Positions 1-64,000 of a stretch of DNA of 64,000 bases are shown here, one piece after another. The position numbers were made by a program, and so were the translations under genes. The DNA is from Coprobacillus sp. CAG:605. GTDB taxonomy: Bacteria; Bacillota_I; Bacilli_A; RF39; UBA660. Within the stretch, counting starts at the first letter, position 1, and every line of letters starts with the position of its first letter. Location: positions 19,063 to 83,062 of the forward strand of contig HF998225.1 of NCBI GenBank assembly GCA_000433255.1, given 5' to 3'. The notes below the pieces were generated by a model, which made no database searches, was not told the origin of the DNA, and worked only from the letters and a program-made list of their open reading frames with translations.

Positions 1-48
1 TAATTAAAAGAGTTCTTTGTATCAAAAAAGATTAACGCAACACCCACG

Positions 49-1029
49 TTAACCTTTTTTATTTTTTGATTTTTTCTTCTTAACTACTGGTTCGCTCTTC
101 ATTTTTGGCAACTCAGTATCATCGCTCAACTTAACCTCATAGATATCATCATTTATCGTCGTATCATTATTTAACTTATCTAAAATCTTATTCATATTTA
201 AATCTTTTCTTACATAAGTTTCTTCTTCCTCTTTAGCACCCTTATATAAGCTATCTAAAGCATTCTTCTTTAATACTGTTATCTCATCACTAACATCAGT
301 TTTAATTGGTAAATAATTATTATCTTTACCATTATTTTTATTTTCTAACCTATCCTTAATCTTCTTCTTTAATTCTTCCTGTTCTTTCTTATCTAAGACT
401 AATTCTTTCTTAGCATTAATTGTTTTATTAACTTTCTTCTTAGTCTTATCTAAATTAAATATCTTTAAAACATCATATATTACAATACCTAATGAAGGAA
501 TTAATATTAAGAACAACCAACCACCAGATTTAAGTATTAAAAATTGAATTCTTCCTAACTGTGGTATCTTAAACGCAACCTTACCTAGTACTTTATCAGC
601 ATCAACATAGGCATCATCTGGTACTGGGTTATTATCTCCCTTAGTTCTAAATTTAAGACCACTATCAGTCTCAATAACCTGTTTAATTCTATGTGTAATA
701 GTTTCACCACTAGTTAAAGAACTTGAAGAAACAAAAGTAATAACATCGCCCTCCTTTAACTTTGAAGGATCATCTACTTTAACATCAAATACTACATCAT
801 ATACTTTAATTGTTGGTTCCATCGAACCAGAAATAATAGTATACAATGCAAAAGCTGGTTTATATTTTTCCCCCTTATTAGCATACAACTGCGCCGCTAT
901 TACATAGTACACTAAAAATAAAGCAATAATAGCTAAAATTGCAAAAATACTCCAAGAAATAACATTGGATATAATATGAAATACTACATTTTTAGAATTA
1001 ATTTCTTTTTTCACACTATTATGCCCCAA
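49..1029 (-). CDS. sipW: SipW-type (ER/archaeal-type, S26B) signal peptidase I with a long charged C-terminal tail
   Basis: An N-terminal TM is followed by the SGSMEPT Ser box, THRI (His in place of the Lys of P-type SPases) and a KGDNNPVPD box. A second TM and an approx 135-aa Lys/Glu/Asp-rich tail follow. The track start is TTG; GTG at codon 6 is an alternative start. Confidence 0.8.
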   Translation of the reverse strand: MGHNSVKKEINSKNVVFHIISNVISWSIFAILAIIALFLVYYVIAAQLYANKGEKYKPAFALYTIISGSMEPTIKVYDVVFDVKVDDPSKLKEGDVITFVSSSSLTSGETITHRIKQVIETDSGLKFRTKGDNNPVPDDAYVDADKVLGKVAFKIPQLGRIQFLILKSGGWLFLILIPSLGIVIYDVLKIFNLDKTKKKVNKTINAKKELVLDKKEQEELKKKIKDRLENKNNGKDNNYLPIKTDVSDEITVLKKNALDSLYKGAKEEEETYVRKDLNMNKILDKLNNDTTINDDIYEVKLSDDTELPKMKSEPVVKKKKSKNKKG

Positions 1030-1206
1030 TCTTTATACTACTATAATTATAAAATATCTTACTTTTATTTTCAATATTAATTGTACAAAAGAACACCATT
1101 TTACAAGTATCTTCATATTATTAAGTTTTTAAATAATTACTATATATGTATTAATTTTTGCATATTTTGTGTTTTTTTCACAAATTTGCAATAAATATAG
1201 CTAAAT

Positions 1207-1235
1207 ATTAAAAAAGAACACTTTTTCAAGCATTC
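1207..1235 (-). terminator. Putative rho-independent terminator after the TSP3-repeat gene
   Basis: The minus-strand RNA GAAUGCUU-GAAA-AAGUGUUC forms 8 bp (2 G.U) and is followed by UUUUUUAAUAUUU. It starts at the stop codon. Confidence 0.5.
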
Positions 1236-2644
1236 TAATTTGTTTCTAACTTAACATTAGCACTAAAATTCTTATTTTGGTCAACATCTTGATTATTACC
1301 ACTTTCAATAAAACGATAATTAATAACATATGTATACGTACTATTAGCCTCAATTACTTCATTGGCAATAATACTCTCATCTTGATAAGGAAGATTTCTA
1401 CCACTTAATATAACCTTACCATTTCTTGTTATTTCAAACTCTAAGTTATTAGCTTCACTAAATGTATTTACAACATTTATCCAATACAAGCTATATCGAA
1501 CACTAACTGGGTTATTATTATTAACTTGAAAACTTTGAGTTCCACTCCAACCAGGTACTATATTCGAAGTATTTAAAGTCTTAACATCCTGTAATGAAAT
1601 GTAATAAGTATTTTTATCATTATCTAAATTAGCATCACAATTCAAATCACACTTACCATCACCATCTAAATCAACATTTTTATCAGCAACTCCATCGCCA
1701 TCAGTATCTATGTTCTTATCTGGTTTACCATCACCATTAGTATCACAGTTTAAATCACATTTACCATCACCATTAGTATCTTGATTAGTCAAATCCTTAT
1801 CTGGTTTACCATCTCCATTAGTATCACAATTAAAATCACAAATACCATCATCATCAACATCAATATTCAAATCTGGAATTCCATCTTTATTAGTATCAAT
1901 ATTAGTATTAGGTTTACCATCTCCATCAGTATCACAATTTAAATTACACTTACCATCATTATCTGTATCAATATTTAAGTCTGGCTTTCTATCTCCATCA
2001 GTATCAATATTCGTATTTGCTTTACCATCTCCATCAGTATCACAATTCAAGTTACAAACATCACTACCCTTATCATAACAATTTAAATCACAAATATTAT
2101 CACCATCAAGATCAATATTCTTATCCGGAATTCTATCTTTATCTGTATCAATATTAATATCTGGTTTTCCATCACCATCAACATCAATATTTAAATCCGT
2201 TTTACCATCTCCATCTAAATCAATATTATAATCAGGTCTACCATCTTTATTAGAATCACAATTCAAATCACACTTACCATCTCCATTAGTATCTTGATTA
2301 ACTAAGTTAAAATCAGGCTTACCATCTCCATTAGTATCAAGATTAAATGTAGGAATCTTATCATTAAAATAATCAATATTTAAGTAAGGTTTATTACTCC
2401 CCCACTTAGAACAGTTAATTTCACAAACTCCATCACCATTCAAATCAATATTCAAATCAGCTTTGCCATCCCCATCAGTATCTATATTAGTCATCAAATT
2501 AATTTGATAAACATTATATCCCACACAACTACTAAGTAATAACATAAGTAAAATAAGAATAAGAATTAAATACTTCTTCTTTTTACTTTCTTTTTCTTCA
2601 TCATAACTATTATTTTGATTATTATTTAAAACCTCTTTATTCAT
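1235..2644 (-). CDS. Membrane/lipid-anchored protein with more than 20 thrombospondin-type-3-like Ca-binding repeats and a C-terminal TasA-like beta-sandwich module
   Basis: The N-terminus has a KKKK-hydrophobic stretch ending in LSSC, a lipobox-like motif. About 23 D-x-D-G-D-G-K-x-D-x-N-[IC]-D repeats are interleaved with CDLNC Cys pairs. The last approx 130 aa align by eye with ORF 2940-3452 (NVVNTF block). Its start overlaps the upstream ORF by 8 nt. Confidence 0.75.
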   Translation of the reverse strand: MNKEVLNNNQNNSYDEEKESKKKKYLILILILLMLLLSSCVGYNVYQINLMTNIDTDGDGKADLNIDLNGDGVCEINCSKWGSNKPYLNIDYFNDKIPTFNLDTNGDGKPDFNLVNQDTNGDGKCDLNCDSNKDGRPDYNIDLDGDGKTDLNIDVDGDGKPDINIDTDKDRIPDKNIDLDGDNICDLNCYDKGSDVCNLNCDTDGDGKANTNIDTDGDRKPDLNIDTDNDGKCNLNCDTDGDGKPNTNIDTNKDGIPDLNIDVDDDGICDFNCDTNGDGKPDKDLTNQDTNGDGKCDLNCDTNGDGKPDKNIDTDGDGVADKNVDLDGDGKCDLNCDANLDNDKNTYYISLQDVKTLNTSNIVPGWSGTQSFQVNNNNPVSVRYSLYWINVVNTFSEANNLEFEITRNGKVILSGRNLPYQDESIIANEVIEANSTYTYVINYRFIESGNNQDVDQNKNFSANVKLETN

Positions 2645-2885
2645 TTATATCCACCTCATTAACTTTAACATTAACTATATCTTTTACATTATTTTCTTGA
2701 GCCCTTAATTTATTATAATTTTTTAATGTAACATAAGTTGTAATAGTCGAAAAAATCAAAGCCAAAAAGAACAAAGAAATAATTAAATTTAATTTTAAGT
2801 CGTATTCTTTTTCATCTTTTTTTACTAACTTGCCTATTTGTTCATCAAACTTTTTCTTTATTTCTAACGACTCCAATTCATTCAT
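2637..2885 (-). CDS. Small bitopic membrane protein (82 aa), unknown function
   Basis: An AAGGAG RBS lies 8 nt before the ATG. There is a single central TM (LIISLFFLALIFSTITTYV). The ORF is translationally coupled to the TSP3-repeat gene. Confidence 0.6.
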   Translation of the reverse strand: MNELESLEIKKKFDEQIGKLVKKDEKEYDLKLNLIISLFFLALIFSTITTYVTLKNYNKLRAQENNVKDIVNVKVNEVDINE

Positions 2886-2939
2886 ACCCTAGACTCCTTA
2901 CTATACTAATAGTATCACAAAGTAATCTAAAAAACAACA

Positions 2940-3452
2940 TTATTCCAACGTTCTTACTACTAGAGTTGCATCAAAATTACTCATATTATCAATTAATTCA
3001 TTATAATCATTTACATAAATGGTTAGAACATAAGTAACCTCCATATGAGGTGCAATTGTAAAAGTATCTACCGAGTATCCTGATGCGCTTGGTAACATAT
3101 AGGAAGTGCTTATAGCCTCATCATTTCTTGTTAAATTATACATCAACGTAGCCTGATTATTAAAAGTATTAACTACATTTTCCATTGATATATCATATTT
3201 CATCTCTAAGTTAGAATCATTACTTATTTTAACAGTCTTTACAAAAGTATCTCCCGCCGTTATATTAGCTATCTTTATATCCTTACCACCACTATAAGAT
3301 ACATTTAAATTAGCCGATATAATATTTGTCGTACTATTAACACCATCATTAACAATATCATTTGTAAAAAAAGAATAACTAATTCCAACTAATGTCATTG
3401 TTAAAGTAAGTATTATTGTCCCAACTATAATTACCATTTTATTCTTTTCCAT
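2940..3452 (-). CDS. TasA/camelysin-like secreted protein, minor paralogue, with SipW-cognate-type signal peptide
   Basis: The start was moved to MEKNKMVII, which has a GGAAGG RBS. The signal peptide ends in GISYSFFTNDI, matching the A-[YF]-F-[ST] motif class of TasA/CalY. The mature domain is homologous by eye to the C-terminus of ORF 1235-2644. Confidence 0.65.
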   Translation of the reverse strand: MEKNKMVIIVGTIILTLTMTLVGISYSFFTNDIVNDGVNSTTNIISANLNVSYSGGKDIKIANITAGDTFVKTVKISNDSNLEMKYDISMENVVNTFNNQATLMYNLTRNDEAISTSYMLPSASGYSVDTFTIAPHMEVTYVLTIYVNDYNELIDNMSNFDATLVVRTLE

Positions 3453-3577
3453 ATTCAAACCTTCCATCATAATTAATCTTATCATGCTTTGTTCTCTTGT
3501 TCAATTACTTTTAGTATTTTTTGGGCTTCATAGCCCACATCATATATAACACTATCTCAGTAATATCAAATTTTCAT

Positions 3578-3611
3578 CAAAAGAAAAAGCCTAACATTAT
3601 ATCGTTAGACT
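3578..3611 (-). terminator. Rho-independent terminator after TasA-like paralogue A
   Basis: The minus RNA AGUCUAAC-GAUAUAAU-GUUAGGCU forms 8 bp and is followed by UUUUUCUUUUG. Confidence 0.75.
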
Positions 3612-3629
3612 CCAAGTTAATTTTAATAA

Positions 3630-4214
3630 CTATTTTAATGCTGTACCAGCAGCACCAACAATTATAGTTCCACCAAATGATTTACCTTGTAAACTATTTT
3701 GTGCTTTATTAGTTTCTGCAAAATCAACTGTTAATTTATAATAGTTAGTTCCATTAGCTTTTACTGTTAAAGCAGCGGCTTCAGGAATAGCTGTAGTTGA
3801 AGCAGCATTAGCAGCTGGTAATTGCGCAGCAGTAACTAATTTAGTAGTACAAGTAGCATCTTCAGCACCAGTACAAGAATATAGTGTGTAAGTAATATCT
3901 TTTGCATCAGCAGCATCAGCAATAGTGTTAGTTACGCCTTTGTTCCAAACAAGATTAAATTTAGTATCATTTTTTGAACTATTAGCAACAGTAAAACGCA
4001 TAGCAGCACTTTTACCTGGTACCCAGTTTGCAACACTAATTGATGATGTTTGAGCATAAGTAACTGCTAAAGTATCAGTAGAAACTGTAACATTATTAGC
4101 AGATTGGTTACCACTAACAGTTGCCGTAAAGTATGCAAATGTTGTTCCTACAACAGCAGTTAATAAAGTTGCAACAGCGATCACACTTAAAAAGATAACA
4201 TTCTTCTTTTCCAT
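3630..4214 (-). CDS. TasA/camelysin-like secreted protein, major paralogue A (Ala/Thr-rich)
   Basis: The start is set at MEKKNVIFLS, 8 nt after a GGAGGA RBS. The track's extra 13 codons are the 5' UTR. The signal peptide ends in GTTFAYFTATV. The mature part is a beta-rich Ala/Thr/Asn domain with two Cys (YSCTGAEDATC). Confidence 0.7.
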   Translation of the reverse strand: MEKKNVIFLSVIAVATLLTAVVGTTFAYFTATVSGNQSANNVTVSTDTLAVTYAQTSSISVANWVPGKSAAMRFTVANSSKNDTKFNLVWNKGVTNTIADAADAKDITYTLYSCTGAEDATCTTKLVTAAQLPAANAASTTAIPEAAALTVKANGTNYYKLTVDFAETNKAQNSLQGKSFGGTIIVGAAGTALK

Positions 4215-4273
4215 AATTCTTTCATATCCTCCTCTATGATTACATATTATCAAATTATGAATTTAAATTCAAG
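4108..4273. repeat. Copy 1 of a 166-bp duplicated block (promoter, 5' UTR and signal-peptide codons)
   Basis: This copy is about 95% identical by eye to 4853-5018. Identity collapses at the signal-peptide/mature-protein junction. Confidence 0.9.
4244..4272 (-). promoter_or_regulatory. Sigma-A-type promoter of paralogue A
   Basis: The minus strand reads TTGAAT-17 nt-TAATAT, followed by an approx 30-nt leader carrying GGAGGA. Confidence 0.6.
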
Positions 4274-4311
4274 TGTTTTCGTCTTATTTGTAAATTTTAA
4301 AATTTACTTGA

Positions 4312-4342
4312 CAAAAAAAGACTAGTTAACAATAACTAGACT
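4312..4342 (-). terminator. Rho-independent terminator after TasA-like paralogue B
   Basis: A 10-position stem with one mismatch (AGUCUAGUUA / UAACUAGUCU) has loop UUGU and is followed by U7. Confidence 0.7.
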
Positions 4343-4356
4343 TCCAAAATTTTCAA

Positions 4357-4959
4357 TTAGTTTAAATGTCCTGATTGAACAGCAGCACTTACAACAACAG
4401 TTCCACCAAAAGTTTGTCCTTGAAGGGCATCTTGAGCAGCAGTTTTGTTATCAGTAAATACAACTTGAACTTTATAATATGCAGTAGCACCAGCAGCTAA
4501 TGTTAAAGTTTCAGCAGTTGTAATATCACCATCAGCATTTGGTAAAACACTTGATGCATGAACTACAATATTGCAAGTAGTATAAGTTTCATCACAAGCA
4601 GAAATAGTATATTGAATATCAGTATCAACTCCACCTTTGCCATTAGTAGCTAAAGATTCAGCAGTCCAAGATTTGTTAACATCTTGCCAAGCTAATTTGT
4701 AATCAACAGCAGATTGTCCACTATTTTTTACATTAAATGTCATAGCAGGAATTGCTTGACCAGGAACTAAATTAGCAATACTTACTTTATCACCTTGGGT
4801 ATAAACGACACTCATGTCAGCAGTAGTAACATTAACATTTTTAGAAGTTTCGTTACCAGTAACAGTTGCAGTAAAATATGCAAATGTTGTTCCTACAACA
4901 GCAGTTAATAAAGTCGCAACAGCGATTACACTTAAAAAGATAACATTTTTCTTTTCCAT
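4357..4959 (-). CDS. TasA/camelysin-like secreted protein, major paralogue B
   Basis: It has the same MEKKNVIFLSVIAVATLLTAVVGTTFAYFTATV signal peptide as paralogue A. The mature part is about 40% identical to A by eye and has two Cys (SACDETYTTC). Confidence 0.7.
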   Translation of the reverse strand: MEKKNVIFLSVIAVATLLTAVVGTTFAYFTATVTGNETSKNVNVTTADMSVVYTQGDKVSIANLVPGQAIPAMTFNVKNSGQSAVDYKLAWQDVNKSWTAESLATNGKGGVDTDIQYTISACDETYTTCNIVVHASSVLPNADGDITTAETLTLAAGATAYYKVQVVFTDNKTAAQDALQGQTFGGTVVVSAAVQSGHLN

Positions 4960-5018
4960 AATTCTTTCATATCCTCCTCTATGATTACATATTATCAAAT
5001 TATAAAATTCATTTCAAG
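4853..5018. repeat. Copy 2 of the 166-bp duplicated block
   Basis: See 4108-4273. Confidence 0.9.
4989..5017 (-). promoter_or_regulatory. Sigma-A-type promoter of paralogue B
   Basis: The minus strand reads TTGAAA-17 nt-TAATAT, in the position homologous to the paralogue A promoter. Confidence 0.6.
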
Positions 5019-5144
5019 CCCTTTTCGTAAATTTTAAAAATAAAAAATTTCACTTTTACCAAATTTTCTGCATTCTTTACATTTACTAGACAAAGTAATT
5101 ATTTATATAATTCATTACGTAATATAATATATTGGAGGTGCAAA

Positions 5145-5981
5145 ATGATATATCCAATAAGATATATAAAAATAACACAATATCCACACAAGAATAACGA
5201 TTTATCAATTGATTTTGGTAAAGAAAAGAATGTTTCTAATACCCCAATTCTTGCTTGTGATGATGGCATAGTAAAAAAAATTGAATATCAAAAAACAGGT
5301 GGCAATGTAATATTTATCGACTTCAATTCTGGTTATCGTGCTTGTTATGGTCATTTAAAAAACTACATAGTTAAACAAAACCAAAAGGTTAAAAAAGGTC
5401 AAATAATTGGTTATATGGGTCAAACCGGAATTACTACTGGACCTCATCTTCACTTTGGCTTATATGACATAACACCAAACATAAATTATGGTCCAGCTAA
5501 ATATGACCCATTAAAAATATTAACAGTTGCACAAGACCAAATAGTAGATAAAGAAACTAAAGAAAAATATTATTTAAAATATGAAGATACTAATAATATA
5601 AAAAAAGAACTATATGTTTATAATGTTGATGAAGAAGGCCTCGTTGTAAGAAACAAACCAAATGGTTTTAAAACTGGAGAATTACTCCAAGTTGGCACCA
5701 AAGTATTAGAGTTAGAACGTTCAAATAACTGGACTAAAATAAATCAAAACAAATGGGTTTATAATAAATTTCTTACACCCAATAAACCAGAATTTTACAT
5801 TGTAACAACACCAAATAATAAAACCCTAAATGTTAGAAATAAGCCTAGCCTTAACTCCCAAATCATTAAAACAATAAAAAATAACACTCACGTCTCTATT
5901 TATAAAAAAATTAATTCCTGGGTTTGTATAAGCCCTACTAAAAATCATTGGATAGCTAAAAATTTCATCAAAAAAGCTTAA
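5145..5981 (+). CDS. M23 metallopeptidase with two C-terminal SH3b-like domains and no signal peptide
   Basis: A GGAGGTG RBS precedes the start. The HxxxD (HKNND) and HxH (GPHLHF) M23 motifs are present. Two approx 60-aa repeats of the form V-RN-KP...W-K/C-I resemble SH3b domains. No hydrophobic N-terminus is present. Confidence 0.75.
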   Translation: MIYPIRYIKITQYPHKNNDLSIDFGKEKNVSNTPILACDDGIVKKIEYQKTGGNVIFIDFNSGYRACYGHLKNYIVKQNQKVKKGQIIGYMGQTGITTGPHLHFGLYDITPNINYGPAKYDPLKILTVAQDQIVDKETKEKYYLKYEDTNNIKKELYVYNVDEEGLVVRNKPNGFKTGELLQVGTKVLELERSNNWTKINQNKWVYNKFLTPNKPEFYIVTTPNNKTLNVRNKPSLNSQIIKTIKNNTHVSIYKKINSWVCISPTKNHWIAKNFIKKA

Positions 5982-5987
5982 CCTAAG

Positions 5988-6022
5988 TATTCCCATTTTC
6001 TCGTAAAATAGGAATATTTTTC
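5988..6022 (+). terminator. Rho-independent terminator
   Basis: A long hairpin TATTCC(C)ATTTT-CTCGT-AAAAT(A)GGAATA is followed by TTTTT. Confidence 0.7.
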
Positions 6023-6033
6023 TTCTAAACCAT

Positions 6034-6062
6034 TTGACAACCGCATATAATTATTGTAAAAT
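6034..6062 (+). promoter_or_regulatory. Consensus-like sigma-A promoter for tRNA-Cys
   Basis: TTGACA-17 nt-TAAAAT ends 13 nt before the tRNA 5' end. Confidence 0.75.
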
Positions 6063-6075
6063 GAATATACAAGTC

Positions 6076-6149
6076 GGGGCTTTAGCCAAGTGGTAAGGCA
6101 CGGGACTGCAACTCCCCCATCACCAGTTCAAATCTGGTAGGCCCCTCCA
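6076..6149 (+). tRNA. tRNA-Cys (anticodon GCA), CCA encoded
   Basis: The cloverleaf was folded by eye. The acceptor stem is GGGGCTT/AGGCCCC, the T-arm is ACCAG-TTCAAAT-CTGGT, and the anticodon loop is CTGCAAC. The U73 discriminator is typical of tRNA-Cys, and a 3' CCA is encoded. Confidence 0.9.
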
Positions 6150-6160
6150 ATAAGTATTTT

Positions 6161-6191
6161 AAGGAAATTCTAGAAATAGGATTTCCTTTTT
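6161..6191 (+). terminator. Terminator after tRNA-Cys (also faces the convergent minus-strand gene)
   Basis: The stem AAGGAAAT...ATTTCCTT is followed by TTTT. Confidence 0.6.
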
Positions 6192-6210
6192 AGTAAAAGC
6201 AAAAAAAGAA

Positions 6211-13032: not shown

Positions 13033-15207
13033 ATGTACGAAGAAAATAGTTACAAATTAAAAATTGATTGGAAAGCTCTTATAATTAGAGCCATACTAGT
13101 ATTATTATTTATAATATTAGTAATTTGGTTATTCCCAATGCCAAAATTAGACACATTCTACAATAGAATATTCAACGAGAACATGAATACAATGTCTACT
13201 GCTGCTAAAAACTATTTTAACAACAACTTACCAGAAGACATTGGAAACACTTCTACTATTAAATTAGAAGAAATGATAAATAAGAACTTATTAATTGAGT
13301 TTAAAGATAAAAATAACGAATCTTGTAATAAAACTAACTCTTTTGCTCAAATTACCAAAACTGGAACTAATGAATATGTTCTTAAAACTCAACTATCTTG
13401 TCAAGATGAAACTGATTATGTTTTAGAAACATTAAATACTACCCCTGCTAATACAAGTAATATAAATACATCAAATGCAAACAATCAAATTAAAGATGAT
13501 GGCAATAACACTTCAAACACAACAAATACTAATATAAAAAATACCATCAATAACGATGAAGATGATGACGAAGATATTATTAAGGATGATGTTACATATG
13601 ATAAAGATGGAAACATCGCTGGTATAATTGAATATGAATTTAAAAAGCCAATATATTCAAGTACTAAATCTTATTATTGTCCAGATGGCTATGTCTTAGA
13701 TGGAAAAACATGCTATAAAGAAGAAACTGGCGAAACAATTGAAGCTACTAAAGAATATTTTGAAGACAGAATTGAAACCACAGATGCTAAAAAAAGCGAA
13801 GGTGAAAAATACACTGTTAAAGCTGACACTATTAAAAAAGTAGATAAAGTTGAACAAGTTTGTCCAGAAGGATATACTTTAAATAAAAACATGTGCTATA
13901 AATATAAAGAAGCTACTGTAAACCCTGGTTCAACTAAATATACTTGTCCAAGTGGTTACACTTTAGATGGTACTAAATGTGTTCAAACAATCGATGCTAC
14001 TAAAAATACATCAACAGACACAAGCTACTCTTGTCCTAATGGTGGAACACTAAACGGCGCTAAATGTAATAAACAAGATTCAATTGCAGCCGATTATCAC
14101 AATGGTTCAAATAGTTGCAGTTGCCCTAATGGTGGTCATTTAAATGGTACTAGATGTGAGAAAGAAGATAGCATTAATGCTGATTATCACAATGGTACAA
14201 CAAGTTGCTCATGTCCATCAGGATACTCTCCAAGTGGAAGCTCATGTACAAGAACAACATCTTATGGCGCATCAGCAAGTGGATATTGGACTAACCCAAC
14301 AACCCAAACATCAAAAACCCCATTATCAGAATACAATAATGGTAAACAAAAAAGATGGCTTGGAAGCAAATCATGTAATGCTAGAGGATGTACATATACA
14401 TATTATGTTTCTAACTATGTAACATCATATAGTTGTCCTAATGGTGGATCACTAAGCGGATCAACATGCTATAAAACTGAAACAGCTGCCCAAAATTGTT
14501 CAACTACTTCTGGTTATTATACATGTAGTAGAGGAAGTTTAAGAGGTGACAGATGTTATTATGATGCTTCATACAACGCCTCATGCTCAACATCAAATGG
14601 CTACTATACATGTAGCAAAGGAACATTAAATGGTAATAGATGTTACTATGATGCATCATATAATGCCACTAAAAATGATAGTTCAAAAACAACTTATACT
14701 TGTCCAAGTGGCTATGAACAAAAAGATGATAAATGTACAAAAACTATAGATGCAAATAAAAATACAACTGAAACAACCTATACTTGCCCTGAAGGTTATA
14801 CTAAAGAAGGTACAACATGCTATATAACAGCTAAACCTGAAGAAAAAATTACATATAAATATTCTTGTCCTGAAGGATTCACTGCAACTGGTGAAGGCGA
14901 AAAAATGACATGTTCAAAAGAAATGCAAAACGAAGGCAAAACATATTGTGAAGATGCAGATGCCACTCTAGATGGTGATAAATGTATCAAAAAAATTATT
15001 GGAGCATTTAAAGGTTATAGCTGCCCAGATGGCTACATTCTAAATGGTAATAAGTGTACAAAGAAAACAACAAGTTGTATGAGTGCACTGGTCGATACAA
15101 GCACTTCAGTATCTTATAAATATACATGGAGTAGAAAGAAAACATTAGATGGTTGGACTCCAACAGGTAAAACTAGAACTATTAAATCTACTCAATTAAT
15201 TAAATAG
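13033..15207 (+). CDS. N-terminally anchored surface protein with about 14 Cys-rich C-P-x-G-[YG]-x-x-x-G-x-x-C repeats
   Basis: It starts 2 nt after the upstream stop. One TM is followed by an approx 90-aa domain, an Asn/Thr/Asp low-complexity spacer and then the repeats (YTCPSGYTLDGTKC, YSCPNGGTLNGAKC, YTCPEGYTKEGTTC and others). It contains roughly three dozen Cys in total. Confidence 0.7.
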   Translation: MYEENSYKLKIDWKALIIRAILVLLFIILVIWLFPMPKLDTFYNRIFNENMNTMSTAAKNYFNNNLPEDIGNTSTIKLEEMINKNLLIEFKDKNNESCNKTNSFAQITKTGTNEYVLKTQLSCQDETDYVLETLNTTPANTSNINTSNANNQIKDDGNNTSNTTNTNIKNTINNDEDDDEDIIKDDVTYDKDGNIAGIIEYEFKKPIYSSTKSYYCPDGYVLDGKTCYKEETGETIEATKEYFEDRIETTDAKKSEGEKYTVKADTIKKVDKVEQVCPEGYTLNKNMCYKYKEATVNPGSTKYTCPSGYTLDGTKCVQTIDATKNTSTDTSYSCPNGGTLNGAKCNKQDSIAADYHNGSNSCSCPNGGHLNGTRCEKEDSINADYHNGTTSCSCPSGYSPSGSSCTRTTSYGASASGYWTNPTTQTSKTPLSEYNNGKQKRWLGSKSCNARGCTYTYYVSNYVTSYSCPNGGSLSGSTCYKTETAAQNCSTTSGYYTCSRGSLRGDRCYYDASYNASCSTSNGYYTCSKGTLNGNRCYYDASYNATKNDSSKTTYTCPSGYEQKDDKCTKTIDANKNTTETTYTCPEGYTKEGTTCYITAKPEEKITYKYSCPEGFTATGEGEKMTCSKEMQNEGKTYCEDADATLDGDKCIKKIIGAFKGYSCPDGYILNGNKCTKKTTSCMSALVDTSTSVSYKYTWSRKKTLDGWTPTGKTRTIKSTQLIK
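13672..15060 (+). repeat. In-frame array of Cys-pair repeat modules including two recent internal duplications
   Basis: Two pairs of near-duplicate DNA and protein segments are visible. One is ADYHNGSNSCSCPNGGHLNGTRCEKEDSI / ADYHNGTTSCSCPSGY. The other is GYYTCSRGSLRGDRCYYDASYNA / GYYTCSKGTLNGNRCYYDASYNA. Confidence 0.8.
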
Positions 15208-15230
15208 GCAATTAAGCCTATTTTTTATTT
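15205..15230 (+). terminator. Weak terminator of the plus-strand operon
   Basis: TAGGC-AATTAA-GCCTA is followed by TTTTTTATTT and overlaps the stop codon. Confidence 0.5.
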
Positions 15231-15259
15231 GCAAATGAATTTTTATACTAAAAAAGACA

Positions 15260-15505
15260 CTATAATTGTGCCTTTAAAATTCTTGTTAATATTATAATTA
15301 ATTCATTATCAGTAACAGGGTCAACATACACATCATTACCATCAATTACTTCTTCTAAGATCTTTACCTTATCAGAAACAATATCGCCATTATCAGTAAC
15401 ACCCATTACTAAAAAATATTTAACTCCACCATACATTGTTTCATTAAGTACAACGTATTTTTCTTTATTTTCAAGTGTAATAATAGTATTAGTCTTTAAA
15501 CCCAT
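15260..15505 (-). CDS. Small cytoplasmic protein (81 aa), unknown function
   Basis: It has a GAAGGGAAAG RBS. The ORF is compact and acidic, with no recognisable motif. Confidence 0.5.
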   Translation of the reverse strand: MGLKTNTIITLENKEKYVVLNETMYGGVKYFLVMGVTDNGDIVSDKVKILEEVIDGNDVYVDPVTDNELIIILTRILKAQL

Positions 15506-15528
15506 TTTATTCTTTCCCTTCTACTTTC

Positions 15529-16530
15529 TTACGCAGCAAGCTTTCTAGTAGGTCCAGATTCTTCCATAGCTTTAGAACCATTACCATAAACAACATTTAC
15601 AGGTGTTGAACTAACAACCTTAAAGCCTCTTTTTTTCTTTTCTACTTCCGGAGTTGCACTTTCTATAGATACAACTTCATTAGAATTATCATTTACTAAA
15701 TCATTATATCCTTCAAAAGGATTTGAATTAGAAGAATATAAATCATCTAACATTGTAAATGGATTACTATTATCTTCCACTTTTGGTTTTTCTACATGAT
15801 TATCCGCTACTGCTACAGCAGGTTCTTCTACCTTAGCACTAGTATCTTCACTATTTAATAAAGCACTTAAATCATCAAATACAGCAGGTCCCGAAGCAAC
15901 TGGAGACTCTTTTTTCGTTTTATTTTCTACTTCAGTAGTTGACGCAGGTGCTTCTACTTTTGGTTCTTCTTTAGTTTCATTAAAAATTGGACCAAATATA
16001 GCATCCATATTATTTGCATCTTCAACTACAGGACTTGCAGTATCATCTTTAGTGTCAAAACTATCAGTTTCTAAAGATAAATCATGTTCAACTACTTCTT
16101 CTTTAGGTTCAACTTCAGGTGCTTGAACTTCAGTAACTTCACTATTTTGAATGCCTAATAAGTTATTTGCAGTTACTTCAACATCATTAACTAATCCTAG
16201 TACAGCAGCAATAACATACTTTTCAGAGTCATAAGCAGTGTATTTTCTCTTTTGCTCTTCTAACTCTTTAAGATAATTATTCAATAATGCCTCATTAGTA
16301 TCAATATCACTTTGTTTAGCAACTTCACTATTCTTTAAGACATTTAACATATCTATACGTAATTTAGCATTTTCTAATGCATCTTTAGTAACTTTATGAA
16401 GTCCTAAAACTTGGCTAGCTTCATCTTTTGCAGAATTTGTTTCTTTTAATTCCTCTTCAATTTTTCTTGCTTTCTCATCTAACTCAGTTACTGCTGACTG
16501 AGTATTTAAAATAGCATCATTCATATTCAT
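15529..16530 (-). CDS. Coiled-coil N-terminus plus acidic disordered C-terminal region, unknown function
   Basis: The first 100 aa or so are heptad-like. The remainder is rich in E/P/V/D/S (PEVEPKEEV and similar). It has its own TTGCAA-17-TAAAAT promoter at about 16560-16590. Confidence 0.5.
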   Translation of the reverse strand: MNMNDAILNTQSAVTELDEKARKIEEELKETNSAKDEASQVLGLHKVTKDALENAKLRIDMLNVLKNSEVAKQSDIDTNEALLNNYLKELEEQKRKYTAYDSEKYVIAAVLGLVNDVEVTANNLLGIQNSEVTEVQAPEVEPKEEVVEHDLSLETDSFDTKDDTASPVVEDANNMDAIFGPIFNETKEEPKVEAPASTTEVENKTKKESPVASGPAVFDDLSALLNSEDTSAKVEEPAVAVADNHVEKPKVEDNSNPFTMLDDLYSSNSNPFEGYNDLVNDNSNEVVSIESATPEVEKKKRGFKVVSSTPVNVVYGNGSKAMEESGPTRKLAA

Positions 16531-16592
16531 ATCTCATCGACCCTTTACTATAATACTACCCTAATTTTATCACATAAAAAAAAGAGTTGCAA

Positions 16593-16625
16593 TAAAAAAA
16601 CTAGAAAAGTTTACACTAATTCTAG
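16593..16625 (-). terminator. Terminator of the alpha operon, overlapping the rplQ stop
   Basis: The minus RNA CUAGAA-12 nt-UUCUAG is followed by U7. Confidence 0.6.
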
Positions 16626-16955
16626 TTTTACAGTTAGAGCATCGTCTCCAACTCTTTCTTTTAATTTGATAATTCTAGTGTAGCCACCATTTCTATCAGC
16701 ATATTTTGGTGATAATTCATTAAATACTTTTGCAACTACATCCTTATCATTATGTAAGAAAGCTAAAGCTTTTCTTCTAGAAACTAAAGTACCCTTCTTA
16801 CCATAAGTAATCATACGTTCTACAAATTTTCTAGCTTCTTTAGCTCTTGCTTCAGTTGTAACAACATATCCATTATTAATAACGTCTTTAGTTAAACTAG
16901 CAAGAATACTTCTACGAATACGAGATTCTCTATTTAATTTTCTATATTTTGCCAT
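16611..16955 (-). CDS. rplQ: 50S ribosomal protein L17
   Basis: MAKYRKLNRESRIRRSIL... and ...RNGGYTRI are L17 hallmarks. It is the last gene after rpoA. Confidence 0.95.
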   Translation of the reverse strand: MAKYRKLNRESRIRRSILASLTKDVINNGYVVTTEARAKEARKFVERMITYGKKGTLVSRRKALAFLHNDKDVVAKVFNELSPKYADRNGGYTRIIKLKERVGDDALTVKLELV

Positions 16956-16973
16956 ATTTACACCTCCATTTAA

Positions 16974-17921
16974 TTAGTCCTTAAAATTAAGACCCATTTC
17001 TTTAACTTTATCTAATACTTCTTTAAGTGATTTTTTACCTAAATTTCTAATCTTAGTAACTTCTATTTCACGTTTATTGATTAAATCTTGAACGGTATTT
17101 ACTCCTGCTCTTTTTAAACAATTGTAAGCACGAACAGAGAATTCAATCTCTTCAATAGGAGTTTCTAAAGTTTTAGTAATAGTATCAACTTTCTTTTCAG
17201 CCATTAATCCAGAAACATCAGCAATATTATTTAAATCAGTAATAATATTAAAATGTTCAACTAAGATCTTAGCACTTAAAGCCATAGCTTCTTCAGGAGT
17301 AACAGAGCCATTTGTATAAACATGCATAACTAATTTATCATAATTTTCATTTTGACCAACACGAGCAGGTTCAACTTCATAACTAACTCTTTCAATTGGA
17401 GAATATAAACTATCAATAGCAATAACTCCAACTTTCTTTTCTCCTAATAATTTTTCATTAGCTTTAGAATCAACATATCCACGACCATTACCAACAGTCA
17501 TTTCCATATCAATTTTTCCACCCTTACATAAATTACAAATAACTAAATCAGGGTTAACAATTTCGATATCAGCATCAGCTGCAATTTGACCAGCAGTTAC
17601 AGGACCTTCTTCATTAGCAACTAATCTAATAACTTTATTAGTATCAGTAGAATGATTAATTAATACTAAACTCTTTAAATTTAAGATAATAGTAGTAACA
17701 TCTTCCTTAACTCCATCAATCTTTTGGAATTCATGCATTACTCCAGCAATCTTAACTGAAGTAACTGCACTTCCAGGTAAACTAGAAAGCATAACTCTTC
17801 TTAAAGCATTACCAATAGTAGTACCAAATCCTCTTTCTAATGGATCTAATTCAAATCTTCCGTAGTGATTATTTTCTACGCATTCTGTAATTTTATAATC
17901 TGGTTTATCAAATTTTATCAT
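16974..17921 (-). CDS. rpoA: DNA-directed RNA polymerase alpha subunit
   Basis: The protein is full length at 315 aa. It has GTTIGNALRRVMLSSLPG near the N-terminus and a C-terminal domain with SVRAYNCLKRAG. Confidence 0.97.
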   Translation of the reverse strand: MIKFDKPDYKITECVENNHYGRFELDPLERGFGTTIGNALRRVMLSSLPGSAVTSVKIAGVMHEFQKIDGVKEDVTTIILNLKSLVLINHSTDTNKVIRLVANEEGPVTAGQIAADADIEIVNPDLVICNLCKGGKIDMEMTVGNGRGYVDSKANEKLLGEKKVGVIAIDSLYSPIERVSYEVEPARVGQNENYDKLVMHVYTNGSVTPEEAMALSAKILVEHFNIITDLNNIADVSGLMAEKKVDTITKTLETPIEEIEFSVRAYNCLKRAGVNTVQDLINKREIEVTKIRNLGKKSLKEVLDKVKEMGLNFKD

Positions 17922-17938
17922 TTAACCATTCCCCTTTC

Positions 17939-18322
17939 TTAATTTCTTGGACGTTTTGGTGGACGGCATCCATTATGTGGAACAGGTGTAATATCATTAA
18001 TTGCAGTAATTTCTAGTCCAGCAGTTTGTAATGAACGAATTGCATTTTCTCTACCAGCACCTAAGCCCTTAACAAATACTTCAACTTTTTTTACGCCGTT
18101 ATCCATAGCAACTCTAGCAGCAGCTTCTGCACTCATACCAGCAGCATAAGGAGTTTTCTTTTTAGAACCCTTATATCCAATAGTACCAGCAGATGCCCAA
18201 CTTATTACATTACCATTATTATCACTAATAGATACAACAGTATTATTATAAGTACATTGAATATGTGCTTGAGCTTCTGGAATATTCTTCTTTACTTTTC
18301 TTTTTCTTCTATTATAAGCCAT
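17939..18322 (-). CDS. rpsK: 30S ribosomal protein S11
   Basis: The ends NNTVVSISD...[13 protein letters not shown]...[12 protein letters not shown] are typical of S11. Confidence 0.96.
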
Positions 18323-18336
18323 TATAGTACCTCCTA

Positions 18337-18711
18337 TTACTTACTTACTTTTTTCTTATTAGCTACAGTCTTACCCTTACCTTTTCTAGTACGAGCATTT
18401 CTACTTGTTCTTTGTCCATGAACAGGTAACCCTTTTTTATGTCTAGTACCTTGGTAAGAATTAATTTCCATCTTGTTTTTAATGTTCATTTGAACTTCAC
18501 GACGAAGTTCACCTTCTACAACATATTTTTCTACTTCACTACGAATTGCAGCAACTTCAGCTTCAGTTAAATCTTTACCTTTTTTAGATCTTTCAACTTT
18601 AGCATCATCACAAATTTGTTCTGCTAAGTTTCTACCAATTCCGTAAATAGCAGTTAAGCCAATACAAATATGTTTTTCATTAGGTATTTCAATATTTTTA
18701 ATACGTGCCAT
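18337..18711 (-). CDS. rpsM: 30S ribosomal protein S13
   Basis: MARI...IYGIG...[18 protein letters not shown] is typical of S13. Confidence 0.96.
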
Positions 18712-18725
18712 AAATAATCCTCCTA

Positions 18726-18839
18726 TTAACCTTGAGTTTGTTTGTGTTTTGGATTTTCACAAATAACCATTACTTTACCTTTTCTTTTAATTACTTTACA
18801 TTTTGCACAAATTTTCTTTACTGATGGTCTAACTTTCAT
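18726..18839 (-). CDS. rpmJ: 50S ribosomal protein L36 (zinc-ribbon form)
   Basis: This ORF is not in the supplied track. The minus-strand translation is [37 protein letters not shown] with a GGAGGT RBS 5 nt upstream. It sits in the canonical infA-rpmJ-rpsM position. Confidence 0.93.
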
Positions 18840-18852
18840 AATAATACCTCCA

Positions 18853-19074
18853 TTATCTCTTATTCCATACAATACGCCCACGTGTTAAATCATAAGGCGA
18901 CAACACTATAGTTACTGTATCACCTGGTAGAATACGAATCATATTCATACGCATTTTACCAGAAACGTAGGCTTTTACAGTTTTATTATACTTAGGTAAA
19001 TTTACAATGTATTCGCCACCCTTAAGTAACTCTACAACTTTACCTTCTACTTCTATTTTATCTTCTTTAGCCAT
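18853..19074 (-). CDS. infA: Translation initiation factor IF-1
   Basis: A 73-aa S1-like fold with the pattern [13 protein letters not shown]...[15 protein letters not shown]. Confidence 0.95.
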
Positions 19075-19078
19075 TTAT

Positions 19079-19825
19079 TTATTCTCCTGTTAATATTTCG
19101 TATCCATCTTTGGTAACTAATACTGTATGTTCAAAGTGAGCTGATGGCGAACCATCTTCCGTACAAATTGTCCAATCATCATCCAACATATAAACATAGC
19201 GTTCACCATAGTTTAGCATTGGTTCGATAGCAATTGTCATACCCGCTTTTAAAGTCATTCCAGTATGTGCTTTACCATAATTTAGAACATCGGGATCCTC
19301 ATGTAGTTCATTACCAATTCCATGACCACATAACTCTTTAACAACACTTAAATGATGTTCATGAGCATATTGTTCAATAGCATGACCTATATCACCAAGT
19401 TTAGCTCCCTCTTTAACTTGCTTTATACCTTCATATAAAGATTTCTTAGTATGTTCTATTAAATACTCTTTTTCTTTACTAATATGTCCTACAGGGTAGG
19501 TAGCAGCAGAATCTGAATGATAACCTTTATAAATCATTGAAATATCAAGTTTAACAATATCACCATTCTTAAGCTTTCTTTTCCCTGGGATTCCATGTAC
19601 TACCTCATCATTTATAGAAATACATAAATAACCAGGATATCCTTCATAACCTTTAGTTGATGAAATACATCCATTCTCTTCCATAAACTTTTTAGCAATA
19701 CTTTCTAATTCTCCAGTTGTAATACCCGGACGGATATTTTTTTCTAGAAGTTTATGACATAAATAGTTAATATGACCAGAATGTTTCATTAATTCAATTT
19801 CATGTTCACTTTTAACACTAACCAT
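19079..19825 (-). CDS. map: Methionine aminopeptidase type I
   Basis: The metal-ligand context DISMIYKGYHSD...HGIG...IEP...EHT is present. It sits in the spc-operon position after adk. Confidence 0.93.
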   Translation of the reverse strand: MVSVKSEHEIELMKHSGHINYLCHKLLEKNIRPGITTGELESIAKKFMEENGCISSTKGYEGYPGYLCISINDEVVHGIPGKRKLKNGDIVKLDISMIYKGYHSDSAATYPVGHISKEKEYLIEHTKKSLYEGIKQVKEGAKLGDIGHAIEQYAHEHHLSVVKELCGHGIGNELHEDPDVLNYGKAHTGMTLKAGMTIAIEPMLNYGERYVYMLDDDWTICTEDGSPSAHFEHTVLVTKDGYEILTGE

Positions 19826-20479
19826 TTATACCTCCAAATATTTTTCTACTTGCAATAAAGTTTCTTCTAAATTATCAGTGACATTAACTACACCTAATCT
19901 ATTAATCTTATTAAAATAATCAACAACTGGTTTAGTATTATTCATATATTCATCATAACGAATCTTAAATGTTTCTTCATTATCATCACTACGAATCTCT
20001 AATTTAGAACCACAATTATCACATATACCATCTATCTTAGGTTTCGTTGCTTCAATATATTTATTATAACTATTTCCACAATTTTTACAAGTTAATCTTC
20101 CTAAAGTACGATGCATCGCCTTTTCATAATCAATATCTAGATAAATAGCAATATAATTATCAATATCATCTTTTTTAAATAAATTTAATAACGAATCAAC
20201 TTGACTTAAATTTCTAGGATAACCATCTAATATAAATGGAATATCTTTATCTCTATTATCTAAACTTTTTTCTAGTAATTCTAAGACAATTTCATCAGGA
20301 ACAAGCTTACCACTACTTAACATAGTAACAAGTTTTCTTCCTAATTCATTATCTTGATTTTTAGCATCTCTTAATAAATCGCCAGTCGAAATATGCATAT
20401 AACCATATTTAGCTTTTAGAAGAGAACTCATTGTTCCCTTCCCAGCTGCAGGAGGCGCTATGAAAATGATGTTTTTCAT
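19826..20479 (-). CDS. adk: Adenylate kinase (zinc-lid form)
   Basis: It has the P-loop APPAAGKGT and the lid Cys quartet CKNCG...CDNCG. It overlaps secY by 4 nt. Confidence 0.95.
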   Translation of the reverse strand: MKNIIFIAPPAAGKGTMSSLLKAKYGYMHISTGDLLRDAKNQDNELGRKLVTMLSSGKLVPDEIVLELLEKSLDNRDKDIPFILDGYPRNLSQVDSLLNLFKKDDIDNYIAIYLDIDYEKAMHRTLGRLTCKNCGNSYNKYIEATKPKIDGICDNCGSKLEIRSDDNEETFKIRYDEYMNNTKPVVDYFNKINRLGVVNVTDNLEETLLQVEKYLEV

Positions 20480-21738
20480 CTTCTACGTCTTCCCCTTTTA
20501 TACTCACGACTAACTAATGAGCTTTCAATTTGTTTATAGGTTTCAATAGCGACACCTACAACAATTAATAATCCCGTTCCTCCAATTGTTACTGAACTAG
20601 GAAGTCCAGAAAACTTAGAGAATAATATAGGTAACCCAGCTATTATTACTAAGAATATTGAACCAACAATTGTTAATTTTCCAATAATATTAGAAATATA
20701 ATTAGTTGTTTCAACACCAGGTCTTACCCCAGGAATATATCCACCATTTTTATTTAAATTCTTACTCATTTCTTCAGGATTTAATTCCATAAATGTATAG
20801 AAGTATCCAAAGAACATTATAAGTAATATATATAATACAAAACCAGTAGGACTTGTACTAACAATATAATTATTAACAAAATTTATCGCATTCTCATTAC
20901 CAATTAAATTAACTATTGTAGTAGGAATAGCAAGTAAAGTCATAGCGAATATTACAGGCATTACTCCAGCACTATTAAGTTTAATAGGTAAAAATGAAGT
21001 TTGAGCTCCATAAGCACTATTTGTTCTATTTGAATATTGAATAGGTATTCTTCTTTCAGCAAGCTGAATGAATACTACACCAACAATAATAAATATATAA
21101 ATAAGCACAAAAGCTGCAAATAATAAACTACCAACTAAAGTTGTATAAGTACCACTTGTTACAAAACCTTGAAAAGCAGTAACAAACATACTAGGTAAAC
21201 TTTGAATAATACCTGCCATAATTAATAGAGACATACCATTACCAATACCTTTATTAGTAACTTCATCACCTATCCATAATAAGAAGCAAGTACCAGCAGT
21301 CATTACGATTGTAGTCTTAAGAATATCCATACTACTCATACCCTTCATATATACAATGGTTAGTATATAAGCTTGGATAATCGCAAATAATATTCCTAAA
21401 TATCTTGTAATACGATTAATTTTTTGTCTTCCAGTATAACCCTCTTCTTTTAATTCTTTAAAATAAGGAATTATATCCATTTGTAATAATTGGGTAATAA
21501 TAGATGCTGTAATGTATGGTGAAACACCCAACGCAAATATTGAGAAACTCTTTAAGCCACCACCGCTCATCAAGTTAAAGATTTCTAAAAATCCTAATTC
21601 TTGATAAACAGCAGATGCCCAAGGAATTGTTACATTAGAGCCTAAGCAAAATAAGCCTAAGCACATTAATGTAAAATAAATTCTTTTTCTTAAATCTTTA
21701 CTAGCGGGACTAAATAGTTGCTTTAGTTTAGCAAACAT
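20476..21738 (-). CDS. secY: Preprotein translocase subunit SecY
   Basis: A 420-aa, 10-TM protein with GVSPYITASII and the GYIPGVRPG motif. Confidence 0.96.
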   Translation of the reverse strand: MFAKLKQLFSPASKDLRKRIYFTLMCLGLFCLGSNVTIPWASAVYQELGFLEIFNLMSGGGLKSFSIFALGVSPYITASIITQLLQMDIIPYFKELKEEGYTGRQKINRITRYLGILFAIIQAYILTIVYMKGMSSMDILKTTIVMTAGTCFLLWIGDEVTNKGIGNGMSLLIMAGIIQSLPSMFVTAFQGFVTSGTYTTLVGSLLFAAFVLIYIFIIVGVVFIQLAERRIPIQYSNRTNSAYGAQTSFLPIKLNSAGVMPVIFAMTLLAIPTTIVNLIGNENAINFVNNYIVSTSPTGFVLYILLIMFFGYFYTFMELNPEEMSKNLNKNGGYIPGVRPGVETTNYISNIIGKLTIVGSIFLVIIAGLPILFSKFSGLPSSVTIGGTGLLIVVGVAIETYKQIESSLVSREYKRGRRRR

Positions 21739-21739
21739 T

Positions 21740-22183
21740 TTAGATCACCTCAGTAGTACCACCGGCTGCTTCAATTTTAGATACTGCAACACTTGAGAAA
21801 CGATTAGCTTTAACTGTTAATTTCTTTTCAAGGTTACCAGTTGCTAAAACTTTAACACCAGATAGTTGTTTCTTAATAATACCCTTTTCTTTTAAAATTT
21901 CTGGAGTAACCACATCTCCATCGTTAAAGTGTTTATTTAAATCACTTAGGTTAATAGTTGCATATCTAGTTGTAAATCTTGCATTATTAAATCCACGTTT
22001 AGGGATTCTTCTATATAATGGAGTTTGACCACCTTGGAACCATGGAGCTATTGAAGCACCACTACGTTTCTTTTGACCTTTTTCTCCACGAGTAGCAGTC
22101 TTACCCATTCCTGATCCAGGACCACGACCTACTCTCTTTTTTGCTTTTGCTTCAGGTAGAGCATTTAATTCATGTAACTTCAT
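21740..22183 (-). CDS. rplO: 50S ribosomal protein L15
   Basis: MKLHEL...[19 protein letters not shown] is typical of L15. Confidence 0.95.
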
Positions 22184-22184
22184 A

Positions 22185-22688
22185 CTATAATTCCTCTACT
22201 TTCTTTCCTCTTAATTCAGCAACATATTCAGCTGTTCTTTGAGATTTTAAAGCTTCTAATGTAGCCTTAGCAACGTTAACTTTAGTATTTGAAGCTAAAG
22301 ATTTAGATACTACATCTTTTACACCAGCAAGTTCTAATACTGCACGAGCAGCACCACCGGCAACTAATCCAGTACCTTCTTTAGCAGGTTTTAATAATAC
22401 TTCAGCACGTCCAACTTTAGCTGTTGCTTCATGAGGAATAGTTCTATTGTCAACTAAAGATACTTTAACAACATTTTTATTAGCAGCTTGTAATGCCTTT
22501 TTAATTGCTTCAGGAACTTCATTTGATTTTCCGCTACCTAAACCAACTAATCCTTTTCTATTTCCTACTACAACTGTAGCTAGAAATCTAAAATGTCTAC
22601 CACCTTTAGTAACCTTAGTAACACGTCCAATTGATATAACTTGATCTTCAAGCATACTTTTTTTAGATTCAGTTTCTTTTCTTGGCAT
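22185..22688 (-). CDS. rpsE: 30S ribosomal protein S5
   Basis: The motifs [13 protein letters not shown] and [12 protein letters not shown] are present. Its stop is 1 nt before the rplO start. Confidence 0.96.
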
Positions 22689-22700
22689 AATTTCCTCCTC

Positions 22701-23057
22701 TTAGAATTCTAATCCGTTTTCACGTGCAGCTTCAGCTAAAGCCTTAACACGTCCATGATAAAGGTATCCACCTCTATCGAAAACTACTTTTGTAATTTTA
22801 GCTTTTTTAGCTTTTTTAGCAATGTCAGCACCAACTAATTTAGCACCTTCAACATTACCACCATTGTTGATTTTTAACTCAACTGATGAAGAACTAACTA
22901 GGGTAGTTTGTTTTTCATCATCAATAATTTGAGCAAAAATATTATTATTTGATCTAAATACGTTTAATCTAGGAACTTCACTAGTGCCAGCAATTTTATT
23001 ACGAACTCTAGTGTGTCTGATTTTACGCATTACATTACTTGATTCTTTCTTTATCAT
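22701..23057 (-). CDS. rplR: 50S ribosomal protein L18
   Basis: [11 protein letters not shown]...[17 protein letters not shown]...[25 protein letters not shown] is typical of L18. Confidence 0.96.
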
Positions 23058-23073
23058 AACTTATCTCCTTACC

Positions 23074-23613
23074 CTATTTAGCTGCTTTCTTTCCTTCTTT
23101 ACGTCTTACATATTCGCCCTTATAACGGATACCTTTACCTTTATATGGTTCTGGTTCTCTTACTTTACGAATATTAGCCGCAAATTCAGTAACTCTTTGT
23201 TTATCAATACCTGAAACAGTAATTTCAGTATTGCTTTCTTGTTTAACTTCTAAACCTTCTGGTACATTAATTTCCATAGGATGAGAGAAACCTGCACTAA
23301 TAGCAATTTTCTTACCATTAACATTGAATCTATATCCAACACCAACAGCTTCTAATCCTTTAGAATATCCTTCAGTAACACCAATAATCATATTCTTGAT
23401 TAATGAGTTTGTAGTACCATGTAATTGTTTAGTACTCTTATTATCATTAGGTCTTTTAGTATAAACCTTATCTTCTTTAATTTCTACAACAATAGGTTCA
23501 CTTACTACTAATTTAAGTTCACCTTTAGGTCCTTTAACTGTAATTAAATTATTTTCATTTGTAACAGTTACTCCAGCAGGAATAACTAATTCTCTATTTC
23601 CAATTCTACTCAT
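23074..23613 (-). CDS. rplF: 50S ribosomal protein L6
   Basis: MSRIGN..L.IP.GV...GVGYR...EPYKGKGIRY is typical of L6. Confidence 0.96.
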   Translation of the reverse strand: MSRIGNRELVIPAGVTVTNENNLITVKGPKGELKLVVSEPIVVEIKEDKVYTKRPNDNKSTKQLHGTTNSLIKNMIIGVTEGYSKGLEAVGVGYRFNVNGKKIAISAGFSHPMEINVPEGLEVKQESNTEITVSGIDKQRVTEFAANIRKVREPEPYKGKGIRYKGEYVRRKEGKKAAK

Positions 23614-23627
23614 AATTTAGTATTTCC

Positions 23628-24023
23628 TTACCAAATATAGGCAAGTACTTCTCCTCCTAGATTATTTTCTCTAGCTTCTTTATCAGTCATTAAACCTTTA
23701 GATGTAGAAATAATTGCAATTCCTAGTCCATTAAGAACACGAGGAATTTCTGAAGCTTTGGCATAAACACGTAATCCTGATTTAGAAATTCTCTTTAAAC
23801 CTGTAATTACACGTTCTTTCTTTTGACCATACTTAAGATTAATTGTTAATTTATCTCCAGTAACATTTTTTTCATATTTATAATCATTAATAAAACCTTC
23901 TTTTTTAAGAATTTCAGCAATTCCTAAAGTCATCTTAGTTCCATTAACTTCTACAGTTTCATAACGCATTTGTAACGCATTACGCATTCTTGTTAGCATA
24001 TCTGCTATATTATCTTGTACCAT
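23628..24023 (-). CDS. rpsH: 30S ribosomal protein S8
   Basis: D.IADMLTR.RNA...[30 protein letters not shown] is typical of S8. Confidence 0.96.
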
Positions 24024-24040
24024 CTAAAATTCCTCCTTTC

Positions 24041-24226
24041 CTACCAACTAGATTTTCTTACACCAGGAATTTGTCCCTTATTTGCAAGTTCCCTAAAGCA
24101 TATACGGCATAATCCAAATTTTCTTAATACGCCATGAGGACGTCCACATCTTTCGCAACGACTATATGCACGAGTACTAAATTTTGGTGCTCTTTGTTGT
24201 TTTACAACCATACTTCTTTTTGCCAT
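24041..24226 (-). CDS. rpsN: 30S ribosomal protein S14, short zinc-binding type Z
   Basis: A 61-aa protein with CERCGRP...CRIC and a terminal W. Confidence 0.95.
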
Positions 24227-24247
24227 AAAATATTTTCCTCCTCTTTC

Positions 24248-24787
24248 TTACTTTCTAAATGGAAGTCCAAATGCATTTAATAAATGCAATGCTTCTTCAT
24301 TTGTTTTAGCAGTAGTAACAAATACAATATCCATACCCATTACTTTAACTACTTGATCATAATCGATTTCAGGGAATATAAGTTGTTCTTTAATTCCTAA
24401 AGTATAATTTCCTCTACCATCAAATGCAGTTTTAGAAATACCTCTAAAATCTCTAACTCTTGGTAAAGCTAAGCTAATTAACTTATTCATAAAGTTATAC
24501 ATAGCTTCTCCACGAAGTGTAACTTTGCAACCAATTGGTTGGCCTTCTCTTAACTTAAAGCCAGCAATTGATTTACGAGCTTTAGTAACTACAGGCTTTT
24601 GACCAGTAATTGCTTCTAAATCTTTAACAGCAGCTTCAACAAACTTAGGTTCATGAGATCCTTCTCCTACACCCATATTAATAACTATTTTTTCTAATCT
24701 AGGAACTTCCATATTAGAAGAATAATTATATTCTTTCATTAATGAAGCTGTTATTTCTTTATTATATAATTCTTTTAAATTACTCAT
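24248..24787 (-). CDS. rplE: 50S ribosomal protein L5
   Basis: The L5 pattern is present ([14 protein letters not shown]...[19 protein letters not shown]). Confidence 0.96.
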
Positions 24788-24795
24788 AATTTCTC

Positions 24796-25056
24796 CTAAC
24801 TAGCTTTCTTCTTTGAAGTTTTAGCACTTTTTACTTTTTCTTCAACTTTTTTTACATTAGAAACATGAATTGGTGCTTCAGTTTCTTGAATAGATCCTGT
24901 TTCATTCGTATATCTTGGTTTAAGGTGTTTTTTTACAATGTTGATACCTTCAACAATAACTCTATCTTCTTTTCTAAGAGTTTTAATAATTTTGCCTTCT
25001 TTACCTTTATCTTTTCCAGCAATAATTTTAACTTGATCTCCAACTTTAACTTTCAT
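24796..25056 (-). CDS. rplX: 50S ribosomal protein L24
   Basis: [23 protein letters not shown] is a KOW motif. It sits between rplN and rplE. Confidence 0.93.
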
Positions 25057-25067
25057 TATTAATCCTC

Positions 25068-25436
25068 CTAAATAACTTCATTTGCAAGTGAAACGATTTT
25101 CATGAAATCTTTATCACGAAGTTCACGAGCAACTGGCCCTAAAACACGAGTTCCAATAGGACTCTTATCATCTTTGATTAATACACAAGCATTGTCATCA
25201 AATTTGATATAAGAACCATCTTTTCTTCTAACGCCTTCAACACTACGAACAATAACAGCTTTAACAACCTTTCCTTCAGGAATGTTGCTATTTGGAATTG
25301 CTTTTTTAACAGTTCCAACTACGATATCACCGATATTACCATATTTTACTTTAGATCCACCCATAACACGAATTACAAGTAATTCTCTTGGGCCTGAGTT
25401 ATCAGCAACTTTTAATCTAGATTCTTGCATTACCAT
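25068..25436 (-). CDS. rplN: 50S ribosomal protein L14
   Basis: [14 protein letters not shown]...[12 protein letters not shown] is typical of L14. An AGGAGGT RBS is present. Confidence 0.96.
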
Positions 25437-25447
25437 AATGATACCTC

Positions 25448-25708
25448 CTATAAGATTACAGCCTTTTCAACTATTTTAACTAGTTCATATCTCTTAGTTT
25501 TAGATAAAGGTCTAGTCATAGCGATTCTAACTGTATCTCCTTCTTTAGCTTCATTCTTTTCATCATGAGCTACATATTTTTTAGAGTATTTAACTCTCTT
25601 ACCATAAAGTGGATGATTTTTATAAGTTTCAACTAAAACAGTAATAGTTTTATCGCACTTAGCAGATACAACCTTACCTGTAAGTTCAGCTCTTTTAGTT
25701 TCTGCCAT
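25448..25708 (-). CDS. rpsQ: 30S ribosomal protein S17
   Basis: GKVVS.K.DKTI.V.VE....HP.YGK......K...HDE.N is typical of S17. Confidence 0.95.
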
Positions 25709-25914
25709 TAATTTTCTCCTCCTTCTGATAATTCTCTTTCACGCAAGATAGTCTTCATTCTTGCAACATCTTTTCTTAATTCATGGATTTTAGAAGGCTT
25801 TTCTAAACTTCCAGTGGATTGTTTAATTCTTAAATCTAATAATTCTTTTTTAGATTCAGTAATCTTTTTATTTAAATCTTCATTAGTTAATTTTCTAAGT
25901 TCATTAATTTTCAC
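25708..25914 (-). CDS. rpmC: 50S ribosomal protein L29
   Basis: ELRKLT.EDL.KK..E.KKEL..LR is typical of L29. It overlaps rpsQ by 1 nt. Confidence 0.93.
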
Positions 25915-26329
25915 TAGAATTACCTTCTTTCTTTACGAATTTGCATGTAACAGGTAATTTATGAGAGGCAAGTCTTAGTGCTTCACGAGCTGTAGCTTCA
26001 TCTACTTCACTAATTTCAAACATAATTTTACCTTTCTTAACTACTGCTACCCATTCATCAACATTACCTTTTCCGGTACCTTGACGAGTTTCTAATGGTT
26101 TCTTAGTTCTAGCTAAATGAGGGAAAATATTAATAAATACTTTACCACCACGTTTCATATAACGTGTCATAGCAATACGAGCTGCCTCAATTTGCTTAGC
26201 AGATACGTAAGCACCTTCTTTAGCCATTAAACCATATTCACCAAAGTGTAATTCAGTATTACCTTTAGCATGACCATCATAAGTTAATCTATGAGGTTTA
26301 CGATATTTAGTTCTTTTTGGAATTAACAT
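25904..26329 (-). CDS. rplP: 50S ribosomal protein L16
   Basis: [13 protein letters not shown]...G is the L16 N-terminus. Confidence 0.96.
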
Positions 26330-26987
26330 TTAAAGTCTCTCCCTTCTTATTTTTGTTAGCTGGAAGAATCTCTCCTTTATAAATCCAAACTTTAACTCCA
26401 ATAATACCATAAGTAGTAAGAGCTTCAGCTGTACCATAATCAATATCAGCACGAACAGTATGTAAAGGAACAGTACCTTCTGTATAACCTTCATTTCTTG
26501 CCATTTCAGCTCCACCAACACGTCCAGAAACTAAAGTTTTAATTCCCTTAGCTCCAGCCTTCATAGTATTTCTAATAGCACGTTTTTGAACGCTTCTAAA
26601 TGGAGCTCTAGCTTCAATTTGTAAAGCAATATTTTGTGCTACTATTTGAGCATTTAAATCTGGATTTTTAACTTCTACTATAGATACGTAGATATCTTCT
26701 CCAACTAATTTCTTTAATTCATTTCTTAATTTTTCGATGTCTTCTCCACCTTTACCAATGATTACTCCTGGTTTAGCAGATTTAATAGTAACATCACATC
26801 TTTTGTCATTTCTTTCAATAACTACAGAGGCAACTGCAGCTTCTTTTAACTTTTTAGCTAAAAACTTACGAATTTTAATGTCATTATTTAAATATTTAGC
26901 ATAATCTTTATTACTTGAAAACCATTTAGATTCCCAATCTTTATTAACACCAATTCTTAAGCCAATTGGACTAACTTTTTGTCCCAT
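26307..26987 (-). CDS. rpsC: 30S ribosomal protein S3
   Basis: [13 protein letters not shown]....W.S.W and a KH domain are present. It has a Lys-rich tail that overlaps rplP by 23 nt. Confidence 0.96.
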
Positions 26988-27334
26988 TATTTTGCCTCCT
27001 TAACATTGTCACTAACTTTAATAGTTATATGACTTGTACGTTTATCATGTCTATCAACATTTGAACGACTTCCGAATCTAATCTTCTTACGAGTTTTTCC
27101 TGGATTAATATAACATTCAGAGATAACTAAATCAGATTCTTTAGCACCGTTATTGTTAACAGCATTCGCAATAGCACTATTTAAAACTTTGCTTATTAAA
27201 CGACTAGCTTTTGTATTTGTATTATTTAAAATACCTTGTGCAGTATGAACATCCTTACCTCTAATTAAATCAAGAGTCATTCTTGCTTTACGAGGAGGAA
27301 TTAACGCACCTTTATGAATTGCATAAGTTTCCAT
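26987..27334 (-). CDS. rplV: 50S ribosomal protein L22
   Basis: The L22 pattern is present ([18 protein letters not shown]...). It sits between rpsS and rpsC. Confidence 0.94.
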
Positions 27335-27349
27335 ATTTAATTATCCTTC

Positions 27350-27613
27350 CTATTTTTGACCAGCATGGCCACCAAATTTACGAGTTAACGCAAATTCACC
27401 AAGTTTATGTCCAACCATATCTTCTGTAATATATACAGGGATAAACTCTTTACCATTGTGAACAGCAATTGTATGTCCTATGAAATCAGGGAAGATTGTT
27501 GAACGACGTGACCAAGTTTTAATAACTTCTTTTTTACCACTTTTATTTAATTCTTGAACCTTTTTAAGTAATCTATCAAATACATAAGGTCCTTTTTTTA
27601 AACTTCTTGCCAT
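27350..27613 (-). CDS. rpsS: 30S ribosomal protein S19
   Basis: [10 protein letters not shown]...L...V....[20 protein letters not shown]....[13 protein letters not shown] is typical of S19. Confidence 0.96.
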
Positions 27614-27628
27614 TATTATTTCCTCCTA

Positions 27629-28459
27629 TTATTTCTTTTTACGACTAACAATTAACTTGTCAGATGCTTTCTTATTTTTTCTAGTCTTTAATCCTAGAGC
27701 AGGTTTACCCCAAGGTGTCATTGGAGCCTTACGTCCGATTGGAGCACGGCCTTCGCCACCACCATGTGGGTGATCATTAGGGTTCATAACAGAACCACGG
27801 TTTGTAGGTGTAATACCCATATGACGTTTTCTACCAGCTTTACCAAGGTTTACAAGTTCATAATCTTCATTACCAACTGTACCAATAGTAGCCATACAAG
27901 TTCCAAGAATTTTTCTTGTTTCACCTGATTGTAGACGAACCATAACATATTTACCTTCACGTCCTAATATTTGAGCACTAGTTCCTGCTGAACGAGCAAT
28001 CTCAGCACCCTTACCAGGTTGAAGTTCTATACAATGGATTACCGTACCTACTGGAATGCATTCTAATGGAAGTGCGTTACCAACTTTGATATCAGCTTCA
28101 CGGCCATTTTCAATAATCATTCCTACTTTTAAATCTTTTGGTGCAATAATATATCTCTTTTCACCATCTTTATAGTTGATTAAAGCGATATTACTATTTC
28201 TATTTGGATCGTATTCAATAGTAGCAACACGACCAGGTACACCAGTTTTATTTCTCTTAAAATCAATAATTCTATATTTTTGTTTTGCTCCACCACCAAT
28301 GTGTTGAACAGTCATTCTACCTTGATTATTTCTACCACCAGTTTTAGTCTTTTTAACTAATAAAGATTTTTCTGGAGTAGTAGTAGTAATTTCATTATTA
28401 CTTAAAGTAGTCATTCCTCTTCTACCATTAGTTGTAGGTTTATACTTCTTAATTGGCAT
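27629..28459 (-). CDS. rplB: 50S ribosomal protein L2
   Basis: [12 protein letters not shown] and [13 protein letters not shown] are L2 hallmarks. Confidence 0.97.
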
Positions 28460-28475
28460 AATATCGACTCCTCTC

Positions 28476-28751
28476 CTATAATTCTATTGAGTAGCCATCT
28501 TTTAAGGTAACAATAGCCTTTTTATAAGTCTTAGTTTTACCTGTATAACGACCAACTCTTTTATCTTTAGCTTTAGTGTTTAGTGTATTAACGCTTTTAA
28601 CTTTAACATCAAAAGCCTTTTCAATAGCATCTTTAATTTGAATTTTGTTAGCACTTGATGCTACCTTAAATGTATACACATTATTGTTCTTTAAAGTCAT
28701 AGACTTTTCAGTAACAACAGGTGCAATAATTACATCAGTAAAATCTTTCAT
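28476..28751 (-). CDS. rplW: 50S ribosomal protein L23
   Basis: PV.TEKS......N.YTF.V...ANK..IK.A.E..F.VKV..VNT is typical of L23. Confidence 0.94.
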
Positions 28752-29374
28752 TATTTAAGTGCCTCCTCAATTTTCTTAACAGCTTCTTCTTCAATAACAA
28801 CAGTATCAGCATTTACAAGATCATAACAATTGATTTCATCGCTCATTAATGAATATGTATATCCTAAATTTCTTGTTGCTAAGTATAGGTTTTCACCATC
28901 ATTAGCTGTAATAAATAGTACTTTACCATTTAATCCAAGAGTCTTAATTAATTCTTTAACTTCACTAGTTTTATTTGATTTTAATTCTAACGAATCAACA
29001 ACTACTAATGATTTATTTTTAGCAATATGAGTTAAAGCACTCTTAAGAGCAAGTACTCTTTCTTTCTTGTTCATTTTGAATGAATAACTTCTTGGGTTTA
29101 CACCACCGGCAATTCCGCCACCAACCCATTGTGTTGCACGAGTAGATCCTTGACGAGCTCTACCTGTACCTTTTTGTCTCCATGGTTTTCTTCCACCACC
29201 AGAAACTTCACTTCTTGTTTTAGTCTTAGCAGTACCTTGTCTAGATGCAGCAAGTTGTAAATCTATTGCTTTTTTAAGAACAACATCATTTGGTTCAATA
29301 CCGAATACTTTAGCATCTAATGTTAAATCTTTAGTTTTTTCATTTTTGATATTTTTAACTTCTATCTTCGCCAT
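28751..29374 (-). CDS. rplD: 50S ribosomal protein L4
   Basis: The L4 core motif [20 protein letters not shown] is present. Confidence 0.96.
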
Positions 29375-29385
29375 AGTTGCACCTC

Positions 29386-30093
29386 TTAATTTTCTTCCTT
29401 AGTTTCAGTAGCTTCTGCATTATCAACTACTGTTTCTTCATAAGAAATTAATTCTTCAGCCATTGGTTTTCTTTCATCCTTAGCTGCAGATTTAATTAAA
29501 ACTAAAGATTTCTTAGCTCCTGGTACATTACCACTAACTAAAATATAATTTTCTTGAGCATTTACATCAACAATTACTAAATTTTGAATAGTAACAGTAT
29601 CAACACCCATATGACCTGGTAATTTCTTACCTGGTAATACTCTCATTGGTCTCATAGTTCCCATTGAACCTGGTCTTCTATGATATCTAGATCCGTGAGC
29701 ACTTGGTCCAGATGCTTGTCCGTGTCTTTTAATAACACCTTGAGTTCCATGACCCTTACTAGTTCCGGTTACATCTACTACTTCTCCAATAGTAAATAAA
29801 TCAGCACTAATAGTATCCCCTAAGTTATAAGAGCCTTCATAATCTCTTATTTCTTTTAAGAAGCGCTTAGGAGTTGTATTGGCTTTTTTAGCATGACCAA
29901 TACTAGCTTTAGTAGCGTTTTTTTCTTTTTTGTCACAAACGCCTAATTGAATTGCGTTGTATCCGTCAGTTTCAACACTCTTGACTTGAGTTACAACATT
30001 AGGTTCAACTTCAATTACAGTGACAGGAACAACTTTACCTTCTTTAGTGAAAACTTCAGTCATTCCAACTTTGCGTCCTAAGATTCCTTTCAT
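29386..30093 (-). CDS. rplC: 50S ribosomal protein L3
   Basis: [14 protein letters not shown] and [15 protein letters not shown] are L3 hallmarks. It has an acidic C-terminal extension. Confidence 0.96.
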
Positions 30094-30113
30094 TTTTTAA
30101 TCCTCCATATTTT

Positions 30114-30419
30114 TTAGTTTTGTTTGATACTAATAGCAACACCACTTGGTAAATCTAAGTGAGATAATGCTTCAATAGTCTCTTTACTTGGGTTTTTAAT
30201 ATCAATAAGTCTTTTATGTGTACGCATTTCAAATTGTTCACGAGCATCTTTATACTTATGAACAGCTCTTAATACTGTAACTTTTTCTACTTCAGTAGGA
30301 AGTGGAATTGGACCAGAAATTTCTCCCCCAGTTCTTTTAACAGTTTCGACAATCTTACCAGCTGCTAAATCGATTGAACGATGATCGTAAGCTTTAAGAT
30401 TAATACGAATTTTTGACAT
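30114..30419 (-). CDS. rpsJ: 30S ribosomal protein S10
   Basis: KIRI.LKAYDH..ID........ET..RTG....GPIPLPT is typical of S10. It is the first gene of the cluster. Confidence 0.96.
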
Positions 30420-30603
30420 ATTGCATGTCCTCCTTTCGCCTATATCTAGTATAGACTTGCTCCGTTATGAATTACCCGAATCGCCCTATTTTGATATTTT
30501 AGATAAATAATTATCAATCAACACCGCCTAGTGTATCGGCAACCTCACACATCCCCGCAGTCATACAGTTTCCATATTATCACAAAATAGCCTATAAAAT
30601 CAA
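30420..30603 (-). promoter_or_regulatory. rpsJ promoter plus an approx 150-nt comparatively GC-rich 5' leader
   Basis: The minus strand reads TTGATT-16 nt-GATAAT, with a TG one base upstream (30576-30603). The leader that follows contains G/C-rich segments such as CTGCGGGGATGTGTGAGGTTGCCGATACACTAGGCGGTG and GGGCGATTCGGG before the AAAGGAGG RBS. Confidence 0.5.
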
Positions 30604-30755
30604 GCTTTTTCTGCAATTTTCGCAAATTTTTAAGTCTAACTTTTTTTAAAATGCCTGCCGCCTAAATAAAATCCTAATTTATTAGAACATTTTAACCTAT
30701 TATCTATAAATAAGGCATCCCAAGCATAATAACAATATTAAACCATTACTCTACA

Positions 30756-30786
30756 CCAAAAAGGACATAACCAAAGTTATATCCCC
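30756..30786 (-). terminator. Rho-independent terminator after gpmI
   Basis: The minus RNA GGAUAUAAC-UUUG-GUUAUGUCC forms 9 bp (1 G.U) and is followed by UUUUU. Confidence 0.75.
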
Positions 30787-30793
30787 AAATTTA

Positions 30794-32299
30794 TTATTCC
30801 ACAATCAAATTCTTAGTACCCTTCATTTCTTTAGGTATAGCAATATCCATATATTTAAGGATAGTCGGAGCAACACTAGTCAAATCGCCATTCCTTAGTT
30901 TCAACTTCTTATCTGTAATTATAAATGGCACAGGATAAAGTGAATGCGTCGTCACTGGATTATCATTTTCATCTAACATATAATCACAATTACCATGATC
31001 ACTTAACAACACCACTGTATAAAAATTATCAAACGCTGTATTTAAAACCATTCCTAAACATTTATCAATATTTTCCAAAGCCTTAACAGTTGCCTCTAAA
31101 TTTCCCGTATGCCCTACCATATCTGGATTAGCATAATTCATCAAAATAAAATCATAATCATTCTCTAAACACTCTACACATTTTTCCGTAACTTCATAAC
31201 AAGACATTTCCGGTTTCATATCATAAGTAGCCACCTTAGGACTAGGCACTAAATACCTATCACATTTTTCTAAATCTAATTCCTTTCCCCCATCAAAGAA
31301 ATAAGTTACGTGAGCATACTTTTCGGTCTCTGCAATACGTGCTTGACTTAACCCCAAATTACTTAAATATACCCCTAAAGCATTATTAATCTCTACATGT
31401 TCTAAAAAATGTCTACCATTCTTTGCTTCATCAATTGGATATATTGAATAACACTTTAAATTTGGCATAAGTTTATTTTCAAAACCATCAAAACTACTAT
31501 CCGTAATTGCTCTTAAAATTTGTTTAGCTCTATCTGGACGATAATTCATCCATAACAAAATGTCTCCATCTTGAATAGGCTTTCCTTGTTCTAAAATTAT
31601 TGGTGGCAAAAATTCGTCTGTAATATTTTTCTTATAACAATACTCTATTGCATCCGCTAAATTTCTAACATGCGCACCCCTGCCATTAACCTCTGCATCA
31701 TAATATAATTTCGTACGATCCCATTTCTTATCTCTATCCATAGCATAATATCTACCACATACTGAAACCACACTTCCCATATTATATTTCTTTAATAAAT
31801 CATCAATTCTCTTTATATATTTATATGAAACAGTAGTCTCTGTATCTCTACCATCACTAATAGCGTGAACAAAAACATTAGAAACATCATTTTTATGTAA
31901 TACTTCAATCATTCGTTCAAAAAACTCAATATGTGAATGAATCCCCCCATCTGATAATAATCCCATCATATGTATAGGTTTATTAGTACTCTTTGCATAA
32001 TCTACTAAATTCTTAAATTCTAGATTCTTACTTATTTCATCATTTAAAAACCAATCTTCTATCTGCATAAAATTTTGTTTAACTAATCTTCCCGCTCCAA
32101 TTGTTTGATGTCCTACCTCACTATTTCCCATTTGATGTTTAGTTAATCCCACATACTGTTCTGAAGCCATTAACTGACAATGAGGATAATTATTCCATAG
32201 TGAAACAAAATTTGGCATCTTAGCTAACTTTACTGCATTTCCATGTACTTCATTACGTAACCCAAAACCATCTAATATTATTGTTAATATTTTCTTCAT
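30794..32299 (-). CDS. gpmI: 2,3-bisphosphoglycerate-independent phosphoglycerate mutase
   Basis: A 501-aa protein with ILDGFG...GNSEVGH...SDGGIHSH...SDHGN motifs. Confidence 0.95.
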   Translation of the reverse strand: MKKILTIILDGFGLRNEVHGNAVKLAKMPNFVSLWNNYPHCQLMASEQYVGLTKHQMGNSEVGHQTIGAGRLVKQNFMQIEDWFLNDEISKNLEFKNLVDYAKSTNKPIHMMGLLSDGGIHSHIEFFERMIEVLHKNDVSNVFVHAISDGRDTETTVSYKYIKRIDDLLKKYNMGSVVSVCGRYYAMDRDKKWDRTKLYYDAEVNGRGAHVRNLADAIEYCYKKNITDEFLPPIILEQGKPIQDGDILLWMNYRPDRAKQILRAITDSSFDGFENKLMPNLKCYSIYPIDEAKNGRHFLEHVEINNALGVYLSNLGLSQARIAETEKYAHVTYFFDGGKELDLEKCDRYLVPSPKVATYDMKPEMSCYEVTEKCVECLENDYDFILMNYANPDMVGHTGNLEATVKALENIDKCLGMVLNTAFDNFYTVVLLSDHGNCDYMLDENDNPVTTHSLYPVPFIITDKKLKLRNGDLTSVAPTILKYMDIAIPKEMKGTKNLIVE

Positions 32300-32444
32300 T
32301 TTATCAACCCTTTTCTATAACTATTTTATCACAATTTACAATTTTATTTCAATAAATGAAAATTCCCCATATTTATGCCATTTTTTTGTACTACATATCA
32401 TTTTTTCAAAGGAAAAAGAAAAAATGATTATTTCTAACCATTCT

Positions 32445-33206
32445 TTATCTAACTTTATTTCCATCCAAATGTATCTTATCTGCTACAGTAGCCAAAAACT
32501 CCGAATTAGTTGGTTTAGCTCTATCAAAATCAACCGAATGACCAAAAATCTCTTCCATTAAATCATAGTCTCCTCTATTCCAACTAACTTCAATAGCATG
32601 TCTTATAGCTCTTTCCACTCTAGAAGGCGTTGTATTATACTTATCTGCAATATAAGGATAAACTTCTTTCGTAATACCACCCAAAGTATCTGGATTATTA
32701 TACATTAACTCAATTGAATCCCTAATATATTGATATCCTTTTATATGACTAGGCATACCAAGATCATGTAATAACTTCGAAATTGTCTTAGTCATACTGC
32801 TAGGTTTAAATTCATATTCTTGGTAATTAACTTTATAAGCATCATTAATTCTTTCTACTAAAACATCTTTTCCTACATTCTTATATAAGAAGAACGTAAT
32901 ATCAAAAAGATTTAAAGACTTAATTAAAGCTTCATTATTAAAATGTGAATAGATAATTACTTTCTTATTTATATTCTCTCTATTCATAAACTTTAATACA
33001 CCAATTCCATCTAATGATGGCAAGATCGTATCCATAAGGATAATATCGATATCTCTTTCATGTTCTTTAATTATATTAACGGCATCTATTCCATCACTAC
33101 AATTATAAGAAATATTAATATTGTTACTACAACTACCTAAATACTGCTTAACTTCTTTAATGCTAGATTCACTATCTATCATTAAAACATTAATCATATT
33201 TTTCAT
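32445..33206 (-). CDS. spo0A: Sporulation master regulator Spo0A
   Basis: A receiver domain (ILMDTILPSLDG phospho-Asp context) is joined to the diagnostic C-terminal domain HIKGYQYIRDSI...TPSRVERAIRHAIEVSWNRG...KPTNSEFLATVADK. Confidence 0.93.
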   Translation of the reverse strand: MKNMINVLMIDSESSIKEVKQYLGSCSNNINISYNCSDGIDAVNIIKEHERDIDIILMDTILPSLDGIGVLKFMNRENINKKVIIYSHFNNEALIKSLNLFDITFFLYKNVGKDVLVERINDAYKVNYQEYEFKPSSMTKTISKLLHDLGMPSHIKGYQYIRDSIELMYNNPDTLGGITKEVYPYIADKYNTTPSRVERAIRHAIEVSWNRGDYDLMEEIFGHSVDFDRAKPTNSEFLATVADKIHLDGNKVR

Positions 33207-33247
33207 TGTATCTCCTTTGTACTGCTTAAAACCATTATAAAATTAAA

Positions 33248-33299
33248 TTCGTCAAAATACTAGAATATGTTTTGTCTACCCATGTCGAATTATGTCAAC
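33248..33299. promoter_or_regulatory. Cluster of 0A-box-like heptamers upstream of spo0A
   Basis: TGACGAA lies on the minus strand at 33248-33254 and TGTCGAA on the plus strand at 33283-33289; both are perfect TGNCGAA. A near-match TGTCAAC lies at 33293-33299. All are 42-93 nt upstream of the spo0A ATG. Confidence 0.5.
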
Positions 33300-33395
33300 T
33301 TAAGGAATATAACATAAATTTTACGTTTTTTAACTCAAACAATAGAAAAAGAATACCCTACAGTACTCTAATTTATATAGCCACATAATCTTTAT

Positions 33396-34595
33396 CTATA
33401 AAACTTCTTCTTCATCCATTATATAATCTAAAGCTGGACATTTTTCACTAATAATATACTCCAGCGTTGCCCCGCCACCAGTAGAAAGATAAGTATAGGA
33501 ATCCCTATAGCCAAAATTTGTAATCGCACTAACACAATCTCCCCCACCAGCAATAACTGCCGCCCCAGATTCTTTTAGCATTCTAAATAGTTCCTTCGTT
33601 CCATTAGCGAATCTCTCATCTTCATACTTTCCAACCGTGCCGTTTAAAAACACTGTCTTACTTTTATTTATTACCTCGTAATATTTCTTTAACGTTATCG
33701 GTCCCACATCAAAAATCATTTCATCATCAATAATCTCATTAACATTTTTCTGCATAACATAATTATCATTATAAGATTTACCAACTATCACATCAAATGG
33801 TAGCATTATCTTACTTTTATTATGAGCAAGCATACTCCTTACATCTGTTAAAACCTTATTATCACTAGTAGCTAAAGAATCACCTACATATAACCCTAAT
33901 GCTTTTAAACACGAATTAGCAAGTGCTCCAACTACCAACATGTAATCACACTTCGGTAACAACTTGTTCATAAGTTCCAACTTATCCTCAATCTTCGCTC
34001 CACCCATAATTATCGTAAATGGTCTTTTGGCATGTAATACATTATCATTTAACATCATTAATTCTTTTTGTACTAAAAATCCTATGCAACTTGGTAAAAA
34101 CTTAGCAATACCCGCTGTTGAAGCATGACACCTATGACTACTTCCAAAAGCATCCATAACAAAAATATCACCTAGCGATGCCCAATAACTAGCAAGTTGA
34201 ATATCATTGCCACTTTCTAACTTTTGGGGATAATCTTCAAAACGCGTATTTTCAACTACCAAAATTTCTCTAGGTTGTAACGCCTTAACTCTCATTTCTA
34301 ATTCCGGACTACGCGTCGTGGTTGAAAAAATAACATTACTTTCCACTAGTTCATTAAGCCTCTTAGCAACTACAGCAAGACTATTTTTAACCTTATCTTC
34401 CTCGCTCTTAACCTTACCTAAATGCGATAAAATAATAACCCTGCAGTTTTTGCTTACCAAATAATTAATTGTTTCTAAAGACGCCACAATCTTTGTATCA
34501 TCTAATATAACTCCATTCTTAATAGGCACATTGAAATCACATCGTAAAACAATTCTTTTATTATCCACATTCATTTCTTGAACTTTCATTTTCAT
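33396..34595 (-). CDS. pgk: Phosphoglycerate kinase
   Basis: A 399-aa protein with RCDFNVP, SHLG, AFGSSHR and GGGD...STGGGA motifs. Confidence 0.95.
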   Translation of the reverse strand: MKMKVQEMNVDNKRIVLRCDFNVPIKNGVILDDTKIVASLETINYLVSKNCRVIILSHLGKVKSEEDKVKNSLAVVAKRLNELVESNVIFSTTTRSPELEMRVKALQPREILVVENTRFEDYPQKLESGNDIQLASYWASLGDIFVMDAFGSSHRCHASTAGIAKFLPSCIGFLVQKELMMLNDNVLHAKRPFTIIMGGAKIEDKLELMNKLLPKCDYMLVVGALANSCLKALGLYVGDSLATSDNKVLTDVRSMLAHNKSKIMLPFDVIVGKSYNDNYVMQKNVNEIIDDEMIFDVGPITLKKYYEVINKSKTVFLNGTVGKYEDERFANGTKELFRMLKESGAAVIAGGGDCVSAITNFGYRDSYTYLSTGGGATLEYIISEKCPALDYIMDEEEVL

Positions 34596-34678
34596 AGCAA
34601 CACCTACTATCTACTATTAGTATACACCATAATCAAGAAAAATCATAAAAAAAATAAGTGCTAATTAACACTTACTTG

Positions 34679-35251
34679 CTATCTTGATAACTTTTTAGGT
34701 TCTTCTAATGATTGTTTCAAAATATCTTGAACAGTATCAAAATCAATACAATCTTGAGTCTCTCCATTTTGTAAAGTTGAAATCATGCAATCTTTAAACT
34801 TAGTTAATACACTAGACGCTGCTAAATACTGTTCTTGCGTTAGATTACTAGGTAAATAAGCAATAACATAATCGTTCATAGTTTGATAAACTACTCCATT
34901 ATAAGAAGTAATTAACTCTCCAAGCTCATAAACCGACATACCTTGCTTATCTTGTAAATCAATTCCTAACGCTAAAGCTGCTTGGATAAAACCTTTAGCA
35001 TGTGAAAACTCCGCTTCCTTACCCTTAACTGCCACTGAAGTTCCAATAAAACCATCAGGTGCTACGCAAATAGCAGCTACACACCCTGGATAAAGGCTCC
35101 TCATCCTAAGAACATTTATATTTAGTTTGAAATCAGCTATCTGCTCATCTATTTTTTTAATTTCACTTGCATCAGTAGCGTTCTTTCTTAATTCATATAA
35201 ATTTCTTAATTCATCATAATATATTTTTATTTTAGCATTATCTTCATTCAT
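34679..35251 (-). CDS. Hypothetical cytoplasmic protein (190 aa) between gap and pgk
   Basis: It has a GAAGAGG RBS and its own extended -10 promoter (TGTATAAT). No recognisable motif was found. Confidence 0.5.
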   Translation of the reverse strand: MNEDNAKIKIYYDELRNLYELRKNATDASEIKKIDEQIADFKLNINVLRMRSLYPGCVAAICVAPDGFIGTSVAVKGKEAEFSHAKGFIQAALALGIDLQDKQGMSVYELGELITSYNGVVYQTMNDYVIAYLPSNLTQEQYLAASSVLTKFKDCMISTLQNGETQDCIDFDTVQDILKQSLEEPKKLSR

Positions 35252-35301
35252 AATATCGCCTCTTCGTGTATCTAATTATACACTAAATCTTTTGAATTGC
35301 A

Positions 35302-35336
35302 CGTTTTTTGTCTTAAATAGCCGTTTTTTTGTCTAA
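35302..35336. promoter_or_regulatory. Direct repeat (operator-like) just upstream of the promoter of ORF 34679-35251
   Basis: CGTTTTTTGTCTTA at 35302-35315 and CGTTTTTTTGTCTAA at 35322-35336 have starts 20 nt apart. On the coding strand they read AGACAAAAAA(A)CG twice. Confidence 0.4.
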
Positions 35337-35341
35337 AATAA

Positions 35342-36352
35342 CTATTTTTCTTTAATTAAAGCTTTTGCTGTCCTTAACATTTGTGCCGTATAGCCCATCT
35401 CATTATCATACCAAGCCACAACTTTTACCAAGTTGCCTGCTTCTGTTTCTAACACATTTGTTGATAATAAATCTACCAAAGCACCACACTTCTTACCTAA
35501 AACATCACTTGATACAATTGGATCTTCACATACTCTTAATGCTTCACTTTGATTATTTCTTAGTAAGTCATTTAACTCTTCCTTACTTACATCTTTCTCT
35601 AACTCTAAAGTTAAATCAACAACTGAACCACATGATACCGGTACTCTAAAAGCCATCCCATCCATTTTACCAAGTAAACTTGGAATAACTTTTCCTATTG
35701 CACTAGCTGCTCCCGTTGATGCAGGAACGATATTTTGGGCACAAGCACGCCCCCTACGCGCCATAATTCCCTTACTATGGTGAATATCTAAAGTTGCTTG
35801 GTCATTTGTGTATGCATGAACTGTACTCATATATCCTTTTCTAATTCCAATATTCTTTTCAATAACATTTAATACTGGCGCTAAACAATTCGTAGTACAA
35901 GATGCTGCTGAAATAACTTCCTCACTACCATCTAAACTACTATCATTAACACCATAGACAATTGTCTTCATATCGCCCTTACCTGGAGCTGAAATTACTA
36001 CATGATGAGCTCCTGCCTCAATATGTTTATAAGCATCTTCATACTTCGTAAATCTCCCGCTGCATTCTAATACCACATCAATATTTAACTTTTCCCATGG
36101 TAACTTACTAGGGTCAGCTTCACTTAATACCTTAACTCTCTTTTTACCAGCAATAACTATATTATCATTATCAAAACTAATCTCATCTTCATGAAAACTA
36201 CGATGATTAGTATCATACTTTAATAAATACGCTAATTCCTCCGCATTCGATAAATCATTAACGGCCACAATATCAAAATCACGACCCGTAATCATCTCTC
36301 TAAACGCTATTCTTCCAATTCTCCCAAAACCATTAATTGCTACTCTTATCAT
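35342..36352 (-). CDS. gap: Glyceraldehyde-3-phosphate dehydrogenase
   Basis: The motifs INGFGRIGR, the active site SCTTNCLAP and WYDNE are present. Confidence 0.96.
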   Translation of the reverse strand: MIRVAINGFGRIGRIAFREMITGRDFDIVAVNDLSNAEELAYLLKYDTNHRSFHEDEISFDNDNIVIAGKKRVKVLSEADPSKLPWEKLNIDVVLECSGRFTKYEDAYKHIEAGAHHVVISAPGKGDMKTIVYGVNDSSLDGSEEVISAASCTTNCLAPVLNVIEKNIGIRKGYMSTVHAYTNDQATLDIHHSKGIMARRGRACAQNIVPASTGAASAIGKVIPSLLGKMDGMAFRVPVSCGSVVDLTLELEKDVSKEELNDLLRNNQSEALRVCEDPIVSSDVLGKKCGALVDLLSTNVLETEAGNLVKVVAWYDNEMGYTAQMLRTAKALIKEK

Positions 36353-36370
36353 TTATCTCATCCTTTTCTC

Positions 36371-38041
36371 TTACTTTTCAAAATATGAACCACCAATAAA
36401 CTCCCTTAAAACCGAACTATCACTAATATACTCACTAGATATTGGAAAATAACTCTTTAAAAAACTTATCAATCTTCTTGCTTCTTCATAATAAACCGAA
36501 GTATTATCAACCGAATATAATATTGGCTCCGCAAACACTTTTAATACTCCTAGTTCATACACCAGCGACGTATTAACTACCATATCCGCCTGATGAACAT
36601 AAGGAAAAATATACTTTTCCTCACCTCTTCTAACACTCTGCCAACTATCTATCGTCTTTGAAACATCATACCCTCTAGTCCTATTATCTCTAATCATTCT
36701 TCTAATAAGTCTTAAATCCGTTGTCGATATATAATTATGTCTATCAATATTAAGTGGCATAAACGGACTTAAATATACTAAGAACTTCTCCTCATCTGGT
36801 ATACCAGGTGTTAACTCTCTATTCAAACAATGCAAACCTTCCATTAAAATAACCGCATCACTCTCTAATTTAACCGGATACTCATAATACTCTCTCTTAC
36901 CAGTTATAAAATTAAACCTTGGAAGTCTTACTTCTTCGCCATCACCTAAAGCCTTCAAATCATGATTTAAACTCTCTAAATCAATTGCTTCCATACATTC
37001 AAAATTATAACTACCATCTTCATTCTTTGGTGTATCACATCTGTTTTTAAAATAATCGTCTACCGAGATTAACAACGTTTTAATTCCTTGAGCTTCTAAA
37101 TCCAAAGCAATTTTCTTAGTCGTCGTCGTCTTTCCACTACTAGAAGGACCAGCAACCATAATATACTTCTTACCAAGTTCTAAAGTTCTCCTCGTAATCT
37201 CATGAATCTTACTATCAAAATTAACTTCACTCATTCTAATAAGTTCTTTAATCTCACTACTACTTACTTTCTTATTAACTTGATAAACATAAGGAATACC
37301 TAAACGTTCTAACCATTTCTTTTCATTTTTAAAACATTCTATTATCTTTCCATAATGCACATACTCAGGGACTTCATTCTTACTCCTAGGATTAGGAAAC
37401 ATTAAAACAATTTCATTATCATTTAAATATACTAAATCATACTTTGATAAACATCTTGTTGAATAAGGCATCTCTCCATAATAATAATTAATATAATTTT
37501 CTAACTTATATAAAAGTACTACCTGATTAGTTATATTATGAATATTCCATGATTTTTCAATCTCACCCATTTTATAAAAATAATTATAAGCTTCTTTACT
37601 ATCAACATTCAGCTTTCTAAAAGGCAAGTCTTCTAAAATTATCTTACTCATTTGCTCTCTTACTCTTTTAACATCATCCAAAGTAAATGCCCTATCGCCT
37701 ACAACACTAGCGTGTATCCCTCTCATAATCGAATGATTAAAAACCACTTCAAATTCGTCTTTATATATATCTTTAAGTGCGGCTTCTAACACAAACTTCA
37801 ACCCGGCTTGATACATCTTATACCCTGCTAAATCATTAACGTCAAAGAAATTAATTGTTGTATCTCTTTTTAGACTAGTATTAAAATCCATGATTTCATT
37901 ATTAATCTTGACCCCAATTATTTTATTTCTAATATTTTCTGGTAAAAGGCCTATAATATCAATTATCTTCGTATTAACGGCTACTTCTAATTGTTTACCA
38001 TTATTTATCGTAATTGTTAATTTATCTTTCATTCTTAACAT
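36371..38041 (-). CDS. Uridine/nucleoside kinase-family P-loop protein with an N-terminal TGS-like domain
   Basis: It has the P-loop VAGPSSSGKTTT followed by a PRK/uridine-kinase-like region, and an N-terminal beta-grasp-like segment. The start may be the ATG three codons in, at 38032. Confidence 0.6.
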   Translation of the reverse strand: MLRMKDKLTITINNGKQLEVAVNTKIIDIIGLLPENIRNKIIGVKINNEIMDFNTSLKRDTTINFFDVNDLAGYKMYQAGLKFVLEAALKDIYKDEFEVVFNHSIMRGIHASVVGDRAFTLDDVKRVREQMSKIILEDLPFRKLNVDSKEAYNYFYKMGEIEKSWNIHNITNQVVLLYKLENYINYYYGEMPYSTRCLSKYDLVYLNDNEIVLMFPNPRSKNEVPEYVHYGKIIECFKNEKKWLERLGIPYVYQVNKKVSSSEIKELIRMSEVNFDSKIHEITRRTLELGKKYIMVAGPSSSGKTTTTKKIALDLEAQGIKTLLISVDDYFKNRCDTPKNEDGSYNFECMEAIDLESLNHDLKALGDGEEVRLPRFNFITGKREYYEYPVKLESDAVILMEGLHCLNRELTPGIPDEEKFLVYLSPFMPLNIDRHNYISTTDLRLIRRMIRDNRTRGYDVSKTIDSWQSVRRGEEKYIFPYVHQADMVVNTSLVYELGVLKVFAEPILYSVDNTSVYYEEARRLISFLKSYFPISSEYISDSSVLREFIGGSYFEK

Positions 38042-38162
38042 GCCCCTTATCTTAAATAAATTATATCAAAAATCATTTACTATGTCATTATCTACTTTAA
38101 TTAGACATTCTTTTTATGTATATATTTAATTTTTGCATCTACAATAATATTAGGTGAAACAT

Positions 38163-38732
38163 ATGAATATTATTCCAACAGTTATTGAAAAAAGTTTTAA
38201 TAAGGAAGTTGCTTTTGATTTATATTCTCGTCTTTTAAAAGACCGCATTATTTTTGTTAGTGGTGAAATAACCGATGAATCTGCCAACATTATTGTCAGT
38301 GAGCTATTATATCTAGATTCCTTAAGTCATGATGAGATTAATCTTTACATCAATTCTCCAGGTGGTTCTATAAGTGCTGGCATGGCTATTTTTGATACTA
38401 TGAACTTTATTGAAAGTGATGTTCGTACTACAGTCATTGGTATGGCCGCATCAATGGCTGCTATTCTAGCCAGCAACGGCACTAAAGGTAAGCGTTGTAT
38501 CTTAGAAAATAGTGAGGTTATGATTCACCAACCCTTAGGTGGTGTCCAAGGTCAAGCTACTGAAATTAATATCGTAGCTAACCGTATCCTAAAACTTCGT
38601 CAAAAACTAAACAAAATTCTTGCTAAAAATACTGGCCAAAAACTATCTAAAATTGAAATTGATACCGAACGAGATACCTACCTATCTAGTATCGAAGCCA
38701 AAAAATATGGTCTTATAGACATCATTCTATAA
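38163..38732 (+). CDS. clpP: ATP-dependent Clp protease proteolytic subunit
   Basis: IIPTVIE......[14 protein letters not shown] and the catalytic context GMAASMAA...IHQP are present. The track's GTG start lies inside the AGGTGA RBS, so the ATG at 38163 was used. Confidence 0.95.
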
Positions 38733-38738
38733 GACCTT

Positions 38739-39089
38739 TTATTTACTTGCTAATTTTTCTAAAGCTAAATGCATCATACTCATATCCACAACCACAACTG
38801 GGCACAAAGCATCTTTAATTATCTTAATATCTTCACTATCATTATTCTTACATAAATTAGCCAAAACAATCTTAATTTTATCAATTAAATCATTATTTTT
38901 AATATCCTCAACATAAACATCATTATCCCTTAAACAAGCATCCATATCAAAATGAAAAGCATTACTTAAGAAATTCAAAAAACTTTGCATTAACAAATCA
39001 TAAGTCTTTCTAGTTTCATTAAGCTTACTATCAACACTCATATTACCTTGTCTTAATAAATCTATATAACTATTGTATAATTTTTGCAA
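38739..39089 (-). CDS. Hypothetical protein
   Basis: The ORF has a TTG start with a poor RBS. The internal ATG at Met17 has an AAGG RBS and may be the real start. Confidence 0.35.
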   Translation of the reverse strand: MQKLYNSYIDLLRQGNMSVDSKLNETRKTYDLLMQSFLNFLSNAFHFDMDACLRDNDVYVEDIKNNDLIDKIKIVLANLCKNNDSEDIKIIKDALCPVVVVDMSMMHLALEKLASK

Positions 39090-39250
39090 TTTATCTATTT
39101 TTTCAAAGTATAATACTAAAGACTTTTAATTTTCTATATTTTTATCTTCCATAAACTAACACTCTTCCTACTATCATTACTATAGTATCATGAACTTAAA
39201 TAATTTGTCATAAAAAAATGTCAACTTTATTTTAATTGACACTTTCTATA

Positions 39251-39475
39251 CTATCTTCTTGAATGACTTTGTTCAGTTTCTGGGGTTATATTATAGCGAT
39301 TCATTTGTACTATATCTTCTTTTAATTCTTCTAACGATTTTTTATCCTTAGCTTTATAATACATTGAAGCTAAATCTTGACTCTCATGTCCAGTAACTTC
39401 CCCAGCCGAAATAAATTGGTCTTTTAAAATTTCGTCATTCATTTCTGATTTCATATTAAAATATTCTTCGTCCAT
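39251..39475 (-). CDS. Small acidic hypothetical protein (74 aa)
   Basis: It has a GGAGG RBS (minus strand gtaggaggctattATG). No motif was recognised. Confidence 0.45.
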   Translation of the reverse strand: MDEEYFNMKSEMNDEILKDQFISAGEVTGHESQDLASMYYKAKDKKSLEELKEDIVQMNRYNITPETEQSHSRR

Positions 39476-39539
39476 AATAGCCTCCTACACCCTTATATTA
39501 CCACATATCACTAAAAATATTCTAAAATCATCTAGTACT

Positions 39540-40481
39540 TTACACTTCCTTTTGGCTTTCTTTATCATGATTTTTCTTAACTAATTCTTTTATCTTTCTA
39601 AAATAATGATTTATTCCTGATTTTCCAACCGGCTTACCCGTTTCTTGGCTAACTATATCCGCTAGTTCCTGATAAGAAGTCTCCGGATACTTCAAGCGAT
39701 AACTAATAACCTCTTGAATTCGCTCATCAAGTAAAGGTATTAAATCATGACTTTGTAAATACTTAATATCCTCTAATTGTTTTAACCCCGTTTGAATAGT
39801 CTTCTCTTGATTAGCAATCTCACAATTATTCAACCTATTAACCATATTTTTATGATCTCTATATATCCTTATATCTTCAAAAAAGAACATCGAATTAGTC
39901 GCATTAAACATCTTTAATAAATCACTAATCATATCCGCTGACTTTACATATACCATATAACTAGTCTTTCTCTTCAAAATTTTTGATACCACATTAACTT
40001 TCTTCAAAATTCTAACTACATACATAGCTTCCATCTTAGTATGAATACTAAATTCTAAATGATATCCCGTTGTCTGAGGATTACTTATACTACCTGTTGC
40101 TAAAAAAAGTCCCCTTAAAAATGCAATTACTTCCTCCTCACTATCTAAGAAAAATTCTTCCGGTAACACCTTTCTCTTATTTTTATATATATTTAATTTT
40201 TCTAAAATACCATCTACATTTTCTTTAATACTTAACATATAAATTTGTTTTACTCTAAATCTTTTTTGAACGCGAACCATTATATTCGGTTTAACATTAA
40301 ATAAAGTTTTTAATAATTTATATATTCTTCTTGCCACCGAAGCATTTTCCATTGTTAATAATATCTCGTCTTTGCTTATCGTTCCGTCAAATCTAATAAA
40401 TGCTGATAACTCGGTTAAAGCATCAATACTATTAGGTTCAATTTTAGATATTTCATCTTTAACTTGCATAGTAAAAGTCAT
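39540..40481 (-). CDS. whiA: DNA-binding protein WhiA
   Basis: The motifs FLATGSISNPQTTGYHLEF, FEDIRIYRDHKNMVNRLNNCEIANQEKT and a C-terminal HTH GKSGINHYFRKI are present. The start was moved to the ATG after the AAGGTGA RBS. Confidence 0.9.
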   Translation of the reverse strand: MTFTMQVKDEISKIEPNSIDALTELSAFIRFDGTISKDEILLTMENASVARRIYKLLKTLFNVKPNIMVRVQKRFRVKQIYMLSIKENVDGILEKLNIYKNKRKVLPEEFFLDSEEEVIAFLRGLFLATGSISNPQTTGYHLEFSIHTKMEAMYVVRILKKVNVVSKILKRKTSYMVYVKSADMISDLLKMFNATNSMFFFEDIRIYRDHKNMVNRLNNCEIANQEKTIQTGLKQLEDIKYLQSHDLIPLLDERIQEVISYRLKYPETSYQELADIVSQETGKPVGKSGINHYFRKIKELVKKNHDKESQKEV

Positions 40482-40551
40482 AAAAATCACCTTTTATAAG
40501 GATACCAAACTTTTGCCCATTTTTCTACCCCAAGAAAAAAGAATAGTCTAG

Positions 40552-41367
40552 CTATTCCTCTACCGGTTCCGTTGAATACCAATAATAGTTACCATTATAG
40601 TCTTCTTTAAATACTGACTTATACTTTCTTGCATGTTTTTTATATTCATTAAGTGGTAAGTTATTTAAATATGTTTCTATATCATCAGTATCTATTGTAA
40701 CTGAATCATCAAGTATAAAATCATAAGTATATATCATTATTGTATCATCACTCTTCGAAGCACTGGCAAATCTCATATTACCACCGCCAAAAATATAACC
40801 ACCATCCATAGCAATACATAATAAATCATTATTTCTTACAAAACATGTATTAATATCAAATGGATCTTCTTTAAGCTCTAAAGTTTTATCCAATTCAAAT
40901 ACTCTTTTATACATAATATTAAGACTATCATAATTAATATCATAAATATAATGTGTTGGATAATCAGCATACTCTGCTTCTAAAAACTTATCAATAGATG
41001 AATACATATTAACATCTTTCTTATTCGCATCATTAAGTGCAGAATAAGTTGCATTGGTAACTTCATCAGGATTTAACTGTTGCCATACTAAAGCATTCTT
41101 AAATTCATTATCTAAATCTTTAAATAACACTTTACTATTCTTAAAAAATTGATTAGGTATTCTATTATCTCCAAAAGTTGCCAATATATTATATAAAGGC
41201 TCAACCTCATCTTCAGTAAGTTCTCTACTAGGCTTATCATCCACTACAATATCATCACATTTAGGTTTCTCATTTAAAACCACGACATACCGATAAGATA
41301 AATATCCCATAGCGCCAGCTAATAAAACAATAACCCCAATTAAAACTTTATTTACTTTACTCTTCAT
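40552..41367 (-). CDS. N-terminally anchored extracytoplasmic protein, unknown function
   Basis: The start is set at MKSKVNKVLIGVIVLLAGAMGYL, which has an AAAGGGTG RBS. The 47 upstream track codons are Cys-rich and implausible. Confidence 0.5.
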   Translation of the reverse strand: MKSKVNKVLIGVIVLLAGAMGYLSYRYVVVLNEKPKCDDIVVDDKPSRELTEDEVEPLYNILATFGDNRIPNQFFKNSKVLFKDLDNEFKNALVWQQLNPDEVTNATYSALNDANKKDVNMYSSIDKFLEAEYADYPTHYIYDINYDSLNIMYKRVFELDKTLELKEDPFDINTCFVRNNDLLCIAMDGGYIFGGGNMRFASASKSDDTIMIYTYDFILDDSVTIDTDDIETYLNNLPLNEYKKHARKYKSVFKEDYNGNYYWYSTEPVEE

Positions 41368-41544
41368 ACAACACCCTTTATCCTTATATATATAATAACA
41401 TACTTTAACAACATTCAAAAGAAAAATCTCCATACAAGGAACACAACACGAAAAAAGCGTTACCAAGTCCCTATTTATAAGGCTTAACAGGATTTTACTG
41501 CAAAACAAAGATTACTAAAAAAAATATGATATTTCTACCATATT

Positions 41545-42768
41545 TTATAAACTACGATTATACCACATAACTCCCTTAGCCGGATAACCATTTGGTTTTA
41601 TCGCCTTAGCATTCAATAAACTAAATGCTTGATAATCTACCATATAATAGCCACGTGATATTTGATAATGTAAATGAGGCCCCGTTGAACATCTATCCCA
41701 ACTCCAAGTTTGAGGTCCACCCCCAACAGTGCCAATTTGAGTAGTTATATTAACTTGTTGTCCAGTTTTAACATTATAAGATAATAAATGTCCATAAGTT
41801 AGCGTATATCTCTTACCACCAACCATAACATGGATATAAACAATATTACCACCACAAGACTTTTTACCATTTCTCCTAGTAACAGCCTTACCATCAACTA
41901 CACCAGCAACCACCCCATTAGCAGTCGCATATACTGGCGTACCTTCCGTATTACCACCAATATCAATACCATAGTGAACATCACTAGAACGCGCCCCAAA
42001 TGGTGAATTAATTCTTCCCTTAGTCGTTGGTTTTACCCAACCATTAGAAGAGTTAATATCTAAGCAAGTTGACACTGGCTGAGTCTCTGTTGGACATATC
42101 TTCTTATAAAAGTTAATCAACGTTTGCATATTTTCTATCTTTGATTCTGCATCTTCTTGAATATCATTAATCTCATTTAAATGATCCCCCAAAGTTTCAA
42201 TCGCTTCACTAGATTTCTTTATCGCCACATCTAACTCTACATTCTTATTAGCTAAATCAACTTTTAATTGCTCATTCTCTTTAATCAAATTATCTAACTC
42301 CACAACCTTATTATTATAGTAATCAGTTATTTGATTTACTGCTTGAACTCGCATAATTAAATCAGTTGTTGTCGAAGCCCCAATAATATATTCCATATAA
42401 GCATTCTGATTATTAGACATTTGATAATACTTTAGCAAAGTCTCCATTTCACTCTTCGAGCGTTCAATCCGATCATTAGAATCAGTAATCTTTTCTTCGG
42501 CTTCGGCAACCTCACCAACGATCTTATCTTTCTCTTGGTTAGCACTAACTATATTACTTTTATTTTGATTAATCTCACTTTGCGTTTGTTTTTTTTCTTT
42601 AATCGCACTTTCTTGTTGAGCCTTAAACTTAGCCAGTTCCTCACGCATCTGTTTTATCGTCATATTTTGTTCACTAGCGGCATATACCGCAATTGGTTCT
42701 AAAAAATATGGTATTAAAAACAAACCACTAAGAATAATTCTAAAACTATAATTAATTACTTTTCTCAT
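41545..42768 (-). CDS. Coiled-coil M23 peptidoglycan hydrolase (FtsEX-associated, EnvC/PcsB-like architecture)
   Basis: A signal/anchor is followed by approx 200 aa of coiled coil and an M23 domain with intact HxxxD (VHYGID) and HxH (GPHLHY). Its start overlaps the ftsX stop (ATGA). Confidence 0.8.
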   Translation of the reverse strand: MRKVINYSFRIILSGLFLIPYFLEPIAVYAASEQNMTIKQMREELAKFKAQQESAIKEKKQTQSEINQNKSNIVSANQEKDKIVGEVAEAEEKITDSNDRIERSKSEMETLLKYYQMSNNQNAYMEYIIGASTTTDLIMRVQAVNQITDYYNNKVVELDNLIKENEQLKVDLANKNVELDVAIKKSSEAIETLGDHLNEINDIQEDAESKIENMQTLINFYKKICPTETQPVSTCLDINSSNGWVKPTTKGRINSPFGARSSDVHYGIDIGGNTEGTPVYATANGVVAGVVDGKAVTRRNGKKSCGGNIVYIHVMVGGKRYTLTYGHLLSYNVKTGQQVNITTQIGTVGGGPQTWSWDRCSTGPHLHYQISRGYYMVDYQAFSLLNAKAIKPNGYPAKGVMWYNRSL

Positions 42769-43658
42769 ATTTTTAAATACTTTCTAACAGCGCGTCCACT
42801 ACCAAACATACCAACAATACCACCAAGTATTGCTAGTACTCCTGATATATACCATACAAGACTCATCGGTTTAATAAGCTCAATCAAATGAGAAAATAAA
42901 TATCCATCAAAATGATCATAAAACAAAATATAACCATAAATTGTAACTATTATTGGAATAACAGAACCAATAAGCCCTAGAAAGAAGCCTTCAATAATAA
43001 ATGGTTGCTTAATAACAAAATTACTAGTGCCAACTAAACGCATAATTTCAATTTCACTTTTTCTTGAAAATATCGTTAATTTAATCGTATTACTAATTAA
43101 GAATGCCGTTACTAAAATTAACGCTAATACCACAACAACTGTTGCTTTCTTAACAATATCAAATATAGCAATCATTTTATCAACAGTCTCTTCACCATAC
43201 TGAGCACTCTTAACCCCGTCATAATTTCTAATAATACTAGCTACATACGAAATACTATTGATATCTTTAACTTTAACAATAACCGAATCAAGTAATGGAT
43301 TATCTTCTAAATAACTTAATGTTGCATCAAGTTCACTTGAATAACTTTGTATTTCCTTCTTCCATTCTTCTTTTGTTTTCAAAGTAGCTTTTTCTACTCC
43401 GTCAAGACCAGATATATTACTATATATTTCATTTTCCGTCTCTGTACTTACATCTTCATTCAAATAAACAACTATTGATAATTCATCTTCTAACGTTTTC
43501 GTAAAATTATTAACATTAGCGGTTATAACCATCGATAGAGCCACTAAAATCAAAGTGATCGTAATACAAGTTATAGCGGCCAAGGAAAGACTAAAATTTC
43601 TAACAACACTTCTAAATGCATCGCGTACATTTCTTACAAAAATTCTAATTATTTTCAT
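42765..43658 (-). CDS. ftsX: Cell-division ABC transporter permease-like protein FtsX
   Basis: A 297-aa protein with the N-terminus FVRNVRDAFRSVVRN, a large first extracellular loop and 4 TMs. It overlaps ftsE by 14 nt. Confidence 0.9.
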   Translation of the reverse strand: MKIIRIFVRNVRDAFRSVVRNFSLSLAAITCITITLILVALSMVITANVNNFTKTLEDELSIVVYLNEDVSTETENEIYSNISGLDGVEKATLKTKEEWKKEIQSYSSELDATLSYLEDNPLLDSVIVKVKDINSISYVASIIRNYDGVKSAQYGEETVDKMIAIFDIVKKATVVVVLALILVTAFLISNTIKLTIFSRKSEIEIMRLVGTSNFVIKQPFIIEGFFLGLIGSVIPIIVTIYGYILFYDHFDGYLFSHLIELIKPMSLVWYISGVLAILGGIVGMFGSGRAVRKYLKI

Positions 43659-44346
43659 GAACCTTATAACTTCCTTTCTCTACATCGCTAACCTTTACAC
43701 CATTTTCAATGGTAATAACACGTTTCTTCATCCGGTTAACAATATCCTTATCATGAGTTGCCATTACAACTGTAGTGCCTAAATCTTTATTAATGTCATT
43801 TATAACGTCCATAATTTCCTTAGAAGTATCGGGATCCAAATTTCCGGTCGGTTCATCACATATCAATAATTTTGGTTGATTTACTATTGCTCTTGCAATA
43901 CATACACGCTGCTGCTCTCCACCAGAAAGCTCTCTTGGAAAAGACCTGGTCTTTTCTTTCAAACCAACTCGTTCTAGCGCCTTTAATACTCGCGGTTTAA
44001 TCTCACTAGATTTCATACCTATTGCTTCTAACCCAAAGGCTACATTTTCATATACATTAAGCTTTGGTAACAATTTAAAATCTTGGAATACCACTCCTAA
44101 TTTTCTTCTTAACTTATATACTTTACCATTTCTTAACTTAGAAACATTTATCCCCCCAACAAAAACTTCTCCTCTTGTTGGTTTCTCCTCTCGATAAAGC
44201 ATTTTTATCAAAGTAGATTTCCCTGAAGCAGTCGCTCCAATAACAAAGACAAATTCGCCTTTCTTAATCTCTAAGTTTAAATCGGCAATGGCTGTAACTC
44301 CATTTTTGTACACTTTGGAGCAATTTTTAATTTCAATAAACTTCAT
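43645..44346 (-). CDS. ftsE: Cell-division ATP-binding protein FtsE
   Basis: Walker A GATASGKST, the signature LSGGEQQR, and Walker B LLICDEPTGNLD are present. Confidence 0.92.
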   Translation of the reverse strand: MKFIEIKNCSKVYKNGVTAIADLNLEIKKGEFVFVIGATASGKSTLIKMLYREEKPTRGEVFVGGINVSKLRNGKVYKLRRKLGVVFQDFKLLPKLNVYENVAFGLEAIGMKSSEIKPRVLKALERVGLKEKTRSFPRELSGGEQQRVCIARAIVNQPKLLICDEPTGNLDPDTSKEIMDVINDINKDLGTTVVMATHDKDIVNRMKKRVITIENGVKVSDVEKGSYKVHENN

Positions 44347-44377
44347 TTAATACCACCTTACCATTATTATCATAACA

Positions 44378-44421
44378 CAAAAAAAAGAAGATTTCATCTC
44401 CAATAATAGGAAATTCTTCTT
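44378..44421 (-). terminator. Strong rho-independent terminator after the YitT-family gene
   Basis: An 11-bp stem AAGAAGA(A)UUUC / GAAAUCUUCUU with one bulge is followed by U8. Confidence 0.8.
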
Positions 44422-44432
44422 CTTTACGTTGA

Positions 44433-45338
44433 CTAAATAGGTAAAAATGTATTTTTTTCTTTTTTAACCCCACCACTAACTTCATAACAATCTGTTATAA
44501 CAAAGAAAGCATCAGGATCAATTGCTAGTATCATTTCTCTAAAAGCATAATATTCTCTTGTTGGCACTACTACCATAAGCATTTTTCTTGGTGTTAATTT
44601 AAAGCCACCTTCAGTATGAATTATTGTCATACCACTTTCTAAATCATCTAAAACAAACTTTTTAATCTTAGCAGTCTTCTTAGAATAGATAAAGAACATC
44701 TTACTATTAGATATTCCTATCAATATTTTATCAGTTATATTAGCACAAACAACATTTAAAATTATTGAATATATTACCGAAGGAATTCCTAAAACTAAGC
44801 CTCCTAATAAAACTATTATCACATTTTCTATTAACTGACTTGTTCCCTCTGTTAACCTTTGAAACTTACTAATCATTTTCATAATTAAATCGCCACCGCC
44901 AGTTGTAAAACCAGCTTTATAAATCAAACCATTTCCTACACCAATTATTCCCCCACATAAAATAATAGTAATCAAAATATTTTGAAATTTAAAATGTGGA
45001 CTTAGAAATGTTGCTAAAGGCTCCACTAACATTATTGCCACCGGATACAATATAGCACCAACTACACTTCGCATCACCTGCTCTTTATCTAGGGCAAAAT
45101 AACTAATTATAAGAAGAATAACACTACTTTCTAAGATAAATACCGATGGTTTTAACCCAAATAGTTCTTTAAAAATAATTGCCAGCCCACTAGTACCCCC
45201 AATATTAAAATTATTAGGAACCACTAATAGGTTATAATTTAGAGCTAACAAAAAAACACCACATAAAAACGAAACAATTCTTTGAACTAAATTTCTCTTT
45301 AATATCTCTTTCTTTAAGGTTTCAAATGTCATATCCAT
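44433..45338 (-). CDS. YitT-family membrane protein (DUF2179 C-terminal domain)
   Basis: Five TMs with a GGTSG motif are followed by a soluble C-terminal domain (GMTIIHTEGGF...VVPTREY...I..IDP.AF). Confidence 0.75.
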   Translation of the reverse strand: MDMTFETLKKEILKRNLVQRIVSFLCGVFLLALNYNLLVVPNNFNIGGTSGLAIIFKELFGLKPSVFILESSVILLIISYFALDKEQVMRSVVGAILYPVAIMLVEPLATFLSPHFKFQNILITIILCGGIIGVGNGLIYKAGFTTGGGDLIMKMISKFQRLTEGTSQLIENVIIVLLGGLVLGIPSVIYSIILNVVCANITDKILIGISNSKMFFIYSKKTAKIKKFVLDDLESGMTIIHTEGGFKLTPRKMLMVVVPTREYYAFREMILAIDPDAFFVITDCYEVSGGVKKEKNTFLPI

Positions 45339-45411
45339 AGCAACACCTACTATACTAAGTATACTATATTTTAACTCTTTTGCATATATTTAATCGAGGT
45401 GAAAATTTTAA

Positions 45412-45774
45412 ATGAATGGAACATATTATCAAAATCCGACTTTTCCCCAAAATAACAATAACTTTGAAACACCAATAACTAATAAAACTCCTCCAGGAAA
45501 TATTAGTTCAATGCCAATGGAACAAAGTTACATTGAAAACATCTTACGTTTAAATAAAGGAAAAATGGTTAAAGCATACGTCAGTTTCCCAGACTCAACC
45601 GAATGGCGTAATAAAATATTTGCTGGTCGTATCGAAGAAGCTGGCCGCGACCACTTAATAATCAGTAATCCCAATACTGGAGAATGGGACTTAATCTTAA
45701 TGATTTACTTAAATTATGTTACATTTGATGAGCGCATTAACTACTCTCATGATTATTCGGAAAAAACTTTCTAG
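45412..45774 (+). CDS. gerQ: Spore coat protein GerQ
   Basis: MEQSYIENILRLNKGK...F.GRIEEAGRDHLIISNP...MIYLNYVTFDE closely matches the B. subtilis GerQ (YwdL) C-terminal region recalled from memory. Confidence 0.85.
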   Translation: MNGTYYQNPTFPQNNNNFETPITNKTPPGNISSMPMEQSYIENILRLNKGKMVKAYVSFPDSTEWRNKIFAGRIEEAGRDHLIISNPNTGEWDLILMIYLNYVTFDERINYSHDYSEKTF

Positions 45775-45796
45775 AGCGTTATGCTCTTTTTATTTT
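45773..45796 (+). terminator. Terminator after gerQ
   Basis: AGAGC-GTTAT-GCTCT is followed by TTTTATTTT. Confidence 0.6.
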
Positions 45797-46293
45797 AAGT
45801 AATTTATTAACTTTGGTATTTCTAACCCTAAAACCGTTTTCTCCCCATGCCCAGGATAAACATCTATATCTTTGGGATAATTAACCATTTTTTCTAAAGA
45901 ATTTAGCATATCTTCATAAGAACCAGTTGGCAAATCCATTCTCCCCATTGTTCCTTGAAATATAAAATCTCCCGTAAACATCGCCTTATCGTCTTTAAAA
46001 TAAAAAGTTAAAGAATCTTTAGTATGACCAGGTGTCTCTATTACTTCAATATTCCAACCTATATTTGCCAAATCATTTTCTTTAGTAATATTATATTTTT
46101 CTTTCATTTTATCTAATGCACCCACATGGTCAAAGTGATGATGCGTAACTAGTATTCCTACTACCGTTTTAGTAATATTTTCACTTATTCTAATTGCTTC
46201 ATCTCCTGGATCAATAATTATACACTCATTATTTTTCTCTACTATATAACAATTTTCTTCTAATTCGCCTACTACTATTCTTTTGATTTTCAT
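45790..46293 (-). CDS. MBL-fold metallo-hydrolase (glyoxalase II-like, short form)
   Basis: The HHHFDH motif, then ETPGHT and PGHG, are present. Confidence 0.8.
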   Translation of the reverse strand: MKIKRIVVGELEENCYIVEKNNECIIIDPGDEAIRISENITKTVVGILVTHHHFDHVGALDKMKEKYNITKENDLANIGWNIEVIETPGHTKDSLTFYFKDDKAMFTGDFIFQGTMGRMDLPTGSYEDMLNSLEKMVNYPKDIDVYPGHGEKTVLGLEIPKLINYLK

Positions 46294-46369
46294 AATTAAA
46301 CAACCAACCTTTCATACCAATAAAATAACCTAAATAAATTAAAAAAGCAATAACCTATATTAATGGTTA

Positions 46370-47209
46370 CTACTTTATTAATAACAATATAACTTTATAC
46401 CCAATTATGGCTATTTCTAAAGAAACAATACCTGTAGCAAGCTGCAAAATAGCTATCTTTAAAATAAAATACCCCAACACTTTCATTTTAGATATGCCAA
46501 CAACCTCATACATAAAATTATTTTTCTTATCATTCATGTAAATATTAAAAATAGAAAGAAAAAGCAAAATAATAAATACTATTATACATAATACAATAAA
46601 AACATTAAGTAAATTAATAATTCCTTCAAAATTAGCCATAGCTGCTCTAGAATTAAAAATAACTGTATTTCCTATCATTTCCTTATTCATATTCATTAAA
46701 ATACTATTACTTTTTAGCCAGTTCTTCAAAGTAAATATCTTTATTAAACTACTATTCTCTTCCCCCAATATTTTATTAAACTGTTCGCTATTTACTGAAT
46801 AAAATCTAAAGTTATACTTATCTTCTTGCTTATTTTTAACAACAAACAAATTTAAGTATTTTCCATAGTTAAAATCTAATGTATCATTAACATTCAAATC
46901 TTCACTATAACTAGGAACGACTATTTCATTATTCTTTAAACTATCATCTTTAATAAAAATATACTCCTGATTATCAGCATTAACTAAACATCCATCTTCA
47001 ATATTATCAACATCTTTAAAGTGTTTAAGAATTTCAAAGTCTTGTTCATTATCTATATAAACATAAGAATTCTTATTTGCTGCATTATTTAGCCCTATAT
47101 AATAGCACTTAAATAAAAGCAAAATAAACATTATAAAATAAATTGAAGTAAATATAATTATATAGTTTTTTGTTGTTTTTCTTCTGAAAAAAGATTTCAA
47201 TATTAGCAT
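46370..47209 (-). CDS. FtsX-like membrane protein, short (second permease-like component)
   Basis: An N-terminal TM is followed by an approx 170-aa extracytoplasmic region and 3 C-terminal TMs. It overlaps the upstream permease gene by 7 nt. Confidence 0.5.
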   Translation of the reverse strand: MLILKSFFRRKTTKNYIIIFTSIYFIMFILLLFKCYYIGLNNAANKNSYVYIDNEQDFEILKHFKDVDNIEDGCLVNADNQEYIFIKDDSLKNNEIVVPSYSEDLNVNDTLDFNYGKYLNLFVVKNKQEDKYNFRFYSVNSEQFNKILGEENSSLIKIFTLKNWLKSNSILMNMNKEMIGNTVIFNSRAAMANFEGIINLLNVFIVLCIIVFIILLFLSIFNIYMNDKKNNFMYEVVGISKMKVLGYFILKIAILQLATGIVSLEIAIIGYKVILLLIK

Positions 47210-48438
47210 AATTCACCTTTTAACAATCTACTAGTATTTCTTTTTAAAATATTAGTAACTAGCCTTCTATTTACATACACTATAAATAACAAAAGAACTC
47301 CAAAATACATACTAATAAACAATACTGGTACAACAACACTTACACTATTATAAACAAATTCATATAATAAGGTTCTAATTAATATTTGCAAAACTATGTA
47401 GTAAATTACAAAACTAAATATAAAACTTATTCCATAAACTATAATATTTTCCCAAATATCTAAATTTAATATTAGTTTATTTTCAAACCCAACCGCACTT
47501 TGTATTCCATAAACTCTTAATTTTTCCTTAGTCTTTTTAACTATAAAATTATATATAATATTTATACAAACTATTAAAACTATCAAACATATTAAAAGTG
47601 GTATATAAATATATATGAATATAGATTGATTATCTAATACAAAATAATTTTCTACATTATATCCAAGTTCAATTAACTTACTTTTAACTTTAGAAAGATT
47701 ATCTAATTTATCAACTAATACCATTAATCCTTCATACTCATAGTAATCTTCTATTTCATTACCTTCATTATCAACCCCATAACCAATACCACTATATGGT
47801 GAAGCAAGTTTATCATAATCTTTAATATTTACCAAACAAGTATTAATCGAATTAAGTGATTCGTTTTGGTTATAAGTTCCAACAATCTCAAATTGATAAT
47901 TTTGTTCACCTGATTCTGACTTAATCTCTACTTTTTTCCCTATATAATCAAAGCCATTCAACACTTTTGAATAAACAATACCCATATCAAAGTTATCAGC
48001 ATCACTACTCAATGCTAAAGAATGGGGATAAAATTTTTTAGGACATATTATTTTACCTTCTTCCAAAGTATTTTCATCATAACTTGATTTAATATTTCGC
48101 CCTGAAATTAGCGGAAAAATTTGAATAGAGCCTTTTAAATCGTCTACATCAAAATCTTTAACTTTAACAATTGAGCCATTCAAATACTTAGTACTTCCTA
48201 CAAATGTAACATTTTCAATTGAACTAACTTTCAAAATATCATCATTAATATTATCTTCTTTTTGATTTATCGTTAAAGTCCTGTATTCATAATTCTTATT
48301 TATAAGATTATTTTTATAGTTAAATATAGTCCAAGTAATCGTCAATCCAAAGAAAGATATAAGAAGTAAAAACATCAGAATAATCATCATTACTATATTT
48401 CTTTTTTGTAATATTTTTCTTTTTAAGTACCAACTCAT
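47203..48438 (-). CDS. ABC transporter permease, FtsX/MacB-type topology
   Basis: The layout is TM1, a large loop and 3 TMs. It lies 1 nt after the ATPase gene stop. Confidence 0.6.
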   Translation of the reverse strand: MSWYLKRKILQKRNIVMMIILMFLLLISFFGLTITWTIFNYKNNLINKNYEYRTLTINQKEDNINDDILKVSSIENVTFVGSTKYLNGSIVKVKDFDVDDLKGSIQIFPLISGRNIKSSYDENTLEEGKIICPKKFYPHSLALSSDADNFDMGIVYSKVLNGFDYIGKKVEIKSESGEQNYQFEIVGTYNQNESLNSINTCLVNIKDYDKLASPYSGIGYGVDNEGNEIEDYYEYEGLMVLVDKLDNLSKVKSKLIELGYNVENYFVLDNQSIFIYIYIPLLICLIVLIVCINIIYNFIVKKTKEKLRVYGIQSAVGFENKLILNLDIWENIIVYGISFIFSFVIYYIVLQILIRTLLYEFVYNSVSVVVPVLFISMYFGVLLLFIVYVNRRLVTNILKRNTSRLLKGELC

Positions 48439-48439
48439 A

Positions 48440-49105
48440 TTACTTCACCAATTTTCCATTAGCGATTTTAATAATCTTATCGGCATAGCTTTTTACTTCA
48501 TTACTATGGGAAACAACAATTACACATTTACCTTCTTTGCTTAAATCCTTCAAAATTTGAAATATCATTTTTTCATTATCTTCATCTAAATTTCCCGTTG
48601 GTTCATCCGCTAATATAATCTTAGGATTATTAATTAATGCCCTAGCAATTGCTACTCTTTGCTTCTCACCACCACTTAACTGACTAGGAAAATGATTTTT
48701 TCTATCTACTATTCCCACTTTAGTTAAAGCCTCTATTACCATCTCATTTTTCGTTTCTTTACTTAATTCTTTATGAGTAATCAGCGGTAACATTACATTT
48801 TCATACACATTTAAATATTCATCTAAATAAAAATCTTGAAACACAAATCCAACATAATCACGACGTATCTTAGATATTTTATTATTATCAAAATCTTTAA
48901 CCTCTTCACCATTTATCAAGTAAGTACCACTATCAAAGCTTTCCAATAACCCTAAAATACTTATTAAGGTTGTCTTACCACTACCAGAATGACCCATTAT
49001 TCCATAAAAATTATTCATTTCAAAAGTATAGGATACATCATTTAAAGCCATAACTTTTTCGTTTTTAACCACATATACTTTTTTTACATTTTTAAGTTCC
49101 AACAT
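48440..49105 (-). CDS. ABC transporter ATP-binding protein (MacB/LolD-like)
   Basis: Walker A GHSGSGKTT, the signature LSGGEKQR, and Walker B ILADEPTGNLD are present. Confidence 0.9.
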   Translation of the reverse strand: MLELKNVKKVYVVKNEKVMALNDVSYTFEMNNFYGIMGHSGSGKTTLISILGLLESFDSGTYLINGEEVKDFDNNKISKIRRDYVGFVFQDFYLDEYLNVYENVMLPLITHKELSKETKNEMVIEALTKVGIVDRKNHFPSQLSGGEKQRVAIARALINNPKIILADEPTGNLDEDNEKMIFQILKDLSKEGKCVIVVSHSNEVKSYADKIIKIANGKLVK

Positions 49106-49238
49106 TATATCAACTCATTTCTACTATAAGTTTAACAATATTTTTCTAAATTCTCAACTCTCATGTAAAACAATAAAATAAATAATTTCAATTTTAGAAA
49201 ACTATGTTATAATTTATTTAGAATATGAGGTGTTTTTA

Positions 49239-49784
49239 ATGGGACTAATATATGCACTACTCCTAATTTTAATCCTAGCCTGTGTTATAGGCATTATCTA
49301 TATTATTTATTTTAACAAACTACAAGACTGTAAAGTTAAAATTGATGAAGCTGAAAGTATAATTGACGAAGCTTTAAGAGCTAAATATGATACTTTAATA
49401 AAAACTACTAATATCATAAAATCAAGTATTGATGATAACAAAATTAATTTCAAAGACCTTGAAAGTCTTAAAGAAGAAAATATTTCTAACTTTGATTTAG
49501 AACGTAAACTAAATGACTCAATAATCTTAATTGATAAAATCAAAGAAGACTATAAAGAACAAACCGATACTAAAGATTTAAGAAGCTTAAATAATGAAAT
49601 AAAAAGAGCTGATGAAAAAATATCAGCTGCTAAAAAGTATTATAATAAATACGTATCTATTTCTAATGAATTAGTTAGAAAGTTTCCTTCCAACATTATT
49701 GCCAAACTTCATGGTATTACCATTAAAAATTTCTTCGATGGTAAAGACATGAACGACGATATCTTAGATGATTTTAAGTTCTAG
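49239..49784 (+). CDS. lemA: LemA-family membrane protein
   Basis: An N-terminal TM is followed by a helical domain with the LemA-like end YYNKYV...N....KFPSNIIA...G. The start was moved to the ATG after the GAGGTG RBS. Confidence 0.75.
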   Translation: MGLIYALLLILILACVIGIIYIIYFNKLQDCKVKIDEAESIIDEALRAKYDTLIKTTNIIKSSIDDNKINFKDLESLKEENISNFDLERKLNDSIILIDKIKEDYKEQTDTKDLRSLNNEIKRADEKISAAKKYYNKYVSISNELVRKFPSNIIAKLHGITIKNFFDGKDMNDDILDDFKF

Positions 49785-49806
49785 ATTATTTCTAGTTCTT
49801 TTTTTA
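49781..49806 (+). terminator. Terminator after lemA
   Basis: CTAGA-TTATT-TCTAG is followed by TTCTTTTTTT. Confidence 0.6.
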
Positions 49807-49809
49807 TAA

Positions 49810-49853
49810 CTGCCAATCAACAGGTTCAACCCTGCCAATCAACAGGTTCAATC
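49810..49853. repeat. Tandem 22-bp duplication spanning the ung stop codon
   Basis: CTGCCAATCAACAGGTTCAACC at 49810-49831 is followed immediately by CTGCCAATCAACAGGTTCAATC at 49832-49853. Confidence 0.95.
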
Positions 49854-50485
49854 CCATTCTTCTTTAAAAAATCATTTGTTTTAGAAAATGGTTTACTTCC
49901 AAAAAAGCCATAACGACACGAGAATGGTGATGGATGAGCACTAGTTAAAACCAAATGGTGCGGATTTGTTATATAAACTGCCTTTGATTTAGCAAAATTG
50001 CCCCATAAAATAAACACCACCGGTTCTTTTCTTGCATTTAATTTCTTTATTATATAATCAGTCAATGGCTCCCAACCAATATTTTTATGCGACGCAGGTG
50101 TATCTTTCTTTACCGTAAGAACGCTATTTAAAAGTAATACACCCTCATTAGCCCATTTCGTTAAGTCTCCACATACTGGTTCAATTATCCCAATATCATC
50201 ATAAATTTCTTTATAAATATTTTTCAAACTTGGTGGTAACTTAATTCCTTTATGTACCGAGAAAGATAACCCCATAGCTTCTCCTTCACCATGATATGGA
50301 TCTTGCCCCATTATAACAACCTTAACTTTATTATATGGAGTTAATTTCAAAGCCCTAAAAATATCTTCCTTAGAAGGATATATAGTTTCTTTATCATATA
50401 AACTTAATACATGATTATATATCTTTTGAAAATTAGGACTATTCCATATTACTTCTAGTTCCTTATCCCAATCATTTCCTATCAT
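49826..50485 (-). CDS. ung: Uracil-DNA glycosylase (family 1)
   Basis: The motifs VVIMGQDPYHG, GVLLLN and HPSPFS are present. Confidence 0.95.
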   Translation of the reverse strand: MIGNDWDKELEVIWNSPNFQKIYNHVLSLYDKETIYPSKEDIFRALKLTPYNKVKVVIMGQDPYHGEGEAMGLSFSVHKGIKLPPSLKNIYKEIYDDIGIIEPVCGDLTKWANEGVLLLNSVLTVKKDTPASHKNIGWEPLTDYIIKKLNARKEPVVFILWGNFAKSKAVYITNPHHLVLTSAHPSPFSCRYGFFGSKPFSKTNDFLKKNGIEPVDWQG

Positions 50486-50536
50486 ATAAATACCTTCTTT
50501 CTAAACAATTGTATCAAAAAAGTGCCCTAAAAGCAC

Positions 50537-50971
50537 CTATTTATGATATGTTTCATTATTATTTATTTTAAAAGTACGATATATCTGTTCTAATAATATT
50601 CCTCTAAATAATCCATGGGGAAAAGTCATTTTTGACATCGATACAAGTAAATTAGCGCGTTTTTTAATATCATCAGCTAACCCATAAGATCCACCAATAA
50701 CAAAATCTATCGTTCCATAACTATTAAATGTATTATCAATTAACTTAGCCATTCCAACTGAATCATACATCTTTCCTTCCAAAGCCATAGCTATTACAAA
50801 ATCATTTGGTTTTATATATTTACTAAGTAATATCGCTTCTTGTTCCATATTAGAATCTTTAACTTCAATAATCTCCATTTTATGATATCTACTTATCCTT
50901 TTAGCATAATCATTTATAAGTTCATTTAAATAACTCTCTTTAATCTTTCCTACACATAATATTTGAATCAT
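50537..50971 (-). CDS. rlmH: 23S rRNA (pseudouridine1915-N3)-methyltransferase
   Basis: A SPOUT fold with VGKIK...Y..R...........IGGS.G....................FPH......L.EQ.YR. Confidence 0.88.
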   Translation of the reverse strand: MIQILCVGKIKESYLNELINDYAKRISRYHKMEIIEVKDSNMEQEAILLSKYIKPNDFVIAMALEGKMYDSVGMAKLIDNTFNSYGTIDFVIGGSYGLADDIKKRANLLVSMSKMTFPHGLFRGILLEQIYRTFKINNNETYHK

Positions 50972-51741
50972 AAAGTTATTACCTCAGACTTTTCTTTCTG
51001 ACTAGCACATTTAATATCATCAAAATCTACATTATATTCTTTAAATACATTATGAATTGTATCCATAGCAGCTTCCGGAGTATTATTATGTTCCGATAAG
51101 TGCATTAGAATTATTTTCTTCGTATCCACTCCAACCAATTTTGCCAAATACAACGAAGCATCTTTATTAGATAAATGTCCATAAGGTCCAACAACCCTTG
51201 ATTTCAACCATTTAGGATAACTCCCATTAATAAGCATTTCAATATCATGATTACTTTCAAACAAATACACTGACTTACCTCTAAGTTTAGGAAAATACTT
51301 TTGATTTAAATACCCTGTATCTGTTAAATACACCACTGACTTACCACATTCACTTAAGATAAATCCTTTCGAATCTTTAGTATCATGACTAGTCTTAATT
51401 ACTTCTACTTTTAAAGTATCAACATAAATATCATCATCGTATAACACTAAATTATCATAAGTTTTGATTTTATGTTCCGCTGGTAACTCATCTATCATTC
51501 CTCTTGTCATATAAACTTTAGCATGATACTTCTTAATAAATTGTTCTAAAGCCTTAATATGATCATCATGAATATGCGAAATAAACACCATATCAATATC
51601 ATCAATTAATACTTCTAATTCTAATAATTTTTCTTTTATATACTTTACATTAGTGCCTATATCTAAAAGAAGCTTATGCTGATTAGTCTCAACATAAGTT
51701 ACATTTCCTTTAGACCCACTGGCTAATACACAAACTTTCAT
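50968..51741 (-). CDS. walJ: MBL-fold hydrolase WalJ/YycJ family
   Basis: MKVCVLASGSKGN...HIHDDH...TSHD...HLS are present. The start was moved to the ATG that overlaps the upstream stop (TAATG). Confidence 0.75.
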   Translation of the reverse strand: MKVCVLASGSKGNVTYVETNQHKLLLDIGTNVKYIKEKLLELEVLIDDIDMVFISHIHDDHIKALEQFIKKYHAKVYMTRGMIDELPAEHKIKTYDNLVLYDDDIYVDTLKVEVIKTSHDTKDSKGFILSECGKSVVYLTDTGYLNQKYFPKLRGKSVYLFESNHDIEMLINGSYPKWLKSRVVGPYGHLSNKDASLYLAKLVGVDTKKIILMHLSEHNNTPEAAMDTIHNVFKEYNVDFDDIKCASQKEKSEVITL

Positions 51742-53255
51742 TATTTTAACACCGTAAGTGGATCCAGCCACTTATACCCTTCTATTGAATAAGGTTTACC
51801 CATTGATATACTAATATGTAAATGGGTTCCTGTAACTTGTCCCGTATTACCCATAGTACCAATTTTTTGCTTTCTACTAACTTGGTCTCCGGCGCTTACT
51901 AAAGTTGAATTTAAGTGAGCATACATTGAATATAGACCATTTGGATGCTTAATTATAATAGCGATACCACCACTTGAACCAGCAACACCACGACCAGACG
52001 CAATAACTTCACCATCACCAATAGAATAAATTGGTGAACCAAGACCAGTACCAGTAATATCAACACCTTCATGAGCGGTACGATTAAATAAGTAACGTTT
52101 TCCAAATGGCGACGAAATAGTATAAGGATAATTTGTTGGCCAAGCCCATTCAGAACCATCATCAACCCAATATCCAATATTACCACTAGTTGTTTTCTTA
52201 CCACGAATCACTTTTTCTGTAACCATATTTTTAATTACATAAGAATTTGCCGTATCTACAACAGCACCTTGGTTAGCATCACCATTTATAATCTGCGTTG
52301 TCGTAGCAACTCTTTGAATACCATTAACTCCCGCTCTTTCAATCTTCTTATAAGAAGTTAATTTATCATAATCATATGTTGTTTCCGTTTCATACTTTAT
52401 AGTAACATCTTCTACCTTATAAACATCGTAAACCAATGTTAACTGAGGATTAATCAAAGATATAATAACCTGGTCGCCCTCACCTAATAAGTCATTTTCA
52501 TCTTTATATTGCGAGTTAGCAACTAGAAATTCCGAAACATTCAACTCATTAGCATCCGCAATCGACGCTATCGTATCACCCGGTTTTACCGTATATTCTT
52601 CATACTTAGCATTCTCTCCAAATAATAAAAACTTACTTAGTTCATCAACATCTGTATAAATCTTTTCCTCAGTACTTATATAAGTCTCTTTAATTGAAAT
52701 ATTCTCTTTAAAATAAATATTTAAAATCTTTTGACCCGTACCTTCTATTTCCGCTTGTTTATTATTAATATAATTATTATATTCTTCTTCACTAATAAAT
52801 GACTTAATTACTTTATTTATTGCATCTTCAAATACTTGTTTATCTAAGACATTTATTCTAAATAACGTTTTAGCATCTTCTGTATCAGTACCTGCAGACA
52901 TTACCGTAATTGTATAACCCTTAATTGTAAAATCTTTTGAATCTTTTATCTTATTATATATATCATCAACCGTAGTTATATCATCATCATAAGTAATATA
53001 CTTAGCTATTGAAAACCCATTCGGGGGATATACCTGGTCAACATTATAAGTCTCTTTAATACTAGATTGTTCTTGATTTATTAAAGCATATAACTCTTCC
53101 TGATTATCTATAAGTCCAATCTTTTCCCCATCTAAGTATATTTGATATACTTCTCTAGCTACATCTTGATAATTCTTATGCCAGCCAATTAAAAATATAA
53201 ACACACTCGCAATCAATGTTGTCAAAATCGTAATCGTTTTTGATTTTTTACTCAT
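51741..53255 (-). CDS. Membrane-anchored M23 peptidase with LysM and G5-like domains
   Basis: An N-terminal TM is followed by LysM (YTVKPGDTIASIADANELNVSEFL) and a G5-like segment (ERAGVNGIQRV). The M23 domain has HEGVD and GTHLH. Its start overlaps the dnaB stop by 1 nt. Confidence 0.8.
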   Translation of the reverse strand: MSKKSKTITILTTLIASVFIFLIGWHKNYQDVAREVYQIYLDGEKIGLIDNQEELYALINQEQSSIKETYNVDQVYPPNGFSIAKYITYDDDITTVDDIYNKIKDSKDFTIKGYTITVMSAGTDTEDAKTLFRINVLDKQVFEDAINKVIKSFISEEEYNNYINNKQAEIEGTGQKILNIYFKENISIKETYISTEEKIYTDVDELSKFLLFGENAKYEEYTVKPGDTIASIADANELNVSEFLVANSQYKDENDLLGEGDQVIISLINPQLTLVYDVYKVEDVTIKYETETTYDYDKLTSYKKIERAGVNGIQRVATTTQIINGDANQGAVVDTANSYVIKNMVTEKVIRGKKTTSGNIGYWVDDGSEWAWPTNYPYTISSPFGKRYLFNRTAHEGVDITGTGLGSPIYSIGDGEVIASGRGVAGSSGGIAIIIKHPNGLYSMYAHLNSTLVSAGDQVSRKQKIGTMGNTGQVTGTHLHISISMGKPYSIEGYKWLDPLTVLK

Positions 53256-54607
53256 TAATATTCTCCTTCTTCTTTTATCGAAATATAATTTTTAAAATTC
53301 ATCATTGTTGGTTCAAATAAGACAGTAAATTTACCAGTACCACCTTTACGATGTTTAGCAATAATAATATCTGTTTCTGCATTATCATTTTTTCCTAGTT
53401 GTTCTTTAGCTTTATAATAATCTTTTCTATTTATAAACATTACTATATCGGCATCCTGTTCGATAGAACCTGATTCTCTTAAATCGGCAAGCATTGGTTC
53501 ATTGTTTTCTCTTTTTTCCGCATTACGTGAAAGCTGCGCTAACGCTATTACTGGAACTTTTAATTCCATAGCCATTGTCTTTATCGAACGAGAAATATCT
53601 GAAACTTCTTGTTGTCTTGAATCCGGTCTTTTTCCCCCTAAAGTAAGAAGCTGTAAGTAATCTATTATAACAAGTCCTAATCCTTCAGGTTTTGAAGCCA
53701 AGCGACGACACTTAGCTCTAATATCACTTGATGTAATACCCGCATTATCTTCAATATACATATTTGTATCAGCAAGCTGACTCATAGCTTCATTATATTT
53801 TTTCCAATCAGTTTGCATCATTTGACCATTTTGTAACTTCTTACCTTCAATGCCACCTAAAGCACTAAGCATACGATTAACTAATTGTTCCTTAGACATT
53901 TCCAAGTTGAATATGGCAATAGCTTTTTTCGTTGTCATTGCAGCATGGGTCGCAATATTTAACGCAAAGGCTGTTTTTCCCATACCGGGACGAGCCGCAA
54001 TAACTATCATTTCACCTTCATGTAAACCACTAGTGGCTTTATCTAAATCAATAAAACCAGTCTCTAACCCCGATATCGTTGATTTATTTTGAGCTAAATA
54101 TTCTAATTGCTCTTGTGCACTTCTTAATGCCTCACTAATAGGAACAAACTCACTAGTTTGACGAGACCTTACAACATCTAAAATATTCTTTTCAGCTGTA
54201 TCAAGTAATGAAGTAACATTATCTTCTTCCTCATAAGCCTCCGTAACAATATCAGTCGCTGTATTAATTAAATTTCTAACAATAGCTTTCTCTTTAATAA
54301 TATTTATATAATAATCTAAGTTAGCTGCTGTAGCTACCGAATCAATAACCTCAGTTAAATATTCAATTCCCCCAACAGCAGAAAAATTCTTCGTTTTATC
54401 TAATTCATCACTAACCGTAGTTACATCTATGGCAATACTTTGTTCATGTAAACTCTTAATAGCTTGAAAAAGCTTTTTATTTCTATCATCATAAAACATA
54501 TCTTCATTTACTTCTTCAACTATCTTACTAATAAGTTTATCATCCAAAAATGCCACCCCTAAGACTGACATTTCAGCTTCTAAATTTTGTGGCATCTTTC
54601 TTGCCAT
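53255..54607 (-). CDS. dnaB: Replicative DNA helicase (DnaB family; DnaC in Bacillus nomenclature)
   Basis: PQNLEAEMSVLG, Walker A ARPGMGKTAF, and IIDYLQL...SRQQEVS.ISR..K..A.EL.VPVIALAQLSR are present. The start is set at MARKMPQ, after the AGGTGA RBS. Confidence 0.95.
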   Translation of the reverse strand: MARKMPQNLEAEMSVLGVAFLDDKLISKIVEEVNEDMFYDDRNKKLFQAIKSLHEQSIAIDVTTVSDELDKTKNFSAVGGIEYLTEVIDSVATAANLDYYINIIKEKAIVRNLINTATDIVTEAYEEEDNVTSLLDTAEKNILDVVRSRQTSEFVPISEALRSAQEQLEYLAQNKSTISGLETGFIDLDKATSGLHEGEMIVIAARPGMGKTAFALNIATHAAMTTKKAIAIFNLEMSKEQLVNRMLSALGGIEGKKLQNGQMMQTDWKKYNEAMSQLADTNMYIEDNAGITSSDIRAKCRRLASKPEGLGLVIIDYLQLLTLGGKRPDSRQQEVSDISRSIKTMAMELKVPVIALAQLSRNAEKRENNEPMLADLRESGSIEQDADIVMFINRKDYYKAKEQLGKNDNAETDIIIAKHRKGGTGKFTVLFEPTMMNFKNYISIKEEGEY

Positions 54608-54616
54608 ATTAATCAC

Positions 54617-55057
54617 CTACTTTGCTAATGTTACTCTTATTTTAAATTTAACTTTTTTATGTAGTTCAATCTCTACCATATGATCCCCTAAAGTATCTAA
54701 AGGATATTCTATCTTTATTTGTTTTTTATCAACATTATATCCTTTCTTCTTCAAGTCATCACTTATTTGTTTCGAAGAAACATTTCCAAAAACTTTATCC
54801 ATTGTACCAGTTTTAACCTTAAAGATAAATCTTTCTTTTAATATTTTATCTTTCATTTCATTCATATCTTTAATTAATTGTTCTTCATCTTTTTTTCTTT
54901 TGTCAAGTTCTTTATTAAGTAACTCTTTTGATTTAGTTGATGCCGCTACTGCAAGATTATTTTTAATCAAGAAATTCATTGCATAGCCATCACTTACATC
55001 TATTATATCATCCTTCTTACCTTGTTTTTTTACATCTTTTAATAGTATAACTTTCAT
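54617..55057 (-). CDS. rplI: 50S ribosomal protein L9
   Basis: [27 protein letters not shown] is the L9 N-terminus. The track's GTG start lies inside the GGAGGT RBS. Confidence 0.93.
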
Positions 55058-55174
55058 AGTTACCTCCACTTCTTTTGCTTTTTTATTATACCAAATTACA
55101 AAGAAAAAAGATACCCTAAGGTACTTTTTAATATTTTACCCAAAACATGAGTATATTTTTTACAATTTAATGCA

Positions 55175-56389
55175 TCATCTAATTTCAACTAATAGCTTAT
55201 TAATTTTAGAACAAAGTAGCAAGTCTAAAATCGCAATTACAAGCATTAAAAATATTGCATAAACAACATCATATCTTAATAATATTATTGTTATAATCAC
55301 GCTTATTAAAAACTTACCTAACTTAAGCGACAATGTCAAATAATTAATGACTTTTTCTTGCTGAGCTACATCGCAATTATCTAGTACCATCGTCCTAATA
55401 TAATTTTGCAACGGGTCTCTTAAGGCTAAAAATGTAAAGAAGCCAATAGCAATTAACCCAATACCAATTACTTTTAAAGGGATAAAATTGCCTATAATTA
55501 TTATAAAATCAGCTAAAGCAAGCATTATTATTAATTTACTTAAAACATTCTTATCATTTTTCTTTAACAATTTAGGAAATAAATAATTTGAAAATACTCT
55601 TACAACCCTTGAAATCGCAATTATTAAAGATAAAATTAACGCAACTTGGGAAGAACTTATTATCTCATTCATATTATACAGTAATAACAATTTACTATTA
55701 GACTGTCCTAAATCTATTATTGAATACGAAAATGCAAATAATATAAATAAAAGCATTACTAATTTTGAAGCTTTAAAAGATTTTTTACTTTTCTTCTTTT
55801 GTTTAAGTTCTTCAGTTTTTGGAACTTCATATAAAAAATTTGAAAATATCATATTGCAAAAGCAAAATGCAGTACATAAAATCATTGGTAAATAATTATT
55901 TAAATTAAAAATAACACCAGCTACAAAGGAAATAGCCATAGTTGTTATTGAATAAACCATACTTGCTTTACTTTGATAATCTAAAAATTCTTTTTCCTGT
56001 TTCATGTACTTAAGATTGTTTTTCAAAATAACACTATCCATATTCTTAAATAAAAATGCTAATTCATATAAACTTTCACCAATTATAATTAGATAATATT
56101 GCTTAGAAAAAGTTATTACAAACGATCCCAAAAACAATAATACAGTACCTAATTTAACAGAATTAATATTCCCTATTTTTTTTATAATTTTATACGACAA
56201 TGGTTGAAACAATATAGTCGAAACAAGGCCAAAAGAAACTAAAGAACTTATCTGAGCACTAGTAAAACCTTTAACATTCGTTAAAAACAAAGTATTAATA
56301 GCAGCCCAAAATAGCAAATCAGCAGTTAGCCCAGAAAATAATGGAAATAATTTATTGCTTCTTATAACTTTTTTCTCTTCAACACCCAT
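55175..56389 (-). CDS. Polytopic (about 12 TM) MFS-like transporter
   Basis: The call rests on the hydrophobicity pattern, with a central basic loop (KQKKKSKKSFK). No diagnostic motif was read. Confidence 0.45.
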   Translation of the reverse strand: MGVEEKKVIRSNKLFPLFSGLTADLLFWAAINTLFLTNVKGFTSAQISSLVSFGLVSTILFQPLSYKIIKKIGNINSVKLGTVLLFLGSFVITFSKQYYLIIIGESLYELAFLFKNMDSVILKNNLKYMKQEKEFLDYQSKASMVYSITTMAISFVAGVIFNLNNYLPMILCTAFCFCNMIFSNFLYEVPKTEELKQKKKSKKSFKASKLVMLLFILFAFSYSIIDLGQSNSKLLLLYNMNEIISSSQVALILSLIIAISRVVRVFSNYLFPKLLKKNDKNVLSKLIIMLALADFIIIIGNFIPLKVIGIGLIAIGFFTFLALRDPLQNYIRTMVLDNCDVAQQEKVINYLTLSLKLGKFLISVIITIILLRYDVVYAIFLMLVIAILDLLLCSKINKLLVEIR

Positions 56390-56467
56390 ACAAAAACCTC
56401 ATGATTAATATAACACAAAATAATGAAGACTCAACAAAAAATACCCAAATGGGTATTAAAACATTAA

Positions 56468-56686
56468 TTAGTCTTTAACATATGGAATTAAAGCCATAAA
56501 TCTTGCATATTTAACTTGTTGTGCAATATGTCTTTGATGTTTTGCACAAGCACCAGTCATTCTACGATTCATAATTTTTCCTTTTTCAGTAATATATTTA
56601 GAAATAATATTTACATCTTTATAATCGATAGATTTACCAGCACACATTTGACAAATTTTCTTTTTCTTACGATAAAATTCTGCCAT
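56468..56686 (-). CDS. rpsR: 30S ribosomal protein S18
   Basis: C......IDYKD...L..YI...GKI..RR.TG.CAKHQR.....K.AR..ALIPY is typical of S18. Confidence 0.94.
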   Translation of the reverse strand: MAEFYRKKKKICQMCAGKSIDYKDVNIISKYITEKGKIMNRRMTGACAKHQRHIAQQVKYARFMALIPYVKD

Positions 56687-56708
56687 AATTACTTAATCTC
56701 CTCTCTTT

Positions 56709-57209
56709 TTAGAAAGGTAAGTCATCATCTGATAACGCAACTTCAGAACCCATATTAGCATAAGGGTCTTCACTTAAATCAGTAGTTACAATATCATTAG
56801 ACCCACCAAAATTGTTAGAACTCATACTATCATTAGTATTTGATACATTATTATAATTATTTGCAGCATAGCTACTTGATTCACTAGAAGTACTACGACC
56901 TCCTAAGAAAGATACATTATCAGCAATAACTTCTGTAACATATCTCTTAGTACCATCTTGTGCATCATAATTTCTAGTTTGAATTCTACCATCAACAGCA
57001 ACTTGAGAACCTTTAGTACAATACTTAGCTATATTTTCAGCTTGCTTTCTCCATGCAACACAGTTAATAAAATCAGCTTCTCTATCACCTTGTGCATTGG
57101 CATAATTTCTTTGAACAGCAATTGAAAATGATGTTGTAGCAACACCACTTGGAGTTGTACGCATTTCAGGGTCTCTTGTTAATCTTCCTATTAAAATTAC
57201 TTTATTCAT
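56709..57209 (-). CDS. ssb: Single-stranded DNA-binding protein
   Basis: [18 protein letters not shown] and a low-complexity tail ending in DDDLPF are present. Confidence 0.95.
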
Positions 57210-57212
57210 TTT

Positions 57213-57503
57213 CTACTCCTCATCTAATTTAATAACTAAATGTCTTAAAATAGATTCATCGATTGAAGCTTTACGGTCAAATTCCTTAACTACTTCTTTA
57301 GTTGCTTCAATAGTCATTACAAAATAATAACCACTAATTTCTTTTTTAATAGCGTAAGCTAATTTTCTTTCGCCCATTTCTTTAAAACTAACTACTTTGC
57401 CCTTTAAATCTTCAACAATTTTTTTCATATTGTTAGCAACTTCTTTAACTTGAGCTTCTTCCATAGTAGCTTTAACAATGAACATAATTTCATATTTATT
57501 CAT
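57213..57503 (-). CDS. rpsF: 30S ribosomal protein S6
   Basis: YE.MFIV............................GERKLAY.I......GYY is typical of S6. Confidence 0.94.
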   Translation of the reverse strand: MNKYEIMFIVKATMEEAQVKEVANNMKKIVEDLKGKVVSFKEMGERKLAYAIKKEISGYYFVMTIEATKEVVKEFDRKASIDESILRHLVIKLDEE

Positions 57504-57609
57504 TCTTCTACACCTCCCTTTGGTCTTATTCGGTATCTAAGTTATTTAGATACAAGGAGTAATTTCTTTACTCGTTTTGTATTATAACAAACATATTTTC
57601 AAATTACAA
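57504..57609 (-). promoter_or_regulatory. rpsF promoter and two-hairpin 5' leader
   Basis: The minus strand reads TTGTAA-17 nt-TATAAT at 57581-57609. Two hairpins follow: GAGTAA-AGAAA-TTACTC at 57557-57573, and GTATCTAA-ATAA-CTTAGATAC at 57533-57553. The second is followed by CGAATAAG and the GGGAGGTG RBS. Confidence 0.5.
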
Positions 57610-57714
57610 CCACCTTTTCTTCAAAAGTTTACATAATTTATTCAGTTTTTATTATATATGGGGCATTTATCGTCTCAATTACTAAACCATTTTGATACTT
57701 ACAATATATATTTC

Positions 57715-57745
57715 CAAATTAAAATCGCCCGCAGGCGATTTTTTT
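57715..57745 (-). terminator. Rho-independent terminator after ychF (symmetric A/T flanks)
   Basis: ATCGCC-CGCA-GGCGAT has A4 on one side and T7 on the other. The hairpin is GC-rich in an AT-rich context. Confidence 0.85.
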
Positions 57746-58846
57746 CTATACATTAAATCTAAATAATACAATATCTCCATCTTGCATTACATAATCTTTA
57801 CCTTCAAGTCTCTTCTTACCAGCTTCTTGTACAGCCTTTTCACTACCATACTTTTCTAAATCATCAAAACTAGTAACTTCAGCCTTAATAAATCCTCTTT
57901 GAAAATCACTATGAATAATTCCTGCACATTCTGGTGCTTTCATTCCAATCTTAAAAGTCCATGCTCTACATTCATCTTTTCCTACCGTAAAGAAAGTTTG
58001 TAATCCAAGTAAGTTATAAGTCGCAAAAATAAGCTTATCTAATCCACTATTTTTAATGCCTAAATCATTTAAAAATTGTTTCTTATCATCATCATTCAAT
58101 TCCGATAACTCAGACTCCATTTTTGCACACATGACAACAACCGAAGCTCCTTCTTTAGAAGCATATTCCTTAACCTTTTTCGTATAATCATTTTCACCCA
58201 CAACGACATCATCTTCCGATACGTTAGCGACATAAATAATTGGTTTTAAAGTAATAAAGTTAAAGTTTTTAAGTTGTAATAACTCATCTTCGCTAAACTC
58301 TAAATGTCTTAGTGGAATATTATTTGTTAATGCATCAACACATTTTTTTAATACTTCATACTCTGCTACGGCATCTTTATCTTTCGTAGTTTCTGCTTTC
58401 TTTTGAATTTTACTAACTCTATTTTCTGCTATCTCCAAATCTGCTAGTATTAACTCTACATTAATTATTTCAATATCTCTAATTGGGTCAGTTTTTCCTT
58501 CAACATGAATAATATCTGCATCATCAAAACATCTTACAACCTCAACAATTGCATCAGTTTCTCTTATATGTGATAAAAACTTATTACCAAGTCCTTCACC
58601 AGAAGCAGCTCCTTTAACTAACCCTGCTATATCGGTAAATTCAAAAGTAGTTGGAATAGTTCTTTCTGGAACATATAAATTTTCTAAATATTCTAATCTA
58701 CTATCTGGTACTGTAACTACCCCTACATTTGGGTCAATTGTCGCAAATGGATAATTCGCTGCTAATATATTTTTCTTTGTAATTGCATTAAATAATGTTG
58801 ATTTTCCTACATTAGGTAATCCTACAATTCCTGCTTTTAATGCCAT
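57746..58846 (-). CDS. ychF: Ribosome-binding ATPase YchF
   Basis: GIVGLPNVGKSTLFNA, DIAGLVKGAS.GEGLGN.FL and a C-terminal TGS domain (MQDGDIVLFRFNV) are present. Confidence 0.95.
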   Translation of the reverse strand: MALKAGIVGLPNVGKSTLFNAITKKNILAANYPFATIDPNVGVVTVPDSRLEYLENLYVPERTIPTTFEFTDIAGLVKGAASGEGLGNKFLSHIRETDAIVEVVRCFDDADIIHVEGKTDPIRDIEIINVELILADLEIAENRVSKIQKKAETTKDKDAVAEYEVLKKCVDALTNNIPLRHLEFSEDELLQLKNFNFITLKPIIYVANVSEDDVVVGENDYTKKVKEYASKEGASVVVMCAKMESELSELNDDDKKQFLNDLGIKNSGLDKLIFATYNLLGLQTFFTVGKDECRAWTFKIGMKAPECAGIIHSDFQRGFIKAEVTSFDDLEKYGSEKAVQEAGKKRLEGKDYVMQDGDIVLFRFNV

Positions 58847-58898
58847 AATATCACGTCCTTACTAGACTATTATAATGAAAACCACCAAATTTAGCAAC

Positions 58899-58923
58899 TA
58901 AAAAAAAGATAACCGCAGTTACC
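58899..58923 (-). terminator. Terminator after the AbgT-family gene
   Basis: The minus RNA GGUAAC-UGCG-GUUAUC (1 G.U) is followed by U8. Confidence 0.6.
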
Positions 58924-58926
58924 TTT

Positions 58927-60456
58927 CTAAATTGTTGGCGCTCCACTACCTAATGGAAGTCCAACTATATACCATAATATAAGTATTACTAGTAATAAAA
59001 TACCAACCATATAACTATACTTTCTTTGATATTTCAAAGATCTAAATAACGTTATTGGTTCATCTCCTTGTTGATATTTTTCTAAGTATGCCAAGTAAAT
59101 AACATAATATGCCATAATAGGAGTTATTCCATAAGTAACACATTCACCAAATCTAAATATTACTTGAATAAATTCTGGCGAAAACCCTGCATTCATCATA
59201 ATTGGTACACAATTTCCTGCTAGTATTGTCCATTTATTTACTGAACCAGGTAACACCATTGTTGCAATAACTACAACCAAGAAGAACAATATCAAAAGTG
59301 GAATACCTGTAAATGCACTACCACCAACTAAGTTAGACAATGCCCCAACTATAACTGTTCCAATATTTGATTTCTTAAACACATTAATTAAAACCGACGC
59401 TAGTAAAATCAAAACAATTGGTTTACCTATTTCATCTAAGGAATGACCTAAATCATCACAAAAATCATTATTATTCTTAATCGTTTTCGCTCCAAGTCCA
59501 TAAAATAGACCTAGTAATACAAAAAGCATTGTAATTATAAAGACAAAACCTTGAGAGAAGAAACTATCTGGACTAAATAATTTATCTATATATAAAACCT
59601 GTTTATAATCTAATAAATTACCCCCAAATGGCACATTAGGAATAATATTATATATAAAGAATAATACATATACTAATCCCACTGTACCAGCAAATAATAA
59701 CCCTCTAAGCTCTCTTTTAGTTAGCTTAAATTCTTTCTTTTCTTCTTTAAATTCATACTTTTCAACTTCATTAACCATAAATTTTTCAGTTATAAAAGTA
59801 ATTAATATTGATACCAAAATAGCCGCTACTAACATTATTAAGAAATACGACCAAACTCCCATAGTATAATTATTATCTAAAATATGGGAAGCATTTAAAG
59901 TAATATTCATTAAACTAGAATCTACACTTGTAAATATAACACTTAATCCCGTTCCACAAGTTAACCCAGCAAATGATGCTACAATTCCTATCAAAGGATT
60001 TCTCCTTCCATATAAGAACACTAAAGCACTTAAAGGTATCATTATTACATAACCAAGTTCCCCAGCTAGACTAAATAAAATCGAAATAAGCACTATTGCA
60101 AAAGTAATTGTTTTTTTCTGAGCATTCTTCGTTATCAACGTAAAAGTTGTCTTTAAAAAACCACTCTTCTCCATAACACCAATTCCAATAAGAATTATTA
60201 TCAACATCGATAATGGTGTAAACGCTACAAAGTTAGAAACAGTTGAAGAAAATATATACTTAAGCCCACTTAAACTAAACATATTTTCTACACTAACTAA
60301 AGTCTTATCATAAGTATTAGTAACTGAATTTACTTCATTATAAGTAACACTAACTCTAAATAACGATAAAATACCACTAAGTACTATTGTTAACCCAATT
60401 AGAATAACTAATGTCATTATAGGATTTAATTTAATCTTACTCTTAGTTTTGTTCAT
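58927..60456 (-). CDS. AbgT-family (p-aminobenzoyl-glutamate-type) transporter
   Basis: An approx 510-aa polytopic protein whose size and N-terminal pattern are consistent with AbgT. The start was moved to the ATG after the GGGTGA RBS. It overlaps the DUF951 gene by 14 nt. Confidence 0.55.
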   Translation of the reverse strand: MNKTKSKIKLNPIMTLVILIGLTIVLSGILSLFRVSVTYNEVNSVTNTYDKTLVSVENMFSLSGLKYIFSSTVSNFVAFTPLSMLIIILIGIGVMEKSGFLKTTFTLITKNAQKKTITFAIVLISILFSLAGELGYVIMIPLSALVFLYGRRNPLIGIVASFAGLTCGTGLSVIFTSVDSSLMNITLNASHILDNNYTMGVWSYFLIMLVAAILVSILITFITEKFMVNEVEKYEFKEEKKEFKLTKRELRGLLFAGTVGLVYVLFFIYNIIPNVPFGGNLLDYKQVLYIDKLFSPDSFFSQGFVFIITMLFVLLGLFYGLGAKTIKNNNDFCDDLGHSLDEIGKPIVLILLASVLINVFKKSNIGTVIVGALSNLVGGSAFTGIPLLILFFLVVVIATMVLPGSVNKWTILAGNCVPIMMNAGFSPEFIQVIFRFGECVTYGITPIMAYYVIYLAYLEKYQQGDEPITLFRSLKYQRKYSYMVGILLLVILILWYIVGLPLGSGAPTI

Positions 60457-60643
60457 TCTTATCACCCAAAACTTTCTTTAATTTACGATTAAACTCTAAT
60501 CTATCCATCATAATTTCTCTACCACAATTATTGCATTGAATTTTTATATCCACCCCAACACGGGTAATTTTCCATTCATTTGTCCCACAAGCATGAGGCT
60601 TTTTCATTATAACATTATCATTTAATTTATAATTATTTTCCAT
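60443..60643 (-). CDS. DUF951-family small protein (B. subtilis YyzM-like)
   Basis: A 66-aa protein with KKPHACG.NEW.I.R.G.DI...C..CGR. It occupies the same origin-proximal position as in Bacillus. Confidence 0.7.
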   Translation of the reverse strand: MENNYKLNDNVIMKKPHACGTNEWKITRVGVDIKIQCNNCGREIMMDRLEFNRKLKKVLGDKNEQN

Positions 60644-61448
60644 TATGCACCTCTATTTGTGGATATGGTATCTTTATATCTTCTCTATCAAATGTCATCT
60701 TAACAAGTCTTAAAGCATCTCTTCTAACTTGCCATTGTTTATCTTGAACACACTCAATTTTTACCATATATCTTACTGAACTATCGCTCAAAGTATCAAC
60801 TCCTAAATATTTAACTGAATTTTTCATAACATACTGAATTTTTTCAAATTCGGGAATTAACATATTTAATACTTTTTCAGTTTTCTCTACTGGTTCTTCA
60901 TAAGCTACATCAAGTTTTAAATATACAATTGATCTAGTCTGTGATAAGTTAATTGCCTGAGTAACATTACGATTAGCAATAGCTAAAATATCACCATCAA
61001 AGTTCTTAAGCTTAGTACTCTTTAATCCAAGTTCAATAACTTCCCCAGTAAAGCCATTAATTGTAACATAATCACCTACAATATAATAATTCTCTAGTAT
61101 TATTGTAATTCCGCTAATAAAATCTTTTAAAGTATCTTGAAAAGCTAAACCTATTACTGCAGAAAACACTCCTAATCCAGCAATAATAGACTTCGTATCT
61201 ATACCATATGTTTCTAAAATAATTATACCTACTATCACAACAATAATATATTTAATCACATTAGAACTTAATTCTACAATAGTCTTTCTTTTCTTAGTCT
61301 CATAAGCACTTTTACTACCATACTCTAAAGCTTTCTTGACCCCTGATCTAATAATTCTATAAATCAAATACCCAATAGTAATTGCTAGAATAGGAACATA
61401 AACTCTCGGTTTAAAAAGAATTTCTAAAATTTTATCAAAAAACTTCAT
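60633..61448 (-). CDS. Small-conductance mechanosensitive channel (MscS family)
   Basis: Three TMs are followed by the beta-domain pattern GD.V.I.G..G.V.E.GL..T.L...DG. Confidence 0.8.
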   Translation of the reverse strand: MKFFDKILEILFKPRVYVPILAITIGYLIYRIIRSGVKKALEYGSKSAYETKKRKTIVELSSNVIKYIIVVIVGIIILETYGIDTKSIIAGLGVFSAVIGLAFQDTLKDFISGITIILENYYIVGDYVTINGFTGEVIELGLKSTKLKNFDGDILAIANRNVTQAINLSQTRSIVYLKLDVAYEEPVEKTEKVLNMLIPEFEKIQYVMKNSVKYLGVDTLSDSSVRYMVKIECVQDKQWQVRRDALRLVKMTFDREDIKIPYPQIEVHNGK

Positions 61449-61449
61449 A

Positions 61450-62337
61450 TTAACCTTCTATCTCTATATTAAGAGATTCTAAAATACGTTCTAATTCTTG
61501 AGTCGAGTTAAATGGTATTTCAATTTTTTTATTACCTATTTTAACTCTTGTTCCCGTTTTTTCTCTTAAAGCATTTTCATATATTATATATTTATTTGAA
61601 TCACTTACTTTTGTTGTATGTTGAGGATTAATCTTAGGCAACGCCTCATCCCTAGCAATATTTTCAATTGTTCTAACATTTAATCCCTCAGTTATAATTT
61701 TATCTGCTAATCTATCAATTTGTTCTTCATCTTCAAGTTTTGATAGCGCTCTTGCATGAGACATCGTTAGTTTATTTTCTTCAACATATTTCTTTGTTGT
61801 TTCTGGTAATTTCAAAAGTCCTAAAATATTAGTAATATAACTTCTACTCTTGCCAAACTTTTTAGCTAATTCATCTTGAGTCATATTACTTGATTTAAGA
61901 ATATTATCATATGCCATAGCTTCTTCAATGGGGTTTAAATTTTCTCTTTGGATATTTTCAATTAACGCTATTTCCATCATTTCTTGGTCATTGAAATTTT
62001 TAATTATCGCTGGTATTGTCTTAAGTCCTGCAATTCTTGAAGCCTTAGTACGACGTTCACCAGCAACTAACTCATATCCTTTAATACTTTTCTTAACAAT
62101 AATTGGTTGAACAATTCCATGTTCTTTAATTGATTCTGCTAATTCATTTAAAGCCTCTTCATCAAATATTTTACGAGGCTGATAAGGATTACTTCTTATC
62201 TCATCTAAAGAAATTTCTACTATTTCATTTGGTTTAGCCTCTTCAACTAAACCTTTTTCAAAGTTATCAAAATCAATTCTTTCATTAGAAAATAATTGCT
62301 CTAACCCTTTACCTAATGCTTTTCTCTTAGTTTCCAT
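61450..62337 (-). CDS. parB: Chromosome partitioning protein ParB/Spo0J
   Basis: NPYQPRK.FDEE.L.ELAESIKEHGI.QPI.V......YELVAGERR and an HTH are present. Confidence 0.93.
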   Translation of the reverse strand: METKRKALGKGLEQLFSNERIDFDNFEKGLVEEAKPNEIVEISLDEIRSNPYQPRKIFDEEALNELAESIKEHGIVQPIIVKKSIKGYELVAGERRTKASRIAGLKTIPAIIKNFNDQEMMEIALIENIQRENLNPIEEAMAYDNILKSSNMTQDELAKKFGKSRSYITNILGLLKLPETTKKYVEENKLTMSHARALSKLEDEEQIDRLADKIITEGLNVRTIENIARDEALPKINPQHTTKVSDSNKYIIYENALREKTGTRVKIGNKKIEIPFNSTQELERILESLNIEIEG

Positions 62338-63112
62338 TTCTACTAATTACCTCCTTAGCTAAATTTTGATAAGCCAAAGTCGCTCTACTTTCTGGGTCAT
62401 AATCACTTATTGGCTTCCCATGACTTGGCGCTTCAACTAATCTTACTAATCTTGGAATAATCGTATTAAATACTTTGTTTTTAAAATATCCTCTTATTTC
62501 TTCAATTACTTCAAGTCCTATATTAGTTCTTCCATCTAACATAGTAAGAAGAACTCCCTCTATTTTCAAATTAGGATTCATATTCGACTGAACCATAATA
62601 ACTGAATTTAATAACTGCGTAATCCCTTCCAATGCAAAGAACTCACATTGTACTGGAATAATTATTGAATTACTAGCTACTAAAGCATTCATAGTTGTAA
62701 TTCCTAAAGATGGCTGGCAGTCAATAATTATATAATCAAACTTTTCAAGTAATGGTTCAATACTAAGTTTTAACTGTTCATTTTGTCTAAAGTTAGAATC
62801 TTCTAACATGGCCTTAACAAACTCTACATCTACACCAGCTAAATTTAATGTTGCCGGAATAATACTTAAGTTCTTAAACTTAGTCTTTATTATAGCTTCT
62901 TTAGCTTCACAAGCCCCAGTCATAACGTCATAAATATCATGCTTTATATCGCCATTATTTAATCCTAACCCTGTTGAAGCATTACCCTGAGGGTCTAAAT
63001 CAATTAATAATGTTTTCTTACCTTCTTTACCCAACGCAGCTGCTAAATTAATACTTGAAGTAGTCTTTCCTACTCCCCCTTTTTGATTAACTAATGAAAT
63101 AACTTTTGCCAT
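62327..63112 (-). CDS. parA: Chromosome partitioning ATPase ParA/Soj
   Basis: The deviant Walker A NQKGGVGKTT is present. It overlaps parB by 11 nt. Confidence 0.93.
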   Translation of the reverse strand: MAKVISLVNQKGGVGKTTSSINLAAALGKEGKKTLLIDLDPQGNASTGLGLNNGDIKHDIYDVMTGACEAKEAIIKTKFKNLSIIPATLNLAGVDVEFVKAMLEDSNFRQNEQLKLSIEPLLEKFDYIIIDCQPSLGITTMNALVASNSIIIPVQCEFFALEGITQLLNSVIMVQSNMNPNLKIEGVLLTMLDGRTNIGLEVIEEIRGYFKNKVFNTIIPRLVRLVEAPSHGKPISDYDPESRATLAYQNLAKEVISRNGN

Positions 63113-63232
63113 ACTCTATACCACCTTTATATACATTGCTCTTTAATTTTATCATATAAAGTAGATTTTGTCTTAAATTTTCTCTAAAATTTCTTATTTG
63201 TAATTTGAGAATCCCAAAATAAAAGAACTAGA

Positions 63233-64000
63233 CTACTTATCTAATTCTTCAATAGCTTTTTCTAATTCTTCTCTAGTCATCTTTTGATAACCTTTAATTC
63301 CTTTAGCTTTTGCTACTTCTTTTAGTTTTACCATCGTTGGTTCTGCACTAACTTGTGGCTCAACAGGACACATCTTGCCAGTTTCTACTAAACATTCAAT
63401 TTGTTCCTTAGTTAAAGTCTCATGTTCTACTAAGGCATCTGCAAGTAAGTGAACTAAATCTTCGTTTTCTTTTAAGATTTTAACTGCCTTATCATAGCAA
63501 TCTTCAATAATTTTACGAACAGCTTTATCAATTTCTAAAGCAACTTGGTCTGAGAAATTCTTAGTTTTATTATAATCTCTACCTAAGAAAACCCCTTCAC
63601 TTTCTTCTTCTAATTGCATTGGTCCTAAATCAGACATACCATATTTAGTTACCATACTACGAGCAATTCTTGTTGCTTTCTTAAAGTCATCACTAGCACC
63701 AGTAGTAGTTTCACCTAAGAATAATTTTTCTGAAGCTCGACCACCAAGTAACCCAGTAATTTGACATTCTAATTCTTCTTTAGTCATAATACCAATTTTA
63801 TCTTCTTTTGGAAGCATCATAGTATAACCACCAGCAACACCACGAGGAATAATAGTAATCTTATGTACTTCTTGAGCATCAGCAAGTTTAATACCAATAA
63901 CAGCATGACCAGATTCATGAATTGCTACTAAACGCTTTTCTTTTTCCGTAATCTTTCTTGAAGTCTTAGCAGGTCCCATTAAAACTCTATCTGTAGCTTC
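63233..64000 (-). CDS. ftsH: ATP-dependent zinc metalloprotease FtsH, C-terminal part (5' end lies outside the window)
   Basis: The frame stays open to the window edge (EATDRVLMGPAK...). The HESGHA zinc motif is present. The last approx 30 aa resemble a Rho_N/SAP-like helix-extended-helix. Confidence 0.9.
   Translation of the reverse strand, partial: EATDRVLMGPAKTSRKITEKEKRLVAIHESGHAVIGIKLADAQEVHKITIIPRGVAGGYTMMLPKEDKIGIMTKEELECQITGLLGGRASEKLFLGETTTGASDDFKKATRIARSMVTKYGMSDLGPMQLEEESEGVFLGRDYNKTKNFSDQVALEIDKAVRKIIEDCYDKAVKILKENEDLVHLLADALVEHETLTKEQIECLVETGKMCPVEPQVSAEPTMVKLKEVAKAKGIKGYQKMTREELEKAIEELDK

Follow-up and report, generated by a model that had tools for sequence, protein, structure and literature searches.

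A TasA-superfamily locus with a stalk-fused paralogue in an uncultured gut Bacilli bacterium: a putative donor-strand fibre and its proposed anchor

How might a surface fibre of TasA-like subunits be assembled and held at the cell when its locus encodes no TapA-like partner? The question is raised by a fibre-like gene cluster in a 64-kb stretch of DNA (the window) from an uncultured gut Bacilli bacterium. The sequence-only reading of the window had described six co-directional minus-strand genes in the region 49-5018, and all six open reading frames were confirmed (Table 1). It had also seen no TapA-like gene, and indeed no protein of the locus matches a TapA model; the weight given to this absence did not hold, however, since conservation of TapA does not extend across Bacillus itself, and the B. 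cereus system works with two camelysins and CapP (PMC10151520, PMC13082335).

Table 1. Position and basis of the features of the locus.
Feature	Position	Strand	Basis or remark
Archaeal/ER-type (SipW-like) signal peptidase I	49..1029	-	TIGR02228
Promoter-like site 5' of the peptidase gene	1046..1074	-	11/12 consensus matches; consensus match only
Stalk protein, 469 aa: N-region, TM, LSSC, ~24 Asp-rich repeats, TasA-like C-domain	1235..2644	-	
Stalk C-domain (TasA-like beta-sandwich)	1238..1609	-	hhalign, AF2, Foldseek
Asp/Asn-rich repeat array of the stalk protein	1610..2488	-	36-nt periodicity, composition
Stalk N-terminus: 24-aa charged cytoplasmic region, TM residues 25-39, Cys40	2525..2644	-	
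82-aa bitopic protein	2637..2885	-	ORF; conserved 5' of the stalk gene
Minor TasA-like paralogue, 170 aa	2940..3452	-	Major-family and C-domain HMM matches
Terminator-like hairpin and T-run, immediately 3' of B	3586..3613	-	
Putative shaft subunit B, 194 aa, TasA/camelysin family	3630..4214	-	PF12389, AF2, Foldseek
Second copy of the 5' block, upstream of and into B	4076..4305	-	Sequence repeat
Putative shaft subunit A, 200 aa, TasA/camelysin family	4357..4959	-	PF12389, RBS and ATG
5' block of A (promoter-like, RBS, first ~46 codons)	4821..5050	-	Sequence repeat

The five genes other than that of the peptidase start with ATG and are each preceded by a Shine-Dalgarno-like sequence (GGAGG, AAGGAG, GAGGTGGA or GGAAGG). 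The peptidase gene starts at 1029 (TTG) or at about 1014, the latter as called in the 98%-identical gene of the related locus L007. The 5' blocks of the two major paralogues, A and B, are duplicates with 87% identity; a promoter-like TTGAAA-17-TAATAT lies at 5017-4989 before A, and a promoter-like site at 4356-4329 adjoins the block of B.

Both majors score above the GA of 22.5 bits for Pfam PF12389 (Peptidase_M73), with 28.3 bits for A and 34.6 for B, and they are 48% identical to each other (E 1e-48); an orthologue of B with 94% identity carries the NCBI name 'TasA family protein'. The AF2 model of B (pLDDT 79.5) has the TasA fibre 8aur_A as its best PDB fold match (E 1.5e-3, TMq 0.49), and its residues 28-47 are disordered in the monomer, which fits the expectation for a donor strand. 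The mature N-terminus, F29-T30-A31, is invariant across 47 homologues. At the sequence level, the major profile matches AbpX only marginally (E 0.37).

The minor paralogue is more distant from PF12389 (just 16.2 bits), and is matched by the major-family HMM at E 9e-25 and by the C-domain HMM at E 8e-19; pairwise, it aligns with B at E 4e-7. Its alignment with the end of the repeat-bearing stalk protein, drawn by eye in the sequence-only reading, is real: residues 355-468 of the latter match it with 25% identity over 114 aa (E 2e-6). The major-family HMM finds the stalk protein at E 1e-20, and in hhalign the C-domain and major families align with a probability of 99.8% (E 5.6e-29, 122 columns), the shared strand motif with its P-G included. 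The C-domain model (pLDDT 89.5) has 8aur_A as its second Foldseek match (E 3e-4, TMq 0.57), next to the donor-strand pilins CfaB and Saci_0406. The AF2 models are confident in their cores, and the fold matches underlying the TasA reading are modest (TMq 0.49-0.57, E 3e-4 to 1.5e-3). The profile links, far stronger than chance would give, and the models together bear out the proposal of four modules of one fold: A, B, the minor paralogue and the stalk C-domain are homologous and share one TasA-like fold.

The enzyme beside them is a SipW-type peptidase by TIGR02228 (100.6 bits; cutoff 51.85), and the reading of a TasA/camelysin-family locus with such a peptidase is upheld; the peptidase scores 101.6 bits for the Bacillus SipW equivalog, below 190. 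It has two TM helices and a charged C-terminal tail of about 130 aa, and the alignment shows no variation at Ser69 (SGSM), His113 (THR) and Asp132/138. The claimed SipW-class N-termini are present, reading ...VVGTTFA|YFTATV in A and ...LVGISYS|FFTNDI in the minor paralogue, but the SipW-cognate signal model TIGR04088, to which the sequence-only reading had referred, gives 14.3 and 16.5 bits (16.5 for A), under its 19-bit cutoff.

The stalk protein combines such a module with a different architecture. Its repeat region comprises about 24 units of 12 aa (a 36-nt period in the DNA) with the rough consensus N-[IC]-D-x-[DN]-x-D-G-x-x-D-x and a pI of 4.05; it is 26% Asp and 15% Asn, with 16 Cys in eight CxxxC pairs. 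The repeats probably bind calcium, as judged only by motif resemblance, and the comparison with Pfam TSP_3 that had been suggested gave no match, nor did any other Pfam family (even at E<=10) or PDB sequence. The protein belongs to a large unannotated family: 106 of its 120 best matches end in the C-domain, and the common layout is a cytoplasmic N-region (median 37 aa, up to ~100 aa), a TM segment, a variable spacer and the C-terminal TasA-like domain. The spacer is missing in L019, cadherin-like (PF12733) in L015 and as long as 62 repeats in L052. The stalk gene adjoins the peptidase gene in many uncultured gut Bacilli MAGs, lying directly 5' of it in 16 of the related loci, and is thus genomically tied to it. 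Co-occurrence in related genomes, a point on which the sequence-only reading could have failed, was found: the complete six-gene set is present in L007 and L009, and every gene type also in L008.

Residues 37-40 of the stalk protein, LSSC, fit the lipobox pattern, and the sequence-only reading had proposed this lipobox-bearing protein as an anchor. The four lineages closest to the window keep the lipobox-like Cys, with L-x-[SG]-C motifs also in L011 and L012 (LIGC), L018 (ITSC) and L024 (LISC), which favours the proposal. The motif is absent, however, from all 97 classified database relatives, and most of the family has a SipW-type motif instead, a point that the sequence-only reading had overlooked. 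No other lipoprotein-type signal was seen in the 64-kb window, and the neighbouring SBP in L007 is without a canonical lipobox.

The balance of sequence, models and analogy tips modestly towards a locus for a surface fibre or pilus of the TasA superfamily, whose subunits would join outside the membrane by donor-strand exchange, with a dedicated SipW-type peptidase for processing and the stalk protein as the anchor. A, B and the minor paralogue would pass through Sec, and the peptidase would cleave them after ...F-A|Y-F-T, freeing the conserved N-terminal strand (YFTATV...) for insertion into the next subunit. A and B would form the shaft; both have a promoter-like copy of their own, and B is followed by a terminator-like hairpin. 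The minor paralogue could sit at the tip or serve as adaptor or initiator. The stalk protein would stay fixed in the membrane, probably lipidated at Cys40 in this lineage, and its acidic, probably Ca2+-binding 12-residue repeats would cross the wall. Its C-domain might then take the donor strand of the last shaft subunit, thereby terminating and anchoring the fibre, an anchor role suggested by analogy with TafF. The 82-aa protein, whose gene is translationally coupled to that of the stalk, may be an accessory of the stalk/peptidase module.

The family-wide SipW-type motifs raise another reading of the stalk. At least 50 of the 97 classified members have such a motif just after the TM segment (e.g., GATFAY, GATYSY, VSYST), and many of the others have G-x-A-T-[FY]-like motifs, so many stalk proteins may be cleaved and released rather than anchored. 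The stalk could then be a polymerising subunit, with a donor strand after the TM, the C-domain as acceptor and a long acidic spacer, building head-to-tail chains, either by itself or together with the two majors, that make up an extensible, calcium-responsive matrix or an adhesive segment at the distal end. Such chains would suit the phmmer alignment of the majors' N-terminal signal region with stalk N-termini, the five related loci that have stalk and peptidase genes with no small TasA-like gene within 6 kb, and the calcium-driven donor-strand polymers of the TasA superfamily (AbpX, cannulae; 10.64898/2026.01.04.697558, PMC12518558). We consider it possible though somewhat unlikely here: the motif was swapped for the lipobox-like LSSC in the lineage of this locus, a change kept in four lineages, long conserved cytoplasmic N-regions are unexpected in a disposable signal peptide, and the window also encodes two dedicated shaft-type subunits. 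It is very unlikely that there are no fibres at all, the TasA-like proteins being monomeric secreted or surface camelysin-type proteases or adhesins and the stalk a surface protein that spans the wall independently of them. In favour of this, the Pfam family bears the name Peptidase_M73, polymerisation is deduced here from sequence and models, and 26 of 60 related peptidase loci (with at least 4 kb of upstream context) have no detectable TasA-like or stalk gene nearby. Yet B has no His and A only two, hence there is no HExxH-type site, and the protease assignment of CalY is seen as probably mistaken (PMC11580942). Donor-strand pilins, the TasA fibre among them, give the best fold matches; the model leaves the conserved mature N-terminus disordered; and all characterised members (TasA, CalY, BsaA, AbpA, AbpX, TafA/E) polymerise.

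A further reading refines the anchored-fibre model without replacing it, and concerns the 82-aa protein, which has a cytoplasmic amphipathic N-region of about 33 aa, one TM segment and an outside tail of about 30 aa. The sequence-only reading had overlooked its possible role as an accessory partner. After insertion, and possibly SipW cleavage, the tail could provide a strand that caps or initiates the first subunit, or that fills the groove of the stalk C-domain until a shaft strand displaces it, which would make the protein a functional TapA analogue. The gene lies directly 5' of the stalk gene in seven related loci, and here its stop overlaps the stalk-gene start by 8 nt; the tail finishes with a conserved strand of alternating I/V residues (IVNVKVNE; IINVKVIE and VIKVKVEE in relatives), and in L008 the protein carries a canonical GTIFAY motif. 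For biofilm formation in B. subtilis, residues 1-57 of TapA are enough, and they leave, after a long signal peptide of 43 residues, a secreted N-terminal peptide of 14 residues (PMC10151520). We nevertheless find this role rather unlikely. When scored with the profile of the majors' N-terminal extension, the tails do not exceed their shuffled versions. The family is small (seven clusters of 80-83 aa among 1.84 billion representatives) and confined to one sub-clade, and its HMM matches about 65 N-terminal residues of stalk proteins, a likeness partly driven by the TM segment.

The sequence-only reading had called the architecture undescribed. This stands for the fusion of a TasA-like domain to a stalk, of which no description was found in the literature searched, but not for the rest: operons with several TasA/BsaA paralogues and SipW were already noted as candidate heteropolymers (PMC11580942), and a membrane-anchored pilin-like terminator, TafF, was already proposed for archaeal Tafi pili (PMC11821415). 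The locus is a conserved yet apparently undescribed form of a known fibre system, and not a new type of machine. As in B. subtilis tapA-sipW-tasA, a dedicated archaeal-type peptidase stands beside a jelly-roll TasA-family subunit with an aromatic P2' residue at its cleavage site, and the N-terminal donor-strand exchange of that system would be shared. Unlike B. subtilis, this locus has no TapA homologue, two shaft-type paralogues and one minor paralogue, a TasA-like domain fused to a TM/lipid anchor and an acidic repeat stalk, and a peptidase below the Bacillus SipW equivalog cutoff with a 130-aa charged tail. The sipW-bsaA-bsaB-bsaC operon of C. perfringens also joins SipW to several TasA-family paralogues; its oligomers are membrane-associated, and in the BsaA model a newly exported, membrane-held monomer accepts the fibre strand before SipW cleavage. 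There, however, BsaC is a VWA protein, no stalk fusion is present, and anchoring is credited to an uncleaved signal peptide or to the LPXTG-type BsaB (PMC11580942). In B. cereus sipW-tasA-capP-calY, two camelysin-type subunits heteropolymerise without TapA, and the repeat region of the accessory protein keeps it at the cell wall (PMC13082335), but CapP consists of a DUF4047 helical domain and QKKV/AEE repeats, and not of a TasA-like domain with Asp-rich repeats. AbpX fibrils share the TasA superfamily, an adjacent TIGR02228 peptidase, acidic proteins and an implied role of calcium in assembly, and bacterial loci of this type often encode separate SLH or LPXTG anchors (10.64898/2026.01.04.697558); calcium sits there at the strand-groove interface of a single-domain subunit, whereas the putative calcium-binding part is here a separate repeat spacer. 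The proposed four-role logic, with several pilin-fold paralogues and a dedicated signal peptidase, is shared with the Tafi pili of haloarchaea (TafC tip, TafE adaptor, TafA/E shaft, TafF anchor, TafD peptidase; PMC11821415, PMC12337348), which differ in being archaeal and Tat-exported. The pilin-like domain of TafF has been proposed as the acceptor of the last donor strand, which would terminate and anchor the filament; this domain is N-terminal and followed by C-terminal TM helices, the reverse of the stalk topology, and the comparison of the two proteins is one of layout. The stalk protein weakly matches the SdrC family in NCBIfam, and a TafF homologue has been mis-annotated as SdrC (PMC11821415).

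The locus encodes one protein fold four times over. The six minus-strand open reading frames that the sequence-only reading had assembled into it are all present in the window, each of the proposed ATG starts has a Shine-Dalgarno-like sequence 5' of it, and the four modules, i.e., the small TasA-like proteins major A, major B and minor and the C-terminal domain (C-domain) of the stalk protein, all lie on the same strand less than 4 kb from the signal peptidase gene.

Features of the fibre locus and its surroundings (window coordinates)
Feature	Position	Strand	Remarks
Peptidase	49-1029	-	SipW-type
Peptidase tail	49-441	-	residues 196-326, after the second TM helix
Promoter-like site (11/12)		-	5' of the peptidase gene; consensus match
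Stalk protein	1235-2644	-	469-aa repeat protein
82-aa protein	2637-2885	-	
Minor	2940-3452	-	small TasA-like protein
Terminator-like hairpin	3613-3586	-	3' of major B
Major B	3630-4214	-	small TasA-like protein
Duplicated 5' block, major B	4076-4305	-	promoter-like site, RBS, first ~46 codons
Major A	4357-4959	-	small TasA-like protein
Duplicated 5' block, major A	4821-5050	-	promoter-like site, RBS, first ~46 codons
M23 peptidase	5145-5981	+	two SH3_3 domains; divergent from major A
tRNA-Cys	6076-6149	+	just 3' of the M23 peptidase gene
534-aa protein	6211-7815	-	multi-TM
tmRNA	10347-10701	-	

The two majors match the TasA/camelysin family in Pfam (PF12389, Peptidase_M73) above the gathering threshold of 22.5 bits (34.6 bits for B, 28.3 for A), the minor scores below it (16.2 bits), and no direct Pfam hit was obtained for the stalk protein. 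An orthologue 94% identical to major B is named 'TasA family protein' at NCBI. Within the locus, A and B are 48% identical (E 1e-48), the minor is related to B (E 4e-7), and the resemblance that had been drawn by eye between the minor and the end of the stalk protein holds in a formal alignment (stalk residues 355-468, 25% identity over 114 aa, E 2e-6). Profiles make the same links more strongly: an alignment of the C-domain from 23 homologues matches one of 47 major-type proteins in hhalign with a probability of 99.8% (E 5.6e-29, 122 columns), and an HMM of the major family matches both the minor (E 9e-25) and the stalk protein (E 1e-20). AlphaFold2 models have confident cores (pLDDT 79.5 for B, with residues 28-47 disordered, and 89.5 for the C-domain). 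When these were compared with the PDB using Foldseek, the TasA fibre (8aur_A) ranked first for B (E 1.5e-3, TMq 0.49) and second for the C-domain (E 3e-4, TMq 0.57), both scores being moderate, and the remaining top matches were donor-strand pilins (CfaB, Sulfolobus thread, FimG and the pilin domain of PapG). When the PDB was searched by sequence, none of the four queries (major B, the profiles of the majors and of the C-domain, and the repeat region) had a significant match (best AbpX, E 0.37), so the link to TasA rests on Pfam, hhalign and Foldseek. The profile links and structural matches, moderate as the latter are, therefore bear out the proposal of four copies of one fold.

The SipW-cognate signal model TIGR04088 scores 16.5 bits for A and 14.3 for B (cutoff 19) and has no hit in the minor or the stalk protein; the motif G-T-T-F-A-Y-F-T is visibly of the SipW-cognate class, its F29, T30 and A31 are invariant in 47 homologues, and cleavage would be expected there. 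The majors share more at this end than elsewhere: a 230-nt block covering their 5' ends is 87% identical, the remainder of the proteins only ~48%, which suggests gene conversion or a strong constraint on the signal peptide and the N-terminal strand.

The enzyme expected to cleave these signals had been called a SipW-type peptidase, and indeed it passes the model of archaeal-type signal peptidase I (TIGR02228, 100.6 bits, cutoff 51.85) and fails the equivalog of Bacillus SipW (NF046067, 101.6 bits, cutoff 190). Alignment with relatives shows that Ser69, His113 and Asp132/138 are invariant; following published work on SipW, we take these to be the catalytic residues, with a Ser-His pair in place of Ser-Lys. 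Judged from its sequence, the peptidase probably works like SipW without being a strict orthologue. It has a tail of ~130 aa rich in Lys, Glu and Asp, and its relatives range from 178 to 524 aa in length; the C-terminus of B. subtilis SipW has a reported second function. One homologous peptidase (L020:7011-10705, a related locus) follows genes that resemble, by eye only, those of a CpaF-type ATPase and TadB/TadC-like membrane proteins, and not TasA-like genes.

The stalk protein belongs to a large family whose members appear in their sources only as 'hypothetical protein'. Searches with it returned 1240 database hits, a number inflated by the repeats, and 106 of the best 120 end in the same C-domain. 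Their common plan starts with a charged N-region in the cytoplasm (16-101 aa, median 37), followed by a single TM helix with a short motif at its outer end; after this come a spacer and the TasA-like domain. The spacer varies: it is absent from the 255-aa protein of L019, cadherin-like (PF12733) in L015, and made of up to 62 repeats in L052 (1298 aa). In the window it consists of ~24 units of 12 residues, approximately N-[IC]-D-x-[DN]-x-D-G-x-x-D-x, with 26% Asp, 8 CxxxC pairs and a pI of 4.05. The suggestion that these are TSP_3 repeats was not borne out, as the spacer matched no Pfam family at E<=10, neither TSP_3 nor any other calcium repeat, and the repeats have no sequence relative in the PDB; their resemblance to DxDxDG-like motifs makes them candidate calcium binders. 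NCBIfam hits of the stalk protein to Sdr/Clf models were discarded as compositional (below 60 bits for cutoffs of 999-2500). In one subgroup of database proteins (P0034, P0047, P0054, P0058, P0061, P0007 and P0081), a conserved cytoplasmic domain of ~95 aa (...LPxSLxVxKxGxKLIFxF...) without a Pfam match precedes the TM helix, which argues that the N-terminus of the stalk proteins does not serve merely as a signal peptide to be discarded.

The gene of the 82-aa protein lies immediately 5' of the stalk gene, a position conserved in the sub-clade of the window, and its end overlaps the start of the stalk gene by 8 nt. Its family is small (80-83 aa, 7 clusters among 1.84 billion representatives), and each member has an amphipathic N-region in the cytoplasm, then a single TM helix, then a short tail that finishes with an alternating I/V strand (IVNVKVNE, IINVKVIE, VIKVKVEE). 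The strongest non-self match in the search, P0242 (1524 aa, 15 stretches), is repetitive and apparently unrelated. In the 120-sequence set, the family HMM hits many stalk proteins over their first ~65 residues (E 1e-6 to 1e-4, to which TM composition contributes); the 82-aa protein may be a split-off N-terminal module of the stalk proteins.

The arrangement is conserved well beyond the species. When the GTDB species representatives were scanned with the peptidase alignment, 80 loci were obtained, and TasA-like and/or stalk genes lie within 6 kb of the peptidase in 34 of the 60 for which 4 kb or more of upstream sequence is available, in line with the co-occurrence that the sequence-only reading had proposed to check. 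The locus is also present, at ~94-97% nucleotide identity, in the species representative L009 ('uncultured Firmicutes bacterium') and in the metagenome contig L007. L009, ~94-96% identical in DNA, encodes an extra TasA-like paralogue of 176 aa between major B and the minor (L009:6992-7522), absent from the corresponding place in the window (~3486-3629), and paralogue number therefore varies within the species. The relatives are metagenome-assembled genomes from gut and rumen that carry the labels Bacilli, Tenericutes or Erysipelotrichaceae or the names Ca. Ventrenecus or Ca. Onthousia; Ca. Ventrenecus, the closest named relatives, could be placed no more finely than 'Bacteria incertae sedis'. 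One to four TasA-like genes, then the stalk gene, then the peptidase gene is the order in ten loci (L009, L011, L012, L016, L017, L018, L026, L032, L038, L044). In three others (L033, L036, L037) two small subunits accompany the peptidase and the stalk gene is a few kb off. In the more distant relative L008, an arginine deiminase operon (ADI, OTCase, carbamate kinase and a DcuC-type transporter; L008:9324-13962) separates the TasA-like pair from a module of 78-aa, stalk and peptidase genes, which indicates that the latter is the tighter unit. The surroundings are those of an ordinary chromosomal region of low-GC (~27%) Bacilli, with ribosomal-protein, glycolysis, ftsEX and parAB genes. The fibre locus belongs to the core genome and is not mobile, since its neighbours (bPH_3, LysM and the 534-aa membrane protein) are syntenic across genera; given this conserved chromosomal synteny, found in L005, L007 and L008, we rejected an origin as a mobile island.

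The most likely model for the locus is a shaft of A and B with a minor subunit and a terminator made by the stalk protein. The subunits TasA, BsaA, AbpA, AbpX and those of Tafi pili polymerise via an N-terminal strand inserted into the next subunit (PMC9674648, PMC10151520, PMC11580942, PMC9245690, PMC12337348), and the disordered N-terminal extension in the monomer model of B gives indirect support for such donor-strand exchange here. BsaA is proposed to assemble in a set order, with a freshly exported, membrane-held monomer first accepting the free strand of the fibre and then being cut by SipW (PMC11580942). In Tafi pili, the membrane protein TafF, which has a pilin-like domain, is proposed to accept the last strand, terminating and anchoring the filament (PMC11821415). 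The stalk protein resembles TafF in design only: both join a pilin-fold domain to a membrane anchor and are encoded with pilins and a dedicated peptidase. In the model A and B would form the shaft, the minor would be its tip, an adaptor or the initiator, and the stalk protein would be a membrane-tethered terminator whose spacer takes the acceptor domain across the wall. The analysis establishes homology, architecture and synteny; the cleavage site, polymerisation, anchoring, lipidation and the binding of calcium are inferred.

What happens to the stalk proteins at the membrane is where the main rival lies, as they may themselves be cleaved and polymerise with one another. The motif after the TM helix resembles the SipW-type signal of the small subunits in most family members (GATFAY, GATYSY, VSYST), and some genomes have only stalk and peptidase genes at the locus, the small subunits being absent nearby (L010, L013, L027, L052, L057); both observations favour self-polymerisation. 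In the window and three related lineages (L011/L012, L018, L024), a lipobox-like L-x-[SG]-C takes the place of this motif (LSSC, LIGC, ITSC, LISC), and the stalk protein of the window, with LSSC at residues 37-40 in keeping with the lipobox pattern [LVI][ASTVI][GAS]C, may be lipid-anchored, its n-region of 24 aa being atypically long for a lipoprotein. Other lipobox proteins, sought in the window as support for lipoprotein processing, were not found, and a substrate-binding protein in L007 is without a canonical lipobox. For this locus we retain the membrane-tethered terminator as the leading model.

We hold it improbable, if worth stating, that the whole family consists of previously unrecognised bipartite TasA-superfamily subunits, with a membrane-proximal strand and a distal acceptor joined by a spacer of adjustable length (0-62 calcium-binding repeats, or cadherin-like domains), which in this lineage would have become the lipid-anchored base of a pilus, the 82-aa partner being a detached N-terminal module with the role of strand-only chaperone or cap, a minimal analogue of TapA. 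The tail of the 82-aa protein and the post-TM segment of the stalk protein align with the N-terminal extension of the majors no better than 300 shuffles do. If the bipartite reading were true, wall-bearing gut Bacilli would have a chaperone-usher-like pilus that needs no sortase and in which initiator, shaft and terminator are defined.

Even for Bacillus and Clostridium, there is no settled account of how TasA-type fibres start, stop and attach to the cell. The absence of a TapA-like gene stands: no TapA-type family is among the Pfam and NCBIfam hits of the six proteins at E<=1, and NCBIfam presumably holds a TapA/YqxM model. The known accessory proteins (TapA, CapP, BsaB/BsaC) are lineage-specific and mutually unrelated. 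TapA is not conserved even within Bacillus (PMC10151520), and other lineages have accessory or anchor proteins such as CapP (PMC13082335), BsaB/BsaC (PMC11580942) and SLH or LPXTG anchors (10.64898/2026.01.04.697558). The architecture had been presented as undescribed, which is partly so: SipW operons with multiple paralogues have been noted before (PMC11580942), and the literature searched yielded neither a TasA-like domain linked to a membrane anchor by a stalk of Asp-rich repeats nor the 82-aa partner. The locus is no surprise in principle and is useful as a testable candidate for the termination and attachment of TasA-type fibres. A large, conserved family that links the TasA fold to a membrane anchor via a spacer of variable length provides a candidate bacterial basal terminator, mirroring the archaeal TafF proposal, and the idea can be tested by heterologous expression, for which the organism need not be cultured. 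More broadly, the locus suggests that unstudied surface fibres are abundant among the uncultured Bacilli recovered from human, chicken, rabbit and ruminant samples of gut and rumen; such fibres could matter for adhesion and the formation of biofilms in the gut.

Several further observations concern the neighbourhood and the relatives. Two proteins of 230-238 aa encoded 5' of the peptidase in L029 and L054, picked by eye as possible stalk-less anchors, have no detectable homology. In two Bacilli genomes (L001:4423-10730 and L003:4434-10735), the stalk and peptidase genes directly follow ftsE-ftsX, a PcsB-like M23 peptidase and a lipoprotein-like gene of 229-235 aa, with no small TasA-like gene near the pair. 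The M23 peptidase beside major A keeps its position in L007 and may suggest local remodelling of the wall for passage of the fibre. In L007, L008 and L022 the gene of the 534-aa protein keeps its synteny with the fibre locus, and its product has a weak match to DUF4352 (18.7 bits, below cutoff). Finally, the tmRNA encodes the tag peptide DETYSFNTPVFA, which ends in FA in place of the common AA.

Follow-up and report, generated by a model that had tools for sequence, protein, structure and literature searches.

To our knowledge, the start, the end and the cell attachment of TasA-type fibres are understood only for TapA of Bacillus subtilis, and only partly even there; TapA is not known from most organisms that carry SipW/TasA operons. 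The window analysed here is a stretch of 64,000 nucleotides from Coprobacillus sp. CAG:605 (contig HF998225.1), in which a reading frame on the minus strand (1235..2644; 469 aa plus stop), taken from the open reading frame list, lies among genes for TasA-like proteins and a SipW-type signal peptidase. The encoded repeat protein, labelled REP below, is called as exactly the same protein on 14 public contigs. REP, which comes from a gut bacterium not yet in culture, is best read as a surface protein without previous characterisation in which a membrane anchor, a calcium-loop stalk and a TasA-like end domain are combined. A phmmer search of full-length REP against the PDB gave no match, and a literature search on the REP repeat motif and on TasA in RF39 found nothing relevant.

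An earlier, sequence-only reading of this DNA had described a lipoprotein-like or membrane-anchored rod of thrombospondin-type-3-like repeats, possibly variable in number between strains, that carried a TasA-like end. The calcium-loop array, the membrane anchor and the TasA-related end stood up to analysis; the thrombospondin type 3 identity, the lipoprotein and the change of copy number between strains did not.

The repeat array

The array itself was real, with 23-24 in-phase units found in the reading frame, each of exactly 12 aa and following the consensus D-x-[DN]-x-D-G-K-[P/C]-D-x-N-[I/C]. Units started at residues 55, 67, 79, 91, 103, 118, 130, 142, 154, 166, 178 and 190 and, in the second half, at 202, 214, 226, 238, 250, 262, 274, 289, 301, 313, 325 and 337, the phase being interrupted by two 3-aa insertions (VNQ and TNQ). 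As delimited by the motifs, the AlphaFold model and the periodicity of the DNA, the 23 units of the array proper (aa 55-336; 1637..2482, minus strand) comprised 17 strict Dx[DN]xDG loops, 3 near-motifs and 3 degenerate units. A degenerate last unit and linker follow (aa 337-344, DANLDNDK; 1613..1636, minus strand), placed by the pLDDT profile and by the start of the hhalign match described below. Shuffling of residues 51-345 (20,000 shuffles for the strict motif) yielded on average 0.93 strict D-x-[DN]-x-D-G motifs and at most 7, against the 17 observed; C-x3-C pairs numbered 8, where shuffling gave 0.8 on average and never more than 6.

The cysteine pairs always occupied unit positions 8 and 12, in place of Pro8 and Ile12. 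Among the 1318 family units examined, Cys8 and Cys12 occurred together in 332 of 332 units, and D9 and N11 were conserved in 94% and 90%, respectively. The regular spacing first described for these pairs held in the C-terminal half of the array, where Cys-bearing units recurred every 2-3 units (3, 3, 2, 3), and was less regular in the N-terminal half (4, 5, 1). The pairs are predicted to form disulfides; because such bonds may not form on the outside of an obligate anaerobe, they could bind metal instead. The repeat region was polyanionic, as noted earlier (78 D+E versus 28 K+R), and its net charge of -50 would be approximately matched by 17-20 Ca2+ ions. In the AlphaFold model the array had pLDDT values mostly above 90 (86-97 over the stalk, with a pTM of 0.69 for the stalk alone), and only isolated beta-bridges were seen, at unit positions 10 and 12.

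Calcium binding by these loops is suggested by their motif. In the Dx[DN]xDG class, a nearby extra Asp suffices as an added ligand (PMC3123361), and REP combines 17 strict motifs with the downstream acidic D9, the combination by which that class is recognised (PMC3123361). The best PDB matches of a 36-aa REP repeat profile were EF-hand loops (polcalcin, E 0.06), which were non-significant, and a few family members matched FG-GAP “calcium blade” profiles weakly.

The same repeats resemble thrombospondin type 3 repeats (1UX6, 3FBY) in being contiguous DxDxDG-type loops, presumably organised by Ca2+, with interleaved cysteines and no regular secondary structure. Set against the motif DxDxDGxxDxxD, they have D1, D/N3, D5, G6 and D9, so that the DxDxDGxxD core is shared, and true homology (TSP_3) would account for these features. 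Against it, the REP units keep a strict period of 12 aa where thrombospondin motifs measure 13/23 aa, they have I or C at position 12 in place of D, and their cysteines pair within one unit (i, i+4) rather than joining motifs. Neither Pfam TSP_3 nor TSP3_bac matched REP or 55 family members at E<=1, and neither occurred in the Pfam annotation precomputed for 120 homologues. The 36-aa profile retrieved no thrombospondin or COMP chain from the PDB at E<=10; a repeats-only AlphaFold model (pLDDT 86) retrieved no PDB structure at E<=10 with Foldseek, a method that is weak on irregular, loop-only structures. Membership in TSP_3 was rejected on these searches, and we consider homology to thrombospondin type 3 repeats very improbable. 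Identity with the SD repeats of MSCRAMMs was rejected as well, since the NCBIfam SdrC/ClfA/ClfB/SdrD models scored 44-56 bits against cutoffs of 999-2500 and matched the D-rich region only, a compositional effect.

The 12-aa repeat was also seen in other proteins, where it carries the unrelated adhesin domains MucBP and cadherin-like. In one MucBP adhesin (P0091), REP-type repeats without Cys adjoin a C-terminal transmembrane anchor, an arrangement that fits a membrane-proximal stalk.

The DNA beneath the array is an imperfect periodic repeat, as had been reported: Tandem Repeats Finder gave a period of 36/108 nt over 1628-2286 with 63-70% matches, and a repeat search gave 18 copies over 1637-2491 with 60-85% identity. 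Since copies at 60-85% identity are too diverged, easy slippage at the array is unlikely. The suggestion that repeat number changes between strains was not borne out, as the 469-aa protein was identical on the 14 contigs, which come from several samples, and a 98%-identical MAG copy had 11 substitutions and no indel; no variation of stalk length was seen within the species in this set. Between species, the stalk ranged from 7 to 65 motifs, approximately 9-fold. A role for the repeats as stalk or spacer is consistent with the architecture of REP, although a 9-fold range among orthologues is odd for a simple ruler of wall thickness.

The N-terminal anchor

The N-terminus, where KKKK is followed by a hydrophobic stretch, had been taken for either a lipoprotein signal or a membrane anchor, and the evidence favoured the anchor. 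A tail predicted to be cytoplasmic (aa 1-24, MNKEVLNNNQNNSYDEEKESKKKK; 2573..2644, minus strand) precedes a single transmembrane helix (aa 25-43, YLILILILLMLLLSSCVGY; 2516..2572, minus strand). Family members share a tail of 25-95 aa, acidic and then basic, and nearly all of them have the hydrophobic stretch. AlphaFold modelled residues 9-50 as one continuous helix. REP most likely spans the membrane once, in the type II (N-in, C-out) orientation.

Two other fates of this N-terminus were weighed, both involving cleavage. As a lipoprotein, REP would be cut by LspA before Cys40 and held by lipid, and the end of its hydrophobic stretch (LLL-S-S-C) does agree with the lipobox [LVI][ASTVI][GAS]C and is kept in the 98%-identical MAG copy. 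The G+LPP/PS51257-type rule places the lipobox inside a short, positively charged signal peptide. Cys40 instead follows an n-region of 24 aa that is in part acidic, the G+LPP pattern matched neither REP nor any of 120 homologues, and the other family members have no Cys at the equivalent position. On the pattern test and the lack of conservation of the Cys, the lipoprotein identity was rejected, and we hold its probability to be very low. As a substrate of SipW, REP would have a TapA-like extended signal peptide cleaved near residue 42, between CVG and YNVY, and would be released in mature form. The new N-terminus (YNVYQINLMTNI) would then serve as a donor strand at one end of the calcium rod, with the acceptor core at the other, and REP would be a fibre-integrated long-linker subunit or cross-linker without an anchor. 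The signal peptide of TapA has approximately 43 aa. Cleavage of TapA by SipW is described in PMC9674648. The residues at -3 and -1 in REP are small (C40, G42), the SipW gene lies immediately downstream, as it does in most divergent loci, and in one large subfamily the transmembrane helix ends in GATYSYY[RK]VY, which resembles the G-x-S-Y-A-Y-F-T-A of true SipW substrates and scored 7-15 on a PSSM of SipW-type signal ends (shuffle 99th percentile, 2.8). Because of the GATYSYY ending of that subfamily, SipW cleavage of REP keeps a small share of the probability. On the same PSSM, however, REP scored -14.5 and the family had a median of -6, true substrates having a median of 35, and TIGR04088, the SipW-type signal model, matched 0 of 55 family members. 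The segment after the helix, NVYQINLMTNI, had no similarity to the SipW-signal/donor consensus expected of a TapA-like mature N-terminus, a conserved 25-95 aa cytoplasmic tail is not expected of a discarded signal peptide, and the modelled helix runs on through residue 50. The resemblance to a SipW-type signal is probably vestigial and limited to the one subfamily, REP itself having none, and we judge release by SipW to be unlikely. Retention in the membrane through the transmembrane helix is the reading that we carry forward.

A TasA-like core in a conserved operon

The C-terminal 125 aa of REP (aa 345-469; 1238..1612, minus strand) matched the TasA-like proteins of the window in a family-profile hhalign comparison with a probability of 99.1% and an E-value of 4.6e-19, confirming the TasA-like end module proposed at the outset, with the qualification that the core alone is present. 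The match covers residues 61-201 of 207 in the Peptidase_M73 neighbours and starts past their signal peptide and donor region of approximately 20 aa. The N-terminal donor strand is absent before the REP core, and where it would lie there are instead the final repeat units and a linker modelled with low confidence (pLDDT below 50 for residues 341-349). BLASTP of the end domain to the 181-aa neighbour gave 3e-9, and the nearest relatives of the domain are standalone subunits with a SipW signal, in a family of 2715 representative clusters at 50% identity. AlphaFold predicted an 8-strand sandwich. In the profile alignment, REP 353-381 lies against TasA NSASVNLSNLKPGD and would correspond to the self-complementing strand of TasA that is displaced by the incoming donor strand (PMC9674648); in the model this region had low pLDDT and no strand.

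The link to TasA itself was more distant. It was weak to 5OF1 (E 0.3), direct Pfam Peptidase_M73 matches of the end domain were sub-threshold (4 of 24 relatives; best E 1.6e-4), and a profile of the TasA-like neighbours found nothing in the PDB. Foldseek of the end domain returned jelly-roll/CBM (CBM35, CBM6), GOLD and PPC folds at E ~2e-4 with a TM-score to target of 0.4-0.6, and TasA was not among the best 50 matches.

The neighbouring genes, all on the minus strand, place REP in a TasA/camelysin superfamily context. Two TasA/camelysin-like subunits are encoded at 4357..4959 (subunit 1; Peptidase_M73 28.2 bits, TIGR04088 E 0.0075) and at 3630..4214 (subunit 2; Peptidase_M73 34.3 bits against a cutoff of 22.5, TIGR04088 weak); counted from their likely ATG codons, they have 200 aa and 194 aa, respectively. 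Downstream, at 2940..3485, lies the gene of a secreted TasA-like minor subunit of 181 aa (SipW-type signal end GISYSFFTND; weak Peptidase_M73, E 0.013), to which the REP end domain is more closely related than to any other paralogue. Between them, 3' of the second major-subunit gene, a consensus scan alone marked a terminator-like hairpin (3586..3613); its position after both of these genes would be in keeping with REP acting at low abundance. An 82-aa single-pass membrane protein (2637..2885), conserved only in close relatives, overlaps the start of REP by 8 nt and has an outside tail that ends in the beta-like DIVNVKVNEVDI; any role for it is speculative. Adjacent to REP on the other side is the gene of a SipW-type (archaeal/ER-type) signal peptidase I (49..1029; NF046067 3.8e-29, TIGR02228 100.6 bits against a cutoff of 51.85) with a long K/E-rich C-terminal tail. 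The order TasA-like genes, REP, SipW was found in 13 of 13 divergent gut-Bacilli MAG loci that had a detectable neighbour on either side. In 12 of 15 divergent MAG loci the next gene downstream of REP was that of SipW, and the other three ended at REP or had no detectable operon neighbour.

Proposed function and comparison with known systems

The combination of a core without its strand, an anchor and a fibre operon suggested that REP is a calcium-rigidified, membrane-anchored stalk whose acceptor-only TasA-like domain caps and tethers donor-strand fibres, a reading to which we give a probability of about 50%. Approximately 20 consecutive Dx[DN]xDG loops would form the extracellular stalk, with one predicted Ca2+ per 12 residues and D9 as an additional ligand, and about every third loop would be stapled by Cys8-Cys12 in place of the Pro8/Ile12 contact. 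The stalk would present a sandwich that holds the acceptor part of the TasA fold. In TasA-type fibres the N-terminal strand of each subunit completes the sheet of the next by donor-strand exchange (PMC9674648); because of this, an acceptor-only domain would receive the donor strand left free at a fibre end and pass none on. The fibre would consist of the three co-encoded, SipW-processed TasA-like subunits, and its free donor strand would enter the REP end domain. Being acceptor-only, REP would cap the growing end and, reaching through the wall, tether the fibre to the membrane, with the length of the stalk determining the distance. Strand acceptance by the end domain is a candidate mechanism, inferred from sequence comparison.

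REP could instead be an adhesin or binding protein raised on a stalk at the cell surface, its sandwich self-sufficient and binding a host, glycan or matrix ligand, with the operon linkage reflecting co-regulation only. The CBM35, CBM6, GOLD and PPC folds that head the Foldseek list and the adhesin domains borne by the 12-aa stalk elsewhere would agree with this. Those structural matches are weak, however, when set against the strong homology that the profile comparison showed to the fibre subunits encoded alongside, and both the standalone, SipW-signal-bearing subunits that are its closest relatives and the tight synteny with TasA-like genes and SipW argue for a fibre function. We consider the adhesin improbable.

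If the capping and tethering reading is true, REP would offer a concrete, testable answer to how fibres are anchored in a large group of gut Bacilli that are not in culture. More tentatively, REP may represent an undescribed class of membrane-anchored, acceptor-only terminators and anchors of TasA fibres, with a polarity opposite to that of TapA, built on a previously unseen 12-residue Ca2+-loop rod fold with Cys8-Cys12 staples and tuned in length approximately 9-fold between species, in which the translationally coupled 82-aa membrane protein may supply a placeholder strand; we regard this wider proposal as possible rather than probable. The stalk may be of interest in itself, as a dense predicted Ca2+ array that AlphaFold models with confidence and that has no counterpart in the PDB, and could be used as a Ca2+-dependent rigid spacer or as protein-engineering material.

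Among calcium-binding loops, those of REP share with EF-hand, dockerin and FG-GAP “calcium blade” loops a linear motif with Gly6 and a nearby extra Asp (PMC3123361). Unlike them, REP loops have no flanking helices or propeller blades and are joined head-to-tail at least 20 times. We know of no description of head-to-tail chains of at least 20 loops in the EF-hand, dockerin or FG-GAP classes. Like the SD repeats and Ca2+-binding B repeats of the Sdr/Clf MSCRAMMs, the REP stalk is an acidic, repetitive spacer of variable length between an anchor and a functional domain; the REP anchor is an N-terminal transmembrane helix in place of LPXTG/sortase, and the repeats differ in their chemistry.

A close parallel is the TasA/TapA/SipW system of B. 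subtilis, in which an operon likewise encodes TasA/camelysin-like subunits bearing SipW signals together with an accessory protein and a SipW-type peptidase (PMC9674648). Like TapA, REP would be an accessory protein with part of the subunit fold and a candidate cell anchor, although the two have no sequence similarity. TapA is cleaved by SipW and gives a donor strand, its mature N-terminal residues, whereas REP would give an acceptor core without the strand, which is the opposite polarity. Unlike TapA, REP apparently keeps its transmembrane helix and conserved cytoplasmic tail, and between these and the core it inserts a predicted Ca2+-loop stalk of approximately 280 aa. In chaperone-usher pili, PapH and FimH define the ends of the fibre as subunits that have no second half of the donor-strand exchange pair. 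REP likewise has only one half of such a pair; the likeness is an analogy only, as PapH and FimH belong to Gram-negative organisms and are unrelated to the REP system in fold and in secretion machinery.

Repeat array and stalk of REP

REP, the 469-aa repeat protein encoded on the minus strand at 1235..2644, consisted over residues 55-337 of 12-residue units in strict phase, interrupted only by two 3-aa insertions, with the consensus D-T-[DN]-G-D-G-K-[P/C]-D-L-N-[I/C]. The strict motif D-x-[DN]-x-D-G occurred in 17 units (mean 0.93, maximum 7 in 20,000 shuffles of residues 51-345), 3 more deviated at Gly6 alone, and three or four were degenerate. Eight C-x3-C pairs were present against a shuffle mean of 0.8, every one at unit positions 8 and 12, and the coding DNA formed an imperfect periodic repeat of 36/108 nt (approximately 1628-2491; inter-copy identity 60-85%). 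The sequence-only reading had described the array and its Cys pairs accurately, both being far above shuffles, as well as the DNA periodicity.

Across 1318 units from 120 homologues, D9 was conserved in 94%, Pro8 in 56% and Ile12 in 51%; a Cys pair took the place of Pro8/Ile12, and Cys8 and Cys12 co-occurred in 332 of 332 units. Because this coupling was perfect, it shows positions 8 and 12 to be in contact, which fits a putative intra-unit disulfide staple; the pair could alternatively serve as a paired metal ligand. The Cys-bearing form was limited to proteins of REP architecture. The Cys-free 12-aa DTDGDGKPDINI repeat formed long arrays in unrelated surface proteins (database proteins P0091, P0080 and other matches), and in one MucBP adhesin the array adjoined a C-terminal TM anchor. 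Apparently this 12-aa unit is a widely distributed stalk module outside Pfam coverage, and no Pfam or NCBIfam family or publication was found covering either the repeat or the REP architecture.

The repeats had been labelled TSP3-like. Searching REP against Pfam gave no match to TSP_3, TSP3_bac, EF-hand or dockerin at E<=1, and TSP_3 and TSP3_bac were likewise without a match in all 55 full-length family members; weak FG-GAP matches occurred in five of them. NCBIfam matches to staphylococcal SD regions were rejected as compositional, with scores far under cutoff. When a 36-aa triple-unit profile was compared with all PDB sequences, polcalcin EF-hand loops (DTNGDGK, IDTDGDGFIDFN) were best at a non-significant E of 0.06, and thrombospondin and COMP chains were absent at E<=10. 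The label was not supported, and true TSP3 homology is very improbable. In the Dx[DN]xDG class of calcium loops, an additional Asp slightly further along the chain completes the site (PMC3123361); judged by its motif, with the conserved D9 as the candidate extra Asp, the REP unit is a member of this general class.

AlphaFold2 modeling of REP from a 55-sequence alignment (mean pLDDT 87) produced a single helix at residues 9-50 (tail and TM), a stalk mostly above pLDDT 90 in which regular secondary structure was absent bar isolated bridges involving unit positions 10 and 12, a low-confidence linker at 341-349, and a sandwich of eight strands. The stalk modeled alone reached pLDDT 86 and pTM 0.69, suggesting a defined, rigid predicted arrangement. 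Foldseek of the stalk returned zero matches at E<=10 among 350,542 PDB chains; because Foldseek is weak for irregular structures, this blank is a lack of support from known structures and not proof of a new fold. Our bounding guesses for stalk length, which the sequence-only reading had put at tens of nm, were approximately 11 nm, at a rise of about 0.5 nm per unit, and 23-35 nm, if each loop were a bead of 1-1.5 nm.

Probable membrane anchor and TasA-like end domain

The N-terminus had been read as either a lipoprotein signal or a membrane anchor. The sequence LSSC fits a lipobox with its Cys at residue 40, after a partly acidic n-region of 24 aa; however, the G+LPP pattern was unmatched by REP and by 120 of 120 homologues, and the Cys was not conserved in the family, making a lipoprotein scarcely credible. 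What the family shared was a cytoplasmic tail of 25-95 aa, acidic then basic, followed by a single TM helix, with tail motifs (e.g. DYQEQYDILVEEEQEKQKKK) kept within subfamilies. This favors the anchor option. That the segment is instead a long SipW-type signal like that of TapA, with REP cleaved by SipW and released as a long-linker subunit, is a less likely though live rival. From 58 authentic SipW-type signal ends we built a PSSM, which gave a median of 35 for true substrates, -6 for REP-type proteins, -12 for shuffled controls and -14.5 for REP itself, and TIGR04088, the SipW-type signal model, matched 0 of 55 family members; the GATYSYY subfamily alone reached scores of 7-15. On balance, a signal-anchor that stays uncleaved is favored.

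By BLASTP, REP residues 340-469 matched the neighboring 181-aa minor subunit (2940..3485, minus) at E 3e-9 and a 207-aa Peptidase_M73 protein at 4e-5. When 24 end domains of the family were combined into a profile and aligned by hhalign with the three TasA-like proteins of the window, the probability was 99.1% (E 4.6e-19), upholding the earlier proposal of a TasA-like end module. The match spanned residues 61-201 of 207, so that it took in neither the signal peptide (…GTTFA|YFTA…) nor the roughly 20 residues following it, which correspond to the TasA donor strand. Foldseek related the end domain to generic folds of the jelly-roll, CBM and GOLD types (E ~2e-4). Against TasA 5OF1 the profile matched weakly at NSASVNLSNLKPGD… (E 0.3), aligning REP 350-363, modeled with low confidence and not as a strand, with TasA 48-61. 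We take the latter to be the self-complementing strand, in a TasA numbering consistent with F29, I32 and F39 of the TasA paper. That strand is displaced by an incoming donor strand (PMC9674648). An end domain that is an acceptor core without a donor strand was supported.

The end-domain profile retrieved 2715 representative clusters among 1.84 billion at E<=1e-3, in three settings: standalone subunits of 150-230 aa with a SipW signal; secreted 350-1700-aa proteins (P0123, P0152, P0165 and others) in which it is N-terminal and follows a SipW-type signal; and the C-terminal domain of TM-plus-repeat proteins. The secreted proteins could represent tip or adhesin subunits of fibres of the REP-operon kind.

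Operon context and distribution

The window was chromosomal, with an RNA polymerase alpha-subunit gene nearby, and its organism is an uncultured human-gut Firmicute. Cell-wall-related genes near the operon for a LysM protein (7883-8335, minus) and an M23 peptidase with SH3 domains (5145-5981, plus) indicate that the organism has peptidoglycan; between them, 6211-7815 (minus) encoded a multi-TM protein of 534 aa that matched DUF4352 weakly.

An identical REP occurred in 14 public contigs, and a species-level MAG ('uncultured Firmicutes bacterium') carried a copy 98% identical, with 11 substitutions and zero indels. No length variation was seen within the species, contrary to the suggestion that repeat number may vary between strains. 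Fifteen further loci came from gut MAGs of uncultured Bacilli or 'Tenericutes' (human, mouse, rabbit, roe deer), three labelled Muribaculaceae being taken to be mis-binned. Because orthologues (426-1310 aa, 5-57 CxxxC pairs) spanned 7-65 strict motifs, copy number is very plastic between species. The order TasA-like gene(s), REP, SipW was found in the 13 of these 15 loci with a detectable neighbor, SipW being directly downstream of REP in 12.

The SipW-type peptidase of the window (49-1029, minus, 326 aa) ended, past the last hydrophobic segment, in about 120 aa rich in K and E. In related loci its orthologues measured 249-365 aa by first in-frame ATG/GTG/TTG, starts that are perhaps overextended; B. 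subtilis SipW has about 190 aa. An 82-aa single-pass membrane protein (2637-2885, minus), present in close relatives only, overlapped REP by 8 nt and was translationally coupled to it. Its outside tail of about 28 aa ended amphipathic and beta-like (DIVNVKVNEVDI), and the homologue in the related locus L007 (5723-6004) ended NVVEIELK; this tail might offer a TasA-like groove a donor or placeholder strand that is tethered to the membrane.

At their 5' ends, the major TasA-like genes (3630..4214 and 4357..4959, minus) were near-identical over about 170 nt (4055-4255 and 4800-5000, minus), comprising 13 codons from an upstream TTG to the likely ATG and the first ~44 codons, with similarity falling beyond. 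Such a pattern points to a tandem duplication, or a gene conversion, of recent date that involved the region of the signal and donor strand. A terminator-like hairpin (3586-3613, minus; consensus match only) followed the second of these genes and preceded the 181-aa, 82-aa and REP genes; this candidate may attenuate expression so that major subunits outnumber minor ones.

A proposed stalked acceptor for TasA-type fibres

Within a TasA fibre, subunit n+1 has its sheet completed by the N-terminal strand of subunit n, and no subunit extends its own strand before it has been complemented itself (PMC9674648). In the simplest model, the end domain of REP would catch the donor strand left free where a fibre of the co-encoded subunits is growing, which would terminate growth and tether the fibre; the stalk, loaded with Ca and stapled by Cys pairs, would bring the junction off the membrane and through the wall. 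The consensus-matched hairpin that follows the two major-subunit genes would agree with lower expression of REP. Both the membrane-anchor reading of REP and the TasA-like one were supported and can be sharpened; a role as a stalked adhesin with no part in fibre assembly is quite unlikely. To REP as a membrane-anchored, stalked acceptor capping or tethering a TasA-type fibre, for which we infer the steps past anatomy and homology, we assign a probability of about 0.5.

TapA was proposed to supply the first strand of the TasA fibre (PMC9674648), whereas REP has the complementary defect, a core without a strand. The REP operon would accordingly be a fibre operon of the TasA/SipW kind whose accessory protein, stalked and acceptor-only, is novel.
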